A DNA stretch of 63,857 nt, counting the filler, from Phoronis australis (taxonomy: Eukaryota > Animalia > Phoronida), in the NCBI GenBank assembly GCA_002633005.1. It is 9 parts of 9 records of this genome, joined end to end, with 100 filler letters (N's around TTAATTAATTAA, not from the genome) between each part and the next. Parts side by side here need not be neighbours in the genome. Positions count along the whole stretch, not along the records: positions 1 to 27,124 come from NMRA01001273.1; 8 more parts are not named here. One strand, given 5' to 3'. This document shows, piece by piece, positions 1 through 63,857 of the stretch. The translations under genes and the position numbers were made by a program. The stretch's first letter is position 1. The number at the start of each line of letters is the position of its first letter. The notes beneath the pieces are model-generated. The model did not search any database and was not told the DNA's origin. It saw nothing but the letters and a program-made list of their open reading frames with translations.

Positions 1-1084
1 AGTGGTTTTAAAAAACAATCGGTAAACTCACCGATTTTTGTCTCATTACTTTGATACGTGTCTCTTCCGATAAGTAAGTACCTAACGTGCAGACGAGCAC
101 TCCAAATTGGAACGCTAAGTCCCGCGTGGTTGCGCTGCACGCGAAACAAGATGGCGGACGAACTTTGGAGCCTGACGAAAATAGGTAACCGGACGATATT
201 CCCTGGCCGAGGGAACTAATCTGGACCTGCCATTTATCTGCAGGAAGCGAATTCTAGAAATCAGCTACATTGTTTATTGCCTAAACTAAGCTGAGTTAAG
301 ATCTTAGAGTTGAGTTAAGTGATTTAGTCCCATTCACACACAGCCTAGCAAGTGCGAACTAGGCTACAACTCAACTTTGCACTTGTGGTACTTACCCCAC
401 TTTTAAGTAGAGTGCCCGGTAATTGTTTACAATATGACGACATTGACCTACACACATTGGTATCGTTCGATTCCTTGCAACGTTATCTTTCCAAAAGTAT
501 ATGAGTGTATCGCCCACCGCGATTTCTCCGTATTTTCTAGTCGAATTTCGGTTCGCACTCTTTCCCAGTTGACACTGCCATGTTAGCTCAACTCAAGATT
601 ACAGCGACACCTGTTGTTAATGAATGAAACAGCATCATCGATTCTGAATGGTGTTTGCCTGTGCGAGATTCCCGCTAAAGTTTTCCTGACATAATATGGA
701 GGAACAAGTAGCAGCATTTCACCTTTTCCAATTATTTAAAATTGTGACCATTTGACCATTTTTCCACGAAATTGTCTAAAGTGATACCCTTTTCACCAAT
801 TTGGACCTCAAAAACAACCTCCGCTTTTTTCGCGAATTGAGTCGGCTAACAGATGCGTACCAGGGTCTTCATAGGATCGAATTCGATCCCTTGGGACCGT
901 AACTCGGGCAGGTGATAGACGGGTCTCTGTCACATGTCGTGAACACATCCACTAAAACAAGAAACTGTAGGAACACAGCATTTATCCACCTTCACTCTTA
1001 TCAGGCTATTTTATCAAAATTAAGGCGCGCTGTCGATTTTTTTATCCCCGTTTGCTGGCTGGTAACAGTACAGGCACTGCTCCA

Positions 1085-3108
1085 CATGTCGTGAACACAT
1101 CCACTAAAACAAGAAACTGTAGGAACACAGCATTTATCCACCTTCACTCTTATCAGGCTTCTATTGTGAGTCAGCATGCGTGAATAATTGGCTGATAAGC
1201 CACCTCTGGAACTACTTTTGGCTGAATGGATGACCAGGCCATAAAATGATAATATTGGCCAAGACCAGTTACTAATGCAACAAAGAATAATGTCGTAGTA
1301 TCACCTAGCCTTGGTGGAAAGCTGTATACTGTATTGGCTCTAATAAACGCATAGAAAAAATCATTTCACGGGGAGGGGATTCTTATTGTAGCCTACGGCA
1401 GTTGAAAGCCGGTTTCCCCAACGGGTAAAATCGGAAGCGAGGATTCATAAAATTTACGCTTTGTGACGAATTTTTAGCCTATGACAGTCTTTCTACAAAA
1501 TTGTGGTGCATTGCTATGAACTTCCGTTGTTAAATTATGATAATTTTTCAAAAAATTGTGCTCATCACAGGGCGAAAACTTGCCGACTGATGCGTCGCCG
1601 CTGAATCGCCATCGTACTTCCGTTGTTAAATTACAATAATTTTTCAAAAAATTGTGCTCATCACAGGGCGAAAACTTGCCGACTGATGCGTCTGAATCAC
1701 GATCGTCAATAGGAAAACTTGAACTCTTGAATAAAAATATAGTTTCGACTCAACAAATTACCTGAAATCTTCCTTGTTTTACAATTTTTAAAGTTCATGT
1801 GGAGTCCAGATTAATTGCGATTAAGTCCAAATCTGCGCTACATCGTACCCCACAACACGAGAAAAATCTCTGGATGAACACACACGTTGTTGTCACGTGA
1901 CGTTTGTTTTGAAGTTCGTCTGCGTATGAGAGTGAGTGAGCGTGCGTGTGCGGGTCATCGACGACAGACTTTTTTGTTACAAAAGGCGGAGGATTATGCA
2001 AGAAAATGACGTTTACTAGATTGTTTTTCACTTAAACGGCTGCAACATGCAAGGTGAGTGCTGGTTAGCTCACAGATTTTGTGTGCACAGGCCGACTGTC
2101 GTTAGCTCTGCCGTGGAGTATTAAAAGTCCAAGGCTCGATCTACATGTTGGGGACGAGGTGAACTACACGGGCTGTGTGAAATTTCTGGGTCTAACGGAG
2201 ACACTGATGCAGTGGTCAGCCAGTTCGCTGTGTCAAGACTATAGTCAAAATCCAAATTCGTTTTATCGTGTCCCTGTCAATAATAACGGCATGCTAAAGC
2301 CTTCTTAAAATAGTCCAAGGCTCGATCTACATGTTGGGGACGAGGTGAACTACCCGGGCTGAGTGAAATTTCTGGGTCTAACGGAGACACTGACGCAGTG
2401 GTCAGCCAGCTCGCTGTATCAAGACTATAGTCAAAATCCAAATTCGTTTTATCGTGTCCCTGTCAATAATAACGGCATGCTAAAGCCTTCTTAATTTTCG
2501 TACTTCAGGAATATAACAACCACGTCTTTTGTACACATATGCGCACGCCGCAGATCACATCTCGGAAATTACCGATTTGATGGATGACAATGAATGAACA
2601 CCATGAAATTAACAACGTCGTTTTACAGCTTGTAAGATTCATAATAAACGTACGTATTTTGAATATTGCAATGCATGTGTTCCAAAATCTAAATAACTTG
2701 GGTCCTATATTTTTGTATTAGTGCGCGCCGAATGAAAGCAATCGTGAGTGTTGCTGTGTTGCAAATCTCTTATCCTGGGCCGATTTGAAAAATTCAAAGT
2801 TGTACTCATATTTGTTTTCGCTCCTCTTTTCAAATATTACGGTAAAAACTACGTAAAACTCTCTCCATAAAAAGTACAGTCTGCTAGCTAGATTGTAATC
2901 AGCTGATCATATCCGCATGAGCGAAGCCAATTATCCTCGCTCGTGACTCGATGACTAGAGCAGCTTGGCGGCATCCCTTTGATCGTGAGCCGAGTGCGAC
3001 TCAGCCAAGGTGGATAAATACGGTCTAGTTCAATTTTCCATACCCCACCGTTTACCTTAACCACTGGGGTTAGGACCAATCTTATTTAGTGGGAATGTTC
3101 ATAGCATC
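1085..3108 (+). mobile_element. Non-autonomous TIR element, 'CATG family', copy 1 (extra partial 5' end at 933-1007)
   Basis: Near-identical to 18234-19724 and 24595-25540. The left end catgtcgtgaacacatccactaaa matches the reverse complement of the right end (catg)ctatgaacattcccactaaa, an imperfect ~24-bp TIR. Internal tandem duplications at ~1520-1690 and ~2127-2494. No transposase ORF. Confidence 0.75.
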
Positions 3109-4904
3109 TAAAGAAAAGACGGGGTTTCCAAGGTAGTACACATACTACCGAAGTGCCCACCGATGTAAGACTCAATGTGCTTTTAAGAGAACACTTCCTT
3201 CGACACTTCTTTCGGAAAATTATCAAGCGGGTTACCAAATCATACAATTAATATTTATTAAGCACTGAAGTCCATATCATGATTATATAATATAAATTAT
3301 TGACCAACGATGGCCAGAATGTTAACTATGGGATCACAAGAAATAATTTAAATAAGTAACAGCGAATTAATAAGAACAATGAATAAATAAATAAAAATAA
3401 ATAATAATAAATAAAGAATAATCAAACAACTATATGATAATATAACAATAATAAAATTAGTAAATAAGTAGTAATCGTAAATATTATAATCTTTTAGATC
3501 TGATTGTATTATAACTGCAGAAAGAAATGAAACAAAGTAATCAATGGGCATAGAATAAACTAATCAATAATTCCCAAAATCTTGCAACCAACCATAATTT
3601 TCAATATAAGCGATCAAATGCAGGGAACAGTTAAAACATGTTCAAATCACCCGGTCCATCCCTGGTTGACTGGCAGCAGTTTCACACAAAACATTCTTTG
3701 TTTCAATCGTGAACATCGTGTATCTTAATCAGTAGGGAAGCAAAAAGTCACGAATTTTCAATTAACTGTTGCTGCAGACGCAGGTATTGCAAAAAGCACC
3801 GTTGCTGTTTACCGATTGGAGCCGTCATGTCTTGCCATATTTGTTTATTGCACACAAGTCCGCTAGACGTCTCTACGGTCCAATAACAATAGCCGCCAGT
3901 GGCCGTCCAATGGGATTTCGCTAGGTGGTTTGTCTACCTCTCAACGGTCTCTGGACACGACATGACCTTACTCGGAAGCCAGACAGCGCGTGGCACGCGG
4001 TCCGCCATATTGATGATGAATGCTATGTAAACAAAAGCACGGTGGCCTTATGGAAGCCGGGGAATTTTCAGAATAAAATTTGAAATTTTAAGAATGATTC
4101 CATATAAAAACCATATGAAAATGAAAAATCACTATATACTCAAAAATTCATACAGAGCTAATACTTTGTGCATGTGTTGAGATGCTGGCCCAAAGTACAC
4201 TGCTGCAATATTTGCACTCAATGACCTTTGGTTACCGAGATATGACCTATTTGGCTATAAAGGCATATTTTGCATTTTTTCATGTCGGTAAAACTGCATT
4301 TTTTGAACGGCAAAAATCAGACTTGGAAAACTGGTGACAAAGTTTGACATTGATGGTCATAAAGACTAATGTAAGGTTAGTAAGAAAATGAAATTTGCAA
4401 CTCATAGGTATAATCAAATTTCCAGCAGGGGAGAAAACTCTGAGACCACTTTTCAGGCCAGTCACTAGTGGTAAGATGTTGCTTAACCTGCCTGCTATAT
4501 CGGAATATATTTGAAGTTGAAATTCTCTGTGTAGACTCTTATAAGATTGAACTTTGATAATTGCTTTTAAAAAAACTTGTCTCTTATATATTTAGAGCTA
4601 AACGTGGCCCTCGAATTTGGGCATTTTTGTGATGTGGCCTTACTCTGACTGTCAAGAGAATTGAGGCTACTCTTTTAGTTTAGAGATATCACCTAAAATA
4701 TATGATCAAATATCGGCAATGCGATATCACAAAACTTTGAATTTCACTTTTGAGACCCCAATTTTTTAAAACACTCCATTCTTTGTTTAACTTTACCAAT
4801 AGCACTTTAGGGTTCGAGATTACATGCACTTCCTGTCACTGCAAAGAGTATGGAGGAATTTCCTAATTGTACATTTGGTTAATTTTCTTTACAAAAGAGT
4901 AATC

Positions 4905-5313
4905 GCGGAGAAAATGTGGCCTTCATTAGCTGTGTTAAAGACGTCAGAAGTCATCTGAAGTCGTGCAAAGTGCCACAGAAGTTTGAAAGTATATCGGAAT
5001 TACAGCTGATTCTTGCCAGAGCTGGAGATAGGAGGTTGGACTGGCAAACCAATGGAAATGCGCCGTGATATATTTACACATCGACATGAGTTTGGACTTG
5101 GCTTTAAGACAACAATTGACGTGCTGTTATCCAGAACACACAGCATATTGTCAGAGGGATAAACCAGGAACAAGCAAAACAGGATCTGACGTCATCTCTC
5201 ACCTCACACCAAGTTTTGGTTGTAATGGATTTTGCAATGAAGTTCAAACCCATCAGTTTCCGTGAGGCACAACCCGACTGGTTTGGAAAAAAGGATCTCA
5301 TGGCATGTGGCGG
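4905..5313 (+). pseudogene. Decayed, internally deleted DDD/E transposase remnant, probably Sola-like
   Basis: Broken frames give SCVKDVRSHL..ELQLILARAG, HRHEFG, TCCYPEH and then VLVVMDFAMKFKPISFREAQPDWFGKK/ISWHVA. The last block is a motif I recognise from invertebrate transposase-like proteins. The superfamily is from memory and unverified. Confidence 0.45.
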
Positions 5314-6495
5314 TGTCGCGTGAAATTTCTTCCCCGTGAAATTTCTTCCCAAATGAAAACGGCAAAGCACAGCTGTAAAATAAGCCTAAAAATATAAATT
5401 CACTACGTGTGTGATAATGTAACGATTTTAGTCAATTGCCATTGTTATGTTAGACTATAGATTTACTTCAATTCAGTCGCCGGTCACTGGGCGGGCTTGC
5501 GCACGTATGGCCTATACTTTGCAGGTTGTGATCATGTTTTTGTTTGTTTTATTGTACTCTGTCAACTGTATTATGAGCTAATATTACTGATGTTAATAAA
5601 CCTGTCACCCTCTGTCTCGCTCTCTCTGTCTCTTTTTCTCTACTTGCGGGGCGGAATCCCGTTAGCTAGGTAGGATCGTGCCCCTGCACGACTGCCGTGG
5701 AGTGCATCCGGACCGGGGAGTCCTCTGTTGAAAGGCAAATTAGTAAAAAGCTCTTTCAAAAAGTGACATTCTGTAGACTCTATACTTAAAATTGATTCAT
5801 AAGATTAAAATATTTCTGAATTTCATTTCCTGGCCTGGGCGTCGCCTGACCTTAGGCCCGTCGCGGTGAAGACGCGACGCTCTTCGTCATCACTCCGATC
5901 TGAGTGTTCTTTTTCGCTTGTACTGAATTTCCTTCAAGAATATGTTAGAAAAGGCGTAAATTAGTATTGACTGAGGGAGACTGAGCAGCGCGAAATTGGT
6001 GACGACTGCGGACGGCGCTAAGCTGGTGACGACCAGAAGAAACGGTCCTGTTATCTTTCGCACAGATTATCAGAAACATGTCAGAAATACTCGAATGGGT
6101 AAAAATACTCGGTTGGGTATATTCCCAGTAAGGCATTATCATTTGTTATGATACGTAATAAGTTAAAATAATCGACGCCCACCTGTATGACCGAAGGCGA
6201 TGATCCCGGAGAAAATAGGTGTCCTGTGTGAAATAGTGTTCCTACATCATCAAACGCATCTTTCAGGAAAGTCTTACAAAAATGTACACTAAAAGAAAAC
6301 ACAGAAATTGGAAACCTTGTTTTTTCCAGGAAATTCGGTTCATGAGATTCGGAAAAAGGGAAATTTTCAAAATCGGTTTAGGAAAGCTCCAGCAAGCGAA
6401 ATAATTAGCGAGAATCAGGAAAAGTATTAAAAACTCCAAGATCATTTTACAAAATCAAACGCCGTGGGAAGGGACCATCACAGCTACAATGGGTA

Positions 6496-6640
6496 CAGTG
6501 GCGGATTTAGGATATCACGTACAAGGGGGGGGGGGCAACTTTTTGTCAGGCTGTAAGCATTTGCGCAAACTGAACCACGATTGTAGATGCGCATAGCACC
6601 GAAGTGGGGGACCCCTGGGCCCCCCCTAAATCCGCCTATG
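6496..6640. mobile_element. MITE nested in the Ginger element
   Basis: Ends cagtggcggatttag ... ctaaatccgcctatg, with gggta on both flanks. A related partial copy lies at 47987-48078. Confidence 0.65.
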
Positions 6641-7899
6641 GGGTAAAAATTGTAGTAGAATATTTACACTTCCTTGGTAAGGAAACTGAATTCGCAGATT
6701 AAAAATCTTTGAATGCGCCCTGAGCGCGTGGAGCGCTCCTAAAATGCCTGAGATCAATCCTTGATAAACAAGACTATTTTAGTCTGTTATATTCCATAGT
6801 GTTGTATATCAAGGAACTTGCAAATATATAGGTAGTAGGAATTACTTACTTCATGCGGGAACAAGACGAACGAGTATCCTGCTTGAATTGAAATAAGGTG
6901 CCTATCAAACCTTATAAAAAACAAAGTTATCTATCTTGAGAATTCGTAAAGACTAAAAATGTCGAAGAAAATTATTTCTTGACCAAAGAAATTGAAGGCC
7001 TTTGTATCTTTCGCAAAACATGAGAATTCAGTATCCTATTTTTAATTAAACGTTATTTCTTGACCAAAGAAATTGAAGGCCTTGGTATTTTTCGCAAAAC
7101 TTGAGAATTTAGTATCCTAATTTTAATTGAACGTTTTTGCAAAAAAGCTTGACTTTGTATTCTTGGTTGATCACGGATATTTCGTTTTCATACTTATTTT
7201 GCGGGAGACGTCTCCTGCTGGAAAATTGTCAGCCTACCTGTCTGATGTAAATCGCTAATAACATCAAACTGAAAATACTTCAACGTACCCAAATGTGATT
7301 TTACTCTGGCTGGCGCCAGAAAGACTGGAACTGACGCTTGTTTTTTCTTCATAAAACGAAAGCATAGGGACCTACTCTTTATTTATATGTGGGTGTGTGT
7401 GAGTGTATATTTAAACACTGCACTATTGTAGGCCCCTAAATTAGTAATATTCCATCGATTTTGGCTCAATATTCAATGTTGCCCACTTATTTATTTTCGG
7501 GTTATCAATCCAGTTTAAAGATGTCCTTCAAGGAATTATCTCAGTGCATTGTAAAGATAACTGATTTTTCTGAGTCCAGAATTCTTTGTAGGCCCATAAA
7601 GGAAATGGACCGTACCTAGAAATGTTGTGTGACATTATTCAAGTTAAAGAATTATTATCCCTCAATTTTCTGTGTGGAGGTTAAGTTGATTCACCAAAGA
7701 ATCCCAATAAAACTTTTTATTACCTATAAGTTTATTGGTTAGCAGTGAAACATGCTCAGGCAAGTTTTCATTTATTGAGAAGTCAGTAAATATTTTACAA
7801 GAAATTAGGTGTTCTATAACTTGATAAGATATGAAAGCCAAACATCTAGCATGAATGGGACCAAAGCTAGAATTTGTAAATATTTTTGTACAAACTTAG

Positions 7900-8345
7900 A
7901 CCAAAATCGCTTTCAAAATCTTCATTTTTAGAGCATATCATCATGTCTAATGAAAGTCTTGGAGACAAAAACACATGTTCCTTTACTTGATTACCTTAGA
8001 GAGCCAAAAGGCTAGCACCACTAGGGCCAATAATGAAATTCGCACAAATTTTACTATGTATTCAAACCAAAATCGCTTTCAAAATCTACAATTCTGGGAG
8101 CACATCTGCGAAAGTTGGTACAGTACATATTCATCATGTCTAATGAAAGTCTTGGAGACAAAAACACATGTTCCTTAACTTGGTTAACTGTGAGAAGCAA
8201 AAANCAGTACATATTCATCATGTCTAATGAAAGTCTTGGAGACAGAAACACATGTTCCTATACTTGATTACCTCTGAGAGTCAAAAGGCTAGCATGACTA
8301 GGGAAACTTGGTACAGTAGACATTCACCATGTCTAATGAAAGCCT
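7900..8345. repeat. Dispersed direct repeats (tcatcatgtctaatgaaagtcttggagacaaaaacacatgttcc, 3-4 copies)
   Basis: Unit seen at ~7938, 8131 and 8215, plus a partial copy at ~8323. An N at 8204 may mean one copy is an assembly overlap. Confidence 0.6.
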
Positions 8346-9094
8346 ACAACACCTAAAAACTATCATATCTAGGTTCCAATTGGAAAGCATCACAAGCGTG
8401 TGAGTCATCATGTTGATCAAGTCTTTGCCATACACCAACGCGGCTGGAAATGAAGACAAAAATAAGTTAAACATTACTCAAAAAACAAAAAATCACAATT
8501 TTTAGTAATGGTATCCCGATAGCTGTAATTTTTTAATATTTTTTATATTTCATTAAATATATATGTAGCAAACAGAATTTAATAAACCACAGAAATTTAA
8601 TTTCCTGATTCCTCAACAAACAACGACCAATCAAATATGACACATGACAATTAAGACCTCAAAACTTAAAAACATCTAAGGAAAGTTCAGAACTACCAAA
8701 TACTGCAAAGGCTATTGATCTTTTAGAAATGAGTGGTAGTTACACTCTCATTTATTTAATGTAAAGGAGAACAAGATAAAGTACAATACACAAAATAAAA
8801 TTAAAGGATGCAAAAGTATTTACCCCGCTGATGATGCCTGATGGGAGTTCCCACCACATAGAAAACAGAAGACTGACTTGAATGGGTTTATCCTAATAGC
8901 ACCACCAATCATATAATCCCTTCTAATGTCCCTGAAGATTTAGTACCACCAGTGGAGCTGTGAAGCAGATAAAAGAGAACTGTACCCCATGTCCAGAGGT
9001 GTCTGTAAATGCACTAAGTATTTCTTATGGTCACCCAACCATACGCAGGCACCACATGATTACAAAGCTGATAATTACCACCAAATCAACTGTG

Positions 9095-9160
9095 ATTGGA
9101 GGATGCTACTACATACAACTTGCGTATAAAAGGAGACAACTAAATCAAAACTCTTAGTTC
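9095..9160 (+). promoter_or_regulatory. Compact Pol II core promoter of the SGNH gene: reverse CCAAT, TATA box, Inr
   Basis: ATTGG at 9095-9099, TATAAAAG at 9125-9132 and Inr-like TTAGTT with its A at 9156 (TATA at -31). The ATG at 9164 is in the Kozak context CACCATG. Confidence 0.65.
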
Positions 9161-9163
9161 ACC

Positions 9164-9736
9164 ATGACCATGCCAACAAAAGTACTAGTGATCGGGAGTA
9201 GCTATATACGAAGGCTACAAGAGCACATCACTCATAACCACCTGAGCAACAGATTTCAATTAAGCGACGAGAGTCTCCACATCAAACTACATGGTAAAGG
9301 TGGTCTCACGTGTACCAAGCTACGGGCCAATGAACTGCATGTACTGCAATCTTACCAACCCCATGTGGCTGTACTCCATGTTGGTGGCAATGATTTGAGT
9401 AGTTTACCTGTGGAGACAGTGCTGTACGACATCCTAGCACTGTTGAGCCTCCTGCACCATCAGCATGGCGTCAAGGTTATTGTTGTCTGCTCAGTCCTGT
9501 ACAGATACAACATACCACATTTTACAGACAAGGCTGACGAGCTCAACCACAGATTAGAGACCACAGTGCGTGACCTCTCCTATGTCAAGTTTTGGAAACA
9601 CCAAAGATTCCAGAACAATATGAAGCTAGTACACCGGGATCGTGTGCACCTCAGCAAAGCAGGAAATGATCGTTTATACAGATCACTGAAGAGTGCCATA
9701 GTTCTTGGCTTGTCCAGTGTAAAGGGACTTCAGTGA
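9164..9736 (+). CDS. SGNH/GDSL hydrolase (esterase)-like protein, 190 aa, intronless
   Basis: Intact ORF with all four SGNH blocks: LVIGSSYIRRL (nucleophile Ser), GKGGLT, LHVGGNDL and DRVHLS (DxxH). Confidence 0.85.
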   Translation: MTMPTKVLVIGSSYIRRLQEHITHNHLSNRFQLSDESLHIKLHGKGGLTCTKLRANELHVLQSYQPHVAVLHVGGNDLSSLPVETVLYDILALLSLLHHQHGVKVIVVCSVLYRYNIPHFTDKADELNHRLETTVRDLSYVKFWKHQRFQNNMKLVHRDRVHLSKAGNDRLYRSLKSAIVLGLSSVKGLQ

Positions 9737-9751
9737 ATACTGAATTTAAAC

Positions 9752-9767
9752 AGCCCTTTTAAGGGCC
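9752..9767 (+). promoter_or_regulatory. Histone-mRNA-type 3' stem-loop after the SGNH ORF
   Basis: aaac-AGCCCTTTTAAGGGCC-acaa matches the canonical GGYYCTTTTNAGRRCC stem-loop at 15/16 positions, with typical A-rich and AC flanks. It starts 15 nt after the stop codon, and no AATAAA follows closely. Confidence 0.6.
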
Positions 9768-10619
9768 ACAATGTGTAAAATAATTGTTTTCTTTTTTCTT
9801 TGTTGTCATTAATCTTTTGGACTTTATATGCAAGATTTAATATAGATTCCAAACCAAAATTTGTGTTGTTTATGGGTTTGTATGCCCTATGAACTAATGT
9901 CTTCGTTCAAACGTCAATGTTACATCGGTCAAACAGTTTGCAGTCTTTCCCATCGGATATCTATCCATCTGCAAAATGGCGCCATTCAAGATCAGTTTCT
10001 GCAATGTCTGTCACAAATGTGAAATCACCAGTCAAGAAATTGTGGAAAACACGTCAATTCGTTACGTGGAGCACGATGTGGTGCAGTTGAGAGTATTAGA
10101 GTCCCTTTTAATTGCCATTTTGAATGAGCAGCGCAGCAAACAAGGTCGCGACGCACGTTACTTGAGAATGAAACAAGTATGTTTTGAAATATCGTGTGTC
10201 TTTTAATTAGGTCGCTAGGTCAGTTACTTTATCTATGTTCAGTTGAGAGTAGAGTAACTGAATAATGACTGTCAACAGTGAAAAATGTCGTGCGTTTAAC
10301 CAATTCTGATACATTTCACAAAACTTATCAGGGTTAAACTAATACCACACTTTCGGTTAAAGTTCTTGTTTTCACACTTGTTGCAGTTTCCATATGCAGT
10401 CAACCAAAAAATTTGAACTTTTTCAAATATAACTCTTAATGAGGGAGCCTCATTGTGGCAAGAGTTGGGCAGTGTTACAATGTAGAAACAGTTGTCTCGG
10501 GCAAACACTATCTGGTTTACTGGCATAATTTTTAAGAAAACTGAACACCTCTGCACTCTCACACCCATACCTCCCACGAAAATAACTATCTGATGACATG
10601 GGCACATTGGCTGACACAC

Positions 10620-10872
10620 CCAGACGATGTTCAAAAGAAACCTCACGTGAAAACAACATGTGTGTTTGTCCAGACGCATCGAGGAGTTGTTGCCTTTTTT
10701 CTGTAAAATGATCGTAATTTAACCATGAGATTTGATAGCAATGCAACACAGTTTTGTCGAAAACCTGTCATAGGTTACGAACATGTAAGAGAGTGTGAAT
10801 TTGATGAATCCTAGGTTCTAAGGTTACAATAAACGTCCCCTCCCCCCATGAAACGAATTTTTCTAAGTGCTC
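10620..10872 (-). repeat. Diverged, inverted fragment related to the CATG-family element
   Basis: The reverse complement contains cttagaaaaattcgtttcatggggggagggg, cctatgacaggttttcgacaaaactgtgttgcattgctatc and aacacacatgttgttttcacgtga. Each matches a block of 18505-18990 in the same order. Confidence 0.55.
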
Positions 10873-10890
10873 AGACATTTATGAGGGCGA

Positions 10891-11004
10891 ATAGAGCACT
10901 ACAAATAGAGCACTACAAATAGAGCACTACAAATAGAGCACTACAAATAGAGCACTACAAATAGAGCACTACAAATAGAGCACTACAAATAGAGCACTAC
11001 AAAT
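10891..11004. repeat. Perfect tandem repeat (ATAGAGCACTACAA)x8
   Basis: Eight identical 14-bp units counted directly. Confidence 0.95.
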
Positions 11005-11714
11005 GCCAGTGGCTAATGTGGTGGACCAGCAATAGCATACACACCACAGCCACAAGAGAAACTTAGTAAACCAGAAACACCACCAATACTATCGTAAAAA
11101 TCATAAAAACTGAGCAAGCAATTTAAACACAAGAAAATTGAATAACGCAACTTTGACCACATATTTATGAGAACATTAAAATGGAGGAACTGGTAAATAC
11201 AATGATAACCAACTTACCAAAGACAAGCTCATCAGCGTTAAAAAGGGTGCTGTTAATTTAATTTCGCTTTCACACTTAGCTACTTATACTAAAGACTGCA
11301 CAGTAAAATTAAGATGCAGCACAATTGTATAAGAGGCTGGGTGTTTTTTTTTAAGCTAAACATTAAATTGCTGTAAAAAATAGTGCATTACGTAAAGCCT
11401 GAAACAAAATCTCAATGTCATCACAATCAATTGAACATGGAACCCAGGCAGGATATTAGACAGGCGTAGCCCATCCATGAAAATTGAAAACGCAGTGTAT
11501 TTAGTGTCAGTTTGGTGGATCAAAAGGAATTATTTTCAGTTATCATGTTTACAAATCTCAGTACCAAAATACGTGTGTTCGGCATGAGAACAGTGTAATT
11601 GTAACAAAGACATAGGGAGGGTTGAAACGCTGCTAATATCCTGCAGACAATAAGAAACTTGATTTTTACAGATATGAAGTTTACCTGCAAAAAGATGGCT
11701 TAAGTATTAGTAAC

Positions 11715-12300
11715 ACATCCAACATCACAAGTATCTAATTTTTTTTTTTTTTTTGAAGCACTCTTTCTCCACAACCATACACCTCACATCACAAGTATCT
11801 AATTTTTTTGTTTTTTTTTGAAGCACTCTTTCTCCACAACCATACACCTCACATCACAAGTATCTAGTTTTTTTTGAAGCACTCTTTCTCACACAATCAC
11901 ATATCCAACATCACAAGTATCTAATTTTGTAAAGCTAAATAAAGCAGGAGGATTTGAAATTGGACTTGAAGGAAAACCAAAACGAAAACACCAAGACGGC
12001 AGCATACTTATTAAGCGTGCACAAGTAACTCCTATATGCACACCAAAATAAGTTAACATAAAATCCCAAAAATCTAAAAGTGAATCAAACACGAGGATTT
12101 GAAATTGGACTTGAAGAAAAACCAAAACGGAAACACCAAGACGGAAGCATACTTATATAAGCGTGCACAAGTAACTCCTATATGCACATAAATTCCCAAA
12201 AATCTAAAAGTGAATCAGACACGAAGATTTGAAATTGGACTTCAAGAAAACCAGAAATGAGAACACCAAGACGGCAGCATATGTGGACAAACTGTGAATC
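11715..12300. repeat. Tandem repeats downstream of the Ginger transposase stop (~60-bp and ~135-bp units)
   Basis: acatcacaagtatcta..gaagcactctttctc occurs 3-4 times. gatttgaaattggactt..acaccaagacgg occurs 3 times. Confidence 0.8.
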
Positions 12301-12317
12301 AAAACCGACAGTGAAAC

Positions 12318-15300
12318 TTACTGTTTGCATTGAGAGCATACCCAGGCCCGTCGCTCTTTGTCTGAGAGGTCTGTAAAGTGCACGCACTTGTCATGGAACC
12401 AATCTCCACAGGTTCCACACTCTATCATAGGCTGGTAATCATCTGGACGGCGGCACTCACAGAAGACCTTGACTTCACAGCTACGCCTCACGGTACGACG
12501 CCTTGCATTAGTGGTACAGGGGAATGTTGTTAACTTTTCCGACTGGAGACAGTCAGCTAGATGTTGTCTCAACCTTTTTGCATCTGCATACTCAAGAGCA
12601 GTAGGGTCATCCCCAGCTGCTAATGATGTAGCAAATGCAATGGCAAACACACCACAACTGCTACCATCCAGTTGTTGGCTAACATTCAAGACGTTCACCT
12701 TCACCTGGGCGTTGGGACTTCTTACAAGATCGCAGATGGGCACGAAATCATCTTCACGTGGTTTTCCACCAAAGCTGTCGTAGATGTTAACTGCACCTGG
12801 AGGAAGACCTATGTTGGAAATGGTAACCCAATGACTATTATGCACAAGGAGAATTTGAATAAACTCACCTTTAGGTATGACCCAAGACAAGTTTTGCTGG
12901 AGAACTGGGTTGACAAGACCATCAATTTGAGAATTCATTTGACGAATCAGTTTGGATGCATAACCAATTTCAGTGTCAGTCAGCCAAAATTTCTGGTCCC
13001 TGATCTTCTCGTAGTGGGCAGACCTAGAAAGTGAGGTAGACTCGCTCTTTTTCTTCCCCTGCTCAGCTACCTTAACAGCGCTATCGATTTTCCTCCGCTT
13101 AGATGGGTGGTCCACCTTGGATGGGCTGTCGGAATGACCAGGCTTTGGTGTGACTTGCACTTTTTGGGACGCCATGGAGTTGGACTGTTTAGGCTCAGAT
13201 TGAGGTTGATGTTGATCAGGCTTTGATGGTTTGTTGGCACCATCTTGGTCAGAGGTGTAGCCGTCACTGTCATGATCAGATGTTAAATCAATACATTCGG
13301 ACGTGGCGTTGGAACTACTTGCTGCAGAAGGGGTGCTAGCTGGATGTGAAGGGAAGCTAGTAGGAGGTGATGTGGTGCTGGGACGCCCTGACTCGGACGG
13401 CACACTGGTACTTTGCCTATCAGACGCAATGTTGAGACCAGTCGGCTTAGACAAATCACCTGTTAGGTAAGGCTTCATCTGGACGATAGGGACTTTCTTC
13501 TTAAGAGGATTCCCCTGGAGGTCAGCCAACGAAGCTGCACATTCGTTCAACCCAATGATGGTATAGGGACCTTTCCAGTCATCGTCCAGGCGCATGCCCT
13601 TTCGCCCCAGCTTCCTCATGTTCTTGGTGAGGACTTCCATACCTACAGCAAAATCAAAACACTTCACACCCTTACCTTTTTTCAAAGCATACTGCTTTTT
13701 TTGCCTCTCCTGAGCCTTGCCAATATTCTCATCAACTCGTAACTTCACTTGCTCCATAACCTTTATTCGAGCATCAACATCTTCATCAAGAATGTCCAAA
13801 GTGGGTACAGGAATAGTTTCAGGTTGTTCGCCATCACTTTCGTAGTGCGCAAGCTCTGAAAACAATCTGACTTTACGATTAAACATAAGGAAAAAGGGAG
13901 AGTATTGTGTAGTACTTTGAACAGCCGTGTTAATGGCAAACAGTGATGTTTCCAGATGTTCATCCCAGTCATTTCTACTCTCATTTGACTTCTTTTGGAG
14001 CATCTTTTTGAGGGTTTGGTTGGTTCGCTCATCCTGACCATTGGTTTGCGGGTGATAGGCCAAGGTCATTAGATGTTTCACCCTAAAAAGAGAGAACAAG
14101 TGGTCATTAACGTGGTTACAGAACTCCCTACCTTGATCGCTGAGTACTTTCTTAGGTGGTCCATATGTCAGAAAGTAGGTCGACAGTTTGGAACACACAC
14201 AAGCAGCAGACTTCTCTGGGATGGGGTAAGCAGCCACATACTTTGACCACAAGTCTGTAATAGTGAGCACATAACGATTACCCGATTTAGAACACACAAA
14301 AGGACCAATCAAATCTATACCGACCATTTCCATAGGCTCACTCGTTGTTATAGGCTTCAACTCTGGAGCGACCGTCAATACCTTAGCAGAGCGTTGGCAT
14401 GCATCGCACTCTGAAATCCACTGTAGAACGTCTGCTGTAATGCCAAGCCAATAGAACCTAGAAGAAATCCTACTTAAAGTGTTGTTAAAACCCATATGTC
14501 CACCAGTTTCACAATGACAGTCCAGAAAAATCCTCCTCTTTTCATCATCATCTAGCACGACATGCTTGAACGTGACGTCACCCAACTTGTCTTTAGATAT
14601 GTACTGCAGGAAACCGTTGTCATCTGAAAAAAAAGCACCACGCATTAAAGTGAGTCTGCAGATTTTAATTCTTGTAATGAAGATGTCCAGCAGCAGTTTC
14701 TAATTCATTCCATTTCTTACCAAAACCTCTAATAGGATTGCTTATATTGATGAATTTCGTCTGTGCACATGGTCGTTGATGGAGATGGAAGTGTCTGGAA
14801 AATATACAGCAAGAACACAGTGACTGCTCAGGTTTCATAAGGTCAGCCATAGCTGGATTATACGGTTTTTGATATATGGGCATATGGAGTTATGTTTTGA
14901 GACAAGCAGTAACATACAGTACCATTAAAATAGTAAACATAAATACGTAGATAATGAAACAAGTCAATATTTTAGAATGAGTAGTAATGTTAGATACTGA
15001 ATTATTGAGAAATATACCAGATAAATTGATTACGAAACTTTGCTTTTCAAATGCATCTACTTAAATGGTAGAAGTCAAATCATGTTTTTTATCTGTGTCT
15101 GCATACTGTGAAGTTCACACCACACTGTGCTTTGTGTTTGTAAAATATAAGGAAGTTTGCAACCAATATAATAAAGCATCAAACAGGTTAAAAATTCAAA
15201 CAGTGGTGGGAAAATTCTGTGGTACACAGTGAAAAACAGCAGGAGCTTAAGTTGCATAGGGAGCTAATGTAAACAACCACACCTGGTATGAACACAGCAG

Positions 15301-17146
15301 CTGCTCCTAATAGTACTTAGGTGTTATAAACCCTGTGGTTTTCTCAACAGTCAGCCTGAACAGACAATAAGCAGAAGTTCACCAAGTTGAGTATAGCTTA
15401 CAACCAAAAGGGATTAAGTGCCCACCCCTTACCTGCCCAGCAGGTATCACCACTGAACAGGGGGGGTTCAAAGGGAAATTTGATGGGCTTTAAAAAGGTG
15501 GGAAGCCATACAGTAGAGAATACTTTTAAGCAATTGACTAATTTCTTAGGACAAATCCCTTAGCTGCCCAGCAGGTATTACCACTTTAATTTTAGGCAAT
15601 TGTCTAAGACCATCATGAATACATGGGTATTAAAGGATGTTTTTAGGGCTTCACAAAGGTGGGAAGCCATACAGTACACCATACCCTAGGACAATTCACT
15701 GATGACTTGGGCATGGGAATAGAAACATTGCAAAATGGAAGAATTACTAAACATCACTTTCGATATTTTATGGATTTATAAAAACTGATCTTTGACTTTA
15801 ATCTCAACTACATGAAGATTGGCTAATACTTGAAGTCTTTTCAAAAAACCAGCCATACAATGTGATAGCTGACAAACATAACTCAAAAATGGTTTAAGTT
15901 GGAAATATTGTGAGAAGTGGCTGAAGTATATGACATGTATTGGCATTTATTGGGAAAATGACTGAGTGACATTTTTGAAAGTCTTGTTCACCCAATATAT
16001 AATTATGGCCGATGCATTAACATGCATTTTCATGTCCATTGATTAAGTTTCTCGAAGCTACCGAAGACTCGTAAAATAGGTAGCTTGATGTTCAAACTAA
16101 GGTACTATGACAAACGCTCATGATATTGTATCTCAGAAGACTTTCAAGTAAAACTTTAAGTAATGTACGCTTTATGCACTATTTTCAAGAGACACTAAAG
16201 GTATGCATGTGGGGCTATAAGAAAGAATGATTTTTTGATTTGGATGAAAGGAAACCTAGAAATTGCATTAATGTAAACGAAGCAATAATTTTGAAAACTG
16301 ATAGGCCTATGATTTTTGCAATTTTGTCTTGAACATTTAAGTCGATGAATACACGGTTGCGTGAGTCAGTTAAAAGCACACATGGATACAAACTAAAATG
16401 AATTTGTATTGACTTTCTACTGTTAGAATTGGGAAATATATTCTTTTTCCATGCACAAGGTCAGAGTGGGAAGAAATTTCACGGGGAAAAAAATTTTACT
16501 AACCCCAGAGAATAGTACACGGTTTGACAGTAAACGAATGACATGATAACCTCGCTTAACAGCAACAAATTTAACACAAATTTATTGTTGCAAATTAATG
16601 TAACCAAAGCAATAATTTAGAAAATTGGTAACATGATTTTTGCGATTTTATCTTGAACACTTATGTCGTTGAATACAGTTAATAGGCCTAACAGACAAGG
16701 ATACAAGCTAAAATCAAATTCTGTTGACTTAACGTTAGAATTGGGAAATATATTCTTTTTCCATGCGCAAGGTCGGAGTGTGAAAAATTTCGCGGGGAAG
16801 AAATTTTACTAATAGGCCTACTACTAGAGACTAGAGTGCTGGAAATATTGGCTAACCCCAGAGACTAGTACAGAGCACTTGACATGACATGACATGACAT
16901 CCTCGCTTAACAATAAAAAAATAATACAAATTTATTGCTCCAAATGTAAGCCTAACAGACTTCAAGTAAAAGTTTTAAAATCAGAGTCACTAATAATTGA
17001 AGTATCAGTTTAGTCCACTTACCTAACCGAAAGCACTTGGCATAACTTCGAAAACCCCTGCGCTGATTGATCGTCAAAGTCAACGGAAGGGATCCATCCT
17101 CCAAAAACTTCTTCACATCACTCTCACTATACTTGCGATCACGCAT
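12318..17146 (-). CDS. Ginger1 transposase, two exons (17146-17023 and 14623-12318), 809 aa: integrase zinc-binding, DDE core, GPY/F, Ulp1-like Cys protease, PHD finger
   Basis: Exon 1 MRDRKY..AKCFRL ends at G|GTAAGT (phase 1) and joins ttttttttcag|AT in frame, giving 2430 nt. Motifs: H..H..C..C zinc site, DDE triad (GIDLIGP / SDQGREF / NGQDERTN), WKGPY, protease H-D-Q-C (SHWVT, YDSF, QQLDGSSCGVFAIAFA) and a C4HC3 PHD. No internal stops. Confidence 0.9.
16270..16930. repeat. ~330-bp imperfect duplication in the transposase intron; each unit carries a TIR-like motif
   Basis: ttagaattgggaaatatattctttttccatgc.caaggtc occurs twice. gggaagaaatttcacggggaa is at ~16468 and aaatttcgcggggaagaaattt at ~16785. 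Confidence 0.75.
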
Positions 17147-17411
17147 CTTTGCAAAAAAAACGTCTGGAATATTCGTGTACGTAGCAGATAGCGACTCAAC
17201 TGTCTTACTGTAGTGTAGCGAATGGCCCTGGGAAGAAATTTCACGCTCATCTTATGCTCTCAGCACCGGAAGCCACTTTGGCCAATGTGCGCATGCGCAA
17301 GGCCAGATTGGGAAGAAATTTCACGGGGAAGAAATTTCACGCGACACCGGCTGGGATCCCCCTATCCCCAGGTTAATTACGGTGGCGTTACGGCGGCGCC
17401 GCCCATGGCAC

Positions 17412-17537
17412 CATGGGCGGCGCAGCACTGAAATAGGTACGGCTATAGCATGAGCGGCGCACCATCTAGCTGGGCTGTGGGGCTATAGCCCCCCATTGAA
17501 GGCGCCGCCCATAGGCCTATAGCCCTCCGCAGCCATG
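17412..17537. mobile_element. Short GC-rich MITE-like repeat, related to 35348-35494
   Basis: Shares catgggcggcgcagcactgaaa and tatagcccc with the 35.4-kb copy. Confidence 0.5.
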
Positions 17538-18233
17538 GTGACGTAGGACAATTGACATATTTTTATTTAAACAAATTCGTACTTCCCGGCGGCGTCCGCG
17601 CCTTTTGACTCCTCAATTAAGTTAGGGAAAAGTGTGCCAATTAAGTCTTGATCGAACAATATTTGACGCGACAAATTATTTGCTGAAAATGGGTTAAATA
17701 GGAGAGATTCAGGTAATAAGAAAATGATAAATTTGAGCCTTGAGTTTCGAGTCAGCTCAACTCAGTTTTATCCCCCTGGTAATTTAATAAGGTCAGACCG
17801 GCTCACAGCAAGTCGCGAGTTTAAAAAGTTATTGCATAGAGACAGGATCGCGTTTGCCACCGAAATAGTGTTCTATTAGTCGTTTTGCCATTGCCACTAC
17901 AGACGACAAGCGGCAGCACCTACACGAGATTTTGCTTCGAAGCAAGAAATCGCCGCCATTACCAGGAGCTCTTTGAGTTTGCTTACTCAGGCCCGATACC
18001 TAGGAACAGTGCCGCATCAGGGCGTACTGTGGAGAATTTCTCGTTACACTCGGCTGGTCACCGCTGAAATTCCGTTTGACCCGCTCAGGCAACTTTATAT
18101 AATATGCCTATTCAGCTTGCCTTTTTTTATTCAAACTAATGAAGCGGAAATGTGATCGCAGCTGTTACACCGAAATTGTATTTCTCTGACATTTGCACAG
18201 AGTTACACCCTGAAATGTGTTGAAGTTCGGGGT

Positions 18234-19724
18234 CATGTCGTGAACACATCCACTAAAACAAGAAACTGTAGGAACACCGCATTTATCCACCTTCACTCTT
18301 ATCAGGCTTCTATTGTGAGTCAGCATGCGTGAATAATTGGGTGATAAGTCACCTCTGGAACTACTTTGGGCTGAATGGATGACCAGGCCATAAAATGATA
18401 ATTAGCCAAGACCAGTTACTATAATGCAACAAAGAACAAGTAATAATGTCTTGCATCACCTAGCCTTGGTGGAAAGCTGTATACTGTATTGGCTCAAACA
18501 AACGCTTAGAAAAATTCATTTCACGGGGAGGGGACGCTTATTGTAGTGAGCCTACGGCAGTTGAAACCCGGTTTCCCAAACGGGTAAAATCGGAAGCTAG
18601 GATTCATCAAATTTACGCTCTGTGACGTATTTGTAGCCTATGACAGCCTTTCTACAAAATTGTGGTGCATTGCTATCAACTTCCGTTGTTAAATTACGAT
18701 AATTTTTCAAAAAATTGTGCTCATCACAGGGCGAAAACTTGCCGACTGATGCGTCGCTGAATCGCGATCGTCAATAGGAAAACTTGTACTCTTGAATAAA
18801 AATATAGTTTCGACTCAACAAATTACCTGAAATCTTCCTGATGTTTTACAATTTTTAAAGTTCCTGTGGAGTCCAGATTAATTGCGATTAAGTCCAAATG
18901 TGCGCTACATCGTACTCCACAACACGAGAAAAATCTCTGGATGAACACACATGTTGTTGTCACGTGACGTTTGTTTTGAAGGTCGTCTGCGTATGAGAGT
19001 GAGTGAGCGTGCGTGTGCGGGTCATCGACGATAGACTTTTTTGTTACAAAAGGCGGAGGATTATGCAAGAAAATGGCGTTTACTAGATTGTTTTTCACTT
19101 AAACGGCTGTAACGTGCAAGGTGAGTGCGCTCGCAGAGTCACATCTCGGAAGTTTCCGGTTTGACGGATGACAAAGAACGATCTCAATGAAATTACACAA
19201 AGTCGTTTTAGAGCTTGTAATAGCTATACAAAACGTATTTTGAGTATTAAAATGCATTTTTTCCAAAACCTAAATAACACACGGAGTAGTTCTACATTTA
19301 TACAATCCTAACTTGGGTCCTATATTTTTGTATTCGTGCGCGCCGAATGAAAGTAATCGTGAGTGTTTCTGTGTTGCAAAATCTCTTATCCTGGGTCGAT
19401 TTGAAAAATTCAAAGTTGTATTCGTATTTGTTTTCGCTCCTCTTTTCAAATATTACAGTTAAAACTACGTAAAATTCTCTCCATAAAAAGTACAGTTGTT
19501 AGGCTAGACTGTAATCAGCTGATCATATCCGCATGAGCGAAGGCAATTATCCTCGCTCGTGACTCGATGAATAGAGCAGCTTGGCGGCATCCCTTTGAGC
19601 ATGAGCCGAGCGCGTCTCAGCCAAGGTGGATAAATACGGTCTAGTTCAATTTTCCATACCCCGCCGTTTACCTTAAACACCGGGGTTAGAACCAATTTTA
19701 TTTAGTGGGAATGTTCATAGCATG
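18234..19724 (+). mobile_element. CATG-family non-autonomous TIR element, copy 2 (both ends present)
   Basis: CATG...CATG termini with an 18/24 inverted match and GT on both flanks (possible 2-bp TSD). It lacks the ~2070-2545 segment of copy 1. Confidence 0.75.
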
Positions 19725-20851
19725 GTGTTGGTGGCGTTTCTTGACAAAGGACCATTACCCAAATTACGATCGTTGGTTTTAGATATGATTTAAAACTGCT
19801 ATGGTCGTTTTATTTTTAATACTCCAGTCTACTTTGTTTTGTTTACTGCTCGCAGGTTACTAACTTTTGATTTTATTTTTAAGCTCGAAGTGGCAAATCA
19901 GTGGCAGATTTTGATCGTCAGAGAAAGTTGACTCTCGCTCGCCGACCAGGCACCTCGATCATCTATTGCTTGGATTTTCTCAGTGACTTTGAAGGTAACC
20001 ATCATAGTTAATCTTCACAACACGACACCTGTTTCATCATAGCTAGCCGATTACCGAATATCGCACTGAATTTTCAGGTTAGTGTGCTGCTCCTCAAATA
20101 AAGTATATAGTTCAACGCCGGCGACAAGCATTGGCAAAAATCTTTTGACATCTAATTCGGTCAAAGTGTGTTGTTCCTATTTGTTGTAGTTTAGTTGTAT
20201 ACTAAAAGTATAAACCGCGAGCCCCAATTATGATCAGCGTTTGTTTATCAATATGCACGGTTGTTTATCTTCATTCTGTAACCAATGTTCGTAGTGTTTA
20301 GCTCATTAGCTACTAGTTCATCGATTTTTAAAAATTGAAAACCATGCGATATTGATTTTTGCAGCTGAATACTTTCGTACCGTTTTATTGGTTTATGCAT
20401 TTTGAAAATTGTCCCGTATGTACAGGGGAGAGAGGTTTACTACAGTAATTGCTCGCACTGGACTGTGCGGTCATCACAACTGCATCAGACTCTGGCGCCG
20501 CGCTCACTTTGATCCTGGTGCAAGCCGTTCCGAACGAGGCTGAAGAAGCAGCGGTGAAAAGTCCCTCATATCTTTAGAATTGAATGTTTTCCTGGTTAGC
20601 AAATTATTCACGGCAAGGGCGCGCGAGGAGACTCAGAGCACAAGTTAATTCAACTTCATTAACCCCCAACGTTCTTATCGCCACCACCTCTGCACCCATC
20701 CTTCTTCACGTTCTCCCAAATGTCATCAAATTTGTATCGCACGCCGTGAGGGGACGACAAATACCGGAGATATGCAACCACAAGTTGATCGAGTAACCGA
20801 ATCGATCTACTTCAAGTTATAACTGTAGCGGCAAAAATTGGAATTGGACAA

Positions 20852-20924
20852 ACTATATATATATATGTGCGTGTGCCGTGCGTGTGCCGTGCGTGTGCCG
20901 TGCGTGTGTCGTGCGTGTGTGTGT
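20852..20924. repeat. Microsatellite/minisatellite (TA)n + (GTGCGTGTGCC)n
   Basis: Read directly from the sequence. Confidence 0.85.
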
Positions 20925-22259
20925 AGGCTAGCTGATGATCAGCTCAGCAACTCGATTGCTCAGCTCGTATCCGCCCAGATGCATGGCCCTAATGATTAGG
21001 CCGAAACAAAGTCGTTCAATAGTGGCATCTCAGTTGTAGGTAGACAATGGTTCTCTACATCTACTGGAAAAAGGTGTCGCCTTCAGCCCTTGATTTGACG
21101 AAAGTTATTGTAAGCTTCTGTATTGTATAGGGCAATTATTGCATTAGCGATGACTTCATAATTATGAGCCTATAAGCATGACTAACCCGTCGAAATCGAT
21201 TCACGCATGTGCCTTGGCCGGCGCCCCAGCATGTAGTCAATATTGGAGGGGGAGGGGTGGTTTGAACTTCTAGAATGGTGGACCTTTGATATTTTGCAAA
21301 CGTCGACACAGGTTTCGATAAGGCCTTTGTTGGCAAAGCTTAACAGTACGGCGTTTTCCCGCTGCGATCCCAACTTGTTCGATTCTATAGCCCGACAACC
21401 ATGGTTGGGAAGTTTACCCCTATAGCCAATATCTTACACGACTGATTAACTCCATTTTGGCATTCATGGTTGGTCAGGACCAGCTCTCTTTTGTTCGATA
21501 ATTGCTCTAATCTCCAATAAGATCCTATCTACCCTGACTGGGCTGTGCTGTTAAAAATAAAAAAGTAAAGTTATAACATACTTGAACATTAGCCAATAGA
21601 ATTTCTGAAATCTTCGTCAAACCGCGAGTTACGACAATCTATTTTTTCCGAATGTACCAATTTCCTTTGGGTTTTACTGTGTTCACACGTGGTCTAGGTG
21701 TAATTAAAGCCTGGTAGATAATTGGCCTGCTTGTTGTCATAACAGACAAAAGAATGTGCTTGGCAGTTCACAAAGTACCTAGATGTTATCACACGCTCAG
21801 AACCCCCTACGTCTGGTAAAGTCACTGAATGGGAAAATGCTGTCGCTGAACCCCCCCTGACTATGGGCTTGGGGGTGTTCAGTACTTATGAAATTCGATC
21901 GCTAATTTCTCTTATAATGCATCTATTTAAAAATTTGAAGACGGCTAATATTTGCTTTTGTCTGTGGGGTTTGCGATTCACAAGCACTAAGATCACTACT
22001 GCAGTTTAAAGCCTATTTTGAACAGTAACACTTGGACTGAAATTTCTATATCCTACAGTATATTACGAGCATTGAGCTGAGCCCAGTAGTTCCATTAATT
22101 GTCAAATGTAACGAATTGTTAGGGATATTGGTTTGCTTTTGTATACGTCACCGCGAGAATCATCTTTTAATTCAAACAGCTGCGAATAACAAGCGCACCC
22201 AATGGTGTTTCATTCAGACCGATCAATATTTGTTGTCGACCTTTTGTTGTTTGTGCAGT

Positions 22260-24509
22260 CCCATACGAAAAAGTACACTGGACTTTCAGTTGGGACAGGA
22301 ATTGAAATTCAATTGAGGTTCAATTGAGATTCAATTGAAATTCAATTGAAGTTTTTCCCATGTAAATGAATTGATTCAATTCATTAGCATATTCAATAGC
22401 CATTCAATAGGAATTCAATAGCCGTTCAATAGCCATTCAATTCTCCATGCAGTACAGGATCATCCCATATTCAATAACCATTCAATAGCCATTCAATAGC
22501 CGTTCAATGGCCATTCAATAGCCGTTCAATGGCCATTCAATTTTTCTAACTATACAGAATATTTTGAATTTCAAGTATTTTCTATAATAAATTAACTCTT
22601 TCAAAAATAGGATGTATTGTTGTTAACCTGTTCAAGAGATAAGAATAGTTCACAATCTTCATTCAACAACCTGGCATGCACGAATAAAATCAAATCATAG
22701 ACAACTGAACATTTCGAAACCTTAAATCGAAACTTGCACAAGTATTACAATTATCATACAGCATCAGTCAAAGAAAAACAAAAACAGAGCCTTAGGCATT
22801 TGAATAGTAGCAGCCTTTGTAAACATTTTGAAGAATCTAATGCTGACTAATTGTACATTGTTTTTTAAACATTTGTATGCTGAGCCTCGTACATGAAATA
22901 ATCATTTGACACTATGAACAATTAGTTGAACACATCCATACGTTGAAGGGTAAAGTAGTATTTTATATCCAGTTAGCTAAATATATGTAGGCGATAAGAT
23001 AAAAAATAATTATTTCAGGCATACAAAGCTATAGCAGCAAAATATTAGTTGTCTGAAAAGCACGGTCCACATGTGATACCAAATCTTTAAATGTCGGCAT
23101 TGTACAGCCTTTCATGGTCTCTGCAGAACTCTGGAGTCCGCACTTTTCAGAGTACTGAGACTTGATATAATCCATTAATTTCAGGTATCTGTCCACAACA
23201 GGAACTGATGACCGCGGCACAGTGTTGGTGGGTCAGTGGGTATTAGCTCCCAAGAGTTATAGTCTTTCACTTTATCATGCATGTTTTCAAAGTCTTCTTC
23301 TGAACTAAAAAAGTTGAAAAATATCCAATTAGAGGGTATCAAATAATAAAAGTATTAAGTAAATTTGAATTATGTATTGAGCTTGTCGCTCAGGAAATAC
23401 ACGAATGCTTTCTTAGTTAATTAGCCATAGTCTGGCTTTTGACTAAGAGTTATTTGCTACACTAATGGAAACTCATATCCGAAGTTTGATTTTTAGTCCT
23501 ATGAGCAGAACAGTTAATTAAACCATACTGCAGAGACACTACCGGTAGATGACTGGTGGCAATGGCAAACCTCTAATATCCGATACATCTCTTACTTAGT
23601 TCCTGTAGCTCAATTATTTAGTTTCCGTTCATGTAACAAAAATAAAAAATTACTTTTCTCTCATTGCTCTGATGTGAAAATTTTAACACAGAATCATAAC
23701 AACGTGTTTCTATGTCTCAAGTAATTAAAGTAAATAAAATATGTTAGGTCAAAACACTATTAACTGACACTTGTCTTGGCATTAACTACATGCACATGCA
23801 GGTTTTGGTCTGTAACCCAACTCATTTTGAAATCTGTGCTCTATACTACTTAACTTCCATAACCTTAATCAATTGAATCAGTTAAAAAACTTCCTTTTTG
23901 TTTGTAAGACTAAAACTACTCATTCATAAGTGAAACATAAATGTCACTTAACAATCAAATTGACAAAAATACAATGTTGAAATCAAAAACTCACCATTTA
24001 ATGTATTCAGTTCTTCACTATCCATGCAGAGTTTATGCTGGACCAAAACCGTTTGAGAGGGTTTGAAAATCTTAAAGGTCACTTTCCAGGGATGTAACCT
24101 TGACAACCAATTGGTAACACATGTTTAAAATAAACATTGCTGGTAACTTGTTAAATCAAACCATCCAGAAATTCCCTAAGTCTTGAAATTCAATAGTCAT
24201 TCAATTCCATGACATCCTGAAATTTTCTAAGTCCTCAAATTCAATAACTATTCAATTCCGAACGGCCAAAATTTTTCTAAGTCCTGGAATTCAATAGCCA
24301 TTCAATACAGAACAGCTAAAAATTTTGTAAGTGCGGAAATTCAATAGCCGTTCAATAGCCGTTCAATAGCCATTCAATTGACGGCAAGGGAAGTGCCAAT
24401 TGAATTTTCATTCAATAGACATATTCAATAGAACTTCAATTTTCTATTGAAATTCAATTGAATTTCAATTGAATCTCAATTGAAACTCAACTTTTCCTTT
24501 TCCTATGGG
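22260..24509. mobile_element. Non-autonomous EnSpm/CACTA-like element, 2250 bp
   Basis: Termini CCCATAC/G...CTATGGG and a 2-bp GT TSD (22258-22259 and 24510-24511). Both ends carry subterminal arrays of palindromic TTCAATTGAA and TTCAATAGCC. Confidence 0.7.
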
Positions 24510-24594
24510 GTCATCTCTCAGTGAGGCAATGTGATGTGAAAAGGCAGCTACATCTATCATTTGAGGGGCTTACAATGATACAATGATTTGATTA

Positions 24595-25540
24595 CATGTG
24601 GTGAACACATCCATTAGCACAATTAGAAACTGTAGGGACACTGCATTTATCCACCTTCACTCTTATCAGGCTTCTATCGTGAGTCAGCATGCGTGAATAA
24701 TTGGCTGATAAGCCACCTCTAGAACTACTTTTGGCTGAATGGATGACCAGGCCATAAAATGATAATTAGCCAAGACCAGTTTTATACTAATGCAACAAAG
24801 AATAATGTTGTAGCATCACCTAGCCTTGGTGGAAAGCTGTATATTGTATTGGCTCTAATAAACGCTTAGAAAAATTCATTTCACGGGGGATTCTTATTGT
24901 AGCCTACGGCAGTTGAAAGCCGGTTTCCCGGTAAAATCGGAAGCTCTAAGGATTCATAAAATTTACGCTCTGTGACGTATTTTTAGCCTATGACAGTCTT
25001 TCTACAAAATTGTGGTGCATTGCTTTGAACTTCCGTTGTTATATTACAATAATTTTTTAAAAAATTGTGCTCATCACAGGGCGAAAACTTGCCGACTGCG
25101 TCCCTGAATCGCCATCGTCAATAAGAAAACTTGAACTCTTGAACAAAAATATAGTTTCGACTCAACAAATTACCTGTAATCTTCGATGTTCTACAATTTT
25201 TAAAGTTCATGTGGAGTTCAGGTTAATTGCGATTAAGTGCAAATCTGCGCTACATCGTACCCTACAACACGAGAAAAATCTCTGGATGAACACACATGTT
25301 GTTGTCACGTGACGTTTGTTTTGAAGTTCGTCTGCGTATGAGAGTGAGTGCCGGAGCGTGCGTGTGTGGGTCATCGACGATAGACTTTTTTGTTACAAAA
25401 GGCGGAGGATTATGCAGGAAAATGGCGTTTACTAGATTGTTTTTTCATTTAAACGGCTGCAACGTGCAAGGTGAGTGCTGGTTAACTCCAGATTTTGTGT
25501 GCACAGGCCGACGGTCGTTAGCTCTACCGTGGAGTATTAT
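24595..25540 (+). mobile_element. CATG-family element, copy 3 (3'-truncated)
   Basis: Colinear with copies 1 and 2 up to ccgtggagtatta, then unrelated sequence. Confidence 0.75.
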
Positions 25541-27124
25541 AGTATCAGTCCACGGATCCACCGACCACTGTACAGCCAACAAGAGGCAAGGTGGGGGGTC
25601 AGTCATTCAGATCCATGTTTAGTCTGATAAATCACATTAGGGATGAGAGAAAATGGGTGAAGTATGACACCACAAAGTTTGGTGGTTTAGGAGATACAAG
25701 CGAAGTGTTCTGGGGGGCAAAATGAGGCAATTTCTTGGTGTGGAATGAGTCATTCTTTGACCAAATTTTCTACTCCAGTTTCTGCTTCAAACAGAATCGT
25801 TTCTGAACAATTTTGATATCACATGATAGGTTCATGACCAATGTCAGTAAAAACGGCATCGACACTGCAATATCGGTTACCATATGGTAACACTGGAACT
25901 GTTTCCGTGGACTCGCATTTCCGTCTTGTGAAAAACCAGCAATAAGTTGTACCCTTTTAGCGAAGCTGCCCCCGCGAGAAAACTAAAAATAATAACATGG
26001 GCATGTAGAAGACTCCATGCCCTTGAAATTAATACAATAAAAACTTTGTCAGCCCTTCAGGCAGGCTTGGTACTAGGTGTCTGAATTTCACTATTTTCAG
26101 ACCGCGTATGTGTATTTGTCATGTTAAACCAGTCACTATAGTTGTGCGCCGTTTCTACGCATTAATTTGCCGTGGTATGACACAACAATTAAAACAATTG
26201 GTTTGCTTAAATGTTTTGAATTAATTTTAAGGACACTAGCATTTCCAAATAAAATATGAAATTATACTAAATTTGTTCATCCAACTCGTCTGAATACCAA
26301 ACTAAAGCTTACAATGCGTTAGTTGAATGATGGTTGACCTAAAGTGCGGGTTTGCGAATTTATCTATTTATCTGGCACTGCCAGTCGCATCAAATGTGGT
26401 ATTTCCACAAATTGCGGAGAGAAAGAACTTTGGAAACTCTTGGGAAATGCCCAAGGTATAGAGCAAGACATTTGAGCACCTTATAAGAGTACGTGGAGCT
26501 GATGTGGAGGTGGAACGTGTCCTCCTGAGAAGTAGTCTGTCTCAGTGCTTGCCTCGGAAGCAGGTGTGCAGGAGCTATACATAATCTACCGTATTAGATT
26601 CACTTAACCGAATCATCGTTACAACACTCGAGATATATTGGCGTTGCCAAAGACACTGAGAACATCCACTGCACACTAAAGGAGAAATCTGATAGAGGTC
26701 TGAAAAATGACCAAAAACGTTAAGTCAAGGTTAAACGTCCAGCTTCGTGTGAGCTCAGGTAGGAATCACTAAACTCCAGGGTCCGACCCTGAGGAATATT
26801 TTTAGAAGCGCATCATTCATGCAAAAATACTTTTATTGACACACCGTGATTGCTTATAACTTGGGCCTTATTGCTCTTATTCAAATGTGTTGATGTTTAT
26901 GCAACTACATTGGCATAGAAAATAGGTAGTCATCATAACTTTTTATAACAACCACCAAATGTGTAATGTAACTTCTGCCTATGAACTACTTTTAGAGACT
27001 AGGGAGTATGTTATGTCTACCAATGATTTTCTGCGATTATGAAGTTATTTAAACATGCTAAAGCCGTCACTTTAGCTTGGTATTCATATTTTCTGAGCCG
27101 AAATGGCCACATAAAATTTAATAT

Positions 27125-27224
27125 NNNNNNNNNNNNNNNNNNNNNNNNNNNNNNNNNNNNNNNNNNNNTTAATTAATTAANNNNNNNNNNNNNNNNNNNN
27201 NNNNNNNNNNNNNNNNNNNNNNNN
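27125..27224. other. Artificial contig linker (44N-TTAATTAATTAA-44N); also at 32349-32448, 38017-38116, 44639-44738, 48382-48481, 50860-50959, 57590-57689, 61393-61492
   Basis: The identical 100-bp spacer occurs eight times, and its 12-mer gives stops in all six frames. Confidence 0.97.
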
Positions 27225-27621
27225 TTATTGTGGCGGCTAACTTCTCATTTCCCAATGGCTTGGCCACTTTACGTACTTGTATTCTTTTAATTGTCGGTCA
27301 TCAAGGGAGACAACACTGACAGTGAATTCTGCTTCCACTCAGTGGTTATAATGGAGAATTCAGAGACATTTTGTTTAAATACTGTAGATGTGTATTGCAC
27401 TTGCTTGCTTTTAACCCATCTTGCACCAAAAACCTAACTTTTGATTTATACCACTTACCAATGTTATGATATTGATTTCAACCTTTTAATCCTAAGCTCA
27501 AATAAGAGTTTCTTGGAAACATCAGACAGTGACTGTTGGATGAGACTACTGAAGATGATCAAGTAACACACTGTTCATTGCAATCATAGAATATGTTCTT
27601 TTCATTTGAGTTGATTAAACA

Positions 27622-27741
27622 TATTGAGATATAGGTCATACTGAGATATAGGTTATAGTGAGATATAGGTCATATCGAGATATAGGTCATATTGAGATAT
27701 AGGTCATATCGAGATATAGGTCATATTGAGATATAGGTCAA
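27622..27741. repeat. 17-bp tandem repeat (attgagatataggtcat) x~7
   Basis: Read directly from the sequence. Confidence 0.85.
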
Positions 27742-27874
27742 TAGCTGGTATAAATCATGAGTCATTTGGTGGATTATTTGATTTATTGCAAAGTCTTTTG
27801 GTGTTTACTTTTATCACTGATTACTGCGTTTAGATCACATGTGCACAAGTACAAATTAGACTTCCGTTTAAACA

Positions 27875-28976
27875 TTGTTATGCGCCCATATATTTATATA
27901 TTTATATTTATATTTTGCCAAGTATGTTGCTCTGTCAGTAAGTTTTTTTTGTTTGTTCGCACGATACAGGTCGCAATTTTCGTTTGATCATCACGAAATT
28001 TACACAAAACACGTAGTTTTGGAAGTACTGGAAGCCTTTTGTTTTTCGTCATAATCGTATCCAAGAAGGCGGATGTGGTGGCCATTTTGTTTTCATTTTA
28101 AGATTCAAATGCTTTTGGAGGCTACAATTTTTTTACCTACAGGGCTGGAAATCAGCACAATTATTGAACCGGAAGTGCGCTGCAAGTATACCGGAAATTG
28201 TTCATATCCGGTTAAAGATGGCGGAAATATTGGCACTTGCGCATGTGCACCTCGATTTCGGGAAAAAACGTTTTCTCCTATAGAGGGCGCATTATAGGAC
28301 CAATTGTTTGACATTTTTCAGGTATTAGTTTCTTATGACATGCTATTATTCGTAGCTGAAAAATCGGAAGTTGCTTTCAAGATGGCAGATCTGGCGCATG
28401 TTGACCCATTTTCAGTCGTGCTGGAGTGCCATTTTAAACAGGAAGAGAGTATGACATGAATTTTTGCATGTGGATTTTTTGAGGTATACCCTTTCAAATG
28501 AACTTTCTCAGGCTTACCGTTTTCGAGTTATTTGACTTTGAATTTCTTAAATTTCATTTTTTTTTGAAAAATTTACGGAATTGTGTGATACTATTAATTT
28601 AGATAGAGTTATGAACAGGCTTTCATTTTTCGCTAGGACGAATTATTCGAGATTTTCTGATAGCGCTATTCCTGTGGTGAGCGCTCTTACTGCATTGATG
28701 TTGGTTTAGCTTCTTTTGAACAAGACTGTAGCTTATTTCTTAGTAATTTGTGACATCTAAGTTCGTCGTATGGATGTTATGATGTTGTTCATCATCGCCA
28801 CCACCATCATCATAATCATAATTTTCGTCATCATTTCCGTCGTCGTCTTTTTTTCAGCTTCTGTTTCTTCAATTGTTTCTTGGCGGATTTGCATGAAATG
28901 TTTTTAATAGCTTTCTTATTTCTCTCATTTGCGGTGCATTCACGGGCGCATTACAACGCTCCAAGTTGCTATTGTT
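27875..28976 (+). mobile_element. Probable non-autonomous Helentron-associated (HINE/DINE-like) element
   Basis: Sub-terminal inverted repeat ttgttatgcgccc (27875) / gggcgcattacaa (28944), with a short tail ending in a T-run, an internal (cat/cgt)n simple repeat and no ORF. Confidence 0.45.
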
Positions 28977-30116
28977 TAATGTTGAGCACTTACCATGATT
29001 ATGGAAATATAAAACTGGTTCTAACTTGTTGCTCACTCAGATTATAGGTGATTTGTGACCTTGGCAAGAAAATAATGTTCATTATAGTGACAGGCACTGC
29101 AGGTTGACATGCCAGTTTGATTCATTTGATGATGCACTACCCGTTGTTATGAGGCACTACCCGTTGTCATGTGGGACAGTGGATGTTTCACATTATATGT
29201 GGGACACTTGATGTTGCACATTCAGCACTTGAAGTTTGCATGACACTTGTTTGATTACTGCATGTCGTGGTGCACTGGTGATGCAATATGGCCCTGTATT
29301 GTTCTGTTGATTTTGTCTCAGAGTAGACATGAAATTTTACATAGGGTAAAATCTCACTCATTTCAAACAACAGTAATTGCCAATGAATGAAAGATATCGT
29401 TTTTTCATTTTTGAGGGCTTGTAACACTGTTGGAATTGCCTGCAGTTCCTAAACTTTGTCTCATTGCAGCTGTGCTACTAACTGTGCATGTAGACGTTCA
29501 TTCACATTGTTGCTGCGTATTGTTTCATGGAAAAAACTGTTGTGATTTGACAGAACCTGAGCAGAAGCTTTTGGACTTAATATTTAAAGCCGTTGCTCTG
29601 TTTAGCTGGCCTTTTGTTTTCAATGAAGTTTGTCTCATAAATATTCTTTGCTGTGATAGAATTCTATTTCGGGTTACTATCAACTGAAGAGCATCAAAAC
29701 CATCAGCGAAAACATTTAAAGTTTATTAAGCGTTCGCCAACCCTAAAATTGTGATTTGGGAACAGGAAATTGTGGCTGGACTCATTGCCTTTGACTTGAG
29801 TTGGTGACTTGTTCAACAATGTTGGGTGAGTGTGGTAATGTTTCGGTTAAAAATTCAACGTTGACATCGAAACAGCGTCGAAGTGCAGCTTTAAGACAAA
29901 GCTGGCATTTTTTCAAATTGTATTTGATGAATTGTACTTAATCTTTGGAAAATTTGTCTGGTGGTGACACCTAGTGTTAAGTCATCAGATGTCATTAAAA
30001 GTAACATTGTCACTTGTATTGTGTCAGCTGATGTAGATAAGAACATCAGATGTGGCATTGTAGTGACAGTGCACTGTATTAACACTCCTCCACTGTTATA
30101 GTACCCCTCATTACAG

Positions 30117-31474
30117 ATGCTTGGTACAGCGGATTCCAAGCCCACATTTTTGTCTGACAAAGCCTTGGAACCAGCGATGAAGGCAGTACTGCGCAAGTTT
30201 CCCAATATTGACACAAAGTCCAACAGTGTAAGTGAATTTATGACATCACTGTGACAGCTATTCAAGGCTGATGTGTGCAGGTGTGTGAGTATATGACATG
30301 GCTATGACCAGCTATTGAAGGCTGGTGTATGGATGTGTGTGAGTGAAAGTTTATAGCAGCTGGGCTCAATAGGAATACTGTATAGAGTGATAGAATGCTT
30401 GTCAATCATTGTGGGATCTGGGTTCAATGCCCACTTGACCACTTTGGTTGATGCTGGAGTCAGCATTCTTGTTCTGCCTCAGAATCATGTAATTTGTGCA
30501 TAAAACTTTCATGGTGGCTGTAAGCAACTGTTTAATTCATTGTTAAGTTCAATGAGTGAATTAGACAGTTCAAGACTATCGGACACAATTGGACAGTCCA
30601 AGACTATCAGCCACTAGTAGACAGTTCAAGACTGTCAGACACAATTAAACAGTTTAAGACTATCAGACACCATTAGACAGTTCTAGACTATCAGAAACAA
30701 TTGGAATACTTCACTGATCATATGATTCCGTAACCTTATATTATCCCTGGAAGGTGTATCATATCTGTGCATGTGTAAACCTGAATATCACCAGTGAAGG
30801 AATTTTGATCAACACATGAGTAACAAGTCACGAAAACATTTCAAAAGTCCTATGCGACATCCTAAGTCTACTTGCTGGTGTATTGTTAACTCGCCTGTTA
30901 TCATGGCTAGCTCGATGTATTGCATTCTCCCTTTGTAGAGTCACGTGACTCTGCTTTGATTGAAGTTGGCTCATGTGCAGATATGAATGTAGTTTTGTAG
31001 CAGTCATTTGTTAATACAAACTTTATTAAAAACGCAACTGTATTTTGTGGTAGATAGCTTCACAGACACTCGCTCATATTCTTTTTACAGTTATATAATA
31101 CACCTCCAGGAGATATTTTGAGGCTACGGAAATAGCCAAGTAGTTGGGAGTGTATCAGACACTGAACACAGTTTTTGCTTTTTAGGTCATGAATTTTTAA
31201 TTGTTAACCAAATTGGTGATTTTTAGCTAAATCGGTTATTGGAGTCATCATTGCCTTATGTTTCTACACATGAGCCCTGACGTACGTGATTTATATTATA
31301 TTATATTATATTATATTATTTCAGAGTGCATTCACACCAGTAACACAGTTCAAGGTGGAAATAATCAAATCCCTCTCGCTCTACTATGACACGTTTGTGG
31401 ACATCCTAGATTTCAAGGATCATACTAGTGAACTGTTGACCACTATGGATGCATGCAGCGTTCAGTTTGACATT
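30117..31474 (+). CDS. NCKAP1: NCKAP1/Hem (WAVE complex Nap1), two internal exons (30117-30227 and 31325-31474); gene incomplete on this contig
   Basis: AG/GT-bounded phase-0 exons encode MLGTADSKPTFLSDKALEPAMKAVLRKFPNIDTKSNS and SAFTPVTQFKVEIIKSLSLYYDTFVDILDFKDHTSELLTTMDACSVQFDI, matching the Nap1/Hem N-terminus. Confidence 0.88.
30560..30710. repeat. ~28-bp intronic tandem repeat (ttagacagttcaagactatcagacacaa)
   Basis: About 5 imperfect copies. Confidence 0.75.
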
Positions 31475-32448
31475 GTAAGTCACACACAATATGCCAACCT
31501 CTATCTCCTTTGACATTGTAAGTCACTTACAATATGCCAACCTCCATCTCCTCGTATTTCCAACTCTCTTCATTCAGTGCAAAACTGGTTGTCTGTGAAA
31601 TGGACAAAATTTCTATACGTGTATGTTCGTCTTTCTCTACCACCTGTGTTTTACGTCAATTCTTTCCTCAAAAACTTGTTTTTTGTGGAGTTCAGGTAAG
31701 AGTATTATTAACAGCCCTTAATACTGCAGTTGTCATGGTTACCATCCAGAGCGCTGAAATTTGATAGTAAAAAATCAAGGCTTGTGTCCAGCTGATGGAA
31801 GGCACTTGGAAACAAAAACTGAAAAGTCAAGGGTGGGTACTTAAGAGAATAGTTGATCAAGTTAGTGCCCAGAGAGACACATTTGATGTTGGACTTTACA
31901 AGCAAGAGTGAAACAGCAGTGGATTGTAGACAATACTGTAAGCTGCTTATGTCTTGATTGGAGTGATGGCACCTAGTAGTTGAATAACGTGACATAGCTG
32001 CTTATTTATGCTTCATGCCTTTTAAATTATCCATTGCAAACGTTACCACTGCATAAAGTGAGCTCCATGGCCAGGCAATGCTTATGTAAACGCTTTCACT
32101 GTATTAGCACATGTATACAATAATTAGAATGCACTTGAACCAAAAGAACCATTTCATATCTCCTTCAGTAAAGAGCAGGAAAGTAGGAGTGATTAAGACA
32201 AGGGCCAAGTGATACTGACTGATTGTTGATCAAAGTTAAGTGAGTTGTAAAAATATGATGAGATGAATGTTCACAAAGGCACAGGTACTTATGAGGAGGT
32301 GTTGGTCATATAATTAGTGGGTATATAGGGGCGGATCCAGGATTTTGANNNNNNNNNNNNNNNNNNNNNNNNNNNNNNNNNNNNNNNNNNNNTTAATTAA
32401 TTAANNNNNNNNNNNNNNNNNNNNNNNNNNNNNNNNNNNNNNNNNNNN

Positions 32449-32982
32449 ATTACATAACTCACACAACCTGTTTTCATAGGGAATATTTGTGTGGCGACCT
32501 CTTTCCACTAGTAACGAATGATTTGAACATCGCAATCGAGTCAGAGACTGGATAAAAACACGTGGGATACCAACCATTTCTAGATAATTCTCAAGATGAT
32601 ACATTGTTTTGTACCCCACATAGTAAGGCAGTTTTGCGTTACATTCGATATCAGATTGCCAACCTTGCAAATAACAGTCGTTGACACGTTGAGAAAAAAC
32701 AGTCAAGAAATACGCTTGATTTACCACACCCTGATTAATCCATACTTCTGAAAAACCATACACAGACAGAAGTTTCCTTACAAAACTTGCCCAATTATAG
32801 GAGGATCTTCCGATCAGGTCTGACTGAAAAAGCATATCATATGCAGCTTTTACCCCACGATTACTAGGCATCTCCAGTATTTTGAACCAGTATTTTATAC
32901 AAGAAACAAAATATTTAGTAGACAATGGGAATCGACCACATTCTCCCATAATTGCCGAGTTTGAACAACAACTGCAATTCAT
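32449..32982 (-). mobile_element. Non-LTR retrotransposon ORF2 C-terminal fragment (RTEX/L2-like)
   Basis: AIMGECGRFPL, IKYWFKIL, NWAS..LL..YGF..VW.NQ and LTRLRCSNHSLLVERGRH..IPYENRLCELC are typical post-RT region motifs. The fragment is cut by a linker. Confidence 0.75.
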
Positions 32983-34289
32983 AAATTGTCCTTCATCAGT
33001 CCTCTAAAATGATGTTCTGTCAAATCACTATTAAGTTAGAGTGTATAAAACTGACGTTAAAAACCCTTCCCGCGGCTTGCGAAATCCAGAAAAGTACGTA
33101 CGGCAAACTACATCACCAGGCAGTGATGAGTAGATGGTACTATAGGCGTCAGAAACTGGTAAAGTTTCGTCTATTTACAAGAGTGAAAACGAGGCCTAGG
33201 ACCAAGATCCACTTTACTATGGTCCTCTTTGTGGAACCGTTCATTTTACTAGGGTTATGCATAGAGGGGGCCCTTGATATACTGCCTAGGGAGCTTGTAC
33301 CCGAGTTTCAAGCGGCTGTCCGGTGTGTAGGCTGACAGATGATATTCAAGTACCCGAATTTCAGCATTATACTGAACGTCAGAATCAACTGAAACACCAG
33401 TTTCTTATAGTAATATTTCAGATTACAGAAAATTAACCTGGTGCACTTTGCTGACATAGTTTTCAGAATTTCAACCTGCAGTCAAAGACAAGTACTTGTA
33501 TTTTTTCTAGCAGTGTTGTACCTTATACCTTGTAATCTGAAATATTACAATAAGAAACTGGTGTTTTCAGAATTTCAACCTGCAGTCAAAGATAAGTAGT
33601 TGTATTTTTTCTAGCAGTGTTACCCAACTGTATTTTCATTTTGCCTCCCTACGAATTTGTTCACGTTTTGCTCTGCAGAAAAACAAAAAAAGATAATAGA
33701 ATAGGACAACTCCCACGCATGAAATTTCGCAACCATTGCCGTTTTTTAAATTGTATTACCTGAAGACAATACATTAAATAAAAATTAAACGTTAATACGC
33801 ACTGATTTTCACCAAATGACAGTAATGGATACATACCGATAATTATGAAAATAACGTACACATACTTATATAATTATACAACTGTAATTAGTTTAATGAT
33901 TTATGTTGAAATATAGGTAGTGATTTGATCTAGGGAAGATACTTCACTCTGATCGTGCCTCGACCTAATCACTACCCATTATTTCAACATACGTGTAACG
34001 TAATGTTATACATACATACAATATTCATACACACACTTTGTACTTTGTATACAAAAACATTAAGATAGTAAGCTGCATACATGTACGCGTGTTCAAGTGT
34101 CTTTGCTAATCTTATCGTTTTCATGAAAATGTGAGTAAAATATAATATTCTTTGACAATTGCTAAAGCTGAGAAATGCATATTTCGCGGTTAGCATACTT
34201 TATTGTTTTTTACAGAGCAAATTTGCAAATTTTTAAAAGAGATCCCTGGAAACGGCCATTACCGATTATTTCGTTGCAACACAAACATC

Positions 34290-34451
34290 TAATACAATAC
34301 AACACAATACAACACAATACAATACAATACAATACAATACAATAATGGTACAGCAGACAAGTAGCCCAGAGAACGAATGATTATATCCATCATGATGTAC
34401 CTACAAATATATATCGGTATACACACGCACTCACACACATGTATGCATATA

Positions 34452-34482
<31 letters not shown>
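34290..34482. repeat. Microsatellites (AATAC)n and (TA)n
   Basis: Read directly from the sequence. Confidence 0.85.
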
Positions 34483-35561
34483 GCGATAAAGTATTTAACT
34501 AGAAATATAATAATAACCAATTACAGAAAATAACTAAAGCAAAAGAGAATCATACGGAATTAATGGACTAACACGTTACACTAAAAACCAAAAAAGTTCA
34601 GCATAACGTAGAAATTAAAACAGCTGTTTACTGACTATGACATTTAAGAGTGAAATCACTAAGGTTTTAGAGAAATGAAACATTACACCTATAATATAAT
34701 TTCTGGCAACCTTACAATAAAAAGTGATTTTTCCATACGTATTACTAAGGTTATCAAATTGAGACCATATATGAATATTCGATTGGAGAGGTTCACGCTA
34801 GTCCGTGAGTGCAAGTCTTCGTACTCTGTTGCCGCTGATATCGTAATGCACAAAGTTCGCGTAGACTAGTCAGGGATGCTCCAGCCAACATCAAAACCAT
34901 TGCAATTAGAACGAGAAAATTTCTATGCAACATTTGAGGAGTCGCAGGTTTTGATGTCGTTCACTTTAGAACTCTTGACTTGCTAGTATAAAGAAATCAA
35001 TGACAATCGTATTATTGTTGACCATTCGTGTATCTTCAACTCAAAATTGATACTTAGGCTAACACGTTCTTTTACATGTGTGTTAAGGCTACCCTTACTA
35101 CATGTATACTGTATACGTATTTATTCCATGTAAAGCGGGTTAACGCACGGTTACATGCGATATTCTATCTGTTGCATGCTCATGATGGTTCATAGAGAAT
35201 GCTACTTTCCAGCGTTTCAAATACACGCTGTCCTGGGGCCACTGGACTTGCGGCCGGGCCAGTGATTTTTAAATGTGAACTTGGCACACGCGCCAGCAAA
35301 TTTTCAGACTAGCTGACCGTCCACGCCAGCACCTTTATTTGCTAAAGCATGAGTGGCGCACAAACTGAAAAAAGTGGGGGGCTAAGTCTTCAGCCCCTCT
35401 GTGGTGAACCGTATATAGATCATGGGCGGCGCAGCACTGAAAAAATAGGGGGGTATAGCCCCCCCTCATCCCCCCATGGTGTGCCGCCCGTATGGAGTCG
35501 GAACACTGCTACTATCCTCATACTTGAACACACTACACGGGTTACTTCTCAGTTACTGATT

Positions 35562-37375
35562 TCACAGTCGCGTCGAACAGGTTTCTCCGTTTCCTAACGA
35601 GCTTGTTGACTTGGAAGCAGATTTTGATGAAAATGTTTGGTTAGACAGGCCAGTTGTTTTTCCTAATCCTAATGCATTCAAGACGCGACGTGTACAAACA
35701 AACGCGACAAAGATGAATAAGCCTTGGGTCGCATTCAGCACTGTAAAAATATACCAGACAACCTCATTGTTTGCTGCCATGGCAATGAATCCGAAAATCC
35801 ACGTCATTCCTAAGAGGATGAACAATTTCAAATACACTTTGAACTCTAACTTTGTAGAAATTTTTTTGGAGCTTGCAATATTCTTGGATATTTNACAGGG
35901 CCAAGCCCTTTGGATGAAAATAGCGATTTCACGAGAGATGTCAAGTTTTCGTACATCGTTGCTTTATGTTTTTTCTGTGAAAGGCAGTTGTTTTTGTTTA
36001 TTCGCTGCATGAACGTTATGTCCAGAAGAATCTGATTGGTTGAGTAATTACTTCCAAATAAGTGATTTTCCACGCTTAGTTTGAAGCTGGGTTTCGAGTT
36101 TATGTCAAACAACTTCTCCAGGCCTTTCACAATAAAGGGCATGGTTCCCCTCGTAAATCTTTTACTTCCTATTTCCGTATCGACGCCGTTGCCGTGAGAT
36201 GGAATATACTGTATGTTTATTTGCACGGACGATAGTGCATAGTGAGGAACACACTCTCCGTTTTGCAAGATATAGTCTTTTTGACAGCTTGAAAACCTGC
36301 ATTCCGTGAGATTAATCGAATCACACTCGGCTATGGAGGCGGTGCTGTCTTTTGTTCTCAAACCTAAAGATTCGGACAAATCGACATGAATTTTTCCAAT
36401 ATTATTCACATCAAGAAGTAGTGAGAATGAAAATTTCCACAGGATAGGTTTAGACGGCTTTGGAATAACAGAGTGTTCTGGCGACGCTGTGGCACTGCAA
36501 GTCATGCCAGCTACGTTTTGCGGGTCATTGCAAAGTGCACAGTAGTAATTTTTGTAGTATCTTTCATTAATCTTCACGAACAATGATGGCGAAGATCGAC
36601 AGAGTTTTACCAACTCATTTGACTTGCAGCCACGAGGACAATCACGGACAACTTTTGAATGACAGTAACGGTATGAGCCGTCTGGATCTTCCATGGTCAA
36701 ATTGCAAAGAGGGTCATTCAAGCGATGCAGAAATTCTTTAAGACTGCTTTCAGTAGCACTTTCAGACTTTTCATAACACGTGAGATTAAATTTCCAAAAC
36801 AGCACATTCTTAACTCCGTGGCACTGAGCACAAAAGAGATTTCTGTATTGTATTCCGGTTACATTGTCTCTCACTGGAATTCTGCTCACCACAGATTCGT
36901 CAGTGTTCAAACAAGCTCTAGCAATCTTGTCATCTTGGAAGTCATTTGGGCAGTTGTTCACCATGAGTGTAGAGTAAATCTTTGAAGAGGTTACCACTTC
37001 AAAGCATTCCGTTGGAATAACGTCTTTCGCACGATCTGGACAATTGGTCAAGAAATCTAGACAACAATCGCCATACCCGATGCACAAAGAGTCACATGAG
37101 CACAATGGAATGCGGTGTGATGGTGCACCTGGTTTAAACGGTTTTGCTCCTTTTTTAGATCCTTTTCCACCTGGTTGTTGAACAGCTGAGCCGCATAAAT
37201 CAGCCCGACATGTAAGAAACGGCAAATCTTTCAAACATTTTGTTGTCCGAGAAGTATAATGTTCAACATCATAAGCAGTTTTGTTGCCGCAACCATATAA
37301 TGAGGGAAGTTCCGGTTTTATCCAAACAAACACACTAGCTAAAATAACACATTGAAGTAGGAATGGCGTGCACAT
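35562..37375 (-). CDS. SMB-domain, Cys-rich secretin/adhesion(Methuselah)-like GPCR; TM1-5 region missing at N35894
   Basis: Signal-like MCTPFLLQCVILASVF, SMB-like CSCDSLCIGYGDCCLDF and two YxNxxCAxC repeats. After the N a different frame gives TM6-7 (LKLFILLGMTWIFGF..WYIFTVLNATQGLFIFVAF), which is the family-B signature. Confidence 0.75.
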
Positions 37376-39248
37376 CTCGACTAGGTTTTCTGTAAACTGC
37401 GTGCAGTTAGTCTTCGTCTTGTCTCCTATCCCTGTAAGAAAAATTAAAAAGCAGTGTGCGTATGGAATAAATAGGCCAACGTCTGTTCTGACAATATGTA
37501 GATTTTCACCCATTACGTCCATTGTCATCCATTACCTACAAGTCCATGTTAAACCATTGTATCTGGTTTGAGCCATTAGTACATTCTAACCCGTTATGGC
37601 TGTTTGACAAATTGGGTCTTTTTTGACCAATTATTTCATGCTTTATTCTAATGTCCATTTTCGAACTACATCCATATAAACTAATGGCTATGAATTCCGA
37701 TTTTATCAACTATGATGAAATGGACGTAATGGGCGTCGGTTGAACCCATTACACGTCCACTTAACCATTATCCTCATATTGACTGTTTTGACCCAATATC
37801 TCCAAATTGACTTCTTAATTTTGCAGTGTGAAGCTTGGTCCAGAACACTAACGACATGTCGGTTGTTTCCAAGCATGAATGTATCAGTAATCTAAGCAAA
37901 GAGCAAGGTGAGACCAGGAGTGACTAACTCAGAGCCACCCTAGGTTAAGGCTCACCGTAACTGAAGAGTTCTTTGTTAGAATTACTTGTAAACGATTGTC
38001 ATAAATAGTAAAGAGTNNNNNNNNNNNNNNNNNNNNNNNNNNNNNNNNNNNNNNNNNNNNTTAATTAATTAANNNNNNNNNNNNNNNNNNNNNNNNNNNN
38101 NNNNNNNNNNNNNNNNCAAGCATTGAAAACATTTAAATGATGCAAACACCTGTAAGGGTGAGATGGAACGGGGAAATTTAATTTTATGTCTTTGATAAGA
38201 GAAAGGAGTTTTAAATAACACCAAACTGTATTGACTTGCTCCAATGGAACTGGCAAATTGGTAACAGTTAGCAGATCATGAGAAAAAAAGACAGGAATTA
38301 AATAAAAAATCATTGTGTTAGCAATGATGTAAAAGTAACCAAACAATGGGAATTCTCAAAGAACCAAAACAAACATATTGAACTACTGAGTTGCTTCAAA
38401 CGTTTCACAATGTTAATACACCATCAAACACAGACATAATGTTAATTATCTCCAACTGATTGGGCCACATTATTTTCTCCACACTGTAAAGATTATTAAG
38501 CTTCATTTCTTTGTTCTAAAGTTTGTTTGCAAACAAGTAGTTCAAAGAATTCCTACACAATCTCCCAAAACATATCATCAGTGCCTTTCCACTCTTATTT
38601 TACATCTAACAGAAACTACTAAAATCTCACCAAAATAATTGGCAAAAATTCCCTTATTTGACCTTTCCTGGCCTTCTAACATCTTTGCGAATGCCCACAA
38701 TAATTCAAAACTTTGTCTGGTGGTAGTGGTACAAAACTTGAGGATGGAAATGCATTTAATTTTGTGCTACACATGTAGCATAGAAAGAAATGATGAATTA
38801 AAATACCACTAGTTGGTCATATTGTGCCCTCTATTGGACATTTTACCAAATACACATCTAGCCATGCTGTACAAAGTATTATGGCATACAATATACAACA
38901 CCAATTCAACTACCAGTCACTAGTATTTACATCATTTTTACACCACTATGCATTACTTGCTGAAAAGTAACAATCAATGCAGTGTTATTTTGCCATTACA
39001 CAGTTAAGAATATCCAGTGACGCCTCGTGTAACGGCCACTGCAAGTCCTTTTCTATAAATAATAAATTTATCAACAAGTCCCATTTAAAGTCATAATTGA
39101 AGTTACAAATACTGTCAACAATGTCGCCTTTTGTCTGCCACTTGAAACAAGGTAAAATTTCAAATCACCGTATGTACACTACTCCATACTCCGTATCCAA
39201 CAAACCACAGTTAGACTTTCTTGTCTCGTCTCTTTAGTAATCAAGGCG

Positions 39249-43417
<4,169 letters not shown>

Positions 43418-43499
43418 ATGGGAACTGCACTTTCAAGAACAGATTATGAATGGTCTTACACTCAGGAGCCTCATGCAACGAGAAGAAAAGAAATTATGA
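43418..43499 (+). CDS. DEGS: Sphingolipid delta(4)-desaturase (DEGS1/2 family), first coding exon
   Basis: MGTALSRTDYEWSYTQEPHATRRKEIM followed by A|GTAAG (phase 1) matches the Lipid_DES N-terminal motif MG..V.R.DFEW.YT..PH..RR.EI. The remaining exons are not on this contig. Confidence 0.88.
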
Positions 43500-44424
43500 G
43501 TAAGATTTGGCCTCGGTTGATGCAGTGTTTCCTTTGGAATAACATTGAAATAGGGTAATTAGGCCTGGGCCCTAGCTCAGAATGCAGTAGGCCTATCGTC
43601 AACGAGTAAGTGACTCGAACATCACTCCTTATCTTGAAGGTCGTCCCGGAGAGGACGTGACCTTTACCTGTACCACTGTTTCTGTGTGAAAGACAAATCA
43701 GCAGTTGAATGAACTAAATTTTTGTTCTCAAAAATGTTTCAAGGCCGGGTGGGACAAAAATGTGAGCCACGGCACGCAGACAGGGTAATACCGACAGCCA
43801 GCTTTACAACAGTGTTAAGACTGAACTGGACAAGCTACTCTTTTGAGAGGCATTTTTAAATGTTGAAAATAAACTAAACTACTAAAAATTTTTATTTGGA
43901 TTAATGACTTTCATAAAAGGTATACCAGGGGCCGATCCAGGATTTTGAGTTAGGCCGTTAGGGGGGGACCAGGGCATGGGAATAACCAGAATTTGGGGAA
44001 AAAGCGCACCCAGCCTAAAATGTGGGGACGCTGAGGCCTCGAATGTTTGGGGTTGCGGACCTGTTGAATAAAAAAAATGGTAANGTGGTACTTGGAAGTG
44101 TTTTGTCGTGCTTTTGGACACTTAATCATGCCGAGAGAAAATGTAAGTTTGATTTGGCATCAGTAGAGTAAAATTTTGCCATCACGACTATCTTTTTTCC
44201 ATATCCCGTGTGGTATAAGAAATTCCTGTGGACAAAAGTAGCACTGATATGATGCCCATGCAGACTGATCTACAATCTTTACTGTGTTAGTGTTGTATTG
44301 GACAAAAAATGTCCAAATATAACAGACTGGCATTAGCTATAATGCTTACTGTTGTACAGTCAAGTGACCTAATTATCGGACGTTTTGGCACATTTTGCAT
44401 TATAATTTAATTGAAAATGAGATT

Positions 44425-44490
44425 ACCCGACCCAGTGATCGAACCAGCAACCCCCATAAAACCGACAAGCGTGCGAACCATTCAGCTAAT
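44425..44490 (-). repeat. tRNA-derived (SINE-head-like) sequence
   Basis: The minus strand reads tagctgaatggtt...ggttcgatcac (A and B boxes), with no full cloverleaf. Confidence 0.4.
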
Positions 44491-45639
44491 AGATATATCA
44501 TCATGGCACGATATAGGGTAAAGTGAAAACGTGCATTTTAAAATGTATACAGGGGGGTCGATGGCGAGATACAGTCCTAGTAGTGTCCCGGCGGTCCACG
44601 GTGTCAAGTCCGGCAGCTTGCGGGGTCTGCGGTGCCGANNNNNNNNNNNNNNNNNNNNNNNNNNNNNNNNNNNNNNNNNNNNTTAATTAATTAANNNNNN
44701 NNNNNNNNNNNNNNNNNNNNNNNNNNNNNNNNNNNNNNTTTATTCTCTCTTGTATTTTTGACCCATTCACTCCCAGTGGAAACCAAGCCGAACTAAGAAA
44801 AATGAGGGCAAAAAGTGCAAAATCGGCACTTTTCACCCCAAAATCACCACTTTCCTGCCGATGCTCGACTAAAGCCAACATTAGATTCCGAAAGCAAATT
44901 TCTTACCGATTCCAAAAATGTGGTCCAAAAGTACTGTCAACCAACTAGTTTTTTTGCAAATCTGGCTTGTTTGAGGGCTACCTGAAATCGCGGCCAATTT
45001 CTCAGTTGCTACACAGCAATGCACAACCGTGCAACAGGGGGCCACCATCTTGAAGAAGAGTGCAGCTACAGCCGAGAAACTGGCCTTTTTTCATTCCCAG
45101 CATGTTCACAAATACAACTGAAAAAAAACATTCGCTTGGCCTACACACAATACCTAATTGAAAAATGCCCCCAAGCCTGGCCTAGCCCCAGATTTTAACA
45201 TTTTGGCAGTGTAAATTGACCGCGGCCACAACCTAACTATTCAGTGCCACCTAACAGAGTTAGTCAGTTTACGAGTTCTCATGACCTCCACTGGGGGCGC
45301 CAGCACGTGACTCGGACGCCAGGTGGACAACTAACTGAGGGTCTTAGCCAACAAAGTCACCATTCTCCCACTGGTTCAGGGCCTACTAAGTCGTGTGTTC
45401 GAAGTTATATATAGCAGTTACGACAAAATTTCACTGAAACGCATTCAGACCAGCATGATTGGCAGCCCACACTTTGCTGAATAGCAACAGTTAATCTGTT
45501 ACCCAGACTAAAGCTTAATTCGCCGGATGCCGGTGTGCGGGAGTAAGCGAATCGGAGGAACGCTCACCAGGCGGCCGGATTGTGGCCGGGTAAAATATGA
45601 TTGAATCGGGGATGCACATTTAGTTTTACCGGCATAGGA

Positions 45640-46045
45640 TCGCTACTAAACAAACCCAGTCCGTGCAAATACACTGAGGCCCTATATGCGGTTTTACGAT
45701 GAAGCCTATAAGTTCAGCCACTGAAAAGCATTGTCGATTGACGCCATGGCCCCAACACAAAGGTCTCTCGTTGTGGCTCATTTCCGTACAAGCACTGAGG
45801 CGCTCGAAGGTGTGCAAACCTCATCCACGTCGTAAAATCATAAAAGTAGAGAGACTGATATGGTCGTGCGAGTGCCCAGCATCAGTGCCTCGCCAGGCTC
45901 TAGCGGACTCCGAGATTTCATGTCGGAGAGTGGCTGCAAGGATTTGAATTCTTGTACGCCGAGCCATCAGATCATGGATTAAGACCACAGTATCTCTGAC
46001 CTGGTGTAACCGAAGCCTTTGTTTGCCACAGCTGTCGCTGACACC
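45640..46045 (-). pseudogene. Highly decayed pogo/Tigger-like transposase remnant
   Basis: Scattered KGFGYTRSEI, LG....QPLS and FYDVDE motifs amid stops and frameshifts. Confidence 0.3.
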
Positions 46046-47463
46046 TGAAAAAGTCATAAAGTGACAGGAAGTGCACTCTGCGGGGTTTCTCAAAAGTGAA
46101 GAAATTCAACAAAGTCATTTCTTTTTACTAGTTTTGCTACATCCACCCTGAAAAAAATCGAGATACCAGCAATTAAAAAAGTGTGATTTTGGCCATTTAT
46201 ACCTAAAAGCGCAAATTCACGACTGCGCCGTTGCAAAAAAGGAGACCATCAATCGAATGACTTTAAATTCCAAAAATATACATGATTGCTAACCAGATTT
46301 AAAAAAAATCAACTTGTCTGAAGGGTACCTAGATTCGCGCCAAAAAATTCAAGGCTCAAGAATAACTAACGTGCTCTCAAAATGGCGGCATTTCATCCGT
46401 ATCCTAGTAGACACGAGTGCAAGCCAAATTTCTGGACTCAGTTCATTCAAAAAAATCTCAAGGAACTACTGAATACCATTTGGACAACCACTTCTCATTT
46501 AGTCCTCAAAACTGCCGTCAAATCCGATGCACCCCATTTTCTTCACTTTTGGGTGCTACACAGGCCGGGCCTCAATTGTGGTGTTCGCCCAATCGTGTAG
46601 AGCTCTTATTGAGTTCTAACCGAGGATTCTAGTACAAGTTCAAGTCAAATTTCATTTCATTGGGAACAGCAGCCTAATAGGGTAGATTTGGATGGGTGGA
46701 GAGGCAGTGATTGGTGGAGTAGCTCTATTTTAGGTTCAATCAATCAATCTCTTTATTTATACATGTAGTCAGTTTGACAAAACAGACAAACACTATAGCC
46801 GAAGGCTAATATCATCGACTGTAATGATTAATGTGTTGAGATCGCTTATACATGTACCAACTTGTCACTGAGGAGTTGACTGTGACATTGTGCGTGGGTC
46901 GGGAGTGGACAAGTGAAACCTGTTGCTAATTAACTAGACTAACAATGAAGAAGAGTAGGGCCCTCCGTAAGGATTACTTCAACCAATTAACTATAAATAA
47001 ACGTCTTATCTGCTATCCAAGCTGTACGTACGTATTGAGACAGTGTACTTGCTGGTCACAGTCCCTCGTGAAGCTTCCAGGCAGTAACTTTGTATCACGA
47101 TTGCTCTTGCTGGTCGACAGTACAGTCTTTTGTGACACAACCCTTGCTGGCAGTACGCTACGAGTGACAAGCTCTTAGTTAACTTCCTGTTCGTTAACAC
47201 TTGCCCTTGCCATGATCCTCTTTAGAATCTTCCACGAGAGGGCTCTGTTATACAATATTTTCTGTACACTATCAGGTTTTCTTAAAGGAGAATGCCACCT
47301 GATTTTATTAGTCTTTTCCCGTCTTAATCGGTCTATATCCACATCGCCTCTTATACTATCGACCTCACCTTGCCGAGAGGTGTCGCGTTAACCTGAGTGT
47401 GAGGAAGGTGAGAAACGACGCAGCGACGTCAGTGGTTCAGTCTGCAGAGTTAGTGCCGCTATA

Positions 47464-47655
47464 TTGCGGTGCATCTTTCCCGCTTGTTCGAACTATGAAG
47501 CTGCGAAGAAAGCGGGTATATCCTTTTTTCGACTTCCTCGAGAGCCCGAAAGGCTTAGGAAGTGGCTCGCGGTAGTGAAGAATGAAAGGTACGCCGTAAT
47601 GAGGCCGTGAAACATCTCCGTGTCTGTGGCCGGCATTTCGTCGACAGGGATTTCT
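47464..47655 (+). pseudogene. THAP-domain remnant (Kolobok/P/Harbinger-type DNA transposon)
   Basis: RCIFPACSN...ISFFRLP..PERLRKWLAVV / LRVCGRHFVDRDF with one frameshift. The ttaaagg at 47282 resembles a Kolobok end. Confidence 0.65.
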
Positions 47656-48203
47656 CTGACGAATTCCGGCTTACCAAAGAGCTATCCATACGATCCGCTG
47701 CCTGTGCATGTTCACGGCGCCTCTCTAGTATTTCTTGATTAGTGTATTCGGGTTCGAACTGATTGCCAGTGAAATCTAGCGATCCGACCCGTGAAGTCTT
47801 CGTCGGATGAGCTCTTGACTAAGTCGGGCTTGGCGCCGGGCGAGTTGCCATGTACTCAGCGTTTTGTTTCAAAATGTATTCTCATCCTAACCAATGCTTA
47901 TATAAAACTTAATCTGTCTCATTAGATTCAATTTGTAATCACTTTGCAGTATTCGTGAGTGCAAATGTTGAGAAGCCAGCATGAATCAGTGGCGGATCTA
48001 GGATATCACAAGGGGTGGCCCAACATTTTGTCCGGCTGTAAGCATTTGCGGAAACCACGATTGTAGATGCGTATAGCCAAGGAAAATTTTCTGTTTTTTC
48101 CTCTAAAAATTAAGCATTTTCCTTGATTCTTGAAGTATTACCCAAGAAAAAAACGCCCCCCAAAAAAAAAACACGGAGAACGTGTCAAACAGGAAAACTG
48201 TAA

Positions 48204-48270
48204 GTTCCACAGATTCGAACTCAGGACCAGACGGACAGAGCGCGCGTACTTTACCACTACACCACCACGA
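48204..48270 (-). repeat. tRNA-derived pseudogene/SINE head
   Basis: The minus strand reads gtggtgtagtggtaaag...gagttcgaatc (A and B boxes), and the acceptor stem is not intact. Confidence 0.5.
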
Positions 48271-48682
48271 TTTAACTACTAATTGCATACTAAGAGACCT
48301 ACTTGTTACTGCAGACGCAATCGTTCATATTGCCTGTGTATATAAAGTATTGTTTCCTGTTGTACTCATTTTCAAGTACCCNNNNNNNNNNNNNNNNNNN
48401 NNNNNNNNNNNNNNNNNNNNNNNNNTTAATTAATTAANNNNNNNNNNNNNNNNNNNNNNNNNNNNNNNNNNNNNNNNNNNNTGGATGAATGTAATGTTTT
48501 TAAATTCCAAGGTGCTTTGGTTAAGAATCCATCTTTAACAGCTAAAGATAGTAAAGCACAGCTTTAAGAGGCCTGAAAACCATTCTGTCTGAAAGAAACC
48601 AACTTGGTTTAGACCACCTCCCATTATGAAGTGGGTCTGCTATAGGTCCTCAATCAGCTTAAAAATGATTTTTGGGGTTGAG

Positions 48683-48880
48683 AACTGACAAGCCTTTATT
48701 ACCTTGCACCAAGCCAATATTAACTGACAACCCTTTATTACCTTGCTCCTGTCCAATGTTAACTGACAAGCCTTTATTACATTGCACCAGGCCAATGTTA
48801 ACTGACAACCTTTTATTGCCTTGCTCCAGTCCAATGTTAACTGACAAGCCCTTATCATCTTGCACCAGGCCAACGTTAAG
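48683..48880. repeat. 39-bp tandem repeat x5 (aactgacaagcctttattaccttgcaccaggccaatgtt)
   Basis: Read directly from the sequence; it explains the repetitive ORFs called here. Confidence 0.9.
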
Positions 48881-49111
48881 TTTCTTGCCAAGTTGGGTTA
48901 GTTTCAGTTGCAAAGAGAGCATGGCCATTGGGAATTCCAGGCTTTCTATTGCAACCAAATTCAATTCAAAAAAGGATAAGAATGCGTCAATGTTGCTTTG
49001 AAAGTTCAGTCACCCCTTTAAAGAACGTAGCTGATGTTTCTAACACCAGAACATGATTGGCAACTGCTTTAATAAGTCTGTGTTGTTTCCTTGACCAAAC
49101 ACCAACATTAG

Positions 49112-49268
49112 GAGATCTAGAAGTAGAAGCCCAAGAGATAAAGACAAAGATGTTCGCAAAACTCGAGACGCGGAAACGAAAAACAAGAGATCTAAGTCAA
49201 AGAGTAAAAGTCCAGAAATCAAGATTGGTGAAGGTGCGATAAAAGTGAAAGAGGGTGTGCTTGACAAG
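49112..49268 (+). CDS. Isolated exon of an RS/lysine-rich protein (splicing-factor-like; gene not identified)
   Basis: ttag|G AGA TCT AGA AGT... encodes RSRSRSPRDKDKDVRKTRDAETKNKRSKSKSKSPEIKIGEGAIKVKEGVLDK, ending at |GTATGT. Confidence 0.55.
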
Positions 49269-49769
49269 GTATGTACTGTATAACTGTAGCATGACTAAGA
49301 TTGGTGAAGGTGTTATTAAGGTGAGAGTCTTGCATCACTAGGTATGTGCTATGAAATAGTCGTTTTCCAATATACATGATGAAAAATGATGCTTTATTTC
49401 AAAGTGGCAATAGAGAACTTTGTGGACAGCAATCGGATTTCTCCTGTGATTTGCGTGAAGGGAGGGGAATTTTGCTGCATTCTTTAATTATTTGCAGTCA
49501 CCAAGCGGTCATATTACACCTGTTGTACTGTGGCGTATTCACACCAGTCCAATGTTGCCACATGTCCATAACGAGAGATTTTGAGCTTTGACATTTTTTT
49601 GCATTTACAAAAGCTGGCACGTGTACAAATATACACAACACAACAACATACAGAACTGTACCGAAAAAAGGAAAAGCAAATAAACATTTGATTTTTACTT
49701 CCAAGTTATATGCATTCAATTAATTTCTGTTCTGGCATTTTGTCAATTATCTGGTTCCCTTCATATTTC

Positions 49770-50400
49770 AAAAACACATTTCAAATCCTTCCATTTGTTT
49801 GTATCATTAAAGTTCTGAGTGTTTGAAGGAGCACTGACTGCTACATTAAAACACACTCTCAAAAAAAATTTTTAAGACATTAAATTTGGTTTAACGTTAG
49901 CAAATTTCATTTTAAAACTGAAAATTTTAGTTAGTATGTGGAACCAGTTCAGCATTCTCTTCTGTTCACTTTGAAGACCAAATATAATGGTGGTTTTGTC
50001 TATTTCAAAATTTACTTGCATTGCAGTCATTAACCAGAGACATACGTCATGCCAGAAAGAATTATCAAATTCGCATTCAAAGAATAAATGTTCTAAAGTC
50101 TTGGGGAAAGTATTTACAAAAAGTACAAGCATTTGAAACAGAGTCCACATATCTAATCTTATTTAACAATAATTAGTAGGTAAAATTCTATGCAGCAAGT
50201 GGAACTGAAAGAAAAGTAATTTTGTGTCAGTCGTACATTTATGTAGAAGTTCCACATCTTCTCTGACAGTGAAAATCCCAATACTTCGAATTTATTTTGT
50301 GCCGATGGTGTTATGTCATTTTGGCACAGAATATTGTAAGAATTATGACATCCCTTTTGCATCAAAATTGTATTGGAGAAAAAGTTAAAAGTGGTGCAAG
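49770..50400 (-). mobile_element. L1/Tx1-type LINE 3' remnant (zinc-binding C-terminus)
   Basis: TLEHLFFEC..FW...W.....IIFG.....LN, with frameshifts. Confidence 0.65.
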
Positions 50401-53400
50401 TTTAACAGAAACAATATTTAATGAAGCTTCAACATTAAACGAACATTTTACACACAATCACTAATAAGTTTCATAACTGGGTCGACCACTCTCGTGTGGT
50501 TCCCAAACTAATATCACTGAGTCAGAGTCCAACTTATCATTTCACTCAGTTCGTGCACAGTCACTTGTGGTCAGTGTCTTCTTTTCAGCATCCGACTTTG
50601 AACACCATCATCTTGCGGTTCCCACTTTGTCCGCTGTATGTCACAAGTCTTCACTGTCGACACAAACGTTCCACTTTCTCTGAACAGCTTCTCAACACGT
50701 CAACACCGTATTGCGGCTGACTCGACTGCCGCACCCAGGTCAAACATTCGATTGCACCTGGCCAACACAACAGTTCATATACATATAAATGTCCCGGCAA
50801 CAATCGCTGAACACTGACGCCGGCGACGTAACAGGCTATGTTCACAATTGTCTGTTCTTNNNNNNNNNNNNNNNNNNNNNNNNNNNNNNNNNNNNNNNNN
50901 NNNTTAATTAATTAANNNNNNNNNNNNNNNNNNNNNNNNNNNNNNNNNNNNNNNNNNNNAGCCAGTATCCACAAGTGAAAGTGTCGAATTAAAACCGATT
51001 TTGCTTGTAATGAAATGACGTTATTGTAATTCTATTAAAAAAAGTTAAGTTAACAAAACGTTCTTATGTTCGTGCCCCAGTGTTTTTCTTAATGTCTGAG
51101 AGCATGCTTTAGTAACTATGAGCATTTTTTCGTGTGCAGATGTTATACTTTATCCATTTACACTTTTTTAGATGTGCATTTAGCTAATATATTTGGTTCT
51201 CAATAAGCGTTCAAGATTTCGCTAAGCAGCGAATTTTTGGCAAATCCGAAGTCTCCTAATTTTTAATTGTTCACGTATTTCTCAATGTAAAACCAGTCCA
51301 AGAATGCACCCCACGCTCCACCCGGCTTTCGTTAGACCACACCATCGGGCGCACTGCTCTTCAACAAACTGCAGTGTAAACTACCTGCTTAGTTTTTGCT
51401 GTGTTGCGGTCTACCTCAAGTACAAACTCTAGCGGAATTACTAAATTTATTCGAGGCCAGGGAGTGCACCTGAAAAAAACTAAGCCATCCACCCTTTTAG
51501 CGTTCGGAGACCTACACCAAGGATATATTTGCAAAAGGTTTCTTCTAAAACGTCATGCTTTTTATACTTTTTCCAGTGGCAACACCGTTGTCCCCTAGAA
51601 CACCTTTAGTGACCCTTTTGTTGGAAATTAAATCGGAAAACACAAGAAAGGAAATTTTCAAACGCAAATGAAAAAATCACGTTCCCCTCCGTAAGAAGCG
51701 AGAAAAAATTCCCCTTCTCAGCGACATGTCCCGCATGCCCATTTTATGGTAGTAACCAAGGACACATTGCCTTCTACGAGAGTACTCCCTCCGATAAAAC
51801 ACGAAATGGCATTGCTACCTTTTCTGGTCCCGTCTATCAGTAAAAAAGTCTCTTGAAAACTACGTCTTTTGGAAAGAATGTGTTGCGAAATACAATTTTG
51901 GTCGGCGAAAACAGGTACTTTCTGTTCAGTCATAAATTTAATAAACTGCGGAGAGTGCCAACTATAACAAAAGTAAACGGATACTCATTATGTGATTTAT
52001 TAAAGAGGCATTTTCATATGTGCCATCAACCAAATCCACAGGATCTTGAGTTAAGGGGGGCCTGGGCAGAGGATCAGCCAGGATTTTGCACGTCAGACAT
52101 TCGCACCCCCCAACTGCCCAATATGAGATCAGCCACTGCAATACGCAAATTATTAACGAAACGTGTATCAAACCTTTCCATATGAAGGTAGAAAACTTGT
52201 TTCCATCCCCAAACGAGTCACCCATCGTATGTACAAATAAAGAGTGACAAAAAGCCATCAGCATTGACAGAGCTGATCAACCCTCTCAATGGATGGTCTA
52301 ACCATAGATACTCGCCAAGTCTATCTATAGTCTATGGTCCAACAAGGAGAATTTTGAGGCTGGGGACCGAGGTCTAATCTTCGTACTCAAAATCGAAAAT
52401 ATTTTTGCCAAGTCATTTCCTGTTCTATTTTTGTGGGAATTCAAGATAAGTGCCTGTTATTCTGTGCTGGAGTACTAAATGGTTAATGCATTTAAGATTC
52501 TACTACAAATTTGCCCTTGATGACCCCGATATTGAGTAAAAACTCGAAATTTCGAATTCAGACTTAACTTTTGGCCTTAATGCTGGGGTCATCAAGTGCA
52601 AACTAGGGATAGAAAGTTATCCAGTCTAGTAACTTCCACGAATATTTAAGTGTACACTTGTGCCATTTACTACAATTCACACGCATTTGGTGTCGCCTTT
52701 TCACACGAAATACCACACAATAACACACACTCTGACTTCAATTTTTTATTTCAAACAAAGAAAAATAAGAGGTACAATTCGGAGCACTCCGCTTTGTTCA
52801 TTCCATACTCCTAGAACACTCTATCTTAACATTACAAACGCCAGGTATCCCTCAAACAACCTTCAGAGTTTTGGTCAGTAGATAAATAACAGAGTTGGTG
52901 TACAAATTTCGTGGTTCCTTTGACTTCTTATACAAAAACAGGCACATGTTAAACACATAAAGCAAAGTCAAAGAATGGACAATCGCAGCACAAATGAAAA
53001 AGTTCATAACTGACTCCACAAATCAATACAAACTTTTTCATTTGTGCGGCGATTGTCCTTTTTTGATCCTATTATGGCCAAAAACTGATGTAATATAAAG
53101 CAAACTGTATTGGCCACATTATTGGCCAGTTTTCTTGGACAGCCTTCTCGTAAAAATCTGATTATTGCATGGTGTACGATTAGCTTTCAACTTCCAAAGT
53201 TTACTGGTTGGAGAGTTTTGTGACAAACGTAAGTAACGAGACAAAAAACCCTGACATTGCCGTCACGCTGGTGGGCTGGGTGTAAGACAAATGAATCCTG
53301 GTACTAACCATCCATCATGGCGGTGAATGACGAACAATTAACGGGAAACTTAACACGACAGAAACCCTATTCTATAACGACAGGTCATTCTCGGTCATCA

Positions 53401-54727
53401 GTGTATGTAACGGGGAAATGGCATTTTGGTTTAATTGCCTATGACGTGTACCTTTCTTCACACACTGAAATCAAATTCTGAACATCCGTGGCTTTCACCC
53501 AACATTGCCCTCACAGATCTAAACAACACGATCAATCCCATAATACATGGATCACGCGAGGTACCCAGATCCCAACAAACTGACAAAACGCAACGGCGGG
53601 TAATCGAGACTACCTTCTAAACCTGTCAAAAAGAAATCTGTAGAAAAATATCAATTACATTGCACCCGATAATCACCATGATAGAAAAATAATAGCTCTG
53701 TTTCCTTTCATCTATCAAAACCTAAATTTGTATCTTACACTACTACATTTTATACAGTACATTAGCCCTCAACACAAGAGACTGGACTAAAGTTCTCTAA
53801 AACTACAGCCTTCCAATCTGCCTCACATTCACAGCAGACAATACTTCGATTAAGGAACGATTCTCGCACAAATCACCAAAGTATTAAAACCTCAGAAATG
53901 AATCCATATTGCTGACCACATCAGCGTCCAGAATCCAATATCTGAAGTCCAACTCTAGCTCGAACTTAGTATGGACATTTTCTGCTCTAACTTCAAACAG
54001 GAATTCAAGTTTGACGATTCGATTATGGGCCCTGGCACACATCTTACGCAACCTAGCTAAAACAAGTCTTCATAGGAGCAAACTCTAACAAAATGCACAT
54101 GACCCCTGATTCCCAGAAAGTTGAGGCTCTTCCTTGTTCAACATCTCCAACCAATATCTTTCCGCGTTGACCTCCTGTTACATAATTAAACCAGCGTGGA
54201 GTCGCCGCTATGACTCAACAGAACTGACAGGAACACCAATCTCCCAGCATGACAACGCATGAAGGTACACACCATATCACGATATACTGCCTCCAACAAG
54301 CGTGAACATCAACACTGTATCCTGATATGCTCCAAACCTTGATGTCCACAATGAAACAGTAGTTTATGCGGCGAATAACAAAAATTGAAATGACATGGAA
54401 TTCCATGTCGCAATCCAAATTCAGCACCATAACCTGCACTGAAGGAGAATTCATCGGAAATTTAAAATGGCAGAAATGCCAGTTTGTAATCAGACATTCG
54501 CCACAATGACGGGTCATTGACAGCCATTTCGGCAGTGAATGGTATTAGCCACCTTGATGGGAAATAGCACTTGTCCTGACCCCTTTTGGCATGTACTACA
54601 AATGTTCATTGTCACACTTCTCTCCTGGGCCCTACACATCCGCTATCCTCAGTCTGTCGCTATTCTCACGTCCAGGCAATTAGTGGCTACTTCGCACTAA
54701 AATCTTTGAGAAAGCACGCTGCAAACA

Positions 54728-56378
54728 TCATGGCTTCGGTCCAAATGGCATACTCGGCTGGCCAGTTAGCACTGTAAAAAGATAGCAAACAAATGTCTAA
54801 AGACAAGCACGAGTGAATAGTTTCCACTTGCACAAGCTGTAATTAGTATAAGCTTCTTGACACGGCATCCAAGTTTTGAGGTGCGGCCATAAACCGACTG
54901 GTATAATTCACTTACAGAGGTCCCGCATTTTGAGAACCAGTTTTCTCCACTGAACAACAGGTACCAAACTGGTTCTCAAACCTGGGGCCCTGCTAAACTA
55001 TTGCCAAAATATCTTCCATAAGAAAAAAACTTTTGATTTATACTCAAGATTACGAAACCGCCTCAAATAGGTCTTTAGCCAAAATAGATGTGATTTCTGG
55101 GCTTTGAAAGATAGCTTATTATTTAGATAGTTAATTATTTGAGACTAGACTCTCCAATTAGAAGGGGGAACTATATTTTGCCCAATCACTTTTGCCATGC
55201 AGCAATTATTTTACAAACAAAATAAGTACGTAGTCCACATCAAGTGGTTCAAAGGTAATGCCTACTGCAGAACACAAAATGCTTTACAATCAAGTTAGTA
55301 CTTACTGTAGGGGTCAGCGTAGAGGGGATAGGCCACGTGAGTATGATGATGAGTATGTAGATGGCGCTGAGCAGGTGGAGATGATGAATCCCGCCGTTTC
55401 TCAAATGGCGATCCCGTCGAGCTATCTGTAGTCGACGACGATGACTTCTCCCCAGTCGATGTTACTGGAGATTTAGCCTGCTCTTTGAGTTCATGAATCT
55501 TGTGCTGACCGGCTGGTGAGAAGTAGGTGGGGTCAAGTGACTTAGCACCGGCCAGCATGGCCGTGGCCTTATCCTTTTCCGCTTCCATTGGCGACACGTG
55601 ATAGCGCATCTGACTGGGATGAATGTAGCCAGCGGGGTTGTATCCCATGAGTGTTGGCGCACGATACATAGGATGACCAACGTCAAAGGGCGTATAGTGG
55701 TAAGGGTTGGCAGCTGCAAAAACAGGGAATGCCGCCGCTGGCGACTGTTGACTAGCTATGCTCTGCATGCCGGGTGGGCTCCGTGCACTCTTGGGTGTGT
55801 CCGCGCGCGACACAGGCTTTCCCGCCAGTGGAGTCGCCGACTTCTGCCTATCCTGGCGTTTCACTGGATCTGGCGATGACTTGTCCGATCTCGCTTCTTC
55901 CCTTCGCAGCTTATTGGGACTGGCCCGTGGGCTCCGTTCATGTGCTATGCTGCCGAGCGTGGCGGACGCGCTCACTTTGGGCTTGCTGTCGTCGATGGGC
56001 TTCAACTCGGGAACATTCCGTGGTGCACTGCCACCGGCACCATCGGGTCGAGATGGTTGTTTGCTGGAGTCATGCACCTTCTTCTGTTCTAGCATCTGCT
56101 GCCGCTGGAACATGTAGAATCTCTGAAGGTCTTCCTCCTGTTTCTTCACCAACTGGGCGGTGTCGTACGGATCCATCGGCTTGGACAGGCGGCTAGTGGC
56201 AACACTCGCCGCCGACTCCACCTGGGCCTTAAGCTCTATGTTCTCCCGCATAATCTGATGGCTCTCGCGTAATTTGTCCTGCATGCTGCGCTCCGTCCTA
56301 TTGCGCTCTAACGAGGACGGCTGTGACGTTGGCGTTTTGTCGCTGCTGGTTTTACGGCCATCATCGGAACAAGTAGGT
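54728..56378 (-). CDS. ZNF608/609: ZNF608/ZNF609/scribbler (brakeless) family, last two coding exons (56378-55306 and 54771-54728)
   Basis: The C-terminal hallmark PPAQRHLHTHHHTHV.YPL..DPY is present, plus QIMRENIELK and KIHELKE. Acceptor tttcag|A (56378), donor A|GTAAGT (55306), and the last exon MLTGQPSMPFGPKP* is phase-compatible. Confidence 0.85.
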
Positions 56379-57829
56379 CTGAAACGGATATAGCCGATAG
56401 TTTAGGAAAGCGGACAATTCCTGCCAATGAAAGATACAGGTCTTCACCATTTCACCTAACAAGAGCAACATTGCCGTAAACAGTGCTTTATGAATTTTGT
56501 GGATATCATTAATTGGTTCTAAATTAGAAGTTCTGGCACAACAAAACAGAATGGTTAAGAACATCACAAGATGGTCTAGATGTATGACACATGAAACAAT
56601 GAGGGACTTGCACGTTTATTTCAACACTAGGATCGCAAATGGTCAGGTCATTCCCATCACCAGCTTCCCACATATTTGCTACGGGCTGGTTTTGTTCGTG
56701 GTTTCTTTTATATCACCTATTGGTATATATGAATAGAATTTGCTACAAACATGTTTGTTTGATAAATAAAGACTTTCTGAGGCTCCTGCACATGTACTTT
56801 ATACAGTTGAAACAGAATGGTTCGTTTCTGTGTGCCAAGCACTGTAAGCAAAATTAGACACACAGATTTGCATTTTTCTATGGATTCACTACAATGTAGT
56901 GCAAAAAGGATTTTTAATTGGGATTGTCATCGTCCAACGTGTTCCTATAGAAATATTTTGAAGGCATCAAAAGAATGAAAGCACTGCAGAAACACAGCCT
57001 CTGCCTACAGCCCCCACTGTTTTCAGTGCTGCGTCGCCAATGCTATGCACATATCTCTTATAAACAGATGAACAGGAGATCTGTTATGAACTTTCTGATG
57101 CAACATGAGAGTAAAAAGGACATGCCATTCAGATTCACAAGAGGTTGTTCACCACCCTATAGGCTACATATGGGCGCACTTGACGGCTCACGAAGTCTGC
57201 AAAGGACCCATTTTGTACATCTTACTTTTGGGGGGTAAAAAGACATTTTTTTCAATTTTAATTAAAAAAATAAGTTTATGTAAGTTTAGAACTGTTTTCT
57301 TAAAAAGACTAATGAGGAGACCCGCTACAAAAAGGTTCGTGCAAGTTCCACAGAACTCCCTTTCAGTTGCGCTACTTGACCAGAAAGCTGCTAAATAGTT
57401 GTATCGTGAAATCGCGCCAACTTGCGGCACAATATGGAGAATTGAAATTTTACTTCATGTAAACCTAAGTAACATTACGCTTAAGTTTTTACATAAACCT
57501 AAGTATCACCCCGCTGACACTTAACAAGTGCTCTAGTGTTGCTACTGCTGTGCAATAGGTTGAAGTGGTATAGACACAACAATGTGAACNNNNNNNNNNN
57601 NNNNNNNNNNNNNNNNNNNNNNNNNNNNNNNNNTTAATTAATTAANNNNNNNNNNNNNNNNNNNNNNNNNNNNNNNNNNNNNNNNNNNNGGATGAGGTGT
57701 CAGACTAGCCACAGTCCAGATACAGTCATTATCACCAACTTTCTTCAGTAGCTAAATTCCATGCTGCCGGGACATATTATCAAGAGCAAGAGCGGTCAAT
57801 TTTCCGCGTGACAGTGGCCTAGACTCGCT

Positions 57830-59030
57830 GTATTGGGAATGGATGATGGCAGGTGGAAAATTTATTCCCACGACGACGTACCATTCAGCAGCACCAGAGA
57901 ACCTGCTGAAAGTAGTGAGATACTCGGGTAAGACCAACTGCAGTTGCAAGAGATATTCTTGCAGGAAGTTAGGATAGCCGTACTTGGTTGCATATGGAGA
58001 ATGCCGTGGTTTTAGCTGCAGCAATTCATTCTGAGTTGACAGAGATTAGTTGTGTAAATACTGGTTGATTCACTAGCATTTACAACTAACTGGAAGTGAC
58101 ACAGACAGTGTGGATAGTAGATCACTGAATTAATTGCAAAGAGTTATTTTCAATACAGCATATTTTTTCAGGAGGAAAGTGATCCTTCAGCTCAGGCAAA
58201 CCTGATGACCCAAATAAGTTATTCGTTAAACCCAAATAAGTTATTCGTTAAACCATCTTGAAAATGGTAGTCGTAATCATCAAGAGCCAGACAAAAGTTA
58301 TTGTAATGGATGTGCTGACTTAAAAAACTCAGGATATGGCATGTCTCTGGAATCAGAAGTTCTTACACGAAGCAACTATTTGGTGGCCATCTTAGAAAAT
58401 GGTGGAAGTAATCATTAGAGACAAACGCAATGTCAGTCTAAATGGATTAGCCGCAAAACTTTTCCAATGGATTTGTTGACCCACAAAAGGTAGGTAAACA
58501 TTTTTGAATTTTTACTCTATCACATTCCACTCTCGAGTTATAATGATCATCTGCAAATCTGGCAGCCATTTTGTCCGCCATCTTGGAAATGGTGGAAGTA
58601 ATCATTAGTGCCAAATGCAATGAGTCTCAATGGATTAGTCGACCCAGAAAACNTATTATGCGATGTTTGAAGCAAGACGACACACTAATCTGTTCGTGTG
58701 AAGTTGTGCGACTCAAGTAGATTTGGCGGTCATCTTGGAAAATGGCGGACGGTGTCACCACAGCCATGTAAAACCATTTCCAATGGATTTGTTGACCCAC
58801 AAAACATAGGTAAACCTTTTTGAATTTTTACTGTATCACATTCCACTCTTGTGTTATAGTGCGCATCAGAAAATCTGGCGGCCATTTTGTCCGCCATCTT
58901 GAAAAACCAACTTCTGCCACTCCGATTGCGGTAGACTTTTTTTCCCACTAAGGGGTGTGAAAGGATACGATTTATGCAATAAAACCTTCTGTTGCAATTT
59001 TTCCGGGTTATCCGTAGAATGACTGGACTA
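57830..59030 (+). mobile_element. 3' part of an Academ-like DNA transposon (decayed Cys-rich CXC C-terminus plus subterminal repeats)
   Basis: WEW...GKFIP.T...AAPENLLKVVRYSGKTNCSCKRYSCRKLG*..AYGECRG.SCSN (several Cys appear mutated), repeated gccatcttggaaa(a)tgg blocks and a terminus ...ggacta. Confidence 0.5.
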
Positions 59031-59389
59031 GTAATTTGTAATGCAGGTTCGGTGATTTCTTGCTCGGGCTTGGGGTTTACATTTTGCCCCGTAAGAAGTT
59101 GTCAAGCCGTTCTTCAAATACGTAATCGATACTGTATGTCCCACTCTTTGTAAGTCTTTCCACAATTTTAGTGCTGTGGATCTGGAAGATTTGATGAATA
59201 TTATTGATGTGCGTGAGTATCGTCGAGTGCAATAGGGGGCGCATTGTGAAGTCGATATGTGTTCAATATCCATGCTTTTTATAATCCTTCCACTGAAATA
59301 TTATATTCCGGCAAAAATATTATCTGTTTTGTGACAGTTGAGTCTCTGGAACAAGTGAGTCAAATTTCGGTGTGTTTGTGGTCTATTGA

Positions 59390-59637
59390 AGTCTTAATTG
59401 GAGTTTTTGTGTCAGTTGATCACGTCTATACTGTTCTTAAAGACTTATGAGTTAACAAAAGCACTGGTCTTGACAACATCTCTTCTCGCTTCTTCAAAGC
59501 CGCTGCTGTTGCCTTGCCTCTTACTTTCAGTCACATGGTAAATTTGTCCAATACCAATTCCTTTGTTCCTCATCAATTTAAGTGTGCTTAAGTTGTCCCT
59601 CTTTTTAAGAAGAATGACAGATTGGGCGTGTCTAATA
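59390..59637 (+). mobile_element. CR1/L2-type RT N-terminal remnant, interrupted by another element starting (aat)aggcc
   Basis: VLKDL*VNKSTGLDNISSRFFK...SHMVNLS....VP.QFKCA*VVPLFKKNDR..VSN. Confidence 0.7.
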
Positions 59638-61761
59638 GGCCTTTTGCGAGTTTATAACAATAACGCGAGATTATGTGAGACTTAACTGTGACGTCACGGG
59701 AAGTGGGGCNAGGCCTTTTGCGAGTTTATAACAATAACGCGAGATTATGTGAGACTTAACTGTGACGTCACGGGAAGTGGGGCAAAAGCTTGTCGTTTGG
59801 TCATTTGCCCAATACGGTAGCAGAGGGTATTCTGTTATTGTCTTCGAATTTTTAGCCGTTTATTTCGAAAAATGTCCAAAAGCATTGCTGTTATGGCAAA
59901 TGAACTTCAGATTCGCACTACAATACGTTCTATCGCGTTCTGTACTAATTTCGTCCCGTGTATTTTAAACGGGCGGTAGGCGAAATCCGCTCACTGATAA
60001 AGTTTTCACCTCGTCAAAAATACATTCTACACCTAAAATTAGCACCTAAAAGGCTCTCACTTTCTTCAGTGACTCTTTCTGCTTCTAAACATATCTTCGA
60101 TGAAGCATATATATGGGAATTCAGGTGACTTAGGCGAAGAATTCCAACTCCACTTTGTGGTTACTGTTAACTTTGTCCGCGCACGCGATAACCACAATCA
60201 AGTATTTCAACTGAGTCAGGTGAGTTTGAGGCAAAGGCTAGCGCGAGACTGAGCGAAGCGCGAGATCTGGCGCGTGACCTGGCACGTGACACTTGCAAAA
60301 TAGCATGAGAAAATATCAAGTGAAATTTGTAAGATTTGTGTCCCTTGGACTTTTTGTTCGTCAACAGGCGTGATTTCATGTAACTTCCTCAAAATGGCGG
60401 CTAGTGAGAGAAACTCGAGAGAACCGCGAGGTTTTCATGAAAATGCTCAAGTTATTTGTAGACTAAATTGTGTCCAGAGTCAGGGTATGTGTTAATTATA
60501 ACTTCATGTGCACATATGCATGTTTCATTTGATTTTATTTACTGTATTTTGAAGTGAATATCTTTTTATGGGGATACACTATCACCCCTGTATGCCTGCG
60601 CCATTCAGGCCTAGAGCGGGTTAAGTTCCAATTTCAGTCCGTTCACAGCTTCGCACAACATAACAAGNGTCACATTTTCTTCGTCTAATCACAGTTATTC
60701 CACGACCCATCTACCATATCTTAAGTTGTTTTAACGTTTTAAGCGTAAAATTCACCATAAGAACTCCAGTAAGTTTTAGCGTGTGTAGCAAAGACTCGGG
60801 GCAAAACAAGAGCAATATGGCGGGTTTTGCCCCCTTTCCGGTGACGTCAGAGTGACTAGCGAGAAACTCGCAAGTGAGCTATTTACCGGTGAGAGCTGTA
60901 TTATTAACAGAATAACAATGTTGTCAACATACATATATTTTGTATGCTGATCTTTGCCTACTACAAATTTGCCAAAAATGTGGGGGTAACAGACTCCTAA
61001 CCACAAGCACCTGGAAGGCAAGATGTGAAATTTACTTTAAAAGCCGACTGTAATTAAATTAGTGAATGAACTCCTTTTGAGAATGTGTTACTTCCGTTGC
61101 CGAATGTCAGTTTTATATTTTGACGACTTTAATTATATTTTTCGGTTTACTGATTTTCTTACCTTGGCGCACTAAGTAAACATTTTCTCTGAATTTTGGG
61201 TTGCTCAAAATTTAGCGTGTTGTCTTCTGCCCAAAGAGTTGTATTTGTATCTTTTGTATTTTACTTTGATCTCCGTTGCATTTTGTATGAAATGCTAAGA
61301 AAAAGGAAAAATAGAAGACTATTTTTGTTCAAACAGCGTCACATCAAAATGGCGCAAGTTGACCTAAAAAGCGCGCCAATTTCAAAATCACGNNNNNNNN
61401 NNNNNNNNNNNNNNNNNNNNNNNNNNNNNNNNNNNNTTAATTAATTAANNNNNNNNNNNNNNNNNNNNNNNNNNNNNNNNNNNNNNNNNNNNTGAAAAGG
61501 TAAGACCAGTTTCACATGAAACAGTGTCCTATAAATTATAGTTTCCTATGAAATTTTACAGTTGATTTTTTTCCATTTGCTAAATAACTAAGCTTTTGAA
61601 GGCTATGAATCAAAAATTTACTTTGAACGCTTTGTAGAGTCGCAAAAAGGCCAGATGCCGACTGTTCAGCCATAGACCTTACTCAGTGACAAAATGGTCT
61701 TTGCATGGCAATTTAGTCATCTGAAATGATGATGCATGTACTAAACGTCATCACTTTTTCA

Positions 61762-62390
61762 GCGACCTAATCTCCCTGCCCCAAGGTGTCCAACGATGGC
61801 AAGTAAAGATGTACATCAATAGCCGTTATCATTCCGACCACCGCAACTCCCACAACCTCGTGCACAGAAGGAATGCTCTCCGTCTCTTCTTGCAAGTCAC
61901 CAATGCCAAAAGAGCAGGCGATATTACAAACCTAGAGATAGAGAGTGTTCAAAATGCTACAAGTCACATAGTGGGCCATCAATACAAGTACCACGTGTTT
62001 TTTCTCGTAGTCGACGAAATGAGGGCCAGTACAAGAGGCCTAAATCCATGCTAATCATGCTATCAGTTGTATTTGAGAAGAAACCTGTTGCAATAATTTT
62101 ACTCTACCTTCAGAGAATGCATAACATTAGTGGTTGTGAAACTTAAACTCAATAACATATAATATTTTTACTCTGATTTCAGTGAATGTATGACTTTAGC
62201 AAAATGCGCAAAATGAACTCAATAGTATTCTTTTTTCCAGTTATCCCATCATAAAACGGCAGCCGCAGGTCTGAAATCAACAATCTTTGTTCCTGTTGAG
62301 GTTCATGAAGAGCAGTTGAATTTTATAGACTGTACACGACACTTAAATAGCGAGGGTAGCTACGTTTTTGTGTCGCACAAAAACGGAGCA
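61762..62390 (+). pseudogene. Tyrosine-recombinase (Crypton-like) gene fragment in two segments
   Basis: RNALRLFLQVTNAKRAGDITNL (box I Arg), then after acceptor ttttttccag| (62241) LSHHKTAAAG...R...YVFV (catalytic Lys loop). The box II HxxR/Y region is absent. Confidence 0.55.
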
Positions 62391-63392
62391 GATTCGATCC
62401 ATGGAGAGGAACTGTGGTGAGCAATCCTATTGAGTGCCTTCGGCGTCATGGTAACAACTTGCATTCATTTCGAGGACTTAAGCCCACTCAACGTGTGACC
62501 ATCTTGACAGACTATGTCTGCCTTAAGTTATTCCACCAGCTTAGCACGGGTCATACTGCGGTTGGTGTCCTCAGTGAGCTAGACAAAGAAGTACAGTTCT
62601 GGGTTAGGACATGGCTGAAGTTGAGCGATAGCATCAACAATTCCTTCTTCTACATTTCAAAGAAGAGAGGAGGGCTCGGCTTATAGTGCTTCGGCTACCA
62701 GGTCCCTCTTTTGATCCTCGGAAGATACCGTGCGCTCCTGAAAGAAACTGATCCGTTATCGGTGGCTGTTTGTCTTCGGACTAAGCTTTCCGAGAAGGTG
62801 AAGGATCTTGAAGGTAAATATGCTAATGGCGATGACAGGCTTGGTAGGAACTGGCGATCATCTGAACTGAAGAAGTGGACAGCATTGGGCTGTCAGAGCA
62901 AGGGGGCCGACCTCTTCGGCCCGGAGAGTAACAAATGGCTTTGCGGCTATTCGTTTTTCAGTGAAGGTGAAGTTATCGGTGCGTTCAGAACAAGATCTAA
63001 CACGTATCCGACATGCGAGGCGATTAACAGAGGCCGACCGAACTGGGATTCCTGGTGTCGACGCTGTCATAGGACAGTTGAGACACTGGGTCACATTCTT
63101 GGGGCGTGTCACTGTCAAAGCCAACAGAATAGGTCGGAAGAACAGAATNTTGTATGGAGGGTGGTGCAATTCCTCAAATCTAAGGTGATGCATTACCAGG
63201 TGGAACCCCACATCACAGTTCTGAACGACAACGGACAGGAGTCAACGCTAGTACCAGACATTGTGGCCGTTAACCACCAACGCCACGCTCTTGTCATAGA
63301 TCCAACCATTGTGTGGGATGATTCGTATGAATCCCTTCGATCTGCTTACAGAAAGAAGGTTGAGAAGTACACTGTACTCCAGACGCAAGTCA
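62390..63392 (+). mobile_element. R2/NeSL-clade (RLE-type) non-LTR retrotransposon 3' fragment, degraded
   Basis: LKPTQRVTIL, FFY....GGLGL*, CCHC knuckle CRRCHRTVETLGHILGAC and RLE motifs EPH..PDIV..VIDPTI..K..KY. It has an in-frame stop and frameshifts. Confidence 0.8.
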
Positions 63393-63458
63393 TTAATTTG
63401 ACAGTAACATTTTCTCAGTCATGTCACAAATATCTCTCAAAAAATAAATTAAGAAATA

Positions 63459-63857
63459 ATGAAATTACAAGACTTTAGACTTCGCACTTTGGAGGACACA
63501 GTGACTTTCCTTCAGAACAATCAATTACTGTCAGCAAATAAGAACTGTAACCGGTGCAATCAAGGTATGACATGGAGCGAAGCCCCTGCTCGAAAGGACA
63601 GCTTCGTATGGCGGTGCAGCCCATGTAAAACTTCGCTGGCCATCCGAGATGGAAGTTTCTTCGCAGAGTCAAACTTGGGACTCGACAAACTTATACAGTT
63701 TATCTACTTTTGGGCCATGGACACCTTCACCATGGCTCAAATACGAGACGAGCTTTCCATCCGGAGCAGTAGGACCCTTGTTGACTGGAATAATTTCATA
63801 AGGGACGTGTGCACGGAGCACTTTGTAAGGAATCAGCGGCAGATTGGAGGACCCGGC
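63459..63857 (+). CDS. Merlin (IS1595/ISXO2-like) transposase N-terminus, open to the window end
   Basis: MKLQDF..FLQNNQLL...CNRC...WRCSPC...IRDGSFFAESNL...FIYFWA...TLVDWNNFIRDVC......IGGPG. It runs 133 codons without a stop and is missing from the ORF track. Confidence 0.85.
   Translation, partial: MKLQDFRLRTLEDTVTFLQNNQLLSANKNCNRCNQGMTWSEAPARKDSFVWRCSPCKTSLAIRDGSFFAESNLGLDKLIQFIYFWAMDTFTMAQIRDELSIRSSRTLVDWNNFIRDVCTEHFVRNQRQIGGPG

Follow-up and report, generated by a model that had tools for sequence, protein, structure and literature searches.

Replication-dependent histone mRNAs are described as the sole known mRNAs without a poly(A) tail in the accessible parts of two papers (PMC4604434, PMC10388802), one of which, using human SLBP CLIP, reports in those parts no true non-histone target (PMC4604434). 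In metazoans, the genes for these mRNAs are intronless, with a short leader, a TATA/CCAAT promoter and no near poly(A) signal, and shortly past the stop codon they carry a 16-nt hairpin flanked by A/C-rich sequence. The G2-C15 pair and the loop U3 have been called diagnostic of the histone hairpin (10.64898/2026.10.14.759114). [quoted passage not shown] The gene described here lies in a 63,857-nt stretch of Phoronis australis DNA (nine parts joined with filler; hereafter, the window) and shares all of these gene and hairpin features with histone genes, but it encodes an esterase and resides in a DNA transposon, and its hairpin has a broken first pair, scores 26.2 bits and is followed by no HDE recognizable with a histone profile. 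The distance from stop to hairpin also differs: 15 nt here, versus a median of 30 nt in histones (10.64898/2026.10.14.759114) and 21-54 nt in the histone ends from our scans of prokaryote assemblies.

The closest described carrier is Ginger1 (Bao et al. 2010, PMC2836005), with which the element shares TGT...ACA terminal inverted repeats (TIRs), a CCGG-type 4-bp target (CCGG or CCGT in that paper), and a Gypsy-integrase-like transposase with H2C2, DDE, GPY, Ulp1 and PHD parts and a GT-AG intron, predicted in the window copy. It is longer, however, at 12.0 kb versus 2.6-7 kb, its 39-bp TIRs stand at the short end of the Ginger1 range (~40-270 bp), and it holds a second, convergent gene, the SGNH gene, whereas the accessible text of PMC2836005 makes no mention of SGNH, esterase or a second ORF.

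SGNH enzymes in mobile DNA have precedents. The ORF1p esterase of CR1/L2/RTEX elements, a retrotransposon relative that hydrolyses esters and binds lipids, has the fold, the catalytic residues and the mobile-element carrier in common with the window protein, but ORF1p esterases are fused, whereas the window protein stands alone (190 aa) in a cut-and-paste element (PMC3905857); the match of the two proteins is weak (E 0.2 to 4c1b). SGNH cargo is also known in Helitrons: texim shares the same three traits but has introns, unlike the intronless window gene in its cut-and-paste element, and the accessible text of the texim paper does not mention histone (PMC4021074). The open-licence literature, at the level of titles and abstract openings, gave neither a transposon gene with a histone stem-loop end nor data on the first base pair of the hairpin; older subscription papers and supplements may have something on either question.

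A Ginger1 element with an SGNH gene

The SGNH gene lies inside a 12,033-bp element (5314-17346) bounded by identical 39-bp TIRs, with the following features.

5310..5313, no strand: left target-site copy GCGG (3/4 matches to right CCGG)
5314..5352, + strand: left terminal inverted repeat, 39 bp, begins TGTCG
9095..9099, + strand: inverted CCAAT box (ATTGG), -61 from the putative start; read from sequence, function presumed
9125..9132, + strand: TATA box TATAAAAG, -31, read from sequence
9154..9159, + strand: initiator-like TTAGTT (within CTTAGTT), putative +1 at A 9156, 8-nt leader; read from sequence
9164..9736, + strand: SGNH hydrolase ORF, 190 aa, intronless, with S13, N76, D159 and H162
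9863..10255, no strand: nested high-copy repeat between SGNH gene and transposase, from depth and loose ends
12318..14623, - strand: Ginger1 transposase exon 2 (H2C2 zinc finger, rve, GPY, Ulp1, PHD), from Pfam and frame
17023..17146, - strand: predicted Ginger1 transposase exon 1, with a putative GT-AG intron
17308..17346, - strand: right 39-bp terminal inverted repeat, a perfect match to the left one
17347..17350, no strand: right target-site copy CCGG

The element is a Ginger1 DNA transposon: its TIRs start with TGT, its 4-bp target is of CCGG type (3/4), and its transposase has the domain set of the group. Pfam recovers Integrase_H2C2, rve, Peptidase_C48 and PHD, and the GPY segment can be read in the ORF. 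The predicted splice joins the 41 codons of exon 1 to exon 2 in an open 809-aa frame; exon 1 fills the place where, ahead of the zinc finger, a YPYY motif is expected, and has no clear motif and no Pfam match. The sequence at 5120-5313, into which the element is inserted, is a putative decayed, transposase-like fragment of a different element.

Given the nested repeats that separate it from the transposase, the SGNH gene may be either transposon cargo or a later insertion; we presume it to be regular Ginger1 family cargo. The element also contains a perfect 14-bp tandem repeat of ~8 copies (10890-11004). A dispersed repeat family occurs at 1434-1555, 10602-10867, 18505-19008 and 25281-25340, one copy being nested in the Ginger1 element, and further repeats of 57-146 bp are present in the window at 7917-8360, 11715-12281 and 16267-16945. 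Outside the element, the window holds a YY1 first coding exon (42540-43097, - strand; 64-68% identical to molluscan YY1 among the top matches listed, which points to a mollusc-like lophotrochozoan host), a somatomedin-B ORF with an N-broken end (35846-37528, - strand), and a long exon (55295-56284, - strand) without a Pfam match, presumably ZNF608/609-like. A tRNA search of the window found none.

The SGNH frame (9164-9736) is free of internal stops over 190 aa, matches Lipase_GDSL_2 above the cut-off (E 7e-8), and is predicted to fold with high confidence (pLDDT 93.9), with a TM score of ~0.7 against solved GDSL/SGNH enzymes. Together, the S, G, N and D-x-x-H blocks and the flavodoxin-like predicted fold place the product among SGNH hydrolases, with presumed esterase activity; a PDB sequence search gave weak matches only. 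Animal SGNH proteins of 190-200 aa, of which the window protein is one, form a widespread family with members in cnidarians, molluscs, chordates and annelids. The combined TATA, initiator and CCAAT layout is found at 2 of the 69 TATA boxes of the whole window, and the CpG o/e ratio in the ORF is 0.43. The sequence-only reading had proposed an intact, intronless, transposon-borne SGNH gene with ATTGG, TATAAAAG and an initiator at promoter spacing; the open frame, the Pfam match and the predicted fold agree with it, the spacing of -61 and -31 holds for the putative start, and the carrier proves to be a Ginger1 element with 39-bp TIRs and an intact transposase after predicted splicing.

The hairpin behind the stop codon

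Two further features follow the SGNH stop codon.

9752..9767, + strand: histone-type stem-loop AGCCCTTTTAAGGGCC, first pair broken (A.C), from Rfam score and pattern match
9776..9790, + strand: zone expected for an HDE, with a short A-rich run and no profile match (p 0.72 and 0.45)

The hairpin begins 15 nt past the stop, between TAAAC and ACAAT, as had been read from the sequence. Its G2-C15 pair, loop U1 and U3, A-rich 5' flank and AC 3' flank are in place. Scoring with Rfam Histone3 (RF00032), offered with the original proposal as its first check, gave 26.2 bits against a gathering score of 34, which at the level of the score goes against the proposal; no match in the window reaches the gathering score. 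The E-value is 1.9e-5 when 301 nt are searched and 0.004 for the whole window, and the score lies below every match listed in a 19-locus comparison (28.9-43.4 bits). A pattern allowing one mismatch matches the window once, and 6 of 100 window shuffles also give one match; by itself, the motif is only mildly unusual. The chance that such a hairpin falls at most 60 nt from any one stop is ~2e-5. No second hairpin was found elsewhere in the Ginger1 element, including behind the transposase.

The A at 9752 is found again in the DNA contigs of two runs, X1 and X2 (9689-9845, 0 differences), and is, therefore, not an assembly error. Among 14 matches of this A1 variant, none stands behind a histone. 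Decay of the first G in a CpG context, as suggested from the sequence, is plausible: the homologue L004, described below, has C-G at that place, and CpG is depleted in the ORF. Opening of the first pair by CpG mutation is likely.

Two absences noted earlier recur in the analysis. The first AATAAA downstream is at 10828, and a profile of nine histone ends from outside this genome finds no HDE behind the hairpin (p 0.72), although 3 of the 9 true histone ends also fail it in leave-one-out comparison. With the bottom pair open and no HDE recognized, cleavage at this copy is probably poor or lost.

Other copies, homologues and unrelated genes with the hairpin

The hairpin region exists in three or more versions among the contigs of one DNA sample: that of the window, one with a 10-nt deletion behind the hairpin, and a third in which a canonical UUUC loop goes with a ~14-nt deletion; for the latter two, the comparison covers the hairpin from its second base. 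Further SGNH versions in the same animal have a 2-nt ORF deletion, a truncation or an inversion. These indels and rearrangements would fit decay.

A paralogue, ~80% identical in DNA where the two can be aligned, has reads in all three RNA runs, of which 18-19% each was read, and is thus expressed. Its reads nearly all have one orientation (25/25 at 9343 in X6), and coverage tapers towards the ATG, which suggests sense mRNA. A hairpin, expected in homologous copies under the original proposal, is absent from the 28 nt visible past its stop, and 18 reads continue there (median 60 nt). Its 3' letters resemble a collapsed hairpin and HDE, a resemblance given no weight. Five reads of a near-identical copy span the hairpin in X6, in the orientation opposite to the paralogue reads, and no pile-up of RNA ends was found there. 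As the reads may be of either library strand and may come from poly(A) libraries, from which a tail-less mRNA would drop out, they neither show nor exclude a histone-type end.

Scanning metagenomes with an alignment of 13 proteins yielded 11 loci. Searches for SGNH relatives in viral contigs returned none, and those in prokaryote genomes returned two bacterial SGNH proteins only. Five loci were counted as standalone animal-type homologues with DNA (L001, L002, L003, L004, L007); outside this count are L005, L006, L008 and L009 (long, ORF1-like) and L010-L013 (bacterial, numbered to include the two from prokaryote genomes), none of which has the hairpin. Within it, L004 (MOXG01001895.1), 26% identical to the window protein and retrieved by protein alone, has a perfect hairpin 26 nt past its stop, which passes the Rfam cut-off of 34 with 35.7 bits. 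An HDE-like stretch lies at the usual distance behind it (p 0.03), and upstream there are four ATTGG boxes and no TATA. The probability of an exact hairpin behind any of five stops by chance is ~3e-6, and when the DNA of L004 is compared with the 64-kb window, the hairpin is the best and sole notable match (19/21 nt). The sequence-only reading had looked to homologues for a conserved hairpin amid diverged DNA: L004 bears this out, including G1, but the other four of the five lack the hairpin. A long MITE-like palindrome lies directly behind the SGNH homologue of L003 (747-938).

In the protein tree, L004 sits on a long branch, and the sister of the window protein lies elsewhere, hairpin-less genes being closer to it than L004; a single inherited clade of hairpin-bearing SGNH genes is, therefore, unsupported, and the two hairpins may have been gained independently or may have outlasted many losses.

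Perfect-hairpin scans of prokaryote assemblies returned 57 and 36 stretches and caught animal-type contaminant contigs, with ~21 distinct histone ends serving as positive control. Contaminant contigs with animal histone clusters or other DNA of animal type are present in several GTDB representative assemblies, and bacterial DNA gives many chance matches to the same patterns. After histones, duplicates and bacterial-looking matches had been removed by eye, which was a post hoc choice, 13 hairpins were left. Nine of these hand-picked hairpins lie 8-40 nt past an ATG ORF of at least 65 aa, versus 3-6% of random positions. The other four (L050, L110, L114, L115) have animal-type flanks and perfect stem-loops with no ORF in front, so that loose hairpins without a gene do exist.

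The clearest case is a DDE_Tnp_4 transposase (L113:250-1219, CAMQSH010000319.1), whose frame appears to follow an intron, with a perfect stem-loop 27 nt past the stop (41.9 bits), an A-rich run downstream and a convergent BESS ORF. We take its domain set to be Harbinger-type, and the label Helitron-type, used below, is likewise presumed from domain sets. Perfect stem-loops 8-25 nt past the stop also follow a PIF1 helicase (L035), two MADF genes (L031, L043), an orphan (L070) and a RING gene (L077), the last standing head to head with a kinase-like ORF; HDEs are clear in L031 and L070 (p <=0.001). The nine include small orphans (L038, twice; L045; L070). In L038 (715-2291, CBDHEM010000070.1), small orphan ORFs are arranged in tandem beside a zinc-knuckle ORF, and two of the orphans are each followed by a perfect stem-loop and by a motif common to both; L045 holds a related Cys-rich ORF with a stem-loop, and L038 looks like a virus-like or mobile element. 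Exclusivity of the signal to histones, which the original proposal had called into question, would be challenged by the mobile-element genes that carry it in full. A hairpin scan of viral contigs gave nine matches, none behind a histone or SGNH gene; as histone-type ends these were rejected and read as chance or terminators.

Competing explanations and significance

The reading we prefer, at a probability of about 0.5, is that of a Ginger1-borne esterase gene with a borrowed histone mRNA end that is decaying in this copy. By a strict test the window hairpin falls outside the histone-end class, while intact relatives would work like a histone end. The compact CCAAT-TATA-initiator promoter would yield a short transcript, SLBP would bind its hairpin, and U7 snRNP would cut ~5 nt behind it; export, translation and breakdown of the tail-less mRNA would then follow the timing of histone mRNAs, and the enzyme might thereby appear in dividing or germ-line cells, in which a transposition event is passed on. 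The working form would be that of L004 and the other mobile-element genes, with the window copy as the decaying one.

A neighbouring reading would have the end still functional, with SLBP tolerating the open pair and U7 recognizing a lineage-specific A-rich run, or with SLBP acting without U7 cleavage. Retention of G2-C15, the loop U3 said to be diagnostic (10.64898/2026.10.14.759114) and the A-rich flanks speaks for it, as do the intact ORF, promoter, transposase and TIRs; an absent HDE would count for less, given the true histone ends (3/9) that fail the profile and the bivalve histone genes partly without a found HDE (PMC6210712). We nevertheless hold it to be unlikely, as the score is under all matches listed in the 19-locus comparison, none of the 14 A1 matches stands behind a histone, and indels pile up directly behind the hairpin among the versions. 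More doubtful is a passive scrap of histone origin: an orphon end, or a repeat carrying the hairpin, would have been deposited behind the gene and have no role, the gene being polyadenylated downstream or silent. The patchy presence of the hairpin in carriers that are not sister, the 4 of 13 hairpins without an ORF, the hairpin-free 28 nt of the expressed paralogue and the AATAAA at 10828 would all fit, but random landing does not predict the strong excess of hairpins 8-40 nt past stops, and L004 and the window have no histone UTR or repeat similarity in common beyond the hairpin.

Coincidence beside an ordinary transposon-borne esterase gene is very improbable. The shuffles (6/100), the sub-threshold Rfam score and the many random matches in bacterial DNA keep it in view; the position behind the stop (~2e-5), the right flanks and the matching promoter layout argue against it. 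On sequence grounds, the hairpins of the window and L004 are hardly due to chance, since a perfect one occurs independently in the same protein family.

The window locus itself is a weak example of the preferred reading; L004 and L113 are better test cases, and interest attaches to the class rather than to this copy. We put at even odds the broader proposal that the mobile elements of aquatic animals (Ginger1, Harbinger-type, Helitron-type, virus-like) widely and repeatedly co-opt SLBP/U7 for non-polyadenylated, replication- or germline-timed transposase, helicase and esterase mRNAs, in which case histone mRNAs would not be the sole tail-less class and the others would be hidden from poly(A) RNA-seq. 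If this is true, transposon genes with a histone end would break the histone-only rule for tail-less mRNAs, poly(A)-based transcriptomes would miss such genes, and mobile DNA would gain ready-made expression during DNA replication or in eggs.
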